A stretch of DNA of 63,660 bases, the filler included, from Myxococcota bacterium (GTDB lineage Bacteria > Myxococcota > Myxococcia > Myxococcales > Myxococcaceae): the NCBI GenBank assembly GCA_049322255.1. It is 3 parts of 3 records of this genome, joined end to end, with 100 filler letters (N's around TTAATTAATTAA, not from the genome) between each part and the next. Parts side by side here need not be neighbours in the genome. Positions count along the whole stretch, not along the records: positions 43,907 to 63,660 come from JBMORE010000078.1; 2 more parts are not named here. One strand, written 5' to 3'. This document shows, in pieces, positions 1 to 63,660 of this stretch. Within the stretch, counting starts at the first letter, position 1; every line of letters begins with the position of its first letter. A program made the position numbers and the translations under genes. The notes beneath the pieces are model-generated. The model saw nothing but the letters and a program-made list of their open reading frames with translations, did not search any database and was not told the DNA's origin.

Positions 1-671
1 AGCGCTTCGGCAACCGCAGCAATGGTGTCTTGATCAAGGTCGAAGCTTGTCGACACGTGCAACGGCGCCCGCGTGGGGGCGACCCGCTCGTTGGCGACAT
101 CGAGCGGTAGGGAGATCAGTACCGGTCCCTGGCGCCCTGAGAGCGCGGTCGCCACCGCGCGGCGAATGGTGGTCGTGGCCGCGCGGGGGTTGCTTAGCTC
201 AGCGCAAAATTTGGTCACACTGCGCGCCATGCCCAGAATATCGAGCTGATACCGGCTACCTTCCTGAAGCGCCCCACGCCCGAAGTTCTTCCGCGGCACC
301 TCGCCCCCAATGGCGATGAGAGGAATGCCGTCGGCGTGCGCAGCCGCCAGGCCTGTCAGCGCGTTGGTGATGCCCGGACCTGAGGTCATCAACACGCATG
401 GCAGGCCGCCGCCAGCGCGCGAGTGCCCCATGGCCATGAAGACAGCACCGGTTTCGTGGCGGGTGTTGATGACCCGCACTCCCTTTTGATCAAGGAGCGC
501 GTCGTAAACGGTGGAGATCGCTCCTCCGGGAATGCCGTAGTACGTATTCACCCCCAGTTCGGCGAGCGTCTGCACCACGACGTCGGCGACTCGCATCTTC
601 GGTTGCGCGCGCGGAAGCCCCAGGTGCAGCGCTTGCGGAATCGACTCAGCAACGATTTGCGCGAGCGCCAT
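1..671 (-). CDS. Thiamine-pyrophosphate-binding enzyme (acetolactate synthase large subunit-like), C-terminal part runs off the window
   Basis: Not in the ORF track; manual translation gives MALAQIV...VADVVVQTLAELGVNTYYGIPGG...NTRHETGAVFMAMGHSRAGG...TSGPGITNALTGLAAAHADGIPLIAIGG, the TPP_enzyme_N motifs. RBS AGGAG upstream. Confidence 0.88.
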   Translation of the reverse strand, partial: MALAQIVAESIPQALHLGLPRAQPKMRVADVVVQTLAELGVNTYYGIPGGAISTVYDALLDQKGVRVINTRHETGAVFMAMGHSRAGGGLPCVLMTSGPGITNALTGLAAAHADGIPLIAIGGEVPRKNFGRGALQEGSRYQLDILGMARSVTKFCAELSNPRAATTTIRRAVATALSGRQGPVLISLPLDVANERVAPTRAPLHVSTSFDLDQDTIAAVAEA

Positions 672-900
672 GGCTTGCTCCTGAAATCCAGGTCCAGTGA
701 GTGTGCGGTGGGCCCGGCTGCGGAGAGATGGGCGCGCCTTCTACCACCGTATTTCGAGGCAGTACTGCAAACAACGACGAGACCACAAATAACGGAAAAA
801 CTAGCAATTGATGATGTGTGGTTCTATCGGCAATGGTCGTAAGTCCCCCCCCCTCTTTTCAGACCCGTAGATGGGGGCACACGCAGGTTTGATTCGAGAA

Positions 901-933
901 GGAGGCACCGGATCACAAATTCCGAGTGCCTTC
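901..933 (-). terminator. Imperfect hairpin downstream of tRNA-Leu, possible terminator
   Basis: GGAGGCACCGGA-N8-TCCGAGTGCCTTC inverted repeat; no clean U tract. Confidence 0.3.
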
Positions 934-1069
934 ACGGATGGAGGAGCCCACGCCGTGCAGATGACGCGGTCAACGTGCCGGGGACAGCGGCGACCCTCAC
1001 CGGTCCTCTCCGAGGGAATGCGGCTCGAAAGCGGTCCCTCAACGAGGACAGCGCGCGCTGCCCAGCCAG

Positions 1070-1151
1070 TGCCCAGGGCGGGATTCGAACCCGCACGCCT
1101 CACGGCGCCACCCCCTCAAGATGGTGTGTCTACCAGTTCCACCACCTGGGC
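1070..1151 (-). tRNA. tRNA-Leu(GAG), CCA not encoded
   Basis: Reverse complement GCCCAGGTGGTGGAACTGGTAGACACACCATCTTGAGGGGGTGGCGCCGTGAGGCGTGCGGGTTCGAATCCCGCCCTGGGCA: cloverleaf with long variable arm and GAG anticodon; typical position after secG. Confidence 0.96.
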
Positions 1152-1207
1152 GATTCTTCGCGGCCTCTCTTACCACCAGCCCTCGGAGAGGCGAAAACCC
1201 AAAAGTC

Positions 1208-1630
1208 CTAAGGCTGCGCGGGCGCCGGAGGCAGCTTCTCGGCAGGTACTGCCTCGGTGCCGGGCGCCGGGCCAGGCTGCACGTCGACGGCCGGCGCGGC
1301 GCTGCCCTTCTCCACACCCGATTCGGGCGCAGGGGCAGCAGGGCTGACCGGGGCCGGAGCCGCGGCGGCAGGCAGCTGTTCCCCGCCGGCGGCCACCGAG
1401 GTGCGTAACCCCACGAAGGAAAGCCCGAGCGCGGTGATGAAGAAGCCGATCGCGCATACCGCGGTGACCTTGGTCAGGAAAGTGACCGCGCCGCGGCCCC
1501 CGAAGGCGCTGGTGGCGGCACCGCCTCCCAGAGCGGCACCCATGCCCGCGTCCTTCCCCGGCTGGAGGAGAATGACGAAGATCATGAACACGCACAGCAG
1601 GACATGGACGATGGAGACGAAGATCAGCAT
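1208..1630 (-). CDS. secG: Preprotein translocase subunit SecG
   Basis: VILLQPGKDAGMGAALGGG...FGGRGAVTFLTKVT motif; two TM helices; follows tpiA. Confidence 0.95.
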   Translation of the reverse strand: MLIFVSIVHVLLCVFMIFVILLQPGKDAGMGAALGGGAATSAFGGRGAVTFLTKVTAVCAIGFFITALGLSFVGLRTSVAAGGEQLPAAAAPAPVSPAAPAPESGVEKGSAAPAVDVQPGPAPGTEAVPAEKLPPAPAQP

Positions 1631-1645
1631 GACGGAAACCTTTAA

Positions 1646-1680
1646 CCCCTCACCCTCGCCCTCTCCCAGAGGGAGAGGGA
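1646..1680. repeat. REP-like intergenic palindrome, copy 1
   Basis: CCCCTCACCCTCGCCCTCTCCCAGAGGGAGAGGGA; related copies at 12049 and 24657. Confidence 0.8.
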
Positions 1681-1724
1681 TGCGGGCGGCTTAGAGCACA
1701 GACCGCTGGGGGAAAACAACCTCT

Positions 1725-2495
1725 CTACGCGCCGGCCTTCACGATGGCCGCGAAATCGGCAGCCTTGAGGCTGGCCCCGCCCACGAGCGCTCCGTCGATG
1801 TCCGGGCGGGCGAGCAGCTCGGCAGCGTTCTCGGGCTTCACCGAGCCACCGTACTGGATACGCACCTCTTCGGCCGTCTCCCGGCCGTAGAGCGACACCA
1901 GCTCCTCCCGAAGATGGGCGTGGACTTCTTGCGCCTGGTCGCTGGTGGCGGTCTTGCCGGTACCGATCGCCCACACCGGCTCGTAGGCGAACACGAATTT
2001 CGACACTTCGGCGGCGGCGAAGCCGGCCAGCGCTCCCTTCACTTGGCGAGTGACGACTTCCAGCGTCCTGCCGCCCTCCCGCTCCTTCAGCGTCTCGCCG
2101 ACGCAGATGATGGGCCACAGCTTGGCCCGTGCCACCGCCTGCAGCCGCTTGTTCACCGTCTCGTCGGTTTCTCCGAAATATTGCCGCCGCTCGGAGTGAC
2201 CGACGATGACGTACCGGCACCCGACCTCGGCGAGCATCGGCGCGGCCACCTCCCCGGTGTAGGCGCCAGACGCCTCCCAAAAGCAGTTCTGGGCGGCGAG
2301 CACGATGTTCGAGCCCTCGAGTGCGTGGGCCACCGGGTGCAGCGCGGTGAAGGGCGGAGCGACGGCGATCTCCACCTTCTCGCGCACCATCGATACCAGC
2401 CCTTTGAGCTCGCGCACCAGCCCGAGCGCCTCGGCCACCGTCTTGTGCATCTTCCAGTTGCCGGCGATGAAGATCCGCCGCGAGGACTTGCCCAC
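1725..2495 (-). CDS. tpiA: Triosephosphate isomerase
   Basis: [31 protein letters not shown] motifs. Confidence 0.98.
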
Positions 2496-2504
2496 GTTGT
2501 TCTC

Positions 2505-3692
2505 CTATCTCTCCAGCGCCCTGACGCCGGGCAGCTCCTTGCCTTCGAGGAATTCGAGGGTCGCTCCCCCGCCGGTGGAGACGTGGGTCATCTTTTCCCC
2601 GAAGCCCATCGCGTTCACCGCGGCCGCGGAGTCGCCGCCCCCGACGATGGTGGTGGCACCGCGATTCTTGGACATTGCCTCGGCGATCGCGCGCGTCCCG
2701 GCGGCGAACTTCTCCACCTCGAACAAGCCCATCGGCCCGTTCCACAGCACCGTCTTCGCCCCGCGAATGTGCTGCCCGTAGAGCTCGCAAGTCCTCGGGC
2801 CGATGTCCAGCCCCATCAACGCCTTGGGAATGCTGCGCTCGGACACCACCCGGGCCTCGCTCTTGGCTTCGGGCGAGGTCCCCACCACGTGGTCCACCGG
2901 GAGCGCCAGCTCTTTGCCCAAGCGCTTGGCGGACTCGAGGAGCCGGCTGGCCAGGGAAAGCTTGTCCTTCTCCACCCGGCTTTGGCCGACCTCCACCCCT
3001 TCCGCGGCAAGGAAGGTGTAAGCCATCGCGCCGCCGATGAGCAGCGCGTCGACCTTGGGGAGCAGGTTTTCGATGACCTTGATCTTGTCCGACACCTTCG
3101 CCCCCCCCAGGACGGTGACGAAGGGCTTCTCCGGGCCTTGGAGCACCTTGCCCAGGTGCTCCAGCTCTTTTTTCATCAAGAAGCCCGCCGCCCGCTCCTT
3201 GACGAAGCCGACCATGCCCACGGTCGAAGCGTGGGCGCGGTGGGCGGTGCCGAAGGCGTCGTTCACGTAGACGTCGGCGAGGCTGGCCAGCTCTCTGGCG
3301 AAAGCTTCGTCGTTGGCCTCTTCCTCTTTGTGGAAGCGCAGGTTCTCCAGCACCACCACCTGGCCTCCCTGGAGGTCCCGCACCATCTTCTTCACCCCGT
3401 CGCCCACGCAGTCGTCGGCGAGCAGCACCTCATGCTCCTTGCCGAGCAGCTCCGTCAGGCGAGCGGCGGCCGGCTCGAGCGACAGCTTGGGGTCGGGCCC
3501 TTTGGGCCTGCCCAAGTGCGAGGCCAAGACGACCTTGGCCTTCGCTTTCAAGGCGTGCTGGACGGTGGGCAACGCCTCGCGAATGCGGGTGTCGTCGGCC
3601 ACCTTTTGGTGCGCGTCGAGCGGAACGTTGAAGTCCACTCGAATGAAGACGCGCTTGCCGGACAGCTCGAGCTCGTCGACGGTGCGAGCCAC
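2505..3692 (-). CDS. pgk: Phosphoglycerate kinase
   Basis: RVDFNVP, SHLGRP, LENLRF, GGAKVSDK, STGGGA motifs; GTG start chosen just after the gap stop. Confidence 0.97.
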   Translation of the reverse strand: MARTVDELELSGKRVFIRVDFNVPLDAHQKVADDTRIREALPTVQHALKAKAKVVLASHLGRPKGPDPKLSLEPAAARLTELLGKEHEVLLADDCVGDGVKKMVRDLQGGQVVVLENLRFHKEEEANDEAFARELASLADVYVNDAFGTAHRAHASTVGMVGFVKERAAGFLMKKELEHLGKVLQGPEKPFVTVLGGAKVSDKIKVIENLLPKVDALLIGGAMAYTFLAAEGVEVGQSRVEKDKLSLASRLLESAKRLGKELALPVDHVVGTSPEAKSEARVVSERSIPKALMGLDIGPRTCELYGQHIRGAKTVLWNGPMGLFEVEKFAAGTRAIAEAMSKNRGATTIVGGGDSAAAVNAMGFGEKMTHVSTGGGATLEFLEGKELPGVRALER

Positions 3693-3694
3693 GG

Positions 3695-4759
<1,065 letters not shown>

Positions 4760-4791
4760 TCAACGCCAGCGAGCGCTGATGTCGCCTACGT

Positions 4792-7521
4792 TCAGCTTCG
4801 CACACGCCGGCGTGCCCAAAGCACGAGGGCGACCAGCGTCCACGGAGCGTGCGCCATCGCCGTACACCCGCAGCCATCGGGCGCAGCGAAGGTGTCGGGC
4901 GCGAGCGAAAGCACGATGGGTGGACCGGCGTCGGGCCTGGGCGGCTCTTGGGTGATGACGCCGAAGAACTTGAGGAATTTGCCCATCGCCTCGGCGCGGT
5001 GGGCGCCGCTGATGATCGTCTCGAAAGGAAAGCCCAAGGTGACGACCTTGCCGCTGCCGTCGAAGGCCACCGCCGCGGTGCTGAAGCTGCCGCCGTAACC
5101 GGCCAGCGAAAAACCGCCGTTGGGACCCAAGACGTCGCCCGTCCCGGTGTCGAAAGCGCCTCCCAACCCGTCGTCGAGGAAAAGACCGCTCATGCCAGCG
5201 AGGAATTGGGTCGAGTCCGGCTCCACCGACAAAGAGGGGGTGCCGCTGCCCGCCGCCGCGTGGAGCACCTGGGCGAGGAAGGCCTGGTCTTCGGCGCTCC
5301 CCCGTGCGAGGGCGCTGGCGGCGTGGGAGCCGGAAAAGAGCAAATGTCTTCCCCCCTCCACGTGGGCGCGGAGCAGCTGCTGCTCGGCCGTGCCAGGACC
5401 GGCGCCTTGGGCAAGCCCGCGGCCGAGGAACCAGTCGATGAGAACGTACGAGGCGACCGGCACGCTGCCGCTCACCACCGCCCCTGCGGTGGCGCTGTCG
5501 AAAGGCACGCCGGCGTAAGCGACGGCATCGCCATGGCGGCGCACGTAGGTGCCGTCGTTCATCCGCTCGCTGAAAACACGCAAGGGGGACGCGATCGCGT
5601 ACGCCTCCAGATTTTCCGCCTTCGCAGTGGCTGCCTCGAAGCGCTCGTAGCCGTTGACCACCAGCACCGGCACGCTGGCGCCGCTGGCCGCCCCGACGCC
5701 GACCACCGGGGTGGGAAAGCTCTCTCCGCCGGCGTTGGTAGCGCTGACGCGGAAGTAGCGCACCGTGCCCACAGTGACCGAAAGCCCCAAGGAGCGGCCG
5801 GTGACGTCGGTGCCCTCGTCCCACGCGAAGCCGTCGGCGCTCTGGTAGACGCGGTAACCGGTCGCCGCGTACCCGCCGAGGTCGTTGGCGTCGGTGGGGG
5901 CCTCGCTCCACCCCACCTCGACGGTTCCCGCGCCCAGGTTTCTCGCCCACACGCTGGAAGGAGGCTCGGGGGGAAGGCTGACGACCGTCGAATCCTTCAG
6001 GGCGAAATACTTGATGATGCCCTGGGTGATTGCCCGAGCGGCGAGGTACCGAAAGAGCGGCTCTTTGAGGTGTGCCGCGTCGGCGGTGTTGTCGTGGTAG
6101 GCGACCTCGAGGAGCACCGCGGGCATCTCTGGGTTGTTCGCCGGGTTGAGCTCTCCGAAGTTGGCCGAACGGACGCCGCCGTCGCGCCAGCCTGGCTCTC
6201 CCCAGCCGGAGCGAATGTCGCCCAAAAGCTCGGTGTGCACAGCTTGGGCGAGCAGGTCGCTTCCGGGGGCTCCGCAACCGTAGGGGCACGAGGCGACACC
6301 GCACACGTTGGTGTTGGGCTGACACGGCGAGTAGTGGAGCTGAAAGTCGGTGTTCGTCCCGAACACGTAGGCTTCGGAGCCGCGCACCGTTCCATTGACG
6401 GCGTTGGTGTGCCAGGCGACGTACACCGCGTCTTCACCGTCCTCGTGATCCCAGGCAGCGAAGCGCGAGCGGCAGCTCACGTCGGCGGTACGGTCTACCG
6501 CGTTGCTCTGGAAGACGCTGGCGGGCGCTCCGGCGAACTGGGCGTAGGTGCGGCACGACTCCTCGAAGCGCGGGCGACCGCTCACCGCTGGCGTCGGGCC
6601 GCGGGCGATGTCTCCCATACCGCCGCCGAAGCGCACCGCGTCGAGCGACACCGTCCCGCTCTCTTGCGAATCGTTCAGCGCCACCACCGAGCCGCCCTGG
6701 CCGGCGCGAAAGAAGAACCGCCCCAGGAGCACCCAGGTGCCGCCGTGCCGCCGCTGGTTGACCCGGAAGTGCGCCTCACCGCCGGAGTGGCGGACGACGA
6801 AGTGCGCGTCGGTGACCCGCGAGGTGAACTGCGTGTAGGAGATGTACACGTGGTAGTCGCCGTCGGCGGGAAGGTTCGGCGTCCACGAGGCGCTCGCGTC
6901 GGCGACGAGCGCGGTGCTCATCAACCGGTTGTTGCCCAACCCGAAGGGGAGAGTGCTCCCGTTCATCGGGCTGGAAGGCCTACCCCACCCGGCCACCGTC
7001 GAATCGACGAAGGTTCCCGCCGAACCGCTTTCGGCGTAACCCGCCTCGCCGTTGTCGACCACCACCATGCGGGGAGCGAGGTCGGCCTCACGCACCGGAA
7101 CCACGTAGGCGCCGGCGTTGAGCAGCATCGGCAGGAGGAGCTGGTTGACCGTCTCGATCGACACCAAGTCTTCGACGATGTCGTTGGTGTTGCCGCGCTG
7201 GGTTCGCCAGGCGTCGCTCGCGTCGGTCCAAGTAAACCCGTGCCCAGCGGAGAGGTAGACCGTCTTCCCGCTCAACACCCCGCTGCGACGGCGTGCTGCC
7301 GGCACTCCCGGCGCGGACGAAAGAAAGCTGCCCTGCGCGTCGCGCCGCACCACGCCCGGCTCGCCCGAGCCCAGCGGCACCTCGTACCTTTTGCGGGGCA
7401 CCGGCGTGGAGGGAACGTCTTGGGGCGCCAACAGGCCGCAGTCCTCGACGAACTCGCCCGCGGCCGCCATCGCCGACGCACACGTCAGCACCATGGCCAC
7501 CGACAAGAATCGAACCAACAT
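4792..7521 (-). CDS. Secreted N-acetylmuramoyl-L-alanine amidase (Amidase_3) with golvesin/CBM-like insert, FN3 domain and MYXO-CTERM-like tail
   Basis: Signal peptide; SAGHG, WHTNA, LLEVAYHD Zn/catalytic motifs; DAVRFGGG; GYRVY...YFRVSATNAGGES (FN3); C-terminal GCGC-hydrophobic-RRR. Confidence 0.85.
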   Translation of the reverse strand: MLVRFLSVAMVLTCASAMAAAGEFVEDCGLLAPQDVPSTPVPRKRYEVPLGSGEPGVVRRDAQGSFLSSAPGVPAARRRSGVLSGKTVYLSAGHGFTWTDASDAWRTQRGNTNDIVEDLVSIETVNQLLLPMLLNAGAYVVPVREADLAPRMVVVDNGEAGYAESGSAGTFVDSTVAGWGRPSSPMNGSTLPFGLGNNRLMSTALVADASASWTPNLPADGDYHVYISYTQFTSRVTDAHFVVRHSGGEAHFRVNQRRHGGTWVLLGRFFFRAGQGGSVVALNDSQESGTVSLDAVRFGGGMGDIARGPTPAVSGRPRFEESCRTYAQFAGAPASVFQSNAVDRTADVSCRSRFAAWDHEDGEDAVYVAWHTNAVNGTVRGSEAYVFGTNTDFQLHYSPCQPNTNVCGVASCPYGCGAPGSDLLAQAVHTELLGDIRSGWGEPGWRDGGVRSANFGELNPANNPEMPAVLLEVAYHDNTADAAHLKEPLFRYLAARAITQGIIKYFALKDSTVVSLPPEPPSSVWARNLGAGTVEVGWSEAPTDANDLGGYAATGYRVYQSADGFAWDEGTDVTGRSLGLSVTVGTVRYFRVSATNAGGESFPTPVVGVGAASGASVPVLVVNGYERFEAATAKAENLEAYAIASPLRVFSERMNDGTYVRRHGDAVAYAGVPFDSATAGAVVSGSVPVASYVLIDWFLGRGLAQGAGPGTAEQQLLRAHVEGGRHLLFSGSHAASALARGSAEDQAFLAQVLHAAAGSGTPSLSVEPDSTQFLAGMSGLFLDDGLGGAFDTGTGDVLGPNGGFSLAGYGGSFSTAAVAFDGSGKVVTLGFPFETIISGAHRAEAMGKFLKFFGVITQEPPRPDAGPPIVLSLAPDTFAAPDGCGCTAMAHAPWTLVALVLWARRRVRS

Positions 7522-7572
7522 CGCGCACACCCTAGAGGAAGTGTCCGCAGCACCGCAAACCGACCAGAGCAA

Positions 7573-8532
7573 CTATCCGAAGGCAAGAAAGGCCACGAAC
7601 GCCGCGTAGCCTATGGCGAGCACGCCTCCCTCGGCTCTCGACACCCGCCCGCCCGTGGCCATCATCGCCACCCCGACGAGGGTGACCGCGACCATCACCG
7701 TGAAGTCCACGGCGAGCGCGCGCACCGAGCCGGGTATCGGGTGCACCAACGACGCGCCTCCGAGGACGAAGAGAAGGTTGAAGATGTTCGAGCCCACCAC
7801 GTTGCCCACCGCCAGCTCCGGCTGGCCCCGCACCGCCGCCACCAACGACGCCGCGAGCTCGGGGAGCGAGGTGCCCACGGCGACGATCGTCAGCCCCACC
7901 ACCCGCTCGCTCACTCCCATGGAAAGCGCCAGGCTCGAGGCTCCGTCGACGAAAAACTTGCCGCCCCCCACCATGAAAACGAGCCCCACCGCCGCCAGCG
8001 CGCCCAACGAAAGCTTGCTCGCCACCGGGGGCGCCTCATGCTCGGCGCCCTCCGACTTGAGCGTGGGTTTGCCGACTCCGAATGGCCGCAGCGTCCAGAA
8101 GGTGAAGGCCAGCGCGCCGACCAGGAGCAGAGCTCCGTCGACGCGACCGACCTGCCCGTCGAGCAGCAACAGCGGCGCCAGTGCCGAGACCACGACGAGC
8201 AGCGGCAGCTCGCGGCGCACGAGGGAACCGGCGACCGTAAGCGGCGCTACCAGCGCCGTGCTCCCGAGAATGAGCCCGAGGTTGGCGATGTTCGAGCCCA
8301 CCACGTTGCCCAAGGCGATGGCGCTTTTGCCTTCGTAGGCCGAGAGGGCGCTCACCGCCAACTCAGGCGCCGAGGTGCCGTAAGCGACGACGGTGAGGCC
8401 GATGACGATCGGGCGCACCCCGAACGCGCCCGCCAGCCCCGAAGCGCCCTTCACCAGCCATTCGGCGCCAAAGTAAAGCAGCCCTCCTCCGACAACGATC
8501 GCCCCCGCCGCCAGCCATGGAGAATCGAGCAT
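7573..8532 (-). CDS. Calcium/sodium antiporter (YrbG family)
   Basis: Duplicated GTS[AL]PEL and GNVVGSNI[AF]N alpha-repeats. Confidence 0.93.
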   Translation of the reverse strand: MLDSPWLAAGAIVVGGGLLYFGAEWLVKGASGLAGAFGVRPIVIGLTVVAYGTSAPELAVSALSAYEGKSAIALGNVVGSNIANLGLILGSTALVAPLTVAGSLVRRELPLLVVVSALAPLLLLDGQVGRVDGALLLVGALAFTFWTLRPFGVGKPTLKSEGAEHEAPPVASKLSLGALAAVGLVFMVGGGKFFVDGASSLALSMGVSERVVGLTIVAVGTSLPELAASLVAAVRGQPELAVGNVVGSNIFNLLFVLGGASLVHPIPGSVRALAVDFTVMVAVTLVGVAMMATGGRVSRAEGGVLAIGYAAFVAFLAFG

Positions 8533-8626
8533 GCATGAAGGACATTAGGCGGGCGCCCAAGCAGCCGTCACCTCATCTTGAAGCTTGCGCTGGCGTGCTG
8601 ACGGGCACTTCGCATAAACGCGGCGC

Positions 8627-9253
8627 GTGCGACGCACCCTTCACACGGGCGGAACCTTCATCCACTCGCTCTTCCATGCCTGGAACGGCCTGGTCCACAC
8701 CGTGGTGCATCAGCGCAACATGCGCCTGCACGTGCTCGCGGCGACGCTGGTGAGCCTGGTGGGCAGCGGCATTCCCTTGGGGCTGGCGGAGAAGGTGACG
8801 CTCCTGTTCTGCGTGATGCTCATCTTCTTCGCCGAGATGCTCAACAGCGCGCTCGAGCAGCTGGTGGACCTCGCCATTCAGCAGTTCGACGAGAAGGCGC
8901 GCCTCACCAAGGACACCGCGGCCGCCGGCGTCTTGGTGCTGGCGATCGGCACGGTGGTCATCTTCGCGGCGCTCCTGGTGCACAACGCCGAGACCATCAA
9001 GACCCGGGTGGACCAGATTCAGCGCCAGGTGCTCGTGGGGGTGCCGCTCACCGTGTGCGCCGGCGTGCTGATGCACGAGTCTCGTCGTCCCGCGTGGGTG
9101 GACATGGGCGTGGGGCTCTTGGCGCTTTTTCTGTGGGGAGCGCTGCTCACCTGGACGGAGAGCCTGGTGTTCTCCACGATGACTTTGAGCCTTCTGGTGC
9201 TCTGCGCCGCCGCCAGCCATCGCCGGCGCGCCCAGCGGGTACCGCTCACCTAG
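8627..9253 (+). CDS. Prokaryotic diacylglycerol kinase family protein with extra C-terminal TM segments
   Basis: SLFHAWNGL...QRNMRLH...EMLNSALEQLVD...KDTAAAGVL DAGK_prokar motifs. Confidence 0.85.
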   Translation: MRRTLHTGGTFIHSLFHAWNGLVHTVVHQRNMRLHVLAATLVSLVGSGIPLGLAEKVTLLFCVMLIFFAEMLNSALEQLVDLAIQQFDEKARLTKDTAAAGVLVLAIGTVVIFAALLVHNAETIKTRVDQIQRQVLVGVPLTVCAGVLMHESRRPAWVDMGVGLLALFLWGALLTWTESLVFSTMTLSLLVLCAAASHRRRAQRVPLT

Positions 9254-9318
9254 GGGCGCGAGGCGCCGAAGTCCAGTCCGGAGCCCCCACGCCCGCTAGG
9301 CGTTGGCAAAGGCCTTTC

Positions 9319-9504
9319 CTAGGCGCTCTGCCGCAACTCCTGCTTCTGCTCGGGGAGCTTGTCCTGCTCCCGAATGTCGCTCGCCACCAGATCGATCAGC
9401 TCGGAGGCGATGTCGATGATTTGGTTGGGCGTGTAGCCACCCGCCCGAAGCTGGTTGAAGAACGTCCTGGCGAGAATCTTGGTGCCCTTCCTGTCGGTGC
9501 GCAT
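9319..9504 (-). CDS. Small hypothetical protein (61 aa)
   Basis: MRTDRKGTKILARTFFNQLRAGGYTPNQIIDIASELIDLV...; purine-rich RBS (GGAGG/GGAG); typical codon bias. Confidence 0.7.
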   Translation of the reverse strand: MRTDRKGTKILARTFFNQLRAGGYTPNQIIDIASELIDLVASDIREQDKLPEQKQELRQSA

Positions 9505-9748
9505 CGGCTCCCTGACCTCCCCACGTGCTTCGTCGGTCAGATGGAGGTTCAACCGCCGTGCCAGCATGGAGGGCGCGGCCAGAATTCGACGCCCCCACGG
9601 GGAGTTACCCTCGAAACGGGCCGGGGGAAGAAGGCGGCTGGTGCGTAGATTCCTTCGCACTTAGAAGGCGATTTCGTCCGAAATCGCTCCCATCGGTGCA
9701 TAGGTCGATTCGCACTGGTTGCCAAGGAAGCCCTATAAGCCTTTCACC

Positions 9749-11344
9749 GTGCGTTACCGAGTCAACAACATCGGGCTGTGGCTGGACGAGGGCGAGGAGC
9801 TGCTCTCCACGCGGGCAGCGCAGAAGCTGGGCGTGCCCAACGAGGCCCTTGGCTCGGTGCGGGTGGTGCGCTCGGTGCTCGACGCGCGCAAGAAAGGCAG
9901 CCCGCGCTACATCCACACCCTGGAGGTCGAGCTTCTCCCCGGCAGGACGCCCCTCGAGCTGCCTCCCGACGTGTCCGAGGTGGCGCCGCCGCCACCGCCC
10001 TTGCCTTCGGTGCGCGCACCCACGCTCCGCCCGCTCATCGTGGGCACCGGGCCGGCGGGGCTGTTCTGCGCGCTGGGCCTGCTCGAGCGCGGCGTGAAGA
10101 GCGTGCTTTTCGAGCGCGGGCGCGAGGTGACCGCTCGCCGTAAGGACGTGGCCCACCTGATGCGCGACGGCACCCTCGACCCGGAGAGCAACATGAGCTT
10201 CGGCGAGGGCGGCGCGGGCGCGTACACCGACGGCAAGCTCTCCACCCGCATCAACCACCCGCTGGTGCGCAAGGTGATTGAAACCTTCGCCCGCTTCGGG
10301 GCGCCCGACCGCATTCTGGTGCAGGGGAAGCCGCACATCGGCTCCGACCTTTTGCCGGGCGCGGTGGCCGAGCTGCGCGCACAGCTGGTGCGGGGTGGCT
10401 GCGAGGTGCGCTTCGGGACGAAGGTGGCCGACCTCCTCTATCGCGACGGCCGGGTGGGAGGGGTGCTGCTGTCCGACGGCACCGAGGTGGAGAGCGACCG
10501 GGTGGTGCTCGCCCCCGGCAACTCGGCGCGCGAGCTGTACGAGCGCTTCGCCGCCGACGGCCGGGTCAGCGTCGAGGCCAAGCCGTTCGCCATCGGGTTT
10601 CGGGCCGAGCACCCCCAGATGCTCATCGACCACATTCAGTACGGGCGCGCCGCCAAGCACCCCAAGCTACCTCCGGCGGACTACAAGCTCGCCGAAAACC
10701 TCGCGGTCGACGGCAGCCTGCGCGGCGTCTACTCCTTCTGCATGTGCCCCGGCGGCATCGTGGTGCCCACCCCAACCGAGGAAGGGTTTTTGTGCACCAA
10801 CGGCATGAGCAACTCTCGCCGCAACGCCAAGCTCGCCAACGCCGGCCTGGTGGTGACTGTCTCGGTGGAGGACTTCGCCAAGGAGGGCTTCACCGGCCCG
10901 CTGGCCGGGTTGGCCTTCCAGCGGCACTGGGAAAAGAAGGCCTACGAGCTGGGCGGCGGCCGCTTCATCGCTCCGGCGCAGTCGATTCCCGACTACCTGG
11001 CGGGAAAGATGAAGAAAAAGCCCACGGAGACTTCCTACCGGCCGGGCCTTGCCCACGCCGACTTGAACCGGCTCTTTCCCTCCTGGCTCACCGCCTCGCT
11101 CAAGCAGGCCCTGCGCGGCTTCGAGAAGAAGATGCACGGGTTCATCACCGAGGAGGGAACTCTCATCGGGGTCGAGAGTCGAACCAGCTCGCCGGTGCGG
11201 GTGACGCGGGGAGACGACCTCCACTCGGTTTCGCTGCGGGGGCTCTACCCGGCCGGAGAAGGGTGCGGCTATGCCGGCGGCATCGTGTCGTCGGCCATCG
11301 ACGGGCTTCGAATCGCCGAGCAAATCTGCTCGGAACTGACGTAG
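9749..11344 (+). CDS. FAD-dependent oxidoreductase (COG2509-like)
   Basis: IVGTGPAGL Rossmann motif, FGEGGAGAYTDGKL, FCMCPGG, GEGCGYAGGIVSSAIDG; start GTG 9749 or TTG 9719. Confidence 0.9.
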   Translation: MRYRVNNIGLWLDEGEELLSTRAAQKLGVPNEALGSVRVVRSVLDARKKGSPRYIHTLEVELLPGRTPLELPPDVSEVAPPPPPLPSVRAPTLRPLIVGTGPAGLFCALGLLERGVKSVLFERGREVTARRKDVAHLMRDGTLDPESNMSFGEGGAGAYTDGKLSTRINHPLVRKVIETFARFGAPDRILVQGKPHIGSDLLPGAVAELRAQLVRGGCEVRFGTKVADLLYRDGRVGGVLLSDGTEVESDRVVLAPGNSARELYERFAADGRVSVEAKPFAIGFRAEHPQMLIDHIQYGRAAKHPKLPPADYKLAENLAVDGSLRGVYSFCMCPGGIVVPTPTEEGFLCTNGMSNSRRNAKLANAGLVVTVSVEDFAKEGFTGPLAGLAFQRHWEKKAYELGGGRFIAPAQSIPDYLAGKMKKKPTETSYRPGLAHADLNRLFPSWLTASLKQALRGFEKKMHGFITEEGTLIGVESRTSSPVRVTRGDDLHSVSLRGLYPAGEGCGYAGGIVSSAIDGLRIAEQICSELT

Positions 11345-11356
11345 GGTGGCGCGCGC

Positions 11357-11716
11357 ATGAAGTACACCGTGCGGACCAAGGACGGCGAGCTGGTCTACGA
11401 CAGCTTCGGTCAGGTGGAACAGGCATGGCTCAACGGGCTGGTCGGCCCCGAGGACGAGTTGCGCGAGGAAGGCGCCACCAAGTGGCGCAAGGCGGGCTCC
11501 ATTCCTCTCTTGGTGCAGGCGCGCCGGCATGGAAACCAGGTGTGGGGCGGCACCCAGCTGTTGTGGATCACCGTCTCGGTGGTCCTCGGCTCGGCGGCGA
11601 TGTACCTCATCGCCAAGGGAAACATGTTGGTGGGAGGCCTCATCGCTGTCGGGGTGGCCGTGCTGCTTTTTCGGGTGACCACCGAGGCCTTCAAGAAGTC
11701 CAAGCCCCACGGTTAG
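11357..11716 (+). CDS. Hypothetical membrane protein (GYF_2-like N-terminus, two C-terminal TM helices)
   Basis: GLVGPEDELREEGATKWRKA then hydrophobic hairpin; operon position. Confidence 0.7.
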   Translation: MKYTVRTKDGELVYDSFGQVEQAWLNGLVGPEDELREEGATKWRKAGSIPLLVQARRHGNQVWGGTQLLWITVSVVLGSAAMYLIAKGNMLVGGLIAVGVAVLLFRVTTEAFKKSKPHG

Positions 11717-11730
11717 GAGAGAAGCAAACG

Positions 11731-12039
11731 ATGACGTACGCGATGGTGAACGGACGCAGGCACTCGGTGCGGGTCACGCAGGACCTCGCCGACAATTTCG
11801 CGATCGAGGTCTACCCCGAGCCAGAGCCCGGGGCGGTCAAGCGCGCCGAGCCCTTCAAGAACTGGCCGGTGCCGCTGACCATGAAGCTCAAGGCCGACAC
11901 CCGGGAAGACGCCCTGGTCAGCGCGCTGGCGCACATGAAACAGCGCGGAACGATTTCCGACTTCCACGTCGACGATGCAGACAAGCCCAAGCCCGCCAAG
12001 CCGAAGGCTGCCAAGGCCGACGACGCTGCCGACGAGTAA
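11731..12039 (+). CDS. Hypothetical protein
   Basis: ATG after AGGAG RBS; MTYAMVNGRRHSVRVTQD...; strong GC3 bias. Confidence 0.75.
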   Translation: MTYAMVNGRRHSVRVTQDLADNFAIEVYPEPEPGAVKRAEPFKNWPVPLTMKLKADTREDALVSALAHMKQRGTISDFHVDDADKPKPAKPKAAKADDAADE

Positions 12040-12048
12040 GCAACCGAT

Positions 12049-12083
12049 CTCCTCTCCCCCTGGAAGAGGGTTAGGGTGAGGGG
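12049..12083. repeat. REP-like intergenic palindrome, copy 2 (reverse orientation)
   Basis: Reverse complement CCCCTCACCCTAACCCTCTTCCAGGGGGAGAGGAG. Confidence 0.75.
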
Positions 12084-12120
12084 CGCGCATCATGAGGGCC
12101 CGCATCCCCAAGTTGATTGG

Positions 12121-13284
12121 GTGCTCAGCACCACGCTCTCCCGGAACGCAGTCCAGCGCCTTCGCCACGGCATTCCCTGGGTACCGCGAGACGACGTGGT
12201 GCGCGTGGAGGGGGTGGGCGCGGCGGGGGAGCCAGCCGAGCTGTTGGACGAAGAAGGCCGCCGCTTGGGCGTCGGGGACGTCGACCTCTCGGCGCCGGTG
12301 GCGGTCCGGCGCCTGGGGTTACCGGAAGACCGCCCCCAGACAGTGGTCTCCCGCATGGTCCGCCGCGCCTTCAGCTTGCGCGCGCGCTTCATGCGCGACG
12401 CTCGCTTCTGCCGGGTGGTGAACGACGACGGCGACGGTCTACCCGGCTTGTCGGTGGACCGTTTCGACACCCACTTCGCAGTGCAGACGTCGACCCGAGC
12501 GATGGACGCCCGCCTTCCCGAGCTGGTGCGGGTGCTGGTGGAGGCAGGGGGCGCGGAGTCGATCATCCTGCGCAACGACGGCCCGCAGCGGGTGGCGGCG
12601 GGCCTAAACCGTTCTCCGCCCAAGGTGCTCTTCGGCAGGCCCCCCCGATGGACGGCGGTGCGCGAGCTGGGCGCGCGGATGACCATCGATCTCCACCAGG
12701 GTTTCGGCACCGGCCATCGCTACGATTTACGCCAGGTGCGCAAGGTGGTCGGCCGCATGGCGAGCGGAGCGCGGGTGCTCGAGCCCTCGTGCGGCGTCGG
12801 CTCGCTGTTCATCCACGCCGCGCTCGCGGGAGCGCGCCAGCTGGTCGCCTTCGACGAAGACCCTGACGCGATCGCTCTGGCCCTGGAGAACGCCGAGGCC
12901 AACGGTTTTCTTGGCCGCACCACGCTCGAGGTCGCCGATGCCGTCACCGCCCTGGAGCAGCGCCCTGAGCCCTTCGACCTGGTGTTGCTCGATACCACGC
13001 GCCTGTCGACGCTCGGCGAGCCCGAAGAGGAGGACGCCTTCGTCGGCCTCACCCAGCTGTGCATTCGCCACACCCGGCACGGCGGGTACCTATTGCTGGT
13101 GGGCTACCACCCGCCTCTGCCGCCGGGACTCGCCGAGCTCGATGAACGGGTGGCGCTCGCCTGTGAGCGCGAAGGGCGCGTGGCCTACCGCTTGGCGCGT
13201 CCCGGGCTGCCCTTCGACTTTCCCACTGCGGTCGGCTCGACGTGGGCCGAGCACCTGTCGGCGGCTGCGCTCGAGGTCACTTAG
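12121..13284 (+). CDS. RlmI-like class I SAM-dependent methyltransferase (degenerate motifs)
   Basis: PUA-like HGIPWV N-terminus, RVVNDDGDGLPGLSVDRF, VLEPSCGVG SAM motif, FDLVLLD. Confidence 0.8.
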   Translation: MLSTTLSRNAVQRLRHGIPWVPRDDVVRVEGVGAAGEPAELLDEEGRRLGVGDVDLSAPVAVRRLGLPEDRPQTVVSRMVRRAFSLRARFMRDARFCRVVNDDGDGLPGLSVDRFDTHFAVQTSTRAMDARLPELVRVLVEAGGAESIILRNDGPQRVAAGLNRSPPKVLFGRPPRWTAVRELGARMTIDLHQGFGTGHRYDLRQVRKVVGRMASGARVLEPSCGVGSLFIHAALAGARQLVAFDEDPDAIALALENAEANGFLGRTTLEVADAVTALEQRPEPFDLVLLDTTRLSTLGEPEEEDAFVGLTQLCIRHTRHGGYLLLVGYHPPLPPGLAELDERVALACEREGRVAYRLARPGLPFDFPTAVGSTWAEHLSAAALEVT

Positions 13285-13900
13285 CAGCACGCGCGTGGAC
13301 GATCGCCTTGCGAATTGCCAAGAACACCTCCGGCACCGCGGTGCTGTTGGCGCGGTTGGCGATCCACTTGGGGAGGGAGCCGCCCGGGTCGGTGTACACG
13401 TAGTAGGTGGCGAAGGTCTTGGCGCCGTTCTCACGCGACTCGAGCAGCCAATAGCCGTCGTTGATCTTCACTCGGACCACGTCCTCACGCTCTTTGGGAC
13501 CGCCCTCGTGCACCTTCCAGCTCGCCTTGAAGTAACCCTTGCCCTCCTTCCATTCGGACTCGTCGACGATGCGAATGACGTACTCGCGCTTGTCGACCAG
13601 GGGCAAGTCCAGAAGGCTGTAGAAGTAGGTGACCTTGCCTCCGTCCTCGACCGAGAGCACCTTGGACTCCTCGGTGTACGGCATGGTCTTTTTGTAGTTG
13701 GCGTAGTCGCGAATCGCCCTCCACACCTCCTGGGGCGTGCCTTCGATGAGACCCACCGCCTTCATCTCGCGTACCGGGGAGTCCGCGCGCTCGCGTGAGT
13801 AGACGGTGACGCCGTCCTCCTTCGCCGCCTCCTCCCACCCCGGGCTGGACTGCGTCATCAAAGCCAATACCGCCGCGAAGAGAATCTTCATGGTCGCCAT
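13277..13900 (-). CDS. Secreted START-domain (lipid-binding) protein
   Basis: Signal peptide; WEEAAKEDGVTVYSR, LPLVDKREYV, TDPGGSLPKWIAN START motifs. Confidence 0.85.
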   Translation of the reverse strand: MATMKILFAAVLALMTQSSPGWEEAAKEDGVTVYSRERADSPVREMKAVGLIEGTPQEVWRAIRDYANYKKTMPYTEESKVLSVEDGGKVTYFYSLLDLPLVDKREYVIRIVDESEWKEGKGYFKASWKVHEGGPKEREDVVRVKINDGYWLLESRENGAKTFATYYVYTDPGGSLPKWIANRANSTAVPEVFLAIRKAIVHARAAK

Positions 13901-13929
13901 CCTACCCTCGTCTGCTAGGGTGCCGAAGA

Positions 13930-15069
13930 GTGAGCACGACGGAAGAGACGCCAAATTCAACCGGCCCCGAGCGGGTGGAGATGGTGCGCAAGGTCTACGC
14001 CAAAGACCTGCGGGAGAAGGACCAGGTTCACACCGTCTTCAAGGTGACCAAGAAGCAGAAGACCCAAAGCCGCGGGGGAAAAACCTTTCTGATGGTGACG
14101 CTGGCCGACAAGACCGGCGAGCTGGAGGCGCGGGTGTTCGACGACGTCGACGCGGCCGACGGAGCCTTCGCCGCGGGCGACTACGTGCTCGTGCGCGGCG
14201 AAATCATCACCTTCCACGGGCGAGCGCAGCTCGTCATCGCCAAGGTCGAGCGCCTCGACCCCGAGCCCATCGACCCCAAGGAATTCACCCCGCCAGAGAA
14301 GGCGCCCTCCGAGCCGGAGCACAACGACAAGCCAGTGACGCAGATCCGCGAGGTGGTCGGGCGGGTGCACGACCCCTTCGTCAAGAAGCTCCTCTTCGCC
14401 TTCCTCGACGACCCGCAGATCGCCGCCGGGTTACCGCGGGCGCCGGCGGCCAAGAGCGTTCACCACGCCTACCGGGGCGGGCTGGCCGATCACCTGCTCT
14501 CGGTGCTCAAGCTCGCCCACCGCATCGCCGATCACTACCCGATGGTGGACCGCGACCTCTTGGTGGCCGGAGCGCTCCTGCACGACATCGGCAAGGTGGG
14601 CGAGCTCTCTTACGACAAAGACTTCGCCTACACCGACGAGGGCCGGCTGGTGGGCCACCTGGTGATGACCGCCCAAAACATCCGCCAGAAGGCCTCGCAC
14701 ATTGAGGGCTTCCCGCCGGCGCTGGAACACCACCTGACTCACTTGGTCCTCGCCCACCACGGCCAGCTCGAATACGGCTCGCCCAAGCTGCCGATGACGC
14801 TCGAGGCGCTCTTGGTCCACCTCATCGACCTCATGGATTCGCGGGTCGCCTCCTGGCTCGAGCTGATGGGGCGCGATTCGGGTGGCCGCTGGGTCGACGC
14901 CACCAAGCAATATGGCCGCCACCTGTGGAAAGGTCCTTCTTCGCACCGCCGTAAGGACCGCAAACCGCGCGCGACCCCTTCCGCTCCCGCTCAGAAGCTC
15001 GCCTTCAAGCCTCTGAGCGAGCTGGCCAAAGAGAGCCCGGCCCCCTCGGAAGAGCCGGAAAAGAGCTAG
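13930..15069 (+). CDS. YhaM-family 3'-5' exoribonuclease (OB fold + HD)
   Basis: LADKTGELEARVF OB fold; APAAKSVHHAYRGGLADH, LLHDIGK, HHGQLEYGSP. Confidence 0.9.
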   Translation: MSTTEETPNSTGPERVEMVRKVYAKDLREKDQVHTVFKVTKKQKTQSRGGKTFLMVTLADKTGELEARVFDDVDAADGAFAAGDYVLVRGEIITFHGRAQLVIAKVERLDPEPIDPKEFTPPEKAPSEPEHNDKPVTQIREVVGRVHDPFVKKLLFAFLDDPQIAAGLPRAPAAKSVHHAYRGGLADHLLSVLKLAHRIADHYPMVDRDLLVAGALLHDIGKVGELSYDKDFAYTDEGRLVGHLVMTAQNIRQKASHIEGFPPALEHHLTHLVLAHHGQLEYGSPKLPMTLEALLVHLIDLMDSRVASWLELMGRDSGGRWVDATKQYGRHLWKGPSSHRRKDRKPRATPSAPAQKLAFKPLSELAKESPAPSEEPEKS

Positions 15070-15086
15070 CATCGGCCTACAAGCCA

Positions 15087-17012
15087 ATGGGCAAAACGCT
15101 CGGCGAACGCTTGGTGGAATCCGGCCTGGTGACGGCTGACGCCATCGAGCAGGCGCTTCAACAACAGAAAATCACCGGCCATCGGCTGGGCGACTGCCTG
15201 GTGGAGATCGGGCTTCTGCCGGAGACGACCCTCCTGCGCTTCTTGGCGGAGCAGCTCAAGACCCGCTTCGTCACCTCCGACAAGCTGGCGAAGGCGAAGA
15301 TCCCCCCCGAGGTGCTGGAGAAGGTCCCGGTGCGCATGGCCGAAGCGCAGGTGCTCCTGCCGCTGGCGCTGGACCAGGAGCGAAAGATCCTCTCCCTGGT
15401 GATGGCCGAGCCGCAGAACACCGCGGTGATCGAAGAGATCTCTCTGGTCACCGGAATGAAGGAGGTCTACGCCTTCGTGGGGCTGCGCTCGGCGATCTGG
15501 GCCGCCATCAAGAAGCACTATTACGGCGACCCCACCGCCTTCGCCCAGCTCGCGCAAGGGGGAGCGCAGGCACCGCGTACCGACCCGGCGGCAGCTGGGG
15601 CCTACGACTCAGGGCGCACCGAATCGAAGAACCTGCCCGGCGGAACGATGCCGGATACGGTCGTTCGCCCCTCGGGCATCTCCACCAACCGTGGCAGCCC
15701 TCTCCCATTGAGCGCCGCGCGCGGCGCCGGGGGTGAAAACGACTTTCTCGCCGCGCTCACTGTCCTCGTCGGGCTGTTGGAAACGGGCCGCAAGGATCTG
15801 CGCGGGCACTCGGAGCAACTGGGGCGGCAGTGCGCCACCATCGCCCGCTGCCTGGGGCTGCAGCCGCCGGAGATTGCGCAGGTGTCGATCGCCTGCTGTC
15901 TGCACGATCTCGGCAAGAGCTACCGCCACTTCACCTTGGCCGGCACGGCCCACAACCCCGAGCTGCGCGCCGAAGCCACACGCTTCCTCAAGGCGCCCAT
16001 CAAGCTCTTCGAGACGGTACACCTCGCCGAGCCGGTGAACACGATGCTCGGTCAGCTCTACGAGGCTTACGACGGTTCGGGCATGCCCCACGGGGCCAAA
16101 GGAGAGGAGATTTCCGCGGGAGCGCGTATCCTCGCCGCCGTCGACAGCTACCTCGAGCTCACCAAGAACTCGCAAAACCCCTTCGGCCGGCTGTTCACCA
16201 AAGACGAGGCGCTGGGTTACCTCACCCAAAAGGCGGGGACGTTGTTCGACCCGTTGGTGGTCGATGCGCTGCGCCAGCTGCACTGCGGCGCGCTCTTGCG
16301 CCAGTGGGTGGAGGCCGACGGCCGGCAGGTGCTGATCGCCGACCCGGAAGACGCGGTGCGCACCGACCTGAAAGAGGCGCTGGCGCGTCACCAGGTCGTC
16401 GTCCACACGGTGAGCAAGCTCGACGGAACGGGCGAGGCCCTCGTGAGGGGAGAGGCCGACCTGCTCGTGGCCGGGCTGCGCTTCGGGCTGACGGACTTGG
16501 TCACGCTGGTGGAGTTTTTGCGCGCACAGCCCGAATGCGCCGGAGCGCCGGTCGTGGTGGTGGGCGAACCGCCGGACCAAGCGGGGAAGGAGCGGCTGCT
16601 CGGCGCCGGGGTTTCGGCGATCATCCCCATGCCGCTCCAACCGGATGAAGCGGCGTCGGACATCGTCAAGCTCTACCGAGACCACATTCGCCACGGCGAC
16701 CCCGGCCGCCCCGTGCGCGGCAACTTCGACGAGCTCGCCGCCTCCGAGCTTTTCAAGGTGCTCGCCCAGGGACGAAAATCCGGCCGACTCACCATTCGCA
16801 ACGGTGTACGCGACGGCTACCTGCATTTCGAGAAGGGCCGCGCGGTGTACGCCAGCTGCGCCGGTGACTTGGGAGAGCCGGCCCTCGCCGCGATGCTGAG
16901 CAGCCCTTGCGCCGACTTCGTCTACGACCCCGAGTCGCTGCTCACCGAGGTGCCGCACCTCGACAAAGACCTCGAGGAGATCGCCAAGGAGCTTTACTCC
17001 CCCGCCGGCTAG
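15087..17012 (+). CDS. Multidomain signalling protein: MshEN + degenerate HD-GYP + receiver-like + DUF4388
   Basis: Tandem LGERLVESGLV...Q / RLGDCLVEIGLL...Q; LHDLGK, YDGSGMPHGAKGEEI, ARILAAVD; C-terminal RGNFDELAASELFKVLAQGRKSGRL. Confidence 0.85.
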   Translation: MGKTLGERLVESGLVTADAIEQALQQQKITGHRLGDCLVEIGLLPETTLLRFLAEQLKTRFVTSDKLAKAKIPPEVLEKVPVRMAEAQVLLPLALDQERKILSLVMAEPQNTAVIEEISLVTGMKEVYAFVGLRSAIWAAIKKHYYGDPTAFAQLAQGGAQAPRTDPAAAGAYDSGRTESKNLPGGTMPDTVVRPSGISTNRGSPLPLSAARGAGGENDFLAALTVLVGLLETGRKDLRGHSEQLGRQCATIARCLGLQPPEIAQVSIACCLHDLGKSYRHFTLAGTAHNPELRAEATRFLKAPIKLFETVHLAEPVNTMLGQLYEAYDGSGMPHGAKGEEISAGARILAAVDSYLELTKNSQNPFGRLFTKDEALGYLTQKAGTLFDPLVVDALRQLHCGALLRQWVEADGRQVLIADPEDAVRTDLKEALARHQVVVHTVSKLDGTGEALVRGEADLLVAGLRFGLTDLVTLVEFLRAQPECAGAPVVVVGEPPDQAGKERLLGAGVSAIIPMPLQPDEAASDIVKLYRDHIRHGDPGRPVRGNFDELAASELFKVLAQGRKSGRLTIRNGVRDGYLHFEKGRAVYASCAGDLGEPALAAMLSSPCADFVYDPESLLTEVPHLDKDLEEIAKELYSPAG

Positions 17013-17794
17013 GAAAGCGCGACGCCCACGAGGCGCAAAAGACGAACGGTGTTGCGGGCGGCGGCGAGGGCGAACGCTCCGGCATCGAGGCCCTTGAGCT
17101 CGGCGACCTTCTTCGCGGTCTCCCCCACGTGCGAAGGCTCGTTCTTCTTTCCCCGGTGCGGCACCGGAGCGAGGTAAGGGCTGTCGGTCTCCACGAGCAA
17201 CCGCTCCAGCGGCGCCTGCCGCACCGCCTCCTGGAGCCCTTCGGTCTTCTTGTAGGTCACCACGCCGGAGATGGAGAGGTGAAAGCCCAAGCCGAGGTAG
17301 CGCTGCGCCGCCTCCACGTCCCCGGTGAAGCAGTGGATCATCCCGCTCGCCATTCCCTCGTCGGAAAGAATCTGCGCGCACTCCTCGTGGGCGTCGCGCA
17401 CGTGGACGACCAACGGCTTGCCCAGACGCTGAGCGAGCCGACACTGCCGGCGGAAGACCTCGCGCTGCACCTCGCGCGGTGAGCGGTCGTAGTAGTAATC
17501 GAGCCCTGTCTCTCCCACCGCCGCCACCTCGGGGCGGGCGCACAGCTCTTCCAAGGTGGCGAAGTCGGCCTCGCTGGCCTTGGCCGCCTCGTGGGGGTGG
17601 ATGCCCATCGTCGGGGTGAGAAAGTCGGGGCGCGCCTTCGCCAGGGCGAGCGCGGTGCCGAAGTCGCCCGGTGCCTGGAATTGCCCCACCACCACCGCGT
17701 GCACCACCCCGGCGGCCTGCGCCCGAGAAATGACCGCTTCGACGCTGGCGAAATCCGCCCGTTCGAGGTGACAGTGCGCGTCGACGAGAGTCAT
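17009..17794 (-). CDS. tatD: TatD family hydrolase
   Basis: DAHCHL, GIHPH, GETGLDY, HCFTG, ETDSPYLAP. Confidence 0.95.
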   Translation of the reverse strand: MTLVDAHCHLERADFASVEAVISRAQAAGVVHAVVVGQFQAPGDFGTALALAKARPDFLTPTMGIHPHEAAKASEADFATLEELCARPEVAAVGETGLDYYYDRSPREVQREVFRRQCRLAQRLGKPLVVHVRDAHEECAQILSDEGMASGMIHCFTGDVEAAQRYLGLGFHLSISGVVTYKKTEGLQEAVRQAPLERLLVETDSPYLAPVPHRGKKNEPSHVGETAKKVAELKGLDAGAFALAAARNTVRLLRLVGVALS

Positions 17795-19800
17795 TTCACC
17801 TCGGTCCCCGGAGCCATCGGGCCAGGGTCGACCAGACAGAGCTCTTTTCCTCCCGGCCCGGCCGCCAGCAGCATGCCCTTCGACTCGATGCCCCGCAGGG
17901 CGCGGGGCTTCAAGTTCACCACCACCACCACCTGACGCCCCACGAGCTGCTCGGGCTGGTACGCCTCAGCGATGCCTGCAGCGATGGTTCGAGCAGAAGC
18001 TTCGCCCACGTCGACGGTCAGCTTGAGCAGCTTGTCCGCCTTGGGAACGCGCTCGGCAGCGAGGACTTTGCCCACCTTGAGGCTCACCTTGGCAAAGTCG
18101 GCGTAGTCGATCTCGGTTGCCGCTTCGGCCGGGGCCTTGGGGGCCGCCTCGCTGGGCTCGGGTTGCACGATGCGATTCACCTGTTCCTCCTCCAAACGGG
18201 CGATGAGCGGCTCGGGGGTGCCGATCGACCGCTCCCGCGCAAGGAGCGGGTAGTGGGCGCTCGCCAGCTGCGCGTAGGTGAGCGGCGGCGCCGCCAGCTG
18301 GGCGAAGATTTTTTTCGACAACCTGGGTACCACTGGCTCCAAAAGCCCCATCACCAGATAAGCCACCTCGGCCGCATCGGAGAGGTCACGTCGGGCCGCC
18401 TCGGCCTCCGTCTTCAGCTTCTTCCATGGCTCCTGCACGGTGAGGAACTGATTCGCCGATTGGGAGATTTCGGCGATCACCTTGACCGCCGACCGGTAGT
18501 CGAGACGGGCAAAGGCCGCGCGCACCTCTCCCACACGCCCCAGAGCGTCCTCCACCAGCTTCTGCCCCGGGCCCACGGCGGCGGGGGCGAGCTTTCCGCC
18601 CAGCTTCTCGATGAGGGTGAGGGTGCGGTTGGCGAGGTTGCCGATGTTGTTCACCAGGTCGGCGTTCACCCGCAGGCGAAACTCCCCTAGAGCCAGGTCG
18701 AGGTCCTCGGTCCCCGGCCCCAGGTTGGCCGCGTAGAAGTAGCGTAAGTAGCTGGGATCGAGCACCTCGAGGTAGGACCGGGCGTTGATGAAGGTGCCGC
18801 GCGTCTTCGACATCTTCTCCCCGTTCACCGTGAGGTGCCCGTGCACGTGCACCACGTCAGGGCGCTTCAAGCCCGCGACCTTGAGCACCGCGGGCCAAAA
18901 CAGCGCGTGGAAGTAGACGATGTCTTTGCCGATGAAGTGGACGATGCGCGTCTTCGCCCCTTCGGCCCAGTAGGCGAGCGCGTCTTCGGCCTTGCCCGTC
19001 TGTTTCGCCCACTTCTCGGTGGTGGCGATGTAGCCGATGGGGGCGTCGAGCCAGACGTAGAAGAACTTGTTCGCCTCGCCGGGAATGGGGAAGCCGAAGT
19101 ACGGCCCGTCGCGGCTGATGTCCCAATCGGCCAAGCCCTTGTCGAAGAACTGCCGCAGCTGGGCCGCCAGCGCGGGGTGGAGAAACTCCGGGCGCGCGAT
19201 GAGCTCCTGGAGGAAGCCGGCGTGCTTGGAGAGGCGGAAGAAGAGATGGTCCGACTTTTTGCGCACCGGAGGCTTGCCACACAGCGCGCACCTGGGATCG
19301 ACCAAGTCGGTGGGCGCGTACGCCTTGGAGCACTTCTCGCAGACGTCGCCGTACTGATCGGCCGCTCCGCAGTTGGGGCATTTGCCGCGCACGAAGCGGT
19401 CGGGAAGGAAGCGGGCGTCGTGCTCACAGTACGTCTGCTCCACCGCGCGGCGATCGATGTCCCCTTTCGCCTTCAGCCGTTCGTAGATGAGCTCAGCGTA
19501 TTTTTTGTTCTCCGGAGAGTGCGTCGACCAGAAGTAGTCGAACTGCACGTCGAAGTCGGCGAAGTCTTTCTGGTGCTGGTGAAAGAAGCGCTGCACGAAC
19601 TCTTCGGGGGCCACTCCGTGTTTGGCCGCGTTGAGCTCGATGGGCGTGCCGTGGGTGTCGTCGGCGCACAGGTAGACGACGTCCTCGCCGGTCGAGCGCA
19701 AAAACCGCACGTAGGTGTCCGTCTGCACGAACTCCATCAAGTGGCCCAGGTGAATTGGCCCGTTGGCGTACGGCAGCCCGCTGGTGACGAGGGTCTTCAC
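17791..19800 (-). CDS. metG: Methionine--tRNA ligase with C-terminal tRNA-binding domain
   Basis: LPYANGPIHLGH, KMSKT, Zn knuckle, YVWLDAPIGY; GTG start after AGGAG. Confidence 0.97.
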   Translation of the reverse strand: MKTLVTSGLPYANGPIHLGHLMEFVQTDTYVRFLRSTGEDVVYLCADDTHGTPIELNAAKHGVAPEEFVQRFFHQHQKDFADFDVQFDYFWSTHSPENKKYAELIYERLKAKGDIDRRAVEQTYCEHDARFLPDRFVRGKCPNCGAADQYGDVCEKCSKAYAPTDLVDPRCALCGKPPVRKKSDHLFFRLSKHAGFLQELIARPEFLHPALAAQLRQFFDKGLADWDISRDGPYFGFPIPGEANKFFYVWLDAPIGYIATTEKWAKQTGKAEDALAYWAEGAKTRIVHFIGKDIVYFHALFWPAVLKVAGLKRPDVVHVHGHLTVNGEKMSKTRGTFINARSYLEVLDPSYLRYFYAANLGPGTEDLDLALGEFRLRVNADLVNNIGNLANRTLTLIEKLGGKLAPAAVGPGQKLVEDALGRVGEVRAAFARLDYRSAVKVIAEISQSANQFLTVQEPWKKLKTEAEAARRDLSDAAEVAYLVMGLLEPVVPRLSKKIFAQLAAPPLTYAQLASAHYPLLARERSIGTPEPLIARLEEEQVNRIVQPEPSEAAPKAPAEAATEIDYADFAKVSLKVGKVLAAERVPKADKLLKLTVDVGEASARTIAAGIAEAYQPEQLVGRQVVVVVNLKPRALRGIESKGMLLAAGPGGKELCLVDPGPMAPGTEVK

Positions 19801-19813
19801 GCGTTCTCCTCTT

Positions 19814-21178
19814 CTATCCGCGCTCCAGCTCGCGGCGCACCTGGGCCAGGCCCGAGTCCCACGGGGGAGCCTTGCCGCACACCGTCCACAACAGGCGCTC
19901 CACCACCAACCGCCCTCCGCCGAGCTTGAGCGCCAGGTCAGACTCGGCGCAGGCGGCCAGGGCTGCCAAGAGCTCCTGGCGGCCGTAGCGGGCCGCCGCC
20001 TGCATGCCCATGAATGCCGCATACGGGTGCGGCACCCTCGCCTTGGCCGATTTCGCCTCGGCTTCGATGTGCGAAAACAGCCGCGCCTTGAAGTCGTCGA
20101 AGGAGCGTGGCGGCCGTCCGCCCGAAAGCTGTGCCAGCCGCTCGGCGTTGACGAGCAAGGTGCGCACCACCGAGGCCACCGCGCCCAGGAGCGCCAGGGG
20201 GGCCGCACCCTTGCCGAGCGCTTCGTCGGCATAGGCGAGCGCGGCGGCGAGATCGCGCTTCTGCAGGGCGTCGGACAGCTCCATGAACTCTTCTTCGCGG
20301 GCATGGCCCACGAGCAAGTCGACGTCGGCGAGCTGAATGACCTGGCCCTCGGCGTAGAGGGCGAGCTTCTCCAGCTCCGACTGCAACAGGCGCATGTTCC
20401 CGCCGCAGCGCTCCTTGAGCAGCTCGGCCGCCTGCGGTGCGAGACGCTTTTTGTACGGGGCGAGTACCTCATGGGCCAGGCCGGCGACGTCGAGGTCTTT
20501 GAGCCGCGAGGCGACCTTGCGCTCGATCACCCTGCCCGCTTCCTTCGCCAGGCGCACCCACGTGTGTTTCGGGTCGACCTCGGTGGCACAAATCACCAGG
20601 GCGTGGCCCTTCGGCAACCCCTTCTCGACGAGCGCGACCAGCGCGCTGTCGTCACCCTCGGGAGCCGACATCCCCTCTTCACGGCAGAGGGCCGCCACCT
20701 CACGCAAGAACGCCACATCGGCGTCAGCGAGCTCGACGTTCAGCTCTTCACGCCACGCTTCCACCCCCGGAGCGCCCGCCGCCGACGGATCGAGCTCGGC
20801 CACCGACCAGCCAGCACGTGCTGCGAGCGACAGCACCCGGCGAGCTCCCTCCTTGCGCCGCCCCGACTTCCACGCCTCGCGCGCCCTGCCGAGCACGTCG
20901 CCTCGGCCCTTCTTCGGCACGAGGTTCTCCGGGTCTTTGAGGAAAACCACCTTCCGACCAGGGAAGAGCGGCAAGGTCGCCAGTTCCTGCGCCACCTCGC
21001 GGGGCGAGGCTCCATCGAGCGCCACGCAGTTGAGCCCCATCGCCGGTTCGGGGACGAGCCGCTCGATCAGCGCCTCGGCGCCCTTGCGCGCGAGAAACTC
21101 CTCGCCCCAGACCAAGTACAGCGGCAAGACGCCGCCAGCCTCGATCTCGCTCAAAATTTCTTCGAGGTCGTCGCTCAC
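19814..21178 (-). CDS. holA: DNA polymerase III delta subunit
   Basis: PLYLVWGEEFL, ATLPLFPGRKVV, LQSELEKLALY, SDLALKLGG. Confidence 0.88.
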   Translation of the reverse strand: MSDDLEEILSEIEAGGVLPLYLVWGEEFLARKGAEALIERLVPEPAMGLNCVALDGASPREVAQELATLPLFPGRKVVFLKDPENLVPKKGRGDVLGRAREAWKSGRRKEGARRVLSLAARAGWSVAELDPSAAGAPGVEAWREELNVELADADVAFLREVAALCREEGMSAPEGDDSALVALVEKGLPKGHALVICATEVDPKHTWVRLAKEAGRVIERKVASRLKDLDVAGLAHEVLAPYKKRLAPQAAELLKERCGGNMRLLQSELEKLALYAEGQVIQLADVDLLVGHAREEEFMELSDALQKRDLAAALAYADEALGKGAAPLALLGAVASVVRTLLVNAERLAQLSGGRPPRSFDDFKARLFSHIEAEAKSAKARVPHPYAAFMGMQAAARYGRQELLAALAACAESDLALKLGGGRLVVERLLWTVCGKAPPWDSGLAQVRRELERG

Positions 21179-21306
21179 GAAGGCCTATTCACCATGCGCG
21201 CGACGTTTTTCCTACTCCCTTGCTGAAGAAGCTTGCTCACAGGCAGCCCTTGGTGGGCCGGGGGACGATTTCCATCTTGATAGCGGAAGGCATGGAGGTG
21301 ACTTCG

Positions 21307-21855
21307 ATGAATCAACAAACGGTCGAAACGAAGCAGGTGGCGCCCGTCACGACGCCGCAGCCTCAGGCCACGGTCCGCCACGGTCTGATCGCTGGGTTGT
21401 TCGCAGGCGTGGTGTTCGCCGTCTTCGAGATGATCGCCGCCGCGGCGATGGGGGCTTCAGTGCTGGCGCCGTTCCAGATGTTTGCCTCGGTCCTCTTGGG
21501 GGTGAGGGCCATGGAAGGCTCGCTGACGCTGGGCGTATTCCTCGTGGGGTTGATCGTCCATTTCGTGCTCGCGGGTGCGTTCGGTGCGCTCTGGGGAACG
21601 ATTGTGCGTGCGGTATCGCCGGAGGTTCGCCAAAGCTTTGGCGCGCATTCGGCGCTGGCAGCGGGCTACGGGTTGGCGCTGTGGCTGGTGAACTTCCAAA
21701 TCATCGCCCGCATCCTCTACCCCTGGTTCCTCGCCGCCAACCAGCTCGTGCAGATCGTCTTGCACATGGTCTGCTACGGGCTGCCGTTGGGGCTGTTCCT
21801 GGTCGCGCGGCTGCGACCCATGGGTCGGCTCTTCCAGCGGCGCGTGACACCGTGA
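21307..21855 (+). CDS. Hypothetical integral membrane protein (about 4 TM)
   Basis: GGAGG RBS; GLIAGLFAGVVF, GLIVHF, GLALWLVNF, LHMVCYGLPLG. Confidence 0.75.
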   Translation: MNQQTVETKQVAPVTTPQPQATVRHGLIAGLFAGVVFAVFEMIAAAAMGASVLAPFQMFASVLLGVRAMEGSLTLGVFLVGLIVHFVLAGAFGALWGTIVRAVSPEVRQSFGAHSALAAGYGLALWLVNFQIIARILYPWFLAANQLVQIVLHMVCYGLPLGLFLVARLRPMGRLFQRRVTP

Positions 21856-21880
21856 GGAGCGCAAAGCTTGCCGAGGGTGG

Positions 21881-21980
21881 NNNNNNNNNNNNNNNNNNNN
21901 NNNNNNNNNNNNNNNNNNNNNNNNTTAATTAATTAANNNNNNNNNNNNNNNNNNNNNNNNNNNNNNNNNNNNNNNNNNNN
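21881..21980. other. Artificial contig linker
   Basis: N44-TTAATTAATTAA-N44 with stop codons in all six frames. Confidence 0.98.
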
Positions 21981-22039
21981 CACCACGCTGCATCCTAGAC
22001 GGCCAGACACAGGCTGCGTGATGAGCTGCTGCAGCGCTC

Positions 22040-22423
22040 CTACTCGCCTACGAGCGTCACCACATTGCTTGCGCTCGTCCCGTCTGAGTCGGTGACCGTG
22101 ACGGTGACTTGCCGTGAGCCCACGCTCGATACGGTGACTGTCGTGCTCGACAATGAGGAACCCGACTCGTCGGAAACCCTGTCGCCGTTCGTATCCCAGT
22201 CGTACTGGACGATGGACGTCGGGGGCTTCCCGCCGCAGCAACCGCACGAAAAACCATTCGCCCGCGTGGTCAGCGCGGCCTGGAACGGAACCTTCCCACG
22301 GGACGGCGAGGCGAGCAGGTACACCGCCGTTTCTTCTACTTGGCAAGTCTCGGCGCGCGAACCGCAGCCAACGAGGAACATTGCCGCGGCAATCCACGCC
22401 ATGTATCGATGAGATGGGGTCAT
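22040..22423 (-). CDS. Small lipoprotein with PKD-like domain
   Basis: Lipobox LVGC; IVQYDWDTNGD and VTVTVTDSDG PKD motifs. Confidence 0.7.
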   Translation of the reverse strand: MTPSHRYMAWIAAAMFLVGCGSRAETCQVEETAVYLLASPSRGKVPFQAALTTRANGFSCGCCGGKPPTSIVQYDWDTNGDRVSDESGSSLSSTTVTVSSVGSRQVTVTVTDSDGTSASNVVTLVGE

Positions 22424-22604
22424 GAAACAAGCGTTCAAGCAAACGCTGTACCGTGACGGGGAACGTGTGGTTCCGTTGGAATGGATTCTGAACGGGGTTG
22501 GACGCTGTGCATGCGGAGCCAGACCGCATCAGGAATCTGAGGGCGCACCTCGATAGGTCTTGAAGCCGGGCCTGCGGCCGACTACCAGCTTTCATGGAGG
22601 CTTC

Positions 22605-24653
22605 ATGAACCGGCTCACCCACGAGTCTTCACCCTACCTGCGCCAGCACGCGGCCAACCCGGTGGACTGGTACCCCTGGGGCGAAGAAGCGCTCGTGCGC
22701 GCCCGGGAGGAAGACAAGCCGATTCACCTCTCGGTTGGCTACTCGGCTTGCCATTGGTGCCACGTGATGGCCCACGAATGCTTCGAGGACAAGGACATCG
22801 CCCGGGTGATGAACGAGCACTTCGTGAACATCAAGGTGGACCGCGAGGAGCGGCCGGACCTGGACCAAATCTACCAAGGCGTGGTGCAGCTGATGGGGCG
22901 CGGCGGCGGCTGGCCGCTGACGGTGTTCCTCACTCCCGACTTACGGCCGTTCTTCGGGGGCACGTACTTTCCTCCCGATGACCGCCACGGGATGCCGAGC
23001 TTTCCCCGCTTGCTCCTGGGGCTGTCGAACGCCTGGAAGAAGCAGCGCAACGACGTCGAGGCGCAGGCGGAAGAGCTCAAGAAGGGGCTTTTGTTTCTCG
23101 GCGCCTACGGGCTCGACGTCGCCCCGGCCGAGCTTTCTACCGACGACGTCGTGCGCGCTGCTCGGCGCCTCGAGGAAGAGATTGATCGCGTGCACGGCGG
23201 CTTTGGCACTGCCCCCAAGTTTCCCAACCCGATGAACGTGGCGTTGCTCCTGCGGGGCTACCGGCGAACCAAGGACGACAACCTCTCGAGCGCGGTGACG
23301 CTCACGCTCGAGCGCATGGCCAAGGGTGGCATCTACGATCAGCTCGGCGGCGGCTTCCACCGCTACTCAGTCGACGAGCGGTGGCTGGTGCCGCACTTCG
23401 AGAAGATGCTCTACGACAACGCACAGCTCGTGCACTTGTATGCCGAAGCCGAGCAGGTCGCTCCCCGGCCGCTGTGGCGCAAGGTGGTCGAGGAGACGGT
23501 GGAGTACCTGCGGCGCGAGATGACCTCTCCTGGCGGTGGCTTCTACGCCACCCAGGACGCCGACAGCGAAGGCGAGGAAGGGAAATTTTTCGTCTGGACT
23601 CCGGCGCAGCTCGACGAGGTGCTCCCTTCGGACTTGTCGGAGTTGGCGAAGGCGCATTTCAACGTGCGCGAGAGCGGGAACTTCGAGCACGGCTCGACGG
23701 TGCTCGAGGTGGTGCGCGACGCCGAAGACTTGGCGAAGGCAAGCGGCCGAGAGGTTGCCGAGGTGGAGAAGGACCTCGAGCGCGTGCGTCAGCTGCTCTT
23801 CGCGGCGCGTCGAGCGCGAGTTGCTCCGGGGCGCGACGACAAGGTCTTGGCCGGTTGGAATGGGTTGATGATTCGCGGGCTCTCTTTTGCCGCGCGCGCG
23901 TTCAATCGCCCCGAGTGGGCCACGCTCGCCGTTCGCGCTGCCGATTTCGTCCTCGAGCACCAATGGCGTGAGGGACGCCTGTGGCGTGTGTACCAGGACG
24001 GTCGAGCGCGCATCGACGGGTTTCTCGAGGACTATGGTGACTTCGCCTCCGGCCTCGTCGCGCTCTACCAGGCCACTTTCGACGCCAAGTACCTCGAGGT
24101 CGCCGAACGCATCGTCGATGTCGCGGTCGAGCGCTTCTTCGATGCACGGAAGAACGCCTACCTCACCGCGCCCAGAGCACAGAAAGACTTGCTCGTTCCT
24201 ACCTACACGGTGCACGACAACGCCTTCCCCTCGGGCGCGTCCAGCCTCACCGAAGCGCAGGTGGCGCTGGCCGCCCTCACCGGCCGGCAGCGGCACCTGT
24301 CCCAAGCGGAGCGGTATTTGAAGAAGATGCGCGACGAGGCCGCTCGAAATCCGTTCGCCTTCGGGCACTGGTGGCTGGCTGCTGACGCCTGGCTCGACGG
24401 CGCTGCAGAGGTGACGGTGGTGGGCCCGCGGGATATGCGCGCGCCGCTGGTGGAGACGGTGAATGGCACCTATGCGCCCACGGTGAGCCTCGCCGCCGTC
24501 GATTTGTCCGAAGCCGTTCCGGAGGTTCTTTCCGAGGTGATGGTTGGACGGGTTTCTGGCGACGGTCGTGCCGCGGCGTACTTGTGCCGACATTTTGCCT
24601 GCCGGCCGCCTATCTTCCAGCCAGCGGAGCTGCGGGCTGCGCTGACGGGTTAG
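22605..24653 (+). CDS. Thioredoxin domain-containing protein (YyaL/SSP411 family)
   Basis: [56 protein letters not shown]. Confidence 0.95.
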
Positions 24654-24656
24654 GGG

Positions 24657-24691
24657 CCCCTCACCCTTGCCCTCTCCCAAGGGGAGAGGGA
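24657..24691. repeat. REP-like intergenic palindrome, copy 3
   Basis: CCCCTCACCCTTGCCCTCTCCCAAGGGGAGAGGGA. Confidence 0.8.
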
Positions 24692-24704
24692 TGAGTTGGA
24701 GAAT

Positions 24705-26483
24705 ATGAACGCTGCTCAAACCGATGCGCTGCGCTGGGATTTGAAGGACCTCTATGCTTCGCCGGAGGACGGCCGCGTGGGCGACGACCTGGGCCGCGCC
24801 ACTGCGCTCGCCGAGGAGTTTGCCAGACGCTTTCGGGGCCGCGTGCCGCAGCTTTCGCCCGCCGAGCTCCAGGAGGCGCTTTCGGCCTACGAGGCGTTGA
24901 TGGAGGTGGCGTACCGCCCCCAGCTGTACGCGCAGTTGCTGTTCTCCGGTCAGACCGAGGACGAGAAGGCTCAGGCGTTGCTCAACCGCGCCCGTCAAGC
25001 GACGACGGAGGCGCTCAACAAGACGCGCTTCTTCGATGTCGAGCTCAAGAAGATGCCGGCCGCGGACTTCCAGAAGCTCGAGGCTGCGCCGGTGCTGGCA
25101 AGCTACCGGCACTACCTGAGCGCGCTGCGGCGCTTTGCTCCCTTCACCCTCTCGGAAGCGGAGGAGAAGCTCGCCGAGCTGAAGAACCTCACCGGGCGCG
25201 CCGCCTTCTCTCAGCTCTACACCGAGGTTGCCTCACGCATTCGCATTCCTCTGGAGGTGGAAGGCAAGACCAAGGAGGTGAACGTCGCCGAGGCGCGTGC
25301 GCTGCGCTCCAGCCCCGACCGGGCGCTTCGCCGCCGCGCCACCGACGGGCTGATGAAGGCCTTCGAAGACGAGCACCACGTGCTCAACTACTGCTTCAAC
25401 ACCCTCTACCAGGACCATGCGCTGGAGGTGACGCAGCGCGGCTTTCCTGGCGTCGCCGAGCCCACCTACCTGGAAGACGAGCTGCCCGCCGAGGTGGTGG
25501 AGAACCTTTTGGCCATCACCGAGCGTCATTACCCGCTGGCGCAGCGCTACATGAAGCTCAAGGCGCGCGCGCTCGGGCTTTCCGACTTTTCCTCTCACGA
25601 CGTCTTGGCGCCGCTGCAGAAGAGCGAAAAGAAAGTTCCCTTCGAGGAAGGCCGCCAGCTGGTGCTCGACGCCTTCGGCGCCTTCGACGGCCGCTTCCGA
25701 GACATCGCCGGGGAGTTCTTCGACCACAGATGGATTGACGTGATGCCACGGCCAGGCAAGCGCGACGGCGCCTTCTGCTCGGGGATGCTTCCTTCGCTCC
25801 ACCCGTACGTGCTGCTCAACTACAACGAGCGCATCGAGGACGTCTCCACCCTCGCCCACGAGCTGGGGCACGGAATTCATTTCTATCTGTCGCGCCGGAA
25901 TTCTCCGCTCAACTTCTGGCCAACGACCCCGATGGCCGAGACCGCTTCGGTCTTCGGCGAGCTTCTCTTGATGAAGCGTCTGCTCGAGGGCGAGAAGGAC
26001 AAAGAGGTGCGCAAAAGCCTTCTGGCGGTGCGCATCGAAGACATTCTTTCCACCGTGTTCAACCAGGTGAGCTACGTGCGCTGGGAGCAGAAGGCGCACG
26101 CGCGGCGCGCCGGCGGGGTGGTGCCCGCGGAAGACTTCTCCTCGCTGTGGATGGAGGAGCGAACACGGCTCTACGGCGACGCGGTGCGCTTTTTCCCGCA
26201 AGATCGTTGGGGGTGGATCTCCATCCCCCACTTCGTGCACTACCGCTTCTATTGCTACAGCTACGCCTTCGGGCAGCTCCTCGTGCTCGCCCTGTTCAAG
26301 AAGTACGAGGAGGAAGGCGCCTCCTTCGTGCCCAAGTACGTCGAGCTGCTCTCCTGTGGCAGCGCCGACACCCCACAAGCGATGCTTGCGCGGGTGGGGG
26401 TCGACCTTTCCGACGCGGGTTTCTGGGGGCGTGGCTTCTCTACTCTCGAGGGACTCTTGGGCGAATTCGAGGCGCTGCTCTGA
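24705..26483 (+). CDS. pepF: M3B oligoendopeptidase (PepF-like)
   Basis: WDLKDLY, GKRDGAFC, TLAHELGHG (HExxH), AETASVF, FYCYSYAFG. Confidence 0.93.
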   Translation: MNAAQTDALRWDLKDLYASPEDGRVGDDLGRATALAEEFARRFRGRVPQLSPAELQEALSAYEALMEVAYRPQLYAQLLFSGQTEDEKAQALLNRARQATTEALNKTRFFDVELKKMPAADFQKLEAAPVLASYRHYLSALRRFAPFTLSEAEEKLAELKNLTGRAAFSQLYTEVASRIRIPLEVEGKTKEVNVAEARALRSSPDRALRRRATDGLMKAFEDEHHVLNYCFNTLYQDHALEVTQRGFPGVAEPTYLEDELPAEVVENLLAITERHYPLAQRYMKLKARALGLSDFSSHDVLAPLQKSEKKVPFEEGRQLVLDAFGAFDGRFRDIAGEFFDHRWIDVMPRPGKRDGAFCSGMLPSLHPYVLLNYNERIEDVSTLAHELGHGIHFYLSRRNSPLNFWPTTPMAETASVFGELLLMKRLLEGEKDKEVRKSLLAVRIEDILSTVFNQVSYVRWEQKAHARRAGGVVPAEDFSSLWMEERTRLYGDAVRFFPQDRWGWISIPHFVHYRFYCYSYAFGQLLVLALFKKYEEEGASFVPKYVELLSCGSADTPQAMLARVGVDLSDAGFWGRGFSTLEGLLGEFEALL

Positions 26484-26777
26484 ATGGGCTCGACCCGAAA
26501 GGAGCGGCAGGCAGCCGAAGCTCGCCTGCGCATCGCGCTCGAACTCTTCGAGGCGGGCGTGGACATGATGCGGCAGAATCTTCGGCGGCGATTTCCGACT
26601 GAATCGGACGCACAGATCGAGGGGCGGCTATCCGCATGGCTGCGGGAAAGACCAGGCGCCGAATACGGCGACGCAGAAGGGCGCAGGGTGGACTGGCAGC
26701 GCACGGTCGCGGGCTCCCGGCGGCCCTCGCACAAATCGCGGGTCAGCTCGACACGCTCGGGCAACCGTACGCGCTGA
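26484..26777 (+). CDS. Small protein of the type found upstream of nucleotidyltransferase toxins (putative antitoxin); C-terminus probably read-through
   Basis: RLRIALELFEAGVDMMRQNLRRRFPTESDAQIEGRLSAWLRERPGAEYGDAEGR; starts right after the pepF stop. Confidence 0.65.
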   Translation: MGSTRKERQAAEARLRIALELFEAGVDMMRQNLRRRFPTESDAQIEGRLSAWLRERPGAEYGDAEGRRVDWQRTVAGSRRPSHKSRVSSTRSGNRTR

Positions 26778-26920
26778 TCGGCGGTCTTGCCGTCGCCCCC
26801 AAGACGACATCGATCTCGCGGTGTTGCTGCGCTCGGCTTTGCCTGGAGATGTGCGCATGGCGAAAACCTCCCTGCGCCTCATTCAGCGGCGCGGCTTCGG
26901 GCGTGGAAAGAAGCTCGTCA
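26712..26920 (+). pseudogene. Internally deleted nucleotidyltransferase (AbiEii-like) remnant
   Basis: One frame gives LPAALAQIAGQLDTLGQPYALIGGLAV; a shifted frame continues RPQDDIDLAVLLR...LIQRRGFGRGKKL; the middle is missing. Confidence 0.65.
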
Positions 26921-28960
26921 TGGAGCGCCGAGGGCGACGAGCTTTCCCGAAATCTCCAGCGCGTTGACCTCTTCGCGCTTGGGGCCCAGCGTGGGGAGGA
27001 GAAACCACGCCGCGTCGGCGAGGCGGTCGCGGTTTCGCAAAGAGGCCTCCGGTTGGAGCTCCACCGGTGTGCTGCCCGCCGCGGTGTGAAAGGTGAGGCG
27101 CAAGGCAGGCGGCACCCCTTCGGCGTGGACGTAGAAGACCCACCGGTCGTAGCGCGCATCGCCCTCGGTCGAGGCGTAGCCGAGCACGGTCACCCCGTGC
27201 GCCGAAAGCTGGAGGGGGCTGATTCCTCGTGGCAGCGGTGGTGGCGGCGCGGGCCGCTGTAGGTCGTACGCGCGAAGCCAAGCGTGCGCGGGCACTCCGG
27301 GGACAGCCTCGAACAGCTCGGCGGCCGGTGAGACGAGGTACGAGCGAAGGTCCTTGGCTTGCGCGGCGGGCAGATCGGGAGCGCGGCGGTACGCCATGCG
27401 ACCCGCGTAGAGCATGAGCGTTTCCGCGGTGAATTGGCCGCTCGCGTCATGGTCCACGTCGACCCACAACACGCTCTTCTTGGGCAGCTCCCGGCCCAAG
27501 GCGAGCCCGAGGTCGCGGGTGTACGTCACCTGGGAGCTCGTCTCCTCTTGCATCGCCCGCGCATGGAGCGCCCGCGGCGAGTCCACCAGCAGTCTCCAGC
27601 CCAACGTCAGCGTCGCCACTGTGGCCAGCCCGACGGTCAGCGGGGTGCGCAGTAATTTTGGGCGCGAGAGGAGAAATCCGCCCAGCGCGGCGACTGTGGC
27701 GAGGACGAGCCCTTCGGCCAATCCGGGGAGGCTTCGTGTCTGTGGCAAAACCGCGGGGACGAGGGCACGCAGCTGGGCGAGGTTGGGGAACGCACTTGTC
27801 GCCCACCCGGTGAACAGCCCCGCGGTGAGCGCGCCGCCCATCGCTGCCGAGCGCCAGAGGTCGTTGGCCAACAGCGCCAAGGCGGCGAACACCGCGGGAA
27901 TCGAATTCCACACCTGGGCGGGCACCTTCACCTCCATGAAGGTGTGCACGCCCCACGTGGCACCCAGCCAGAGCGCGAGCGCGACCACCACATACTCGCG
28001 GCGGTGAAGCGCGCGGAAGACGAGGTAGAGAAGCGCGAGCGCCCCCAGCACGTGGGGCAGCGGCTCCAGCTCGGTGCGCGCCAGCTCGTTGAAGACGCCG
28101 TCCACCGGCCGCGTCCAGGGGCCGACTTCGGCGGTGGCGCCTTGCACGTGACGAAAGACGATTCCATACGAGACGCGCCACGCCTCCGGCCAAGAGGTCG
28201 CGGCATGCAGCTCCCAGGGCAAGACGACGGCGGCGAAGCTCGCTCCCAAGGCCACCAGGGCCCGCAGGCGAGGCCCGGCACAGAAGCGCACCCATGAAAG
28301 GAACACCAAGGTGAAGGCCACTCCCAAAGGCACCAGCGAGAGCACGTTCTTGCACAGGTAAGCGACTCCGGTTGCCGCGCCCGCCGCCGCCGCCCAGCGC
28401 CAAGAGTCGCGCTCCACCGACCAAAGGAGCAGCGCCATCGCCAGAGTCACCCAGCCCACCAAGGTGCAGTCGGTGACGTCTCCGAACAGGTGCCCCTGAG
28501 TGAGCACCCAACCAAAGGGCAGGGCGAGAAAGCCCATCGACGCCACGGTGGCCCAGGCGCGTCCGGCAACGGAGCGGAGCATCAGGAAGAGCGCCGCCGC
28601 TGCGCCCAGCTGCCCCAAGAGCGAGCCCAGCCGCAGAGCCAGCGGGGTGAAGCCGACCAGATGCATCATCGCCGCGCCGAACCAGAAGGGCGCCGGAGGC
28701 TTGTGCAGCCACACTCCCGAGCTCCACCAGTGCGCGGGCTCGACAGGGTAGAGCTGCTCGAGATTGAGGTGCGGCACCGGGAAGCGCTCGTAGGTGCCGC
28801 GGGCCGCCGCCTGATGGAAGGCCTCGTCCCAGTCGTGCACCTTGGGGTGGTCGAGCCCGGGCAAGAGCAGCGCCAGCCCCCAGGCGACGATGAGCGAGAG
28901 GCAAAAGGCGTCGGCGCGCTGGAACGGGGCCACGTAGGCGTCGCGCTGGCCAGGCCGCAT
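26918..28960 (-). CDS. GT39/ArnT-like (GT-C) membrane glycosyltransferase
   Basis: DWDEAFH, WLHKPP, ALRLGS, AYLCK motifs; many TM helices. Confidence 0.85.
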   Translation of the reverse strand: MRPGQRDAYVAPFQRADAFCLSLIVAWGLALLLPGLDHPKVHDWDEAFHQAAARGTYERFPVPHLNLEQLYPVEPAHWWSSGVWLHKPPAPFWFGAAMMHLVGFTPLALRLGSLLGQLGAAAALFLMLRSVAGRAWATVASMGFLALPFGWVLTQGHLFGDVTDCTLVGWVTLAMALLLWSVERDSWRWAAAAGAATGVAYLCKNVLSLVPLGVAFTLVFLSWVRFCAGPRLRALVALGASFAAVVLPWELHAATSWPEAWRVSYGIVFRHVQGATAEVGPWTRPVDGVFNELARTELEPLPHVLGALALLYLVFRALHRREYVVVALALWLGATWGVHTFMEVKVPAQVWNSIPAVFAALALLANDLWRSAAMGGALTAGLFTGWATSAFPNLAQLRALVPAVLPQTRSLPGLAEGLVLATVAALGGFLLSRPKLLRTPLTVGLATVATLTLGWRLLVDSPRALHARAMQEETSSQVTYTRDLGLALGRELPKKSVLWVDVDHDASGQFTAETLMLYAGRMAYRRAPDLPAAQAKDLRSYLVSPAAELFEAVPGVPAHAWLRAYDLQRPAPPPPLPRGISPLQLSAHGVTVLGYASTEGDARYDRWVFYVHAEGVPPALRLTFHTAAGSTPVELQPEASLRNRDRLADAAWFLLPTLGPKREEVNALEISGKLVALGAP

Positions 28961-28966
28961 CGAGGT

Positions 28967-30460
28967 TCAATGAACGTCGAGAACCTTCAGCTGCCCGATG
29001 AGCGGAGTGATTTCGGCGTTGCCCTCCTCGCCCACCGCGAAGTGGGTGGCGTCGGCGACGTCTTGGCCGAAGGTGGGGTCGAGCTCGGTCCACTCGCCCA
29101 CATAGGCGCCTACCCACTCGTGCCAGTACAGCGCGGGAACGCCGTCGTCGTTGAGCATGTACACCACGCCGTCGACGCGCTTGGCGGGAATGCCGGCGGC
29201 GCGCATCAGCGCCACCGAGAGGAGCGAGTGCTCGGTGCAGTCGCCCTTTTTCTGCCGTAAGACGTCGGTGGCGCGGTCGGCCGAGGAGCCGTAGTCCTTC
29301 TCGAGGTTCCGGTACACCCAGGAGACGATGCGCTTGGCGGCGGCGTAAGCGTCGGTCTCGTCCCCCACGAGCTTTTGGGCGAGCGCGCGAATCTCCTCGT
29401 TGCTCGACTCGACGATGATCGAGCTTTTCAGGTAGCCGCCCCCGGAAGGATCGGCCAGCGGCAGCGCCGCCGGCTGCTTCGACGGCGGCGAAGCGCGCAC
29501 GGTGACTTCGACCTGGTCGTTGTGGCGCGCCCGGAAGGTTTGTCGGCTGGAGTCCTTGCGGAACTTCTCCGGCAGCCCGGTCATCACGAAGGTGAGCTGA
29601 CCAGGGACGGTGCGCATCGAGGGCGGAAGCTTCTTGGGCAACACCACCCGGGTGAGCCCGAAGACCTCCACTTGGTCCAGCCGCTTGGCGACGGGCTCCG
29701 ACTCGGCCACCGCGCGCATGGTGGCGCCGAACTGGATTTCCACCATCCGCCCTTTGTCGTCGAGAAACGCCTCGACCGGCACTTTCTCCTTCTCCGAAAC
29801 AGTCACCGCCTTGGAGAGCTTCACCTTCACCCCCCCCAAGGTGCGGGTCTCGGGCTCGCCCAGGGTGGTGGAAAGCCCGTAGGTCTCCAGGTCCATTCCG
29901 TCGGTGATGCGCCCTTGCACGTTCTTGCTGCGAAAAACCGCCACCCGCACCTGGTCGGCGTCTTCGATGGTCTCGGGTGAAGGCGGCAGCTTCAGCACCT
30001 CGTCAGGCTGATGAGGGCGTTTGCGTAGCACCGTCAAGCCGGTGGGGGTCGCCGTGGCCTCCAAGGTCTGATCGCCGCCGTCGCCTTGTTGCTCCACGGT
30101 GAAGGAAAGCAGCCGGCCGCCCACCTTGGCCTCGTAAACGCGCACTTCTTTGTGCCGGCGCTCGGAGATTTTGGAGCCCACGCTCGCCTTGAAGACGAAT
30201 TCGTTCACCGCCCGCGCTCGAGCCGGGTGGCTCTCCATCGCCTCCACGTGGGTGTAGAAGTAACCCACCTTCTTTCCCATCAGGTAGAGGCCGAAGTACT
30301 CGCCGTTCGCCGGGCGAGAGACCTTGAGCACATCCGAACGCTCGGCCGGCTGGATGGCAGCGACAGCGGCACTGGGCGCAGGCCCTGCCTTGCTTGGCTC
30401 GGCGCCCCTCGTGCAACCCGACAGCAAAAGGAGGGCGGCGAGCGCCGCGCGAAGCCTCAT
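28967..30460 (-). CDS. Transglutaminase-like lipoprotein
   Basis: Lipobox LSGC; GDCTEHS...HEW...LDPT Cys-His-Asp triad. Confidence 0.88.
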   Translation of the reverse strand: MRLRAALAALLLLSGCTRGAEPSKAGPAPSAAVAAIQPAERSDVLKVSRPANGEYFGLYLMGKKVGYFYTHVEAMESHPARARAVNEFVFKASVGSKISERRHKEVRVYEAKVGGRLLSFTVEQQGDGGDQTLEATATPTGLTVLRKRPHQPDEVLKLPPSPETIEDADQVRVAVFRSKNVQGRITDGMDLETYGLSTTLGEPETRTLGGVKVKLSKAVTVSEKEKVPVEAFLDDKGRMVEIQFGATMRAVAESEPVAKRLDQVEVFGLTRVVLPKKLPPSMRTVPGQLTFVMTGLPEKFRKDSSRQTFRARHNDQVEVTVRASPPSKQPAALPLADPSGGGYLKSSIIVESSNEEIRALAQKLVGDETDAYAAAKRIVSWVYRNLEKDYGSSADRATDVLRQKKGDCTEHSLLSVALMRAAGIPAKRVDGVVYMLNDDGVPALYWHEWVGAYVGEWTELDPTFGQDVADATHFAVGEEGNAEITPLIGQLKVLDVH

Positions 30461-30924
30461 AGGCGCTTGGAGAGGATGATGAGGTCCTCCCCCACCTTGT
30501 AGAAGTCGCGGAAGCGTGCCTCTTCGGTGTACTGCATCGCTTCGTAGAAACCGCGCGTGGGCCCGTACGCTTCCATCGCGCTGGTTTCCACGCGAATGAG
30601 CCGACCCTTGCGGCGCCTCAGCTCGCCTTCCATCGCCGACACCAACTGCGAGCCCACGCCCTGGCCGCGCACGTTGGGGTCGGAGGCAATCCAATAGAGG
30701 TCGAAGGTGCCCTCGGTCATGGGCGTCGGGCCGTAGCACACGTAGCCCACCACCTTGCCGTCCTTGATGGCCACCAGCACCTGGTAGTCAGGGTGATTGG
30801 GCTGGTTTGCGAGATCGATGAGCTCGAGCGCGCAAGCCACTTCGGGCGGCGAGAACGTTTCGATTCGGCCCAGGAGCTCGGCGAGTGGCTCCCGGTCCGT
30901 GGCGGCGAGTGGACGAATTTCCAT
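30457..30924 (-). CDS. GNAT N-acetyltransferase
   Basis: FDLYWIASDPNVRGQGVG acetyl-CoA motif; RGFYE. Confidence 0.9.
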   Translation of the reverse strand: MEIRPLAATDREPLAELLGRIETFSPPEVACALELIDLANQPNHPDYQVLVAIKDGKVVGYVCYGPTPMTEGTFDLYWIASDPNVRGQGVGSQLVSAMEGELRRRKGRLIRVETSAMEAYGPTRGFYEAMQYTEEARFRDFYKVGEDLIILSKRL

Positions 30925-31915
30925 GGCTTCGTTCCAGGGCGATGTCGACGAGGTGCAAGGCCAGGTCGGGGTAGCTGATCCCCGCGGCCGCGGCCGCCTT
31001 GGCAAAGCCGGCGTGCGGGTGGAGGTCGCAGTTGGGGTTGATGTCGATGACGTACGGCTGCCCTTCGGCGGTCAAGCGCAGGTCGACCCGGCCGTAGTCA
31101 CGGCACTCCAAGGCTTCGAACGCCTCCAGCGCAATCTTCACCACGTGCGCCTCGAGCTCGGGCGGAAGGCGGCAGGGCCCGGAGGGACTGTCGATGCACT
31201 CGGGCGATTCGGCTTCCCACTTCGCCTTGTAGGAGACGATGCGCGGGCGATTTTGGAAGGTGTCGCCGAAGTGAATCTCGCTCAAGGGCAGCGCGCGGCG
31301 CGGCCGGTTGCCCAGCACCGGCACGTAGATTTCGCGGCCGGCGACGAACTCCTCCACGAGCGCCGGTTGGCGGAAGGTGCGTAAAAGGCGAGACACCGCC
31401 CTGCCCAGCGCCGCCCGGTCGTTCACCACCGAGTCGAAGTCGATGCCCACCGAGGCGTCCTCTCGCGCCGGCTTGACGATGAGGGGGAAGGGCAGATCGA
31501 TCGTGACCAGATCGCCCACGGACTCCACGACGCAAAAGCGCGGGGTCGGTACACCGCGGGCCAAGAGCAGCTCCTTGGCTTTGTGCTTGTGCAGCGCCAG
31601 CCCCAGCGACAGCGCCGAGGAGCCGCTGAAGGGAATGTCGAAAAGCTCGAGCAGACAGGGCACCGCCATCTCCCCGCGGCTGTCGGCGGCGAGCGACTCG
31701 CACAGGTTGATGACCACGTCGGGCCGGCGGCGGCGAAGCGCCTCGCCAATCGCCATCAAGTCATTCGCCACCGGCAGGGGCTCGGCGGTCACCCCGCCTT
31801 GACTCAGTGCGTCGGACAAGGCCGCCGCGACCCGAACCACGTCCTTTCGCGCTTCTCTTCCCGGGTCGACTTCCAGGAGGTCATGATCGACGTTGTGCAG
31901 GACGGCGACTTGCAT
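30788..31915 (-). CDS. D-alanine--D-alanine ligase-like ATP-grasp enzyme
   Basis: PLIVKPAREDASVGI, LVEEFVAGRE, GRVDLR, DINPNC. Confidence 0.88.
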   Translation of the reverse strand: MQVAVLHNVDHDLLEVDPGREARKDVVRVAAALSDALSQGGVTAEPLPVANDLMAIGEALRRRRPDVVINLCESLAADSRGEMAVPCLLELFDIPFSGSSALSLGLALHKHKAKELLLARGVPTPRFCVVESVGDLVTIDLPFPLIVKPAREDASVGIDFDSVVNDRAALGRAVSRLLRTFRQPALVEEFVAGREIYVPVLGNRPRRALPLSEIHFGDTFQNRPRIVSYKAKWEAESPECIDSPSGPCRLPPELEAHVVKIALEAFEALECRDYGRVDLRLTAEGQPYVIDINPNCDLHPHAGFAKAAAAAGISYPDLALHLVDIALERSHGNSSTRRHGPGATRRAPGPNRNVLAARSGLRARAHRSRKPAQSP

Positions 31916-32047
31916 CGGGTCCCCCCTCCCTAGCACGATCTCCCAGTCCTGGCCCAGGTTTAGCGCGCCTCGTGAAAATCATCGAAACTCATTTTCTCTT
32001 CCGCCGATAAACTCTTCAAAGTCGTCCCTGGCCCTTTGGAGGTTCTC

Positions 32048-32950
32048 ATGTCTCCCCAACGCGTAGGTTCGCCTCCCCAGCCGCAGACGCAGACGTTGAC
32101 CGAGCGAGCCAATGAGGCGACGGACACCGCGCTGACCGCCCGATCGGCCGTGAACACCGCCGCGGTGGTGAAGAACAGAGTCACCGACGCATACAGCGCG
32201 GCCAAGAATCTGCCCCAGAAGGCGCCATCGTTGGGCTTCTCGGGTGTGGCGGGCCGTCTCAACAGCGGAGCGGGCGTGGTCGTCGGCGGGGCGCTGCTTC
32301 CTGGGCAAATCGCCACTGCGAGCTCGGACATTCGCAAGGCCGTCAGCTCCGGGACACGGGAGGATGCGACCCAGGCCGCCAACTCGACCCTGGGAGCTGC
32401 CCGCAACACCCTCGTCTCCTCCAAGGGGAGCGTCGAGCTCGCTCAGAACGCGCAGAAATTCTACGGGGCTCGCAGCGCTGCGGCGGCCGCCTTTGCCCAG
32501 AGCGCTCCCGAGGCGAGCAAGTCGGTGGTGAAGGCCGCGTCGCGAGCCGCTGCTCGCGCCACCTTCCACAACGGCACGGAGGCGGCGGCGACCCAGGCGG
32601 TCGAGCGGGCGGTTTCCGGTGCTGGGGAGCGTGCGGCGCAAGCCGCTCTTCGCGAGGGCTCTGAATCGGCCGCTCGTGCCGCGGCAGCGGCGACTGCCCG
32701 CGCTGCCGCTGGCCCGGTGTCCAAGGCTGCTGGTCGCTTCATTCCCGGGGTGAACGTCGCCCTCGCCGCGGTCGACTCCGCCAATGCGACCGCCACCTTG
32801 GCCAACCCCAGCGCGGGAGTGGGCAAGAAGGTGACCTCGGTCATCACCGCCGCCGGGTCGATCGCCGCTGCCACCAACGTTCCGGTGGTCAGCCAGGCGG
32901 GCGCGGCCCTCTCGCTGGCGTCGAGCTTCGCCAGCGGCTTCTTCAAATGA
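32048..32950 (+). CDS. Ala-rich hypothetical protein with hydrophobic C-terminus
   Basis: GGAGG RBS; 300-aa ORF filling the intergenic space; GRFIPGVNVALAAVD. Confidence 0.75.
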   Translation: MSPQRVGSPPQPQTQTLTERANEATDTALTARSAVNTAAVVKNRVTDAYSAAKNLPQKAPSLGFSGVAGRLNSGAGVVVGGALLPGQIATASSDIRKAVSSGTREDATQAANSTLGAARNTLVSSKGSVELAQNAQKFYGARSAAAAAFAQSAPEASKSVVKAASRAAARATFHNGTEAAATQAVERAVSGAGERAAQAALREGSESAARAAAAATARAAAGPVSKAAGRFIPGVNVALAAVDSANATATLANPSAGVGKKVTSVITAAGSIAAATNVPVVSQAGAALSLASSFASGFFK

Positions 32951-33021
32951 ACCCCGGCGGCTCCTGAGTCACCGGTCCTGTTTTTTGCTACAAGCGTTGG
33001 CTTCCACTTTCAGGAGGCCAC

Positions 33022-34116
33022 GTGAGCAAAAAGGGCAAGGGCGAATCGAAGGCGCCTCCGGCCGACCCCCACGTCGCACGGATGTTGCGCAAAATCCCGC
33101 TCACCTCGGCTCTGGACACGGGGCCGGTGCCGCTGCCCGAGGTCAAGGCGCCGTCCACCGAGGGGCTTTCGGTGCACGTACCTTCGCCGCCCGACTTCAC
33201 CCGCGACGACCTCATTCGCCGCTTCAACGAGCTGGTCCGCGCCCACGCGAAAAGGCGAGACCGCGCGATGGGCGAGCAGGTGGAGCTGGGCGACGAGGTA
33301 CAGCTCGACGTGCTCGGCTATGCGCGCGGAAAGCTCATTCCCTTCTCGGCTCGTGTGGGCGTGTGGTCGGCGCTCGAGCCGCAGGCGTTGCTGCCCGGCT
33401 TTGCCGAAACCATCGCCGCCAGCGCCAAGGTGGGAGATTCGCTGCAACTCGAAGTCGTTTTGCCCGACGACTACCCGGTGGAGGCACTGCGCGGAGTGCC
33501 GGCGCGCTTCATCGTCGACGTGCGTGCGGCTTTCGCGCTGACCTTGCCCGACGCGGAGAGTAAGGCCTTCTTGAAGGCGCTCGGCCGCGGCAAGGACCTC
33601 GACGAGGTGATGGGCTCCGTCTCACAGGAGCTGGAGCGGGAGCTTTCCGACCAGCTGTGGCTTATGGCCCAGGACAGGGTGTTCGACGAGTTGGTGCGCC
33701 GTGCCGACGTGAAGGTTCCCAGGGAGCTGGTGGACGAGGAGATTCGCCGCCGCTGGGGTCAGCTGGAGGGCAAGCAGCTGGCGGAGAAAGGCTTCGACGC
33801 CGCGGAGCAAAAGGAGGCGCTCGACGTCTGGCTGGAGGACCCGGTGACCCGACGCGATTGCGAGCGGCGGCTTCAAGTCGGGCTGGTGCTCAAGGCGATC
33901 GTGGAGCGCGACAAGCTCGAGCTGACCCCGACCAAGGTCGACGAGCTGCTCGAAGCGCTGGCTCCTGCCTACGGTTTTTCTGCAGAAGAGGCGAAAGCGG
34001 GTGTGCGCGACGAGCCGACGGCGGCGATGCACGGGCTCTTTTGGCACCTCTTGGCAGTGAGCCACGTGATGGGGAAGGCGACGGTCCACTTCGGGGACGC
34101 GCCGGCCAAGAAGTAG
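33022..34116 (+). CDS. Trigger factor-like protein (FKBP-like + SurA-like C-terminal domain)
   Basis: ELGDEVQLD, LLPGFAE, LPDDYPVEALRG, VPRELVDEEI, LVLKAIVERDKL; AGGAGG RBS. Confidence 0.8.
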   Translation: MSKKGKGESKAPPADPHVARMLRKIPLTSALDTGPVPLPEVKAPSTEGLSVHVPSPPDFTRDDLIRRFNELVRAHAKRRDRAMGEQVELGDEVQLDVLGYARGKLIPFSARVGVWSALEPQALLPGFAETIAASAKVGDSLQLEVVLPDDYPVEALRGVPARFIVDVRAAFALTLPDAESKAFLKALGRGKDLDEVMGSVSQELERELSDQLWLMAQDRVFDELVRRADVKVPRELVDEEIRRRWGQLEGKQLAEKGFDAAEQKEALDVWLEDPVTRRDCERRLQVGLVLKAIVERDKLELTPTKVDELLEALAPAYGFSAEEAKAGVRDEPTAAMHGLFWHLLAVSHVMGKATVHFGDAPAKK

Positions 34117-34120
34117 CGCG

Positions 34121-35392
34121 ATGCGCGTTCGCGACCCGATACACGGCACCATCCTCGTCAGCGACGAGGAGAAGGCAGTGGTGGACAGTCGCTTCTACCA
34201 ACGCCTGCGCTACGTGCGGCAGCTGGGCTTCGGCGACCTCGCCTTTCCCGGAGCCACCCACACCCGCCATGCGCATTCGCTGGGGGCGATGCAGGTGGCC
34301 TCTCGGTTGTTCGAGGCGGTGGCCGCGCGTGCCGACCTCTCCTCGGTAGCGCGAGAACGGTTTCGTGCTGCGGTGCGCTTGGCGGTGCTCTGCCATGATT
34401 TGGGACACATGCCGCTGTCGCATGCCTCGGAGAAAATCGCGCCAGCGCGCGCGGCGTTGAAGCTCCCGGTGTGGGTCACCGGAGGAAACGAGGCAGGGCA
34501 AGCCTCGCACGAAGACTTCACCGCCCGCATCTTGCTCGACAGCTCGCTCACCCCGCTCTTGCGTGCGCGCTACTCCTCGCTGGGGGTCACCCCCGAGGCG
34601 GTGGTGTCCCTGGTGACGGGCAGGGAGCCGCCGGGCGGTGCGGGGTTTTCCGACCAGGGCGTCGACTGGGCGCCGCTCTTGCGCGCGCTGGTGTCGGGTG
34701 AGCTCGACGCCGACCGCATGGACTACCTCTTGCGCGACTCCTTCTACACTGGCGTGAACTACGGCCGGTACGACCTCGATTGGATCATTCAGAACTTGAA
34801 CGCGGCGGTGAAAGACGGGCGAGTCTACCTGGCGCTCTCGCGGGCAGCGGTGTTCGCCTTCGAGGACTTTCTCTTGAGCCGCTACCACATGTTCGTCTCC
34901 GTCTATTACCACCACACCTCGGTGAGCTTCGACTGGATGTTGCGGCGCTACTACGAGGAGGCACCTGGCGAGTTCGAGATTCCCGCCGAACCGGAAGAGT
35001 TCCTCGCCTGCGACGACGTGACCCTGCAATGGGCGCTGCGCCGCTCGAAGAACCGCTGGGCCCAGCGCATCGTGGCGCGCGCGGGTTTCAAGCTGCTCGC
35101 GCAGTTCACCGAGCGCGACGTGGGCTACGACCTGGGAGCGCTCTTGGCGGCGCTCACCTCCCGGGGGGTGGAGCACTTCGCGGTGGAGTCGAAAGGAGTG
35201 CTCTCCAAATACATCGACGGAGGCGAAGGGCCGCCCCTGTTCATCCTCGACGTGTCCACCGGAAGGCTCACCGAGGTGGCGCGCTACACCCCGCTCTACC
35301 AGCGTTACAGCGGTGCGGTGCGCCTGTCCTGCGTGTACGTGCGCCCGGATCAGCTCGAGCTGGCCAAGCCCGCTTTGGGAGGGGCGCAGTGA
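34121..35392 (+). CDS. HD-domain phosphohydrolase (dNTPase/SAMHD1-like)
   Basis: RDPIHG, QRLRYVRQLG, FPGATHTRHAHSLG, HDLGH.PLSH, LDADRMDYLLRD. Confidence 0.92.
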   Translation: MRVRDPIHGTILVSDEEKAVVDSRFYQRLRYVRQLGFGDLAFPGATHTRHAHSLGAMQVASRLFEAVAARADLSSVARERFRAAVRLAVLCHDLGHMPLSHASEKIAPARAALKLPVWVTGGNEAGQASHEDFTARILLDSSLTPLLRARYSSLGVTPEAVVSLVTGREPPGGAGFSDQGVDWAPLLRALVSGELDADRMDYLLRDSFYTGVNYGRYDLDWIIQNLNAAVKDGRVYLALSRAAVFAFEDFLLSRYHMFVSVYYHHTSVSFDWMLRRYYEEAPGEFEIPAEPEEFLACDDVTLQWALRRSKNRWAQRIVARAGFKLLAQFTERDVGYDLGALLAALTSRGVEHFAVESKGVLSKYIDGGEGPPLFILDVSTGRLTEVARYTPLYQRYSGAVRLSCVYVRPDQLELAKPALGGAQ

Positions 35393-36903
35393 GCGAGGCC
35401 CTCCCGGGCATGCCTCCACCCCCTCCCCCGGCGACAGTGCGCGACGCGGCCGCGGTGGTGCTCTTTCGCCGTGTGCACGAGGGCGTGGAGCTGTTCTGGC
35501 TCAAACGTGAAAAGACGCTCGCCTTCGCGGGCGGGTTCTACGCCTTCGCCGGAGGCCGGGTGGACACGGCGGACACCGCGGTGCCGGTGGAGGGAGCGCG
35601 CGCACAGAAGGCCGCGCACATCGCCGCCGCCGCGCGTGAGCTGTTCGAGGAGACGGGGGTGTTGGTCGCCCCAGGGGCGGAGCGCCTCGCAGCCGGAGAG
35701 CTCGCGTCGATGCGCCGCTCGCTCTTGGAGAAGAGGGCGAGCTGGGCGGACCTCTTGGCGCGCCATGCGTTGCGGCTGCGCGCGCGCGACTTCGTGGAGG
35801 CGGGTCGCTGGTTGACGCCCCCGGTGATGCCCGTGCGTTTCGACGCCCGATTCTTTCTCGTCGAGATGCCCACGTACGCCCAGGCAGAGGTGTGGCCCGG
35901 AGAGCTGTCGGAAGGAGGGTGGGTGCGGCCGGCCGAGGCACTCTTGCGCTGGGAGGAAGGCACGGCGCTCCTCCATCCGCCCAATTTGCACGCGCTTCAG
36001 GTGATGGCCGCTTTTCGCTCGACGGAGGAAGCGGCGAAAGCGCTCGCCTCCCCCGCGCACTGTGCTGACTTCGTGGCCACGCGCATCGAGTTTCAAAAGG
36101 GCATACGCCTCTTTCCTTTGCGCACTCCGACGTTGCCGCCCGCGACGCACACCAACGCGTACGTCCTGGGAAACCGCGAGCTGTTGGTGGTCGACCCCGG
36201 CGCGGAGGAGGAAGGCGAGGTGACGCGGCTTTTGGAGATGGTCGAGGGGTTGAAGGCCGAAGGAGCCGGGGTGCGGGCGGTGGTGCTCACCCATCATCAT
36301 CGGGACCACGTCGGCGGGGCGCGCAAAGTGAGTGAGCGGCTGGGAGCTCCCGTGTGGTGTCACGCGCGCACGGCGGAGCGGTTGGGCTTTACCCCGGGTC
36401 GGCTCCTCGCCGACGTCGACGTGCTCGAGCTCCAGGGGGAGCCGACGATGCGTTGGCGGGTCCTCCACACCCCCGGGCACGCGCGCGGGCACATCTGCCT
36501 GGTCGACGAACGCACACGCGCCGCGGTGGTGGGAGACATGGTCGCCGGCTTGGGCACCATCGTCATCGACCCACCCGAGGGTGACATGGCCGACTACCTG
36601 ACCCAGCTGGCGCGGCTGAAGGACTTGCCGGTGGGCACGCTCTATCCCGCGCACGGGCCCGCCATTCCCGACGGCCCTGGCAAGCTCGAGGAGTACCTCG
36701 CCCACCGGGCGATGCGCGAGGCCAAGGTGCTGGCCGCAGTGCCGGAAGAGGGCGCGACGCTGGAGGAAATCGTCCCCCTTGCTTACGACGAGGTCGCTCA
36801 GTTCGTCCTCCCCATCGCCCAGCGGAGCACGCTCGCCATCCTGGAGAAGCTGGCTCGCGAGGGCAAGGTGGAGCTCCACGGCGGCCGTTATTTCGCTCAC
36901 TAG
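35389..36903 (+). CDS. NUDIX + metallo-beta-lactamase (LACTB2-like) + winged-helix fusion
   Basis: FAGGRVD...AARELFEETG NUDIX box; THHHRDHVGG, HTPGHARGH, GD, PAHG; GTGA overlap with the HD gene. Confidence 0.9.
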   Translation: MSEALPGMPPPPPPATVRDAAAVVLFRRVHEGVELFWLKREKTLAFAGGFYAFAGGRVDTADTAVPVEGARAQKAAHIAAAARELFEETGVLVAPGAERLAAGELASMRRSLLEKRASWADLLARHALRLRARDFVEAGRWLTPPVMPVRFDARFFLVEMPTYAQAEVWPGELSEGGWVRPAEALLRWEEGTALLHPPNLHALQVMAAFRSTEEAAKALASPAHCADFVATRIEFQKGIRLFPLRTPTLPPATHTNAYVLGNRELLVVDPGAEEEGEVTRLLEMVEGLKAEGAGVRAVVLTHHHRDHVGGARKVSERLGAPVWCHARTAERLGFTPGRLLADVDVLELQGEPTMRWRVLHTPGHARGHICLVDERTRAAVVGDMVAGLGTIVIDPPEGDMADYLTQLARLKDLPVGTLYPAHGPAIPDGPGKLEEYLAHRAMREAKVLAAVPEEGATLEEIVPLAYDEVAQFVLPIAQRSTLAILEKLAREGKVELHGGRYFAH

Positions 36904-37289
36904 CTTTTGCGGATGAAGCGCACCGCGTCGACCAGTGCCGAGAAGACGCTCTGGTGCGAAATCGCCTCCAGCTCGCCGTAGTCGAGCCACACGCCCTTGC
37001 AGGCTGCGCACACGTCCATCACCACCCGCATGTCACGCTCGTTCATCACCTTGTCCATCACCTTCTCTGGCCGGCAGCGGGGGCAGAAGAGGGTGCGCGC
37101 CTGCGTCTCCATGCCGGGGAGCTTGAGCCACTCGATGAACACCACCTCCACCGTCTGCTCGAGGGTGGCGACGTCTTTCGCTTCGAACCAGTGCCCGGTA
37201 CAGGAGCGGCACTTCTGCGCCTCGAGAGAAAGGCCGCCCACGTCGTGACGGGTCGGAAAGAGGGGCGTGCGGCAGCGGGGGCAGTTCAT
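36900..37289 (-). CDS. Double zf-TFIIB zinc-ribbon protein
   Basis: MNCPRC...CRSCTGHWF...CPRC...CAACKGVWLDYGEL. Confidence 0.88.
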   Translation of the reverse strand: MNCPRCRTPLFPTRHDVGGLSLEAQKCRSCTGHWFEAKDVATLEQTVEVVFIEWLKLPGMETQARTLFCPRCRPEKVMDKVMNERDMRVVMDVCAACKGVWLDYGELEAISHQSVFSALVDAVRFIRKS

Positions 37290-37327
37290 CGTCGCGTGCG
37301 TGCGCACTGTAGACGATGCTGGCGCGC

Positions 37328-39163
37328 TCAGTCTTCTGCCGTGTTCGGCGCGCTCATGGCACGGCGGACTTCGGTGCGGAACAACCAAACCAACGGTGCC
37401 AGAACGAGGAGGAGCTGCGGAAGCAAGGTGAACGCGTCGGGGTAGACCCCGAGGAGCTCGATTTGCACGAAGGAAAGCGGCCGCAAGGGAAGTGCCCCCA
37501 CCTCCTGCAGCGCTCGCAGGCCTTTGCCGAGCATCACCACCGCGGTCGCCACCAACACCACCGTCGAAATGTGGAAGAGCGCCTTCATCGGCAAGCGGTA
37601 GCCAACGCGCCCCACGACGAGGACGAGCACCACGAGGGCCGCCGCGCCCGCCGCCGCTCCCCAGGCGACCCCGGCAGGAGAGTCGAGCGCCAACCCCTGG
37701 AGGAAGAGCACGGTCTCGAAGCTCTCGCGCAGCACCGCGGTGAAGGAGATGGTGAACAGCCCCGCCGCGCTGCCAGCGCCCAGGGCGGCCTGCATCTGTC
37801 CGCGCAAGTCTCCCATCAGCTTGCGCACGTTGGTTTTGGCGTTGAGCCACAGCGCGGCGTACAAGAGCATCGCCACTGCGGCGAGGGCCACCAGCGCTTC
37901 GAGCCACTCGCGCTGCGCTCCCCCGAGAATCGTGCGCGCTCCGAAGTAGAGCGCTACCCCCAAAGCGAGCGCGCTCATCCACCCCGCGTGCACCAGCCGG
38001 GCTTGCGCGGTGGCGCCCATCTTTTTGAGCACCGCCAAAAGCGCCGCCACCACCACCGTGGCCTCGAAGCCCTCGCGTAGGAGGATGAGCAGCGCCTGCA
38101 GCACCACCGACCAAAAGCCGACCGCTCCGCCCCTTCGTCGTGCCTGGTCCAAAAGCACCACCAGCCGTCGTCCGGCCTCGGGCACGTCGGCGCTTCCCTC
38201 CTCCGCGAGCAGCCGCGCCTGGAGGAACGCCTTCTCCAGCGCCGCCACCTGGCCGGCATCTCGTGCACGAAGCACCGGCTCCACCGGCTCGAGCCCGTTC
38301 AAATAAGCGTCGAGCAGCGCCCCCTTGGCCTTCGCGTGCTTACCGGCGGCGGCGAGCTCGATGGCTTCCTCCACCTTGCCGCGCGCCCACAGCAGCGCTT
38401 GTTCCTCGTCCGGTCTTTGCGTCTTTCGCCGAAGGCACGCCACGTCTTGGGGTGAGAAGGCGCGCGCCAGCTCCTCGTCTGTCGTGGTCGAAAGCTGCTC
38501 GAGCGAGGAGCGCGGCGGCTGCCCGTCGCAGGGAGGCTGGCGCAGGGTGAAGACGAAGAACGCCAAGTCCCAGCGTTCGTCCTCGTCGACGGCGGCGAAG
38601 CCAGGCATCGCGGTGCCGGTCACTCCGTGGGAGATGGTGTTGAATGCCTTGTAGGGGGTGAGCGCGCTCATCCGCTCCGGGTCGAGGAAGCTGGCCGGGG
38701 GTGGATTCATCGTCGAAGAGAGCTCCGCTTGGCCATCGCCGTGGACGCCGTGACAGGCGGCGCAGGCGGTGGCGAACAGCGCACGGCCGCGCTCCAAGTC
38801 GGGGGGGCGGCGGGGGCTGCGGGCGAGCCCTCCGGCCGCTACCAATTCCTCGACCAGCGCGGCGCACTCGGCGCGAACCCCCTCGGGGTCTGCGCCCGCC
38901 TCGATGCGGGAGCGCACCGCGTCAATGCGCTCCACGAAGGGCGCCGCCTGTGGGCCGAGCGCTCGCACCGTCTGTGCCGCCTCGCCCACAAAGGAGCGCT
39001 GCTCGGCCAGCTCGAAGGGATCGCCCGAGGCGAGGGCTCCTGGGTAGTCCGCCTCCAGGTATTGCAAGACACCCACCAGCCGGTGCCACTCGTCGCTGCC
39101 TTGCGCCCGCGCCGGGGCGCTCACCCACAGCGCGCCAACGACCCAAACGCGGAGCCACTTCAC
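37328..39163 (-). CDS. Cytochrome c / FTR1 iron permease fusion
   Basis: CAACH heme motif; REGFE and RESFE motifs; TM domain. Confidence 0.92.
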   Translation of the reverse strand: MKWLRVWVVGALWVSAPARAQGSDEWHRLVGVLQYLEADYPGALASGDPFELAEQRSFVGEAAQTVRALGPQAAPFVERIDAVRSRIEAGADPEGVRAECAALVEELVAAGGLARSPRRPPDLERGRALFATACAACHGVHGDGQAELSSTMNPPPASFLDPERMSALTPYKAFNTISHGVTGTAMPGFAAVDEDERWDLAFFVFTLRQPPCDGQPPRSSLEQLSTTTDEELARAFSPQDVACLRRKTQRPDEEQALLWARGKVEEAIELAAAGKHAKAKGALLDAYLNGLEPVEPVLRARDAGQVAALEKAFLQARLLAEEGSADVPEAGRRLVVLLDQARRRGGAVGFWSVVLQALLILLREGFEATVVVAALLAVLKKMGATAQARLVHAGWMSALALGVALYFGARTILGGAQREWLEALVALAAVAMLLYAALWLNAKTNVRKLMGDLRGQMQAALGAGSAAGLFTISFTAVLRESFETVLFLQGLALDSPAGVAWGAAAGAAALVVLVLVVGRVGYRLPMKALFHISTVVLVATAVVMLGKGLRALQEVGALPLRPLSFVQIELLGVYPDAFTLLPQLLLVLAPLVWLFRTEVRRAMSAPNTAED

Positions 39164-39202
39164 GGCTTCTTTCCTAGCAGGCCTGGGGTACGACTTCAAT
39201 TG

Positions 39203-39217
39203 TGCGAATCAAATTCA
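39203..39217. promoter_or_regulatory. Possible Fur-type box upstream of FTR1
   Basis: TGCGAAT-C-AAATTCA resembles the 7-1-7 TGATAAT-N-ATTATCA; AT-rich patch in the divergent intergenic region. Confidence 0.45.
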
Positions 39218-39256
39218 AGCTTGCGGCCGTTGAAATGAGAGATCGAGGTCATCAAG

Positions 39257-40837
39257 ATGCCGCTTCCGGTGCTCCCATTCCGTTCGCCGCCGCCGAAGGT
39301 CGTGCTCACCAAGGGCTTCGGCACCGACACCTACGACAACGCGGTGGCCACGGCGCGCACTTGCTACAACAGCCGCATCATCACCGCCGAGGACGTGCGC
39401 AAGGACGAGAAGGCGCGTGCGCTGCGCGACCGCATCGCCCAGGAGACGTACGCGGCGGGGCACCACACCACTCTTCAGCACGCGACGTTTCAGTTCACCC
39501 TCGAGCACGTCTCGCGGCAGGCCATCTGGTCTTTCCTCCACAGCCACCCCTTCTACAACTCGGAGCAGGTGAGCCAGCGCTACGTGGAGGTGAAGCCGGG
39601 CAACGTCGTCTTGCCCGCGCTGGCGGAGCCGCAGGAGCGCATCTACCGGGCCGCGGTGGAAGAGGCGATGGCGGCTTACCAGGCGCTCATCGAGCTGCTC
39701 ACCCCCAAAGTGAACGAGGAGTTTTTCCGCATCTTCCCGGCGCGTCGCCGCTCGCCGGAGAAGTGGGCGCTGGGCATCAAGAAGCGCGCCCAGGAGGTGG
39801 CGCGCTACGTCTTGCCCATCGGCACCTTCGCGCACCTGTACCACACCATCTCCGGGGTGACGCTGCACCGCTACCACCGGCTGTGTCAGCAGCTCGACGT
39901 GCCCACCGAGGTCTTGCTCCTGGTGAAGGCGATGGTGGCGGAGGTGAGCCGGGTCGACCCGCTCTTCTTTCAGCACATCGAGGACCCGCTCCCCTTGGAG
40001 CAGACGCTGGAGCACCGCGCACTCGCCCAGCTCGGCCGGCTGTCGGCGGGCGGCTCGAAGGCCTACCTCGCCGAATTCGACGGCGCTCTGGGCCCGTACT
40101 GTTCGAAGCTGGTCGACTACAAGGTGAACGCCGAAAGCTCGGTGGCCCAAGGGGTGCGCGATGTCTTGGGGGCGGCGCGTGCCGAGCTCTCCGACGAGGC
40201 GGCGCTGGAGAAGGTGCTCTCGCCTAAAGAGAATCCATACCTCGGCGAGGCGCTGGTGCTCACCACGGTGAGTAAGCTCACCCGCGCGCTTTCTCATGCG
40301 CACTACACCTTCCAGAAGAAGCTCTCTCACACCGCCGACAGCCAGGACCAGCGCCACCGAATGACGCCGGGCAGTCGGCCGGTGTTGCACGCGCACTATC
40401 TGCCCGGGGTGGTGGACGTCATCGTGCCCGAGCTGGTCGAGGCGGTGCCGGCGGCGCGCGAGCGCTTCATGCTCGCGATGGAGCGGGCGTGGAAGAGCAT
40501 CGAGGCCCTGCTCGACGGCGGGGTCGAGCCACAGATGGCGCTGTACCTTTTGCCCAACGCCTTCCCCATTCGCTTCCTCGAGTCGGGAGACTTGCTCCAC
40601 CTGCACCACAAGTGGGTGCACCGGCTGTGTTACACGGCGCAGGAGGAGATTTGGCGCGCCTCCTTGGAGGAGACGCTCCAGGTGCGCAAGGCGCACCCGG
40701 CGCTGGGCCGGCACATCCAGCCCCCGTGCACGCTGCGCAAAGAGGCAGGCATCACCCCGTTTTGCCCGGAAGGGCCGCGCTTTTGCGGGGTGCCCGTGTG
40801 GAAGATGGACCTGCCCGAGTTTCGCCGGCTCATCTAA
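39257..40837 (+). CDS. thyX: FAD-dependent thymidylate synthase with two tandem ThyX domains
   Basis: GHHTTLQH...VSR...SQRYV...ARYVLP (domain 1); SQDQRHR...YLLPNA...RLCYTAQEEI (domain 2). Confidence 0.88.
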   Translation: MPLPVLPFRSPPPKVVLTKGFGTDTYDNAVATARTCYNSRIITAEDVRKDEKARALRDRIAQETYAAGHHTTLQHATFQFTLEHVSRQAIWSFLHSHPFYNSEQVSQRYVEVKPGNVVLPALAEPQERIYRAAVEEAMAAYQALIELLTPKVNEEFFRIFPARRRSPEKWALGIKKRAQEVARYVLPIGTFAHLYHTISGVTLHRYHRLCQQLDVPTEVLLLVKAMVAEVSRVDPLFFQHIEDPLPLEQTLEHRALAQLGRLSAGGSKAYLAEFDGALGPYCSKLVDYKVNAESSVAQGVRDVLGAARAELSDEAALEKVLSPKENPYLGEALVLTTVSKLTRALSHAHYTFQKKLSHTADSQDQRHRMTPGSRPVLHAHYLPGVVDVIVPELVEAVPAARERFMLAMERAWKSIEALLDGGVEPQMALYLLPNAFPIRFLESGDLLHLHHKWVHRLCYTAQEEIWRASLEETLQVRKAHPALGRHIQPPCTLRKEAGITPFCPEGPRFCGVPVWKMDLPEFRRLI

Positions 40838-40899
40838 AGCGGGGCGTTTCCCTTGCTCCGCGCGGCGCGTCCCGTTACAAGCGCACGCTTTTGGGCAAC

Positions 40900-40913
40900 T
40901 TGACCTACGTCAA
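40900..40913. promoter_or_regulatory. FNR/CRP-family-like palindrome
   Basis: Perfect TTGAC-CTAC-GTCAA, 18 nt upstream of ATG 40932. Confidence 0.55.
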
Positions 40914-40931
40914 TTTGATGAGGGGATTTCC

Positions 40932-41717
40932 ATGGATCCAGTCGTCAGCGAGTGGCTGAACAACATCTTGAGGTGGCTGCACGTGGTCGCCGGCATCATG
41001 TGGATCGGCCACCTCTATTTCTTCAACTTCGTCAACGCGCAGCTGGTGAAGACCTACGACGCCGACTCGAAGAAGAAAGTCGTGCCCGAGCTGATGCCAC
41101 GGGCGCTCTACTGGTTCCGCTGGGGAGCGGCCTACACCTGGCTCACCGGCTTTCTGCTCTTGGGCATCGTCTATTACATGGGCGGCATCCTGGTGGCCGA
41201 GGGCAGCACGATGTCCAACGGCGCGGTCACCGGCGTCGCCATCGGCGTTCTCGTCGTCGCGTTCTTCGTCTACGACGTCTTGTGGAAGTCGCCCCTGGGC
41301 AAAAACGAGATGGCGGGTGCGGCGGTCTCCTTCGTGCTCTCCGTCGCCCTGGCGTTCGCGATGTCGCGAATGATGAGCGGGCGCGCGATGTTCATTCACG
41401 TTGGCGCCGTCTTCGGCACCCTCATGGCGATGAACGTGTGGATGCGCATCTGGCCCGCGCAGCGGAAAATCATCGGTGGCATCAAGGGCACCGGCCCTGC
41501 CCCCGACGCCGCAGTGCCGGCGCTCGCCGGCTTGCGCTCCAAGCACAACACGTACATGTCGGTGCCGCTGGTGTTTTTCATGGTGAGCAATCACTTCCCC
41601 AGCGTGTACGGCCACGAGCTCGCCTGGGTGTGGGCGGCGGCGTTCGTCGCGGCCGGCTGGGGGCTGTGCAAGTTCTTCTACGTGAAGTCGGCCCAGGCGG
41701 CGCCCGCTTCATTCTAG
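40932..41717 (+). CDS. PuuD/urate oxidase N-terminal-like membrane protein
   Basis: RWLHVVAGIMWIG, WFRWGAAYTWLTG, GTLMAMNVW.RIWPAQRK, RSKHNTYMSVP...MVSNHFP; no CxxCH. Confidence 0.85.
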   Translation: MDPVVSEWLNNILRWLHVVAGIMWIGHLYFFNFVNAQLVKTYDADSKKKVVPELMPRALYWFRWGAAYTWLTGFLLLGIVYYMGGILVAEGSTMSNGAVTGVAIGVLVVAFFVYDVLWKSPLGKNEMAGAAVSFVLSVALAFAMSRMMSGRAMFIHVGAVFGTLMAMNVWMRIWPAQRKIIGGIKGTGPAPDAAVPALAGLRSKHNTYMSVPLVFFMVSNHFPSVYGHELAWVWAAAFVAAGWGLCKFFYVKSAQAAPASF

Positions 41718-41724
41718 GAAGGTG

Positions 41725-42132
41725 ATGAACCTCGGCCGCCGCGCCAGCTTTTTTCTTCCCCTCTCCCTCATCGGGTGCAGCGAGGGGAAGACGCCGCAGG
41801 CGACGGCCGAGGCTTTCATCGACCGGTACTACATCGAGCGAAACCACTCGCGGGCGCTCGAACTGGCGGCCGATGGAGCGGCGGTGCGGGTGCGAGAGGA
41901 GAAGAAGCTGGTGGAGGGCAACCCAGCAGGCGCGTACGCCGGCGTGCAGCCTCAGGTGCGTTACCAACTGGTCAAGGAGACGCCCAAGGGAGAGGACGCC
42001 GAGCTTCTCTATGCGTTGTCCATCGATTCGTCAGGGGTCAAGCTTCACAAGGAGCTGCGCCTGTGGGTGAAGAAGACCGGCGGTGTCTACAAGGTCGTCT
42101 TCTTCGACGAGCGGGATGTTTCCGCGAAGTGA
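41725..42132 (+). CDS. Hypothetical lipoprotein
   Basis: Lipobox LIGC; operon position. Confidence 0.7.
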   Translation: MNLGRRASFFLPLSLIGCSEGKTPQATAEAFIDRYYIERNHSRALELAADGAAVRVREEKKLVEGNPAGAYAGVQPQVRYQLVKETPKGEDAELLYALSIDSSGVKLHKELRLWVKKTGGVYKVVFFDERDVSAK

Positions 42133-42139
42133 AGCGGTG

Positions 42140-42700
42140 ATGACGCGCATCTACACCAAGACCGGCGACGAGGGTGAGACCGGGCTCTTCGGCGGGGGCC
42201 GGGTGGGGAAGGACGACCCACGGGTCGACGCCTACGGTGAGGTCGACGAGCTCAACGCGGTGCTCGGGTGGGCGCGCGCCGAAGGCCTGGGCCAGATGGA
42301 TGCGCTCGCCCAGTCGCTGCAAGACCAGCTGTTCGCGGTGGGAGCGGTGCTCGCCACGCGCATAGACAGCAAGGCGCAGAGCGCGGTTCCTCCCGTGCGG
42401 CCCGAGTGGATTGCGGAGATGGAGGGTGCCATCGACGCCTTCGACCTCGAGCTCACCCCGCTGCGGAACTTCATCTTGCCCGGGGGCAGCAAGGCGGCCT
42501 GCGCGCTGCACGTCGCCCGCACGGTATGTCGGCGGGCCGAGCGCCGGGTCGTTTCCTTGGCGCGCACAGGACAGGTGCCGATGGAAGTGGTGGTCTACTT
42601 GAATCGCTTGTCGGACCTGCTCTTCACCATGGCCCGCATCGCCAACCACCGCGCGGGCGTTTCGGATGTGCCGTGGTATCCCCGGGGAACGAAGGCGTAG
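42140..42700 (+). CDS. ATP:cob(I)alamin adenosyltransferase, PduO type
   Basis: RIYTKTGDEGET, YGEVDELN, RTVCRRAER, YLNRLSDLLF. Confidence 0.95.
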   Translation: MTRIYTKTGDEGETGLFGGGRVGKDDPRVDAYGEVDELNAVLGWARAEGLGQMDALAQSLQDQLFAVGAVLATRIDSKAQSAVPPVRPEWIAEMEGAIDAFDLELTPLRNFILPGGSKAACALHVARTVCRRAERRVVSLARTGQVPMEVVVYLNRLSDLLFTMARIANHRAGVSDVPWYPRGTKA

Positions 42701-43695
42701 TGCTCTCCTCGCAGCGGGTGGCGGCGCTGGCCAAAGAGTCGGCGTTCGACTTGTGCGGATTTGCCCGCGCCGAGCCCATTCCTCCGGCAGCGCTCCTCGA
42801 GTGGCTGGAGGCAGGAATGGACGCCGACATGGATTGGATGGGAGCGCGCGCCGCCGATCGGCTCGACGTGGGGCGGCTTTTGCCCAATGCCCGCACGGTG
42901 GTGGCGCTTGCCTGCAACTACTACCAAGGAGAGCTCGCCTCGCCGATCGCCCGCTACGCCCGAGGCCGCGACTACCACGCCACTTTGCGAGACCGCCTGC
43001 GAGCGTTTCGCCGCCGTCTGCATGCCGCGTACCCGGAGGTGGAGACCTACGGCTCGGTGGACAGCGGGCCTTTGATGGAGAAGGTGTGGGCCGCCCGCGC
43101 GGGAATCGGCTACGTGGGCAAGAACGGCTGCCTCATCACCGAGGCCTTCGGCTCCTACGTGGTCTTGGCGGCGCTGGTGCTCGATGCCCCGGTCGACTCC
43201 TATGCCGACGGCTCCCTGCCGGACCGCTGCGGCTCGTGCAGTCTGTGTCTGAGCTCCTGCCCGACGGAGGCGTTGGCCGGTGAAGGCAGAGTCGATTCCC
43301 GCCGGTGCCTCTCCTACCAGACGATTGAAAACGATGGAGCGGTCCCTCTGACGCTACGTGAGGCGTTGGCCGACGTGGTCTTCGGCTGCGACATTTGCCA
43401 GGAGGTGTGCCCGCTCAACGCACGTCCGGTCATCGGTGGCGAGCGCTTTGCGCCGCGGGCCGTGGCCTCGCTGTCGGTTCGAGAGCTCGCTGCGCTCACT
43501 CGGGCCCAATACGACGCGTTGGTGCCGGGGACTGCACTGGCGAGGGCGAAATACGACGGCCTGCGCCGGAACGCCGCCTACGCGCTGGGGGCTGCCAGGG
43601 AGCGTGACGCCAAACACGTACTCGAATCGCTCCTTGGCGACGCGAGCGAGCCGGTGCGCGAGGCGGCGGCGTGGGCCCTCACTCGATTGGCTTGA
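42700..43695 (+). CDS. queG: tRNA epoxyqueuosine(34) reductase
   Basis: ARYARGRDYH, VDSGPLMEK, CGSCSLCLSSCP, FGCDICQEVCP, RRNAAYALG. Confidence 0.93.
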   Translation: MLSSQRVAALAKESAFDLCGFARAEPIPPAALLEWLEAGMDADMDWMGARAADRLDVGRLLPNARTVVALACNYYQGELASPIARYARGRDYHATLRDRLRAFRRRLHAAYPEVETYGSVDSGPLMEKVWAARAGIGYVGKNGCLITEAFGSYVVLAALVLDAPVDSYADGSLPDRCGSCSLCLSSCPTEALAGEGRVDSRRCLSYQTIENDGAVPLTLREALADVVFGCDICQEVCPLNARPVIGGERFAPRAVASLSVRELAALTRAQYDALVPGTALARAKYDGLRRNAAYALGAARERDAKHVLESLLGDASEPVREAAAWALTRLA

Positions 43696-43806
43696 CGGCT
43701 GCGGGCGCGGGCAGCGAAGTAGCCACGGTGTCCTCCGCTGCGCCGTTGAGAGAGCTCGTGCGTCTGTTCTTGCGCCTGGGGGCGACTGCCTTCGGAGGTC
43801 CCGCCG
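43692..43806 (+). CDS. chrA: Chromate transporter, N-terminal fragment cut by the contig end
   Basis: LRELVRLFLRLGATAFGGPA signature; TTGA overlap with queG. Confidence 0.8.
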
Positions 43807-43906
43807 NNNNNNNNNNNNNNNNNNNNNNNNNNNNNNNNNNNNNNNNNNNNTTAATTAATTAANNNNNNNNNNNNNNNNNNNNNNNNNNNNNNNNNNNNNN
43901 NNNNNN
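43807..43906. other. Artificial contig linker
   Basis: N44-TTAATTAATTAA-N44. Confidence 0.98.
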
Positions 43907-44625
43907 TGGCGTACGTACAGCGCTCCTAGGTGGAACCCGCGTGCGCTCTCGTTTTGCAGCTTCACGTGCCGCACGTGCGCCCCTTCGCCCACGGCCACCT
44001 CGGTCACTGCGTTGGTGAGGTAGGCCCCTTCTCCTTCGTAGACCTCCACCACCGTCGCCTGGCTGTTCTCTTCGGCGATGACCAGGTTGCGTGGGTGCGC
44101 CGCCGTCGGGCGTTCAAAGGCGGTGGAGAGGTAGACGAAGTGAACGGGCCGCTCGACCACCGTGCCCTTGGCCAGATGAAGCACCGCCCCGTCCTCGAAG
44201 AGTGCGGCATTGAGCGCACAGAACGGCCGCTCGAAGCCGGCTACCTGCGACAGGTGCCGCCCCACCAGCCCTTGCGGAGCGGTGGAGAGCGCCCTCACCG
44301 TCGCTCCCACCGGGAGCGTTTCCACCGAGGAGAGGTGCGGAGCGAACCACCCGTCGACGAACACCAACCGCGCCCCCAAAGACGCCGGGGCAACCCGCTC
44401 GACCTTGGGCACACCGACGTCGGCGAAGCGGCCCATGTCCGGCACGGCGAAAGCCACCTCGGCGATCGGGCCCAGACTGGTGTACTTCCACTCCTCGTCC
44501 TTGGTGGTGGGGAAGCCCGCGGCCTCGAAACGAGCGAAGGCTTCTTGGCGCAGCGCAGAGAACCATCCGGCGCGGTCGTTTCGCGCCTGTAAGGCTTCAC
44601 CGAAGCTGTGCCGCGCCGCGCTCAT
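43907..44625 (-). CDS. sufD: Fe-S cluster assembly protein SufD (3' end truncated by the contig end)
   Basis: GFPTTKDEEWKYT, ALNAALFEDG, HPRNLVI; follows sufC. Confidence 0.93.
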
Positions 44626-44628
44626 GCC

Positions 44629-45390
44629 CTAAGCCCTTGCCGCGCTCTTCTCCAGCCAGCCGTAGCCCTTTTGTTCCAGCTCCAAGGCCAGCGCGCGGTC
44701 TCCCGACTTGACGATGCGGCCGCCGGCGAACACGTGCACGTGGTCGGGCACGATGTAGTCCAGGAGCCGCTGGTAGTGAGTGATGACCAGCATCGAGCGC
44801 GAAGGTCCTCGCAGGGCGTTCACCCCGCTGGCGACCACCCGCAAGGCGTCGATGTCCAGCCCGGAGTCGGTCTCGTCGAGGATGGCGAGCGTTGGGTCGA
44901 GTACCGCCATCTGAAAAATCTCGTTGCGCTTCTTTTCGCCTCCGGAGAACCCCTCGTTCACCGAGCGGCCCGCCAGCGCCTGGTCCAGCTCCACCAGCCG
45001 CATTTTTTCCTTGGCCAGCGCGAGAAAGTCGATCGCGTCCAGCTCCTCTTCGCCGCGCGATTTGCGCATCGCATTGAGGGCGGTGCGCAAGAAGTAGAGA
45101 TTGCCCACGCCCGGAATCTCCACCGGGTACTGGAAGCCCAAGAAAATTCCCGCCACCGCGCGCTCCTCCGGCGGCAGGGCGAGCAAGTCTTTGCCCTGGT
45201 AGCGCACTTCGCCTTGGGTGACTTCGAACGTGTCCCGCCCTGCGAGCACCTGGGCCAAGGTGCTCTTGCCCGAGCCGTTGGGACCCATGAGGGCGTGCAC
45301 CTCGCCTTCGTTCACCACCAGGTCGACGCCCTTCAGAATCTCCTTGCCCTCCACCTTCGCGTGGAGGTTTCTGATCTCCAACATCGCCAT
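44629..45390 (-). CDS. sufC: Fe-S cluster assembly ATPase SufC
   Basis: GPNGSGKS, FQYPVEIPGV, NEGFSGGEKKRNE, DETDSGLD. Confidence 0.97.
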   Translation of the reverse strand: MAMLEIRNLHAKVEGKEILKGVDLVVNEGEVHALMGPNGSGKSTLAQVLAGRDTFEVTQGEVRYQGKDLLALPPEERAVAGIFLGFQYPVEIPGVGNLYFLRTALNAMRKSRGEEELDAIDFLALAKEKMRLVELDQALAGRSVNEGFSGGEKKRNEIFQMAVLDPTLAILDETDSGLDIDALRVVASGVNALRGPSRSMLVITHYQRLLDYIVPDHVHVFAGGRIVKSGDRALALELEQKGYGWLEKSAARA

Positions 45391-45393
45391 CGC

Positions 45394-46832
<1,439 letters not shown>

Positions 46833-46836
<4 letters not shown>

Positions 46837-47255
46837 GAAAGTCCTCGCGGGCGCACCAAGTCGCCCAGCCGGGTCTGCTCGAGCGCCTTTTGCACCACAT
46901 GGTCGATGGACATCCACACCGGGCGCAGCGCGCAATCGAGCTCGTGCACACAGGTGCGCTTGTTGCCCGCGTGCTTCCTGCAGAACTCGTACGTCGAAAA
47001 GCTCCCCCCCAGCGCGGTCATCACCCGTCCCAGCGTCACCTGGTCTGCACTCACCGCCAGCTCGTAGCCACCATGCTTGCCCCGCGTACTGGTGACCAAC
47101 CCCGCGCGGCGCAAGACCCGCATCAGCTTCGCCACGTACGCCGGGGTCAGTGCCTCGCGCTCGGCGATGCCCTTGATGGTCAAGAACCCCTCGGGCGAGC
47201 GGGCGATCTGGAGCAGGCAGCGAAGCCCGTATTCTTCTTGCGCGGTGAACCTCAT
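46833..47255 (-). CDS. Rrf2/IscR-family transcriptional regulator
   Basis: [16 protein letters not shown], three Cys (C-X10-C-X5-C); ATGA overlap with sufB. Confidence 0.92.
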
Positions 47256-47285
47256 ACCTTCCTCGCTCGTGTGGCGGGCAGTCCC

Positions 47286-47316
47286 TATGAAAACTGTACT
47301 TGAAAGTCAACTTATT
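47286..47316 (-). promoter_or_regulatory. Putative suf promoter / Rrf2 operator
   Basis: Minus strand ATAAGTTGACTTTCAAGTACAGTTTTCATA: TTGACT -35-like hexamer in an AT-rich IscR-type-like site. Confidence 0.5.
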
Positions 47317-47401
47317 CGAGCCGCCGGCCCGTTGCCAAAGTCAAGAGGGCGGTAGGCTGCTCCCCATGCACGTGAAAGTGAACCAGCGCCGTGCGGTTCC
47401 T

Positions 47402-48097
47402 ATGTTGGGGCGAAACGGCGCCGGGTTTTTCCTTTCGGTGGCGCTGGTCATTCAAGGCTGTCGATCGATTGAGGCAAACGCCGGCCCTGACGGTGCGGAA
47501 GCGGGTGGGGCCAATGGAGACGCAGGCCCGCCGACCGATGCGGGCACCGATGCTTTGCCCTGCGTCGCGGATGCGGAGCCACACACCCAGCACTGGTGCT
47601 CGCCCCAATCCGCCATCACCCAGGCCAGGACGATCATCGACCTGTCCGGCAACGTCACCGCCCGGTGCGATTCCTGGACGGGCCAAGCTGACTCGTTTGT
47701 CCTACCCGCAGATCCCCAGAGCTATCCACTCCTCGTCCACGTCTCAGCCGAGAACTTCGCCGGGCCTTGCTCGGCCTGCCCCAATCCCTCCGCGACCCAA
47801 TTCGGGATAGCGCTCACGGTCCCGGATTCAGCGCTGTTTGGACCCAATGGGCGATCGGCTCGGTTGGCAGTGCGGGTTTCCGCTCCCTGGTTCGTCGTTT
47901 CCGGTGGAACCGGCGAGCCGGCTGCCTGGCCTTGCAGCGATGGGTATCAGGAGTATGGCCTTCAGGCCTGCGTGCAGAGTTATTTCAGCGGATTTGGCCT
48001 GGTGACGAAGCAAGCCCATCCTCCGCCCGCCGACGCATGGGTGCAACTGGAGCCCGGCGGCGATGTCACGACCTGCTGCCCTTACCGGTGCCCCTAA
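47402..48097 (+). CDS. Cys-rich hypothetical lipoprotein
   Basis: Hydrophobic segment + IQGC; DAG repeats; about 11 Cys; weaker GC3 bias than neighbours. Confidence 0.7.
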   Translation: MLGRNGAGFFLSVALVIQGCRSIEANAGPDGAEAGGANGDAGPPTDAGTDALPCVADAEPHTQHWCSPQSAITQARTIIDLSGNVTARCDSWTGQADSFVLPADPQSYPLLVHVSAENFAGPCSACPNPSATQFGIALTVPDSALFGPNGRSARLAVRVSAPWFVVSGGTGEPAAWPCSDGYQEYGLQACVQSYFSGFGLVTKQAHPPPADAWVQLEPGGDVTTCCPYRCP

Positions 48098-48143
48098 TCT
48101 CCAGCCTGCTCGAACGGGCAGTTCACCCGGAAACCCAAGCCCG

Positions 48144-50183
48144 TTATCCGACGAGCTGAACGGGTTCACCCGCTTCCGGGCGGCGCAGCGCGGCGAGGAC
48201 CTCGGTGGAAAGCTTGGCGCGCAGCTTGGCGACCATCTCCGGGCTGCCCGCGTAGTGGTGGTGCTCATCGTCGAGCAACTGCTGAATGACATCGCGATCG
48301 ACGTTGGGAAGGTTGTAGCGCGCAAGGAAGGCAACCCACAGCTCGTCGTCGCGAAAGCCCTCGTCGATGTCCAGCGACTGGGCAAACCCGATGAGCCCGT
48401 TGAGCTTGGCGTCCACCGCTTCCATTTGCAGCTGCCAGCTGGAGATGAGGTAGCGGCCGAACTCGTAGACCACCGTGGCGCGCAGCGCCTCTTCGCTCAT
48501 GTGCGAATAGCGCGCGTTCACCTCCAGGCGGTACTCGGTCTTCCCGTCGGGGCCTGTGGCTTGGGTGAAGCGAACCAGCTCCTTCTCACCCAGCTTGGGC
48601 TCGAACCAGCCTCCTGCCACCACCTTCGAATCCTTGTTCACCAAGTCGAGAATCGAGCTGAATTCGGACACCGCGTTGAGAATCTGCGCCGCCACGTTCA
48701 CCTTGGTGCCGTCGAGAATGCTGGCGTGCCGCGCCTGCTTCACCGGCTTCATCTCGCGCTGGGTGTCCGTGGGCACGGAGAAGGTGCTGAAGTTGAAGTG
48801 CTTGTCCAGGTAGTCGGCCTGGCCGTCGCTGTCGCGATCGAGCACGCGCTCGCGCACCAGGGTGGAGATGGGGGTGAGGAAGTTGTTCCGGCCCGAATAT
48901 CCGTCGGTGTCGTTGAACATCCGGGTCAGCTTCTCCCAGTCGTCCCGCCGGGCAATTCCCGCGCAGAGCGAGTCAATCTCGGTGTCCCGGTAGGCCGACC
49001 CGAAGGTCGTCACCACCTGGAGGTTGGGGTACTTCTTCTTCAGCTGATCGAGCACTCCCTTGCCCACGCACAAGTCGTAGATGAAGAGCTGGCCGTCTCC
49101 GCCGCCGGAGGTGTCGGGCCCCCTCTCGATCGACGAGGTCATGTTCCGACCCCAGTTGGAGTGACCGTCGTAGCCCATGATGTGCACGCCCTTCTTCCCC
49201 GTGCCCGCGAGCAGGTCGCTTCCCCCTTCTTGGACGCTGATGCGAAAGACCGTCTCCCCTACTCCCGGCTCGTTGAACTTCTTTTCGAAGGTGGTGACGC
49301 CAGAGCGGCTCTCCGGCCCCACCGGCTGAAAGCCACCCATCTCCAGCCTCGCCATGAAGCGCTCGTGGAACTCGTCTCCCACCTTCCAGTGAAGGTTGAT
49401 GGTCTTGTTCCCGTCGGCGAACCACTTCTCGTAGGGCGGAGTCATCGGCGCCAGCTCGCGCATCCACGTCGAGGCGAGCTCCTTGGCCGGGCCCGCCTTG
49501 GCCACCTTCGAGTTGGCGAAGTGGAAGATGAGGTTCTCCCGCAGACGCACGTCGGTTTCCGCCAACACCAGGCTGCGGAAGGCGTCGAGCATCGGCGCGG
49601 AAAGCTCGGGCTCGGCAGTGGCCTCCATCAGATGTAGGAGCACCGTCGCCGACGACGCACGCAGCTGCAGCGCCTGGTTGGCATCCAGCCTCGCCGGGCG
49701 GGTGCCACCCGCGGGCACCTTGGCCAACGTTCCCTGAAGCGTTTGGAAAACCGCCGCCCGGGTGTCTTTGGACACGCCGACGTCGGCGAAGACATTGCCC
49801 GCAGAGTCGTCCACCAATTCGCCTGCGCGGAAGAGCGCCTCGCCCAGCTCGACGTCGTTCCTGGGCGGAGCACCCTCGGCGGAGAGCGAAAAGACACCCG
49901 TGCTGGAAAGAAAGACCGGGCGGTGCGCGTCGGAGGGATCGAGCGCAACGGTACCGCCAGGCGGGGACGCCGGAGCCGACCGCTCGATGATTGCCCGAAT
50001 GGTATCGAGCGCCGCAGGGTCGAACAGGTCGCGGTGTTGGGTGAGAATTCGCCGCAGCTGTGCCTTCTCGTACCCGCTCACCACCCCGTTCTTCTGGGCA
50101 TGGGCGACGAGGGCCTGAGCCTCCTCGCGGGTGATGCGGCCGTCAGCGGCTGCCTGGCTTCCCTTGCGTATGATTGAGGGCAT
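48144..50183 (-). CDS. Large hypothetical protein with putative clan-CD (caspase/CHAT-like) peptidase domain
   Basis: 679-aa ORF with good codon bias; IMGYDGHS and LFIYDLC motifs; DRDSDGQAD Ca-loop-like motif. Confidence 0.7.
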   Translation of the reverse strand: MPSIIRKGSQAAADGRITREEAQALVAHAQKNGVVSGYEKAQLRRILTQHRDLFDPAALDTIRAIIERSAPASPPGGTVALDPSDAHRPVFLSSTGVFSLSAEGAPPRNDVELGEALFRAGELVDDSAGNVFADVGVSKDTRAAVFQTLQGTLAKVPAGGTRPARLDANQALQLRASSATVLLHLMEATAEPELSAPMLDAFRSLVLAETDVRLRENLIFHFANSKVAKAGPAKELASTWMRELAPMTPPYEKWFADGNKTINLHWKVGDEFHERFMARLEMGGFQPVGPESRSGVTTFEKKFNEPGVGETVFRISVQEGGSDLLAGTGKKGVHIMGYDGHSNWGRNMTSSIERGPDTSGGGDGQLFIYDLCVGKGVLDQLKKKYPNLQVVTTFGSAYRDTEIDSLCAGIARRDDWEKLTRMFNDTDGYSGRNNFLTPISTLVRERVLDRDSDGQADYLDKHFNFSTFSVPTDTQREMKPVKQARHASILDGTKVNVAAQILNAVSEFSSILDLVNKDSKVVAGGWFEPKLGEKELVRFTQATGPDGKTEYRLEVNARYSHMSEEALRATVVYEFGRYLISSWQLQMEAVDAKLNGLIGFAQSLDIDEGFRDDELWVAFLARYNLPNVDRDVIQQLLDDEHHHYAGSPEMVAKLRAKLSTEVLAALRRPEAGEPVQLVG

Positions 50184-50313
50184 ATGGGCGCCAGACTACC
50201 CTCGTTTTCATGGGTAGTCGTCGTGCTTTCGTGCCCCCTGCCCCTTGCCCTCGTGGCGGCACATCTGCGAGCCAGTCTACATGGGCTGAATGGCCGCGCC
50301 ACCGGAGCAAGTG

Positions 50314-50742
50314 TCAGTGCACGACGATGACCGGACGATCGGCGTGATGCACCACCCGATCGCTCACCGAGCCCAACAGCCACCGTCCTCCCGGGCCGAG
50401 CCCGCGGGCGCCGACGACAATGGTGTCCGCCGCCAACTCCCGGGCCTGCTCGAGAAGCGTGGCCGCCGGAGCACCGACCACCACCCGCTTTTCCAACTGC
50501 GCGCGTGGCAAGTCCTTCGCCACCTCGTCGAGCAACTGCGTCACCCGCTGCATTTCTTCGGGCGGCGGCGGGTGGGCGGCGATCGCCACCGAGTCGAGCG
50601 GGCCGATGGGGAAGACACGCGGCGGATCGAGCACGAACAAGAGCGTGACCCGTGCACCGATCTGCTGCGCCAAGTCGTGCGCATACAGCGCCGCTTTCCG
50701 AGCGCTCTGCGAACCGTCGATACCCACGAGGAGATGACGCAC
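50314..50742 (-). CDS. Universal stress protein
   Basis: LLVGIDGS, IVVGARGLG, LLGSVSDRVVHHADRPVIVV. Confidence 0.93.
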   Translation of the reverse strand: MRHLLVGIDGSQSARKAALYAHDLAQQIGARVTLLFVLDPPRVFPIGPLDSVAIAAHPPPPEEMQRVTQLLDEVAKDLPRAQLEKRVVVGAPAATLLEQARELAADTIVVGARGLGPGGRWLLGSVSDRVVHHADRPVIVVH

Positions 50743-50794
50743 CACGAGCACAAGCTGGTCACGCCGGGAGAAGGTGGCAATGGCTGGCGCCGTG

Positions 50795-51202
50795 CTACCA
50801 GACGACTTCGACACCGCCCCAGTCGGAGATGGCGGAGTCAGCGGTCAGGAGCGGCAGGCCGAGCGCAAGAGCGGTCGCGACGATGAGCCGATCGTAGAGA
50901 TCGCGGTGGTGCCAACCGAGCGCCGAGGCCGCGAAGACGTCTTCCGCAGAGATGTCCTGAAAATGCAGGCGCGGGTTGCGGAGCCTCCGCCACCAGCGTT
51001 CGAGGGATGTTTCGACCCGGATGACTCCACCCTGCGCCAGAAGCCAGGTCTCGAGCACGACCGGCATGGGGACGTAGAGGTCCAACCGGCCAGACTCATA
51101 AGCCTCGAATGCTGCGCGTGCGCGTTTGCTCAGCTTGCGAAGTCGCGCGGCTGCAAACCACACCAACGGGTGCGTATCCGTCACCAGAGCGGGGGGAGTC
51201 AA
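50795..51202 (-). CDS. vapC: PIN-domain toxin (VapC)
   Basis: VTDTHPLVW, VVLE, HRDLYDRLIVATA, LLTAD. Confidence 0.92.
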   Translation of the reverse strand: MTPPALVTDTHPLVWFAAARLRKLSKRARAAFEAYESGRLDLYVPMPVVLETWLLAQGGVIRVETSLERWWRRLRNPRLHFQDISAEDVFAASALGWHHRDLYDRLIVATALALGLPLLTADSAISDWGGVEVVW

Positions 51203-51207
51203 TGGGC

Positions 51208-51531
51208 TTACCCAACCACATCCTCAAGAAGCGCTTTCTCTGCTTCTCGCTTGGCCCTCTGGAGGGCCTCGTCGATATCGCCCAACAACTTCAACGTGCC
51301 TCGGATGCGGGGAGGGCGAGCGCTCCGCCGAGAGGACGGTTCCTGGAGCTTGAGCTCGGCCAGATGCTCAGCGGAGAGGAGATAAGCCCGAACCTTTCCG
51401 TGGACGGAGATGGGAACCTCCACACGCGGGGCCCTGGCGAGCTGCTGTACCAGAGGCGAAAACCGTTGCCGCGCCGTACTCAGCGACAAAGGCTCCAGGC
51501 CCAGCATCGATCGTTTCTTTCTCGCGCCCAT
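51208..51531 (-). CDS. Phd/YefM-like antitoxin
   Basis: LSTARQRFSPLV...ISVHGKVRAYLLS; directly upstream of the PIN toxin. Confidence 0.8.
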   Translation of the reverse strand: MGARKKRSMLGLEPLSLSTARQRFSPLVQQLARAPRVEVPISVHGKVRAYLLSAEHLAELKLQEPSSRRSARPPRIRGTLKLLGDIDEALQRAKREAEKALLEDVVG

Positions 51532-51551
51532 ATGCACAGATTATGTGTACA
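51532..51551. promoter_or_regulatory. Putative TA autoregulatory operator
   Basis: TGCACAGATTATGTGTACA imperfect palindrome abutting the antitoxin start codon. Confidence 0.5.
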
Positions 51552-51587
51552 AAATTTTAGGCGCAAGGCCGTAAGTCTCGGGGCTCC

Positions 51588-52547
51588 CTACTCGCTTTCG
51601 TACTCGTCGAGACCGGTTCGTGTGGTGTCAGCTCGCCAGAGCACCGGGGGCCCCATCGCCTTGTGCCGGGCAGCGTAGATGAGGTCGACCACCCGGAGGA
51701 ACGCGCGTTGCGGCACGTTTGCCCGCCTAAGCGCCGCGGCGAACTGGTCGATCTCGCGCGGTACCACTCCTCCTTCGAAGAGCGCGCAAGCTTCCAGAAC
51801 CACCTCCAGCGAGCGCTCGATGTCCTCGTAGGTCACTCCCAGCTCGACCTCGGCGGTGCGCCCGGGCAAAAGCCCCGCATCAGCGGGTTTTTTCGCCAGC
51901 CTGCGCCCCAGCTTCTCGTCCACCGGCCGCAACGCGAGCTCGAGCAGCCGGCGAACCTCGCTCTTGTGCAGGCTGGCCAGCGGGGCCAGGTCGCTGCTCG
52001 AGCCCTTGGTGTAGTAGCCGACGAAGCCCTCATCGAGATCGCCGGTGCCCACGAAGAGCGCGCGCTGCGCGGCCGCCTCGTGGAAAAGGGTCATCGTGCG
52101 CAGACGGGTCTTCAAGTTTCCCAGCGCCGTGGAGCCTGCCGGAGCCTTCGAGAGCAGCGGAGTCATCGCGGCAAGCGCGGGTTCCAAGTCGATGCGAACC
52201 GTTTTGATTCCCAGCACCGACAGAAGCGCGCGCGCGTCGGCCTCGTCGCGGGCGTTCGACTGACAGGGCAAAAGGTAGCCCGTCACCCCGCCGGGCACCG
52301 CGCGGGCCAGCACGCAGGCGGTCAGCGAGCTGTCCACCCCGCCACTCGCGCCGAAGACGACTCGCTTGACCCCGGCGAAGCGCACGCGCTCTTTGGTCCA
52401 CTCGACGAGCAGCTCGAGCGCCTCCGGGCAGTCGTAGCGGCGCAGCTCCCGAAAGGCAGACGCCAGCCCACGCACCCGCGCCAGGTTGCGCGAGCGCTGG
52501 CGTGCGAGTTTCTTGAGGCGAAGCCCGAGCCGGTGGGCTGGGTCCAA
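51588..52547 (-). CDS. Divergent NAD+ synthase (NadE)-like N-type ATP pyrophosphatase
   Basis: SGGVDSS PP-loop, GNLKTRLR, GTGD..E, GYYTK, ELGVTY, HK; TKYGD and TDE motifs altered; TTG start 3 nt after the peptide stop. Confidence 0.85.
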   Translation of the reverse strand: MDPAHRLGLRLKKLARQRSRNLARVRGLASAFRELRRYDCPEALELLVEWTKERVRFAGVKRVVFGASGGVDSSLTACVLARAVPGGVTGYLLPCQSNARDEADARALLSVLGIKTVRIDLEPALAAMTPLLSKAPAGSTALGNLKTRLRTMTLFHEAAAQRALFVGTGDLDEGFVGYYTKGSSSDLAPLASLHKSEVRRLLELALRPVDEKLGRRLAKKPADAGLLPGRTAEVELGVTYEDIERSLEVVLEACALFEGGVVPREIDQFAAALRRANVPQRAFLRVVDLIYAARHKAMGPPVLWRADTTRTGLDEYESE

Positions 52548-52550
52548 GCG

Positions 52551-52775
52551 CTACTTCTTGCCTCCACCCCTGCGCAGGACCGAGGCCGGGTAGAAGGGGC
52601 TGCCGACGGGAGAGCGACCACCGCTCTTGCCTCCACCGACGCTCAAGGACGAACCGCTCTTTCCGCCTCCACGGCGCGCCGTCTTGGAGCGCGGCTTGGC
52701 GGCCCGGCCGCTGCTCTTGCCGCCGCCGGTGCGAAGGGTGGTGCGCGGTGAAGACCTTCTGGTGATTTTGGACAT
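52551..52775 (-). CDS. 74-aa basic peptide with four GGGK repeats (candidate precursor/substrate)
   Basis: AGGAGGGG RBS; GGGK at aa 17-20, 36-39, 47-50, 70-73 with synonymous codon variation; no Asp/Glu. Confidence 0.8.
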   Translation of the reverse strand: MSKITRRSSPRTTLRTGGGKSSGRAAKPRSKTARRGGGKSGSSLSVGGGKSGGRSPVGSPFYPASVLRRGGGKK

Positions 52776-52825
52776 GACCCCTCCTGAGGAATCGACAACG
52801 AGGTCGCGCAGTACCCTAGCAGACT

Positions 52826-54241
52826 TCAGAACTGGAAGTAGATGTAGGGCTGCACCTCGAAGGAAGCGACCTGGCGGATGAGCAGCCCCAGCGCCACCAG
52901 GGCGGCGGCGCGGATGGGCACCGGCATACGCACGAACAGCTCGGCCACGCGCAAGAAACCCTTCTTAGGAACGGCATGCGCCACCGCCGCCAGCGCCAGC
53001 ATCACCCACACCAGCAAGGAGACGTTGGCGAGGCCGCCGCTGAAGACCAACAGCTGCCGGAACATCGCCAGCGCGTGGTCGAGGTCTGGCGCGCGGAAGA
53101 AAATTCGAGTGAGCACGACCAGGACGAACGTCGAGCCGACGCCCCACGCCGCGCCGAGCGCCGAGTACGCCTTGGGCTTGCCGCGCCACCACCACCAGCA
53201 GCGAAGGGCGACCAGGAAAACTCCGTGAATGCCGCCCCACAGGGCGAACCGCCAGTCGGCTCCGTGCCACAGCCCGCCCAGCACCATCACCACCATCAGG
53301 TTGCGCAAGATCTTCGGACGCGAGACCCGGTTGCCGCCCAACGGAATGTAGAGGTAGTCGCGCAGCCAGGTGGAGAGGCTGATGTGCCAGCGGTTCCAAA
53401 ACTCGAAGAGGTTTTTGGCGTGGTAGGGCTTGTCGAAGTTCTCGGGGAGGTGAAAACCGAAGAGGGCCGCCGCGCCGATGGCGATGTCGGAGTACGCCGA
53501 GAAGTCGAAGTAGATCTGCAGCGTGTACGCCACGGTGGCCACCGCGCACTCCGCCGAGCTGTACAGCCCAGGGTCGCGAAACACCGGGTCCACCAGACCG
53601 ACCGCCAGCACGTCGGCCAAGAGGAGCTTTTTCACCAGACCGGTCGCGATGCGAAACAAGCCCTGGGCGCCCTCGTCGGCAGACAAGGCAGGGGTTTTAT
53701 CGAACCGCTCGAGCAGGTCGGAGGCGCGCACGATGGGCCCCGCGACGACCTGAGGAAAAAAGAGCAGGAAAACGATTTGCTCGAGCAGCCCGTGCCGCCC
53801 CGACAACTCACGGCGGTACACGTCGACGATGTAGCTGATCGCCTGGAAGGCCACGAACGACAGGCCCACGGGAAGAATGAGCCCCACCCGATCGGCCCGG
53901 GCGGAGAAGCCGAAGGCTTGCGAGAACCAGCCGAAGGTGGAGAGGAAGAGGTCTAAGTACTTGAAGGTGAACAGCACCATCAGGTGGTTGGTGATCACCA
54001 CCACCAAGATCGCCGAGCGTTCGGTGCGGCCCTCCACCCTCTCGAGCAGCCGCGCGCCCGCCCAGTTCACCACCGCGTACCAGAAGAAAATGACCAGCGG
54101 CATCGGGTCCCACGCCGCGTAGAAGAGCAAGCTGGTGAGCAGCAAGACGAGCATCCGCGCCCACCGGTGGCGGTGCACCGCCCAGTAGAGAGCGAAGGAC
54201 GCCGCGAAAAACCCCAGGAACTGGACGCTGTGGAAGAGCAC
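52826..54241 (-). CDS. MBOAT O-acyltransferase (AlgI/PatA-like)
   Basis: LPVGLSF, FFPQVVAGPIVR, QIYFDFSAYSDIAIG, FWNRWHISLS, GLWHGA. Confidence 0.95.
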   Translation of the reverse strand: MLFHSVQFLGFFAASFALYWAVHRHRWARMLVLLLTSLLFYAAWDPMPLVIFFWYAVVNWAGARLLERVEGRTERSAILVVVITNHLMVLFTFKYLDLFLSTFGWFSQAFGFSARADRVGLILPVGLSFVAFQAISYIVDVYRRELSGRHGLLEQIVFLLFFPQVVAGPIVRASDLLERFDKTPALSADEGAQGLFRIATGLVKKLLLADVLAVGLVDPVFRDPGLYSSAECAVATVAYTLQIYFDFSAYSDIAIGAAALFGFHLPENFDKPYHAKNLFEFWNRWHISLSTWLRDYLYIPLGGNRVSRPKILRNLMVVMVLGGLWHGADWRFALWGGIHGVFLVALRCWWWWRGKPKAYSALGAAWGVGSTFVLVVLTRIFFRAPDLDHALAMFRQLLVFSGGLANVSLLVWVMLALAAVAHAVPKKGFLRVAELFVRMPVPIRAAALVALGLLIRQVASFEVQPYIYFQF

Positions 54242-56944
54242 CTAGGGTGCCTCCGCCGAGGCCGAGGCGCGCTCGTACGCCGCGAGGAAATCGTCGAGGA
54301 AGGCGTTGGCCAGCACCTGATAGCCGCGGGCGGTGAGGTGCACACGGTCGGGGTGCGCCAGCGGCGGTTTCTGCTCCACCCAGCGGGAGATCGCCCCGGG
54401 CCCGCCCATCGCCGCCCGAGTGGACCAGAAGGCGCAACCGTGTGAGCGCGCCACGTCGCGCAGCGCGGGAATCACCACGGCCTGCGAGGGCGCTTGCACC
54501 CAGCGATCGGCGCGTTGCTCCATGCGGTCGGTCGGTCCCAAAAGCAGACACTCGGCTTGTGGCGCCGCCGCCTTCAAGGTGCGGAACAGATCGTCGTAGC
54601 GCCGCCTCATCGCCGCCACGTCCACCCGGGGCAGCGCGCTCTCGTTGGTACCGAAGAAGAGCACGTAGAGATCCGGCCTGCGGGCCACCAGCTGCACCTG
54701 TAGCGCGCTCTGCTCGTAGGTGGCGAGGGTGAACACCGTCGCTCCCGGCAGGCCCAAGGCGTCGTACGCGATGCCCGGGCGGTCGAGCTCCACCGAAGCC
54801 CCGAAGACCTTCACCGTGCCTCCCCCCGCGTTCCTCATCCGCACCACGTGCGATGGCCCTTGGGCCTCGAAGCTCAACACCCGCGCGGCCCGCTCCGTAG
54901 GGGGCTTGCTTTTCGACGGCACCCGCACCGCGCGCCAGTCGTCGATGAACACCTCGAGCTGACCCATGGCCGGCTCCTCCAACAGGTGCACGTCCACTCG
55001 GGCGCGCACGTCGCTTCGCGGGCAGCCCTCGCAAAAAGCGATTTCCAGCCAGGCACCGGCCTCACCCTCGGCGCGAATGCCGGTGAGCCCCCAGATCTGC
55101 CCCGGCAGCCCAGACACCGCGTCGGGGACGTTCCAGTTGCCCTGCAGCTCCCGCCGCACCGAAGGCAACAGCCGCTTCGAGGGTCTGCCGGCGGCGACGT
55201 AGCCTCGGCCGCGATCTCCGAACCGATCGGCCAGACGTTTGCGCACCACGTCGGTGAACAGGTGCGAGGCGGTGTGAGAGGCTCCGAGCTGAAGAATCGA
55301 CAGCCTCCCCTCTTTCTCCGTCTCGAGGCGACGCAAGACCGAGAAGACTCGCGTCAGCGATGCAGAAGCCAGCTCCAGCCCCGTTCCGTCGGCAGGCCCG
55401 GTGCCCGCCGAAGCCAGCCGTGTGCGCTCCAGCGCCAGATCGAACAGGTGGCCGAGGAGATCACCGCCGCGGCCCAGCGGGTGCACCAGGTCGGCGTTCA
55501 TCAACCCGGCGGCCAGCCAGCGCGAGACCGCCCCCGGCCCGCCCATCGCTTCGAAGGCGTTCCAGAAGGCGCACCCCTTGTCGAGCGCCACTTGGCGCAG
55601 CACGCGCAACACCTCCTCGGTGCCGCCACGCGAGGACACCTGGCCACCCATGGTGCGCACGCCCGCATCCAGGGGGCTGATGAGCAGGCACGATGCCTTG
55701 GGGGCCGCACCGTGCACTCGCGCCAGAAGCTCCTCGAAGCTCGCGCGCACCTCCTCGAGAGTGATGTGACCCTTGGACAACGCCAAGGCCTCGTTGCCGC
55801 CCAACTGAAGCACCACCAGAGAAGGCTCGCGCCTGGCGAGCTGTGCTTGGAAGACCTCGGGGGTGGCGCGCAAGAGCACCTGCGCGGTCGCTCCCGGCAA
55901 GCCGATCGAGTCGTAAGTCACCCCGCGCTCGGCGCGCTCGAGAGCCACCCCGTACAGCCGCACCGAGCTTCCCCGCGCGGTGATCGACAGCTTCCGCGCT
56001 CCCTCGGGCAAGCTGACGCGCTGAAAGCCGGCCGTCTCCATTCCCAGGTCGGTGGGGAGGGTGGCGAGCATCGTCCCGTCGACCACAAGCTCGACGTCGC
56101 CCCCTTTGGGCTGGCCGCCGAAGAAGACGTCGGCGGCGGCGGCGCGCCCCACATCGAACTGGGCGGACTCGGGCTTGTCCTGGGCGGTGAAGGCAACGCC
56201 CGAAAAGCCCAACGGCTTGGCAGGCGCTTCGCTGTCGGTGAGCTTGTCGATGACCCACCCCGGGGTGGCTTGGCCGGTGCGCACCGCACGCCCCGAGAAC
56301 CGCGTCGGCCGATCGACGAACAAAAAACCCGCACCGCCCGCGCCGTGCCTGGCTTGCAACCGCTGGCGAATGACGTCGGTGATGTGGTCGGAGGCGATGA
56401 GCGAATCGCCCAGGTGCACGATGCGTAAGGGAGGACCCTCGCCACCGGCGCGGGCGGTCTTGAGCGCGGCGAAGAAGGCGTCGAGAGCCCTTCCTGCGCA
56501 GAGCCCTTCGGCGGTGACGGAGCGACACCCTTCTTCGATCTCCACATGGCGAGCGCCAAGTCTGCGGGCCAAGCCCTCCAGCTCCCAGGCAGTCCTCGCA
56601 GCGGCCGGCTGGAGCGTGGCCAACGTCTCGGCGGGTTCCATCATCTGTGCGGGCGGGCGCACCAACCCCTTCTCGAGCAGCACCGACGTCAGCACCGGGG
56701 AAGGTTCCGTCGTGGAGGCCGTCGCCAGCTCGACCGGTGCAGGCAGCACCGGCCCTTTCGATGCCAGCGCTGGCAAGGGCGCGCCGCGCGGCCACAGAAT
56801 GGCTCGCAACGTCCCCAGGGGATCGGCGCGGGCCGATTCGAAGGGGCGCAACCATGCGGGCAGCGGGAGCCCCGACAGCCCGAGCGACAGCCCTACCACC
56901 ATGGCAATCGTCAGGCCGGTCGAATGTCGATGGAGCGGCGACAC
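54242..56944 (-). CDS. Tandem SGNH/GDSL acetyltransferase/esterase (PatB-like, two domains)
   Basis: Domain 1 GDSL, GGNE, DLVH; domain 2 GASH, GTNE, DRVH; N-terminal TM anchor. Confidence 0.88.
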   Translation of the reverse strand: MSPLHRHSTGLTIAMVVGLSLGLSGLPLPAWLRPFESARADPLGTLRAILWPRGAPLPALASKGPVLPAPVELATASTTEPSPVLTSVLLEKGLVRPPAQMMEPAETLATLQPAAARTAWELEGLARRLGARHVEIEEGCRSVTAEGLCAGRALDAFFAALKTARAGGEGPPLRIVHLGDSLIASDHITDVIRQRLQARHGAGGAGFLFVDRPTRFSGRAVRTGQATPGWVIDKLTDSEAPAKPLGFSGVAFTAQDKPESAQFDVGRAAAADVFFGGQPKGGDVELVVDGTMLATLPTDLGMETAGFQRVSLPEGARKLSITARGSSVRLYGVALERAERGVTYDSIGLPGATAQVLLRATPEVFQAQLARREPSLVVLQLGGNEALALSKGHITLEEVRASFEELLARVHGAAPKASCLLISPLDAGVRTMGGQVSSRGGTEEVLRVLRQVALDKGCAFWNAFEAMGGPGAVSRWLAAGLMNADLVHPLGRGGDLLGHLFDLALERTRLASAGTGPADGTGLELASASLTRVFSVLRRLETEKEGRLSILQLGASHTASHLFTDVVRKRLADRFGDRGRGYVAAGRPSKRLLPSVRRELQGNWNVPDAVSGLPGQIWGLTGIRAEGEAGAWLEIAFCEGCPRSDVRARVDVHLLEEPAMGQLEVFIDDWRAVRVPSKSKPPTERAARVLSFEAQGPSHVVRMRNAGGGTVKVFGASVELDRPGIAYDALGLPGATVFTLATYEQSALQVQLVARRPDLYVLFFGTNESALPRVDVAAMRRRYDDLFRTLKAAAPQAECLLLGPTDRMEQRADRWVQAPSQAVVIPALRDVARSHGCAFWSTRAAMGGPGAISRWVEQKPPLAHPDRVHLTARGYQVLANAFLDDFLAAYERASASAEAP

Positions 56945-57041
56945 GGCGGCCCGATCCGAGCACGACCGGGGTGGAGAGGGAAGCTTGTCACCCCTTTTCG
57001 GCGCTCGACAGCGAGCCCCCCGTCGTGCTCAATCCGCCCTC

Positions 57042-57584
57042 ATGGGTGAGGCGCAAACACGGTTCGTGTGGTTGGACATGGAGATGACCGGGCTCGACGT
57101 GGATACCTGCGTGCCGATCGAGGTGGGGGTAATCGTCACCGGGCCCGACTTGAAGCCGCTCGCCGAGCTGCATCGGGTCATCTGGCAGCCCGAGGAGCTG
57201 CTTTCGCGCATGGAGCCCTTCGTGCGCGAGATGCACACCAAGAACGGCCTTTTGGAGAAGGTGCGCGCCTCGACCACGTCGCTGGCCACCGCCGAGCGCG
57301 AGGTGCTCGAGCTTTTGACCCAGCACTGCAAGCTGCGCGAGGGAATCTTGGCGGGCAACTCGATTCACTCCGACCGCAAGTTCATCGAGCGGTACATGCC
57401 GGTGCTCGACGGCTACCTGCACTACCGGATGCTGGACGTCTCCTCGCTCAAGGTTCTCACCCGCGCCTGGTACCCGGGCGGGCCCCGCTACTCCAAGGAC
57501 GACAAGGAGCACACGGCGATCGCCGACCTGAAAGAGAGCCTGTCAGAGCTGGCGTTCTACCGACGCACCTTCTTCAAGTCGTGA
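57042..57584 (+). CDS. orn: Oligoribonuclease
   Basis: VWLDMEMTGLD, MHTKNGL, AGNSIHSDRKF, HYRMLDVSSLK, HTA. Confidence 0.96.
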   Translation: MGEAQTRFVWLDMEMTGLDVDTCVPIEVGVIVTGPDLKPLAELHRVIWQPEELLSRMEPFVREMHTKNGLLEKVRASTTSLATAEREVLELLTQHCKLREGILAGNSIHSDRKFIERYMPVLDGYLHYRMLDVSSLKVLTRAWYPGGPRYSKDDKEHTAIADLKESLSELAFYRRTFFKS

Positions 57585-57600
57585 GCCAAAAGGGCAACCG

Positions 57601-59904
57601 ATGAGTGCCAGCCCCCGCCGACCCAACTTCCTCGCAGAGATCATCGAGGCCGACCTCGCCGCAGGCCGCAACGAGGGGAAAGTGGTGACCCGCTTCCCGC
57701 CCGAACCGAACGGCTTTCTGCACATCGGCCACGCCAAGTCGATCATCCTCAACTTCGGGCTCGCCCAGCAGTTCAGCGGGCGGACGCACCTGCGCTTCGA
57801 CGACACCAACCCCACCACCGAGGACGTCACCTACGTCAACTCCATTCAGGAGGACGTGCGCTGGCTGGGCTACGACTGGGGCGAGCACCTCTACTACGCG
57901 TCGGATTTCTTCGAGCAGATGTACCAGTGCGCCGAGCGCCTCATCCACGAGGGTAAGGCCTACGTCGACAGCCAGTCGGTGGAGGCGATTCGCGAGCAGC
58001 GGGGCAGCTTCGAGCGGCCGGGCACCCACAGCCCCCACCGCAACCGCAGCGTGGAGGAGAACCTCGACCTCTTCCGCCGCATGCGCAAAGGAGAGTTCCC
58101 CGACGGCGCCTGCGTGCTGCGCGCGAAGATCGACATGGCGCACCCCAACGTGCTCTTGCGCGACCCGCTGCTCTACCGCATTCGCCACGCGCACCACCAC
58201 CGCACCGGGGACAAGTGGTGCATCTACCCGATGTACGACTACGCCCACCCGCTCGAAGACGCGTTCGAGGGGGTGACCCACTCCATCTGCACCCTGGAAT
58301 TCGAGAGCAACCGCGAGCTCTACGACTGGACGCTGGACAACCTAGGTCCCTGGAACCCTCGACCGCGCCAGTACGAGTTCGCGCGGCTGGCGCTGGGCTA
58401 CACGGTGATGTCCAAGCGCAAGCTGCTCCAGCTGGTGAACGAGAAGCACGTCTGGGGGTGGGACGACCCACGCATGCCCACCATCGCCGGCATGCGCCGC
58501 CGCGGCGTCACCCCCGAGGCGCTGCGCGACTTCGCCGAGCTCATCGGGGTGGCCAAGCACAACAGCCTGGTGGACATCGGCAAGCTGGAGTTCGCCCTGC
58601 GCAGCGACTTGGAGAAGCGCACGCGGCGCGCCCTGGTGGTGCTCGACCCTCTACGGGTGGTGCTCACCCACTGGCCCAAGGACAAGATCGAAGAGCTCGA
58701 GCTGCCCTGGTGGCCGGGCGAGCCGCAGAAGGCGGGGAGCCGTCGCGTGCCTTTCGGCGGGGAGCTCTTCATCGAAAAGGAAGACTTCTCCGAGGCCCCG
58801 CCCACGGGCTGGAAGCGGCTGGCGCCCGGGCGGGAGGTGCGCCTCTTGGGCGCCTACGTCATCAAGTGCGAAGAGGTGGTGCGCGGACCCGGGGGAGAAA
58901 TCGTCGAGCTGCGCTGCTCCTACGACCCGGCCTCCACGGGAGGCAACCCCGCCGACGGGCGCAAGGTGGAGGGCACGCTGCACTGGGTGCACGCGACGCG
59001 GTCGAAACCGGCACAGGTGCGGCTTTTCGACCGGCTGTTCACGGTGGAGCAGCCGGACGCGCAAGGCGATTTCCTCCAGCACTTGAACCCTGACTCGCTG
59101 GTCAAGGCGCTCGGCGCGCGCATCGAGCCGGCGCTGGCGGAGGCCCACGGCGGAGAGCGCTTTCAGTTCCTGCGCCAGGGTTTCTTCTACGTCGACCCGG
59201 TCGACTCCACCCCTGGCGCCCCGGTGTTCAACCGCACCATCACCTTGAGGGACACCTGGGCGAAGCCCGCGGAGAAGGTCGAGGAGCGCCGCGCCCCCAA
59301 AGCGAAGGAAGCCACGCCCTCGGCGCCGAAGAAGGGCCGCACCGAGGCGCGCGATGCGTTGCGAGCCGCCACCCCGGCGCTGGCCGAGCGTTACGAGCGC
59401 TATCAAAAGCAGCTCGGGCTGACGGAGGAGGAGGCCGACGTGCTCACCAAAAGCATGGCCGAGGCCGAATTCTTCGACGCGGCGGTGAAAGCGCACCCTG
59501 CGCCCAAGTCGGTGGCGAAGTGGTTGCTCAACGACCTGCTCGCGCTGGTGGACGGTTTCGATGGCCTTCAGCTCTCGGGATCCGCCTTCGGCCGCTTCGT
59601 GGCCCTCGCCGACGCCGGCAAGGTGACGCCCGCTGCGGGCAAGACGTTGCTCGCGGCGCTGGTGGCGCGCGGAGGCGATCCGGAGGCGCTGCTTTCCGAG
59701 CTGGGGCTTGCGAAGGTCGACGACCGCAGCGCGATTCTTTCGGCGGTGGAGAAGGTGCTGGGAGCGCAAGCGGCCGAAGTGAAGCGCTACCGCGCGGGGG
59801 AGAAGAAGCTCTTCGGCGTGCTCATGGGCGCGGTGATGCGCGAGACGAAGGGCGCCGCCGACGCGGCCGCGGTGAAAAAGGCGCTGAGCGAGCGATTGGA
59901 TTAG
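57601..59904 (+). CDS. glnS: Glutamine--tRNA ligase with C-terminal GatB/Yqey domain
   Basis: TRFPPEPNGFLHIGH, MSKRKL, FQFLRQG; C-terminal VAKWLLN...YRAGEKKLFGVLMGAVMRETKG. Confidence 0.96.
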   Translation: MSASPRRPNFLAEIIEADLAAGRNEGKVVTRFPPEPNGFLHIGHAKSIILNFGLAQQFSGRTHLRFDDTNPTTEDVTYVNSIQEDVRWLGYDWGEHLYYASDFFEQMYQCAERLIHEGKAYVDSQSVEAIREQRGSFERPGTHSPHRNRSVEENLDLFRRMRKGEFPDGACVLRAKIDMAHPNVLLRDPLLYRIRHAHHHRTGDKWCIYPMYDYAHPLEDAFEGVTHSICTLEFESNRELYDWTLDNLGPWNPRPRQYEFARLALGYTVMSKRKLLQLVNEKHVWGWDDPRMPTIAGMRRRGVTPEALRDFAELIGVAKHNSLVDIGKLEFALRSDLEKRTRRALVVLDPLRVVLTHWPKDKIEELELPWWPGEPQKAGSRRVPFGGELFIEKEDFSEAPPTGWKRLAPGREVRLLGAYVIKCEEVVRGPGGEIVELRCSYDPASTGGNPADGRKVEGTLHWVHATRSKPAQVRLFDRLFTVEQPDAQGDFLQHLNPDSLVKALGARIEPALAEAHGGERFQFLRQGFFYVDPVDSTPGAPVFNRTITLRDTWAKPAEKVEERRAPKAKEATPSAPKKGRTEARDALRAATPALAERYERYQKQLGLTEEEADVLTKSMAEAEFFDAAVKAHPAPKSVAKWLLNDLLALVDGFDGLQLSGSAFGRFVALADAGKVTPAAGKTLLAALVARGGDPEALLSELGLAKVDDRSAILSAVEKVLGAQAAEVKRYRAGEKKLFGVLMGAVMRETKGAADAAAVKKALSERLD

Positions 59905-59919
59905 CCAAGGAGAAACCGG

Positions 59920-60510
59920 ATGCCCAAGCGCGTAGAGGAGAAGCAAAAGCCGATGTTGGAGGCCCCAGGGCCGAAACAGGCGCCTCCCCCGCCCTCCTTC
60001 GAGCGCGACAGCTTCGGCGGCGAGGAGCACCGTAACTTCCCGAGGGCCAAAATCGCGGTGCGTTTCGAGCTTCGCATCGGCGACGAGCCCGACCTGCGCT
60101 TTCAGGCCACCCTCATGTCCGAGAATCTGTCGGTGAGCGGCGTGTTCTTGAACAGCAGCTTCTACTTGCCCTTGGGCACCGAGGTGAGGGTGAGCTTCAC
60201 GCTGGGCGAGGAGGAGCCCGTGGAAGCGCGGGCCACCATCGTCCGCGAGGAGCGTCTCGACCGCCAAGGGCGTGGCCGCAGCGGCTTTGCCTTGCGCTTC
60301 ACCGAGTTCTACTCCCAGACGGAAGTCACCCTGGCGCGGCTGTTCCTCGGCCAGCAGCTCACCCAGTTCGCGCAGACCTACCTCGAGTCGAAGCGGGCGA
60401 AGTCCTTGCGCAACGAGTTCGACCGGGTGGTCGATGCGCTGGCCGCCTGGGAGCTGATGAAGGTCACCTCGGCCGGCGATTTGTGGGGCCTGCAGCGCGA
60501 GAAGGACTGA
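59920..60510 (+). CDS. PilZ-domain protein (TIGR02266-like)
   Basis: RNFPR (RxxxR) and NLSVSG motifs. Confidence 0.85.
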   Translation: MPKRVEEKQKPMLEAPGPKQAPPPPSFERDSFGGEEHRNFPRAKIAVRFELRIGDEPDLRFQATLMSENLSVSGVFLNSSFYLPLGTEVRVSFTLGEEEPVEARATIVREERLDRQGRGRSGFALRFTEFYSQTEVTLARLFLGQQLTQFAQTYLESKRAKSLRNEFDRVVDALAAWELMKVTSAGDLWGLQREKD

Positions 60511-60522
60511 AGCACTCCCGCA

Positions 60523-61428
60523 ATGTCCGAAAGGTCGCCGCTGCTCGATACAGTGAAGGCCGAGACGCTCCCGCGCGTCGCCGCGAGCAAGCGGGTGGGC
60601 ACGTTGGTGGTCATCGAAGGCTCGGAAGCCGACTTGGGGCTCTGCGTGGCGATCGACGGCCAGGTGACGTTGGGGCGCGATTTCGCCGCCGAGCTGCCCT
60701 TGACCGACTCGGGCATCTCGCGGCGGCACGCCCAGGTGCGTGCGGTGGAAGGCCGAGGCGAGCGGCGCTCCTACGAGGTGCGCGACCTCGACTCCACCAA
60801 CGGTACCCGCCTCAATGGGAAGAAAGTGTCGAAGGCGAAGAAGCTTGCCGACGGGGACAAGATTTTCCTTGGCCGGACGGTGGTGCGCTTCACCTTGGCC
60901 GACGAGCTGGAGGCGCAGTACCACGCGCGGCTGGGCGGGCTGCTCGCGGTGGACGATTTGACCGGGCTCATCACCAAGCGCCGCTTCGACGCCGCCTTCG
61001 CCGAGGCGCTCGCCGCCGCCCGCGCCCAGGGCCGCGCGCTGGGAGTGCTGATGATGGACTTGGACGACCTGAAACAAATCAACGACCGCCACGGGCACGC
61101 GGTGGGCGCCCACACCATCTCGCAGGTGGGCCGGGTGCTGGGCCAGGTGCTCTCGCCCCGGGGACTGGTGACCCGTTTCGGCGGAGACGAGTTCTTCGCC
61201 TATCTGCCCGGGTGCGACCGCCGCGCGACGCAAGCGACCGCCGAGAAGGTGCGCGAGACGCTGCGGAAGACGCCCATCGAGAAGGACGGGGTGCGCCTGG
61301 TGGCGACGATGAGCATCGGGGTCGCGGTGCTGCCCGAGGACGGAGAGACGACCGAGGCGCTCTTTTCCGCCGCCGACCGGGCGCTCTACCGCGTCAAGCG
61401 CGCCGGCAAGGACGGGGTGGAGGGCTGA
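60523..61428 (+). CDS. FHA-GGDEF diguanylate cyclase
   Basis: LGR, SRRHA, DLDSTNGT (FHA); DDLTGL, INDRHGH, RFGGDEF. Confidence 0.93.
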   Translation: MSERSPLLDTVKAETLPRVAASKRVGTLVVIEGSEADLGLCVAIDGQVTLGRDFAAELPLTDSGISRRHAQVRAVEGRGERRSYEVRDLDSTNGTRLNGKKVSKAKKLADGDKIFLGRTVVRFTLADELEAQYHARLGGLLAVDDLTGLITKRRFDAAFAEALAAARAQGRALGVLMMDLDDLKQINDRHGHAVGAHTISQVGRVLGQVLSPRGLVTRFGGDEFFAYLPGCDRRATQATAEKVRETLRKTPIEKDGVRLVATMSIGVAVLPEDGETTEALFSAADRALYRVKRAGKDGVEG

Positions 61429-61570
61429 CCCCCTCGTTTGGCAAGTCGGCCCCGTGTACGCGCGGCGCATCTAGATGAGCCCTTGGGAGTACGCGCTGAC
61501 GTTCCTGGCGGTGGGCGCGCTCGCGAAAGGTACCCGGTCGATATGCTACTGCCTACGGTTCAGCCGGTCG

Positions 61571-61807
61571 TCAGTCGCCGCGCGAACGCACCAGCTTCGT
61601 CCTGTAAATCCCGCTTCTATCGCCCCAATACAGCCACTCTCCGGCGACCACCACGTGGTCCGGGTTGGTGAAGCCTAAATCGATGATCTGCTCGGTCGGG
61701 TCTGCGGCGATCAACACCTTCGAGATGCGCCCTGTATTCGGCCAGCCCAGGTCGTCGCCGTAGAAGGCTACATGGGCATCGGCCCCCTCGATCACCATCG
61801 ACTGCAC
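61571..61807 (-). pseudogene. Probable C-terminal remnant of a beta-propeller protein
   Basis: PDHVVVAGEWLYWGDRSGIYRT resembles a final propeller blade; in-frame TAA just upstream; no RBS. Confidence 0.4.
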
Positions 61808-61845
61808 GCCTTACAAAATCGGACCGGTCTCGGACCCAGGACTGC

Positions 61846-62052
61846 TTGTCCGAAAATCCGCGAGACCGAGCTTCCACCCGACAACATCGGCTCAAGGGCG
61901 AGCTCGCCACGCGGGAGCTCAAGGGCACCATGCTCGAGCAGTGGCAGTATGAGGTGACCGGGGCAGGTCGCGCTTGGTACTGCGTCGATGACAAGCACCA
62001 TCGAGTGCTGCTCACCTTGGCGACCACCGGGCACCCGAAATCCACCGAATAG
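61846..62052 (+). pseudogene. 5'-truncated RelE/ParE-like toxin remnant
   Basis: RQHRLKGELA...EQWQYEVTGAGRAWYCVD...GHPKSTE; no RBS, N-terminus or antitoxin seen. Confidence 0.6.
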
Positions 62053-62208
62053 AATCAGTCTCTTCTGCTTAGCTCGGCGAGCAGCTCGCGCAGCACGACG
62101 TCGAATCGCTCGGCGTCCGTCATTCAGACACTGTCAGAAGGGGGAGGCGCTCGGACCGTCGCTATCTGCCTGTTCGCGCCCGCGGGGCCCGTCGGTGGCC
62201 TGCTCGGG

Positions 62209-63573
62209 CTACGGGTCGAGCCCCAACTCCTTCCGAATTCTCCCGTAGTCGTACCGCTCCTCCTTCGGAAGGCGCGCCTCCCGGTTCTCCATATCCCGAA
62301 GGAGCAGGTCGAGCTTCCTCTGCGAGCCTGGTTTTTTTTTTGCCTGCCGCGGGGTGAGCCCGTCGAGGGCAGGAATCTCATCGTCCAACCACTGGGCCAT
62401 ATGCTTCTCCTTGAAGTCCCGGAGCACGGCCTTGACCTCTGGCGGCTGCTCTTCTTCTCGAGCAGGTGGCCGGTCCTTCGCCGACTTCAGCATCGACTCC
62501 ATGTCGGCGTGGTCGCGGACCCGGTGACGCAGGAGAGCACCCAGCCCGGCTTCGACCCTTGTTCGAAGAGTATCCGCCCTCTTCACCGAGTTCGTCTCGA
62601 TCTTCAGCCGGCTCCCTCCCACCAGTACCCGTCCAACGATCGTGTTGTCCCATGCCTTGATCTTCGCGTTGCCCAGCCGGGTGAAGGTCACTTCGGCCTC
62701 GCCGTCCTCGTCGAGGGCCTCCTGCGCCCCTTCTAGCTCTTGTAGCTGCGCGACGATCGCCATGCGGTTGGCGGCGTCGAACTCGAAATGGTCGGTCGTC
62801 ATCAGGAGTGGGTCGCCGTCTGTGTTCGCCAGCTGGGGGAAGGGCATCGGCTTGTCCATCTCCTCGATGCGCAGGTGCCAGAAGTCAATCAGCTCATGCA
62901 GGACCTCCACGTCCCGTAGCTTCTCGCGGGCCACGGCCCGAGTTCGTACACCGCAGATTCTTCGCCCCGCGCGAACCACGTGGTCGGCCTCACCGGGAGG
63001 GAGGTACCGGGGATGCGTTCCACAGAACGTCGAGACACCTCCCTGCTCCACGACGCGTCCGAGCACGCAGTCCCTAGGCTTGAGCACCTTCGAGCCCTTC
63101 ACCTCGTGGACGAACCGCTCCTCGTGCGTCAGCAAATCCTTCACGCCGACGCCGGTGCCCTCCTCGACCCTCTGCACTTCCCAGACGGAGAGCCAGGCGC
63201 GGTCCTGCGCGTCGAGCCATGCGCTTAGGTCGGCCGACAGGCGGTGGCCGCGCTCTTCGCGGAACAACTGGGCGACGGTCTTGCCCCCATTGTCGTAGTG
63301 GTAGACGGCCCAGGGGACGAGGAGCTGGACCTCGTAGTCGCTCTCCTCGAAGTCGGCGTAGTACTCGTTGGAGACGTCGCTCAACCAGCCCGGGCCGAAC
63401 CGCTTCCGCGCGAAGCGTAAGAGCTCCGCGACGAGCTTCTGGTCGGCATCGTGGAGCGCGAGCGCCTTTCGTGTCTCGACCGGCAGCTCGACAACCGCGC
63501 CCCCGCCGCAGCACTTCTTGAACTTCTTTCCGCTGCCGCAAGGGCAGGGATCATTCCGACCAACCTCGGCCAT
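62209..63573 (-). CDS. SEC-C motif protein with C-terminal MbcA/ParS-like domain
   Basis: VGRNDPCPCGSGKKFKKCC; WLDDEIPALDGLTPRQA; GAGG RBS. Confidence 0.88.
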   Translation of the reverse strand: MAEVGRNDPCPCGSGKKFKKCCGGGAVVELPVETRKALALHDADQKLVAELLRFARKRFGPGWLSDVSNEYYADFEESDYEVQLLVPWAVYHYDNGGKTVAQLFREERGHRLSADLSAWLDAQDRAWLSVWEVQRVEEGTGVGVKDLLTHEERFVHEVKGSKVLKPRDCVLGRVVEQGGVSTFCGTHPRYLPPGEADHVVRAGRRICGVRTRAVAREKLRDVEVLHELIDFWHLRIEEMDKPMPFPQLANTDGDPLLMTTDHFEFDAANRMAIVAQLQELEGAQEALDEDGEAEVTFTRLGNAKIKAWDNTIVGRVLVGGSRLKIETNSVKRADTLRTRVEAGLGALLRHRVRDHADMESMLKSAKDRPPAREEEQPPEVKAVLRDFKEKHMAQWLDDEIPALDGLTPRQAKKKPGSQRKLDLLLRDMENREARLPKEERYDYGRIRKELGLDP

Positions 63574-63600
63574 GGCTCACCTCATGCGCCCAAGTACGAA

Positions 63601-63633
63601 GGCCCGAGCTCCCAACCATTGGAAACTCGGGCC
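63601..63633 (-). terminator. 15-bp hairpin just 3' of the tRNA end
   Basis: Minus strand GGCCCGAGTTTCCAA-TGG-TTGGGAGCTCGGGCC followed by TTCGT. Confidence 0.7.
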
Positions 63634-63640
63634 ATTTGAG

Positions 63641-63660
63641 AGCGGGAAAAGGGATTTGAA
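63641..63660 (-). tRNA. 3' end of a tRNA, probably tRNA-Gly (cut by the window edge; could be an att duplicate)
   Basis: Reverse complement TTCAAATCCCTTTTCCCGCT = T loop/stem + acceptor 3' strand matching the GCGGGA-type Gly acceptor stem with U discriminator. Confidence 0.75.

Follow-up and report, generated by a model that had tools for sequence, protein, structure and literature searches.

In the analysed window, a stretch of 63,660 nucleotides in total, the two genes described here lie on contig C78 of a 196-contig Myxococcota assembly; positions 1-21880 of the stretch are contig C71. On the minus strand, a short gene for a glycine- and lysine-rich repeat protein is directly followed by a gene for an enzyme of the NadE family. 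The following features were assigned:

52780-52785, minus strand: AGGAGG Shine-Dalgarno-like site, 4 nt 5' of the ATG of the small ORF (read from the sequence)
52551-52775, minus strand: gene, stop codon included, for a 74-aa basic, disordered repeat protein (ATG start; orthologues; profile E 3.9e-12)
52557-52568, minus strand: last GGGK unit (residues 70-73), with the GGAGG (52561-52565) ahead of the enzyme gene's TTG lying in its Gly codons
51588-52547, minus strand: gene for a 319-aa divergent single-domain NadE-family PP-loop ATP pyrophosphatase (PF02540, TIGR00552, structure model, start conservation)
52329-52346, minus strand: PP-loop S68-G-G-V-D-S73, the ATP pyrophosphatase signature (alignment of clade and canonical rows)
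51990-52010, minus strand: loop T180-K-G-S-S-S-D186, shorter than that of NadE and without the 'GD' ammonia-site Asp (alignment; mapping to tbNadE Asp497)

The small ORF encodes a peptide dominated by Gly, Ser, Arg and Lys (G17, S14, R11, K8) which contains neither Asp nor Glu. Four GGGK motifs (residues 17-20, 36-39, 47-50 and 70-73) are present, all of them as part of R-x-G-G-G-K units, and at least four GGGK were obtained in 0 of 100,000 shuffles of the peptide. The motifs are encoded, in order, by GGC GGC GGC AAG, GGA GGC GGA AAG and twice by GGT GGA GGC AAG, which corresponds to three distinct spellings. The initial annotation had described a 74-aa ORF with a strong ribosome binding site, four GGGK motifs spelled with different codons, 8 Lys, 11 Arg and no acidic residues, and all of this was found again. 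The ESM Atlas model of the peptide had a pLDDT of 0.25. No model of Pfam, NCBIfam or PADLOC matched the peptides, and a homologous-protein search with the 74-aa peptide recovered the query alone.

The enzyme has kept the NadE fold and an intact PP-loop. It matched the Pfam family NAD_synthase (PF02540) with an E value of 9.7e-38 (130.1 bits, cut-off 21) and the NCBIfam model TIGR00552 with 120.9 bits (cut-off 63.65) and stayed under every equivalog cut-off (PRK13980 140.7 vs 255, PRK00768 70.6 vs 250, PRK13981 56.2 vs 479). The match to PF00733 (18.7) was under the cut-off of 21, those to the MnmA, GuaA and AsnB models were weak and far under their cut-offs, and no match was obtained for LarE and TilS at E <= 0.01 or for ATP_bind_3. 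An AlphaFold2 model of the enzyme calculated from 25 homologues reached a mean pLDDT of 86.3, and its best Foldseek matches were all NadE structures, namely 2e18, 1xng, 3fiu and 1nsy (NH3-dependent), with an E value of 1e-15 and a TM by target of 0.80-0.86. A profile search of PDB sequences placed 3p52 and 3fiu at the top, and the Francisella NMN synthetase 3fiu is among the closest solved relatives of the enzyme. Compared with canonical NadE, the enzyme is extended at the N-terminus by about 40 residues, which form two helices, and it contains two inserts, one of 6 residues and one of about 20 residues that forms a beta-hairpin. A co-fold of the enzyme dimer with two ATP and the peptide gave a score of 0.01 and was weighed neither way.

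In the protein database, 72 homologues of the enzyme were recovered at E <= 1e-10, and, where named, all are labelled 'NAD(+) synthase'. Most of them (P0003-P0059) belong to clade 1 and are 52-73% identical to the studied enzyme, with clade-1 enzymes across six genera sharing 59-73% identity. Six database homologues form clade 2 (39-46% identical to the studied enzyme), and ordinary NadE reached 31-37%. A maximum-likelihood tree was calculated from 45 chosen rows, omitting other database homologues and other canonical loci; these rows comprised 12 of clade 1, 11 of clade 2 including a paralogue from contig C69 of the same genome, 15 canonical NadE, E. coli NadE, the synthetase domain of the glutamine-type NadE of the own genome and 5 distant matches. 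Within single-domain NadE, both clades together formed one monophyletic group (support 100/100) with a stem length of 1.62 changes per site, and the individual clades were supported with 99/97 (clade 1) and 97/95 (clade 2). Moreover, next to three weak PP-loop matches, three genes of the own genome matched PF02540 strongly: the studied gene, the C69 paralogue, which belongs to clade 2 and is 39% identical to the studied enzyme, and a gene on contig C170 for a 631-aa CN_hydrolase plus NAD_synthase protein. A second NAD_synthase match in an open frame of 622-677 aa was found in 5/5 other carrier genomes checked. The enzyme is thus not the housekeeping NAD synthetase, as a separate long glutamine-type NadE exists in 6/6 genomes. 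A check for a separate canonical nadE had been suggested initially, with a gene that is the only nadE named as evidence against the proposal; the long CN-hydrolase plus NAD-synthase gene provides a second NadE in each of these genomes.

A gene for a Gly/Lys-repeat protein was located directly upstream and on the same strand at 12 of the 15 evaluable clade loci, corresponding to 7/9 loci of clade 1 and 5/6 of clade 2; L102 and L120 were not evaluable, since contig ends cut these loci. In clade 1 the upstream repeat ORF is found at the studied locus, L016 (= L021), L018 (= L024), L020 (= L100, L114), L022 (= L115), L101 and L103, and in clade 2 at L025 (= L117), L026 (= L118), L104, L105 and L119. 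L017 (= L023) and L116, which belong to one genus, carry a PilZ-like gene upstream of the enzyme in place of the repeat gene. For the C69 paralogue no repeat protein was found nearby or elsewhere in the genome, so members of this enzyme family also occur without a partner. The adjacent clade-1 ORFs encode 74-152 aa, begin with M-[TSP]-[KR]-[VI] and contain 3-7 R-x-G-G-[G/S]-K units. Shine-Dalgarno-like sites are present ahead of the repeat ORFs. Within 47 clade-1 units, in which the Lys is invariant by definition of the unit, Arg occupies position -5 in 39, Gly position -3 in 45 and position -2 in 47, and Gly or Ser position -1 in 43. Asp and Glu are absent from 6/9 clade-1 peptides, and the net charge of the clade-1 peptides ranges from +18 to +31. 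In the clade-2 repeat proteins (145-191 aa), the R-P-S-T-G-[G/S]-G-K-G units come after an N-terminal, helical region of about 95 residues.

The phyletic distribution was determined in 401 Myxococcota genomes, which are a sample of the phylum. At a threshold of E <= 1e-40 the enzyme was present in 11/401 genomes, eight with clade 1 (one as a contig-end fragment) and three with clade 2. A peptide profile built from seven clade-1 peptides (threshold E <= 1e-4, 12 candidates scored per genome) matched 8/401 genomes, exactly the eight of the clade-1 enzyme, and 0/393 others, the clade-1 carriers being kin from six genera and such co-occurrence counts overstating independence. In two of these genomes (G035 and G263), which belong to one genus and lack the adjacency, the peptide gene lies on a contig other than that of the enzyme (E 2e-12 and 8e-17). 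All carriers are metagenome-assembled genomes. Because the profile of seven orthologous peptides finds matches with E values from 4e-12 to 4e-27 in eight genomes, the small ORF is, judged by its conservation, a real gene. Peptide and enzyme are a conserved, co-inherited and presumably functional pair, and the comparison argues that their pairing is not due to chance. A coupling of peptide and enzyme had been claimed in the initial annotation, together with a proposed scan of homologous loci for short neighbouring repeat ORFs and with their lack as counter-evidence; adjacency at 12/15 loci and the same phyletic pattern in the 401 genomes bear this claim out.

At the junction of the two genes on the minus strand, the TAG of the peptide ORF (52551-52553) is followed by CGC and then by the TTG of the enzyme ORF (52545-52547), leaving a gap of 3 nt between stop and start. 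Both ORFs share one reading frame with the TAG alone between them. The earlier description of this gap and of a GGAGG ribosome binding site inside the last repeat was confirmed in its coordinates. In 10/12 loci, 0-20 nt separate the peptide stop from the first possible enzyme start, and the first enzyme start codon is found 62-69 residues ahead of SGGVDS in 10/12 loci (67 at the studied locus); in four homologous loci it is an ATG. Two loci deviate: in L018 the first canonical start is situated 60 nt downstream, 43 residues ahead of the motif, and in L026 the distance to the motif is 85 residues. Since the homologous start positions agree, the TTG start of the enzyme is supported, and the same agreement supports a likely translational coupling of the enzyme gene to the small gene. 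The public gene call (P0003, 295 aa) begins later, at a GTG, and this start is disfavoured because a conserved, confidently modelled helix would be dropped. Peptide and enzyme are out of frame in 4/12 pairs; the same-frame pairs (8/12) exceed one third. The peptide stops across the 12 loci are TAG in 6, TAA in 3 and TGA in 3. Stop-codon readthrough or recoding as a requirement was rejected on account of the mixed stops, the four out-of-frame loci and the ordinary starts past the stop. Besides, fused peptide-enzyme proteins were sought and discarded, with 0 among the 72 near-length homologues and 0 longer than 560 aa at E <= 1e-30.

In a Pfam scan of 30 flanking ORFs at 8 loci, neither a shared family nor a conserved protease, exporter or recognition domain was found, and a scan for promoters and terminators yielded nothing informative. 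A link to the upstream MBOAT/GDSL genes was dismissed, as the flanks differ at every other locus. In clade 1, including the studied locus, the cassette comprises two genes only. In clade 2, a third gene, encoding about 140 aa, is conserved directly downstream in 5/5 loci; its model reached a pLDDT of 72.7 with no fold match, and searches of Pfam, NCBIfam and PADLOC gave no matches.

To compare active-site residues, 12 clade rows were aligned with 12 canonical rows. The PP-loop is present in 12/12 clade and 12/12 canonical rows, bar one canonical Gln at the Val position, and N144, R148, R150, G167-T168, E173, G177, K195, E233, G237, Y240 and K296 are likewise kept in all 24 rows. Canonical NadE positions retained by the enzyme include the Glu of GTxxxxE, T-K, N..R.R and H295-K296. 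The Asp of the '[YWF]-G-D' motif, in contrast, is found in 12/12 canonical but 0/12 clade rows; the clade rows read T-K-G followed by Ser/Thr (11/12) or Ala (1/12), and the loop is shorter. Moreover, the D before E233 in 10/12 canonical rows is an A in 12/12 clade rows, a canonical P has become A222, and the R that follows H-K in 10/12 canonical rows is lost in the clade, in which C95 and C254 are invariant. An alignment of the glutamine-type NadE of the own genome with M. tuberculosis NadE (3dla) identified the lost Asp as the D of 'GWSTYGVGD', which is situated seven residues past the Trp numbered 490 in PMC6946656 and hence corresponds to tbNadE Asp497. In the excerpts of that study used here, tbNadE Asp497 is the last site of ammonia transfer, and its human counterpart Asp530 is called 'strictly conserved' (PMC6946656). 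The catalytic role of the lost Asp is taken from these excerpts, which concern two-domain enzymes (PMC6946656). That the enzyme motifs are altered had been noted initially, and it is at the ammonia site that this holds. The variant GTGDLxE was dropped as a diagnostic mark of the clade, since it also occurs in M. tuberculosis NadE.

We propose, with a probability of roughly 40%, that the repeat protein is the substrate of the enzyme and that, in place of ammonia, its Gly-flanked lysines act as nucleophiles towards the acyl-adenylate. NadE adenylates deamido-NAD with ATP. In the proposed cassette, the small gene would supply a disordered, strongly cationic carrier or substrate protein made of R-x-G-G-[G/S]-K units and the second gene a NadE-derived adenylating enzyme, which would use ATP at the PP-loop to adenylate a carboxylate. 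The epsilon-amine of a unit lysine, not ammonia, would then attack the acyl-adenylate, and the outcome would be one amide-linked group per repeat. A lysine between glycines that is repeated 3-7 times fits such a multi-site substrate. Because most clade-1 peptides (six of nine) have no Asp or Glu, any donor other than the C-terminus would have to be external, and a nicotinate nucleotide would be the first candidate since the enzyme retains the H-K, N..R.R and E/K/T positions found in NadE. In its most specific form, which we regard as improbable, the enzyme would link deamido-NAD or NaMN through the nicotinate carboxylate to the R-x-G-G-G-K lysines and thereby make a multi-pyridine-nucleotide carrier. 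This protein would hold its nicotinamide cofactors on 'swinging arms', in the manner of biotinyl- or lipoyl-lysine. Several observations speak against lysine ligation in general: most canonical NadE residues including H295-K296 are kept, so the enzyme could still be an NAD/NMN synthetase, the flanking ORFs offer no conserved protease, exporter or recognition domain (30 ORFs, 8 loci), and the C69 paralogue is found without a repeat protein.

A working NAD/NMN synthetase paralogue, with the repeat protein as an activator, scaffold, localisation factor or nucleic-acid-binding partner that depends on the enzyme or controls it, would explain why the TIGR00552 score exceeds its cut-off, why fold and most invariant NadE residues are kept and why homologues are named 'NAD(+) synthase', and the closeness to the Francisella NMN synthetase 3fiu points the same way. 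The extended C-terminal tail also recalls the partner-subunit-binding element of two-component NAD synthetases, as described in the excerpt used of PMC3376133. Nevertheless, all equivalog cut-offs are missed (best 140.7 vs 255), the ammonia-site Asp is lost in 12/12 clade rows, the clade branches off on a long stem, the genomes already possess a complete glutamine-type NadE and the clade is rare (11/401 genomes), and we consider such a paralogue not very likely. The acyl donor could instead be the C-terminal carboxylate of the peptide itself, adenylated by the enzyme and then amidated with ammonia, or attacked by a repeat lysine, either of that chain or of a second one, to give a macrolactam or a branched polymer. 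Asn-synthetase-type PP-loop enzymes such as lasso cyclases adenylate peptide carboxylates, and the studied peptide has no other carboxylate. Lys is the last residue, just past a Gly-rich repeat stub, in all seven adjacent clade-1 peptides (GGGKK, GGNKGGK, VGGGK, NGGSK, VGGRK, GGNRK and RGGGK), and GK closes 3/5 clade-2 proteins; however, the termini are GGM in the two unlinked peptides and GIR and TPR in the other two clade-2 proteins. The terminal Lys may also simply result from a stop placed within the last repeat, where the Gly codons double as the ribosome binding site of the downstream gene, and each chain offers a single C-terminus against 3-7 conserved units, which makes this route unlikely.

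Alternatively, the repeat protein could be the scaffold in a peptide-templated biosynthesis: a small molecule or cofactor would be assembled on its lysines and then set free, and additional enzymes would be encoded at other loci. Several product copies would result per chain, and the third conserved gene in 5/5 clade-2 loci, for which there is no fold match, could belong to such a pathway, but conserved protease or tailoring genes are missing nearby and clade 1 with the studied locus has two genes only; we judge a scaffold quite unlikely. That there is no functional link at all, the small ORF being spurious or a mere translational leader for the enzyme gene, would agree with the rare calling of the ORF, the peptide profile having 3 matches among 1.84 billion protein representatives, and with its GC3 of 0.79, which is under the 0.84-0.90 of the neighbouring genes. 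Yet N-terminus and repeat unit are kept across six genera although the enzymes share only 59-73% identity, Shine-Dalgarno-like sites stand upstream, and none of the shuffles held four GGGK. Because the peptide gene is retained where it is unlinked from the enzyme and follows an identical eight-genome pattern, a missing link is contradicted and hardly credible.

Several known systems resemble the pair in part. Single-domain NadE (PF02540/TIGR00552; 2e18, 1xng, 3fiu, 3p52) shares fold and SGGxDS with the enzyme, which presumably also adenylates a carboxylate with ATP. Unlike NadE, the enzyme falls in a separate clade with a 1.62 stem and inserts, has lost the ammonia-site Asp, was never the sole NadE in the genomes checked (6/6) and is tied to a repeat-protein gene, a pairing of NadE that is absent from the literature searched. 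Lasso-type PP-loop enzymes catalyse adenylation followed by peptide-amine attack, and, as with lasso cyclases and Asn-synthetase-type enzymes, the gene adjoins a short precursor-like gene. In contrast to lasso cyclase or asparagine synthetase B, the enzyme scores below the cut-off of PF00733 (18.7 vs 21), the peptide has no Asp/Glu acceptor, and no leader-peptidase or RRE gene lies near the pair (30 flanking ORFs, 8 loci). A precedent for Lys replacing ammonia is TilS: in this PP-loop ATP pyrophosphatase, the lysine epsilon-amine attacks the adenylated intermediate. However, the enzyme studied here matches neither TilS nor ATP_bind_3, and TilS acts on tRNA and free lysine as substrates. Biotin protein ligase and lipoate-protein ligase adenylate a carboxylate and then form an amide with one specific carrier-protein lysine. 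These ligases are a functional analogy only, as their folds are unrelated to that of the enzyme and their acceptor Lys belongs to a folded domain, whereas the repeats here are disordered and rich in Gly. With RiPP systems the pair shares a short ribosomal gene conserved beside a candidate modifying enzyme (12/15 loci), but conserved leader-recognition domains, proteases and exporters are missing from the 30 flanking ORFs at 8 loci.

NadE is treated as a housekeeping enzyme with one function. Here, a whole NadE-like clade without the ammonia-site Asp is tied genetically to an unannotated family of Gly/Lys-repeat proteins, and this pair suggests a previously undescribed protein-modifying system. 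In full-text searches of the literature, no account of a peptide partner for a NadE-type enzyme came up, and neither family models nor literature held a description of such a system. In the excerpt used of an exhaustive nadE context analysis, no new partner subunit is reported (PMC3376133). What appears to be new is a putative adenylating enzyme of the NadE family with a dedicated repeat-protein partner; the pairing is well supported by comparative genomics, and the chemistry is put forward as a hypothesis. If the enzyme acylates the repeat lysines, it would be the first protein or peptide ligase of the NadE family and would represent a new post-translational modification or RiPP-like class, possibly also a route to protein-bound pyridine nucleotides. 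Should the nicotinate-nucleotide carrier be true, it would constitute a new kind of protein prosthetic group. 'NAD synthase' labels in Myxococcota may thus hide a different function. The repeat-protein genes have mostly been overlooked by gene callers, and small disordered partner genes of this kind can be found via synteny and phyletic pattern. The partner proteins recovered here range from 74 to 191 aa and are disordered.

Two cysteines of the NadE-like enzyme of the window, C95 in the LPC motif and C254 before the hairpin insert, were found to be invariant in the aligned rows of the enzyme clade (12/12). The canonical NadE rows possess no counterpart of C254, and a cysteine at the position of C95 is present in only 2 of these 12 sequences. 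A thioester or sulfur-transfer step may be possible. Moreover, most clade-1 enzymes, the group that includes the window enzyme, close with an acidic tail of the pattern [DE]-[FY]-E-[SN]-E, which in the window enzyme lies at 51588-51620 (-) and was modelled poorly (pLDDT < 50). This tail may touch the cationic repeat peptide encoded upstream.

At 8 of 12 loci the peptide and enzyme ORFs share one reading frame with a single stop codon between them, where about four such cases were expected:

Window 51588-52775, minus strand: same-frame pair of the window
L016, L018, L020 and L101: same-frame pairs of clade 1
L026, L104 and L119: same-frame pairs of the sister group, clade 2

The intervening stop codon differs among the loci (TAG, TAA or TGA). 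This arrangement is compatible with low-level stop readthrough, by which a peptide-enzyme fusion protein might be produced.

The clade-2 cassettes carry a conserved third gene directly 3' of the NadE-like gene, with a product of about 140 aa:

L025: 3777-4208
L104: 3454-3870
L026: 3960-4394
L105: 2041-2457
L119: 2373-2807

The product comprises a small helical domain followed by a disordered tail with a conserved VTG...RP..AG motif, and no family or fold match was found for it. Clade-1 loci, like the window, lack this gene. The window genome also encodes a second NadE-like protein:

Contig C69, L002:1327-2511, minus strand: NadE-like paralogue, likely start at MPEPDLF

This paralogue belongs to clade 2 and shares 39% identity with the window enzyme; neither a repeat protein nor the third gene was found nearby or elsewhere in the window genome.

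The pair in the window is flanked by the following genes:

52826-56944, minus strand: MBOAT/GDSL pair, directly upstream
50795-51537, minus strand: PIN-domain protein (135 aa) and a preceding Phd/YefM-like ORF (109 aa), directly downstream
50314-50814: universal stress protein, next in order
48144-50183, minus strand: 679-aa ORF without a Pfam match

The upstream genes encode a DltB/MBOAT-type O-acyltransferase of 471 aa and, overlapping it, a 900-aa protein with two GDSL/SGNH regions. They look like an acylation pair for a polysaccharide or surface polymer and are not kept beside the cassette at other loci. Downstream, the 109-aa ORF gave a weak Phd/YefM-like match, and together with the PIN-domain gene it likely forms a VapBC-type toxin-antitoxin pair.

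In a genus with an unlinked peptide gene, a neighbouring 384-aa protein without a Pfam family opens with a peptide-like N-terminus (MTRVRS..., GWKA..GGGRK):

L122:177-1331, minus strand, and L121:3024-3281, plus strand: loci of this observation

Given this resemblance, the head of the peptide may be a reusable module.
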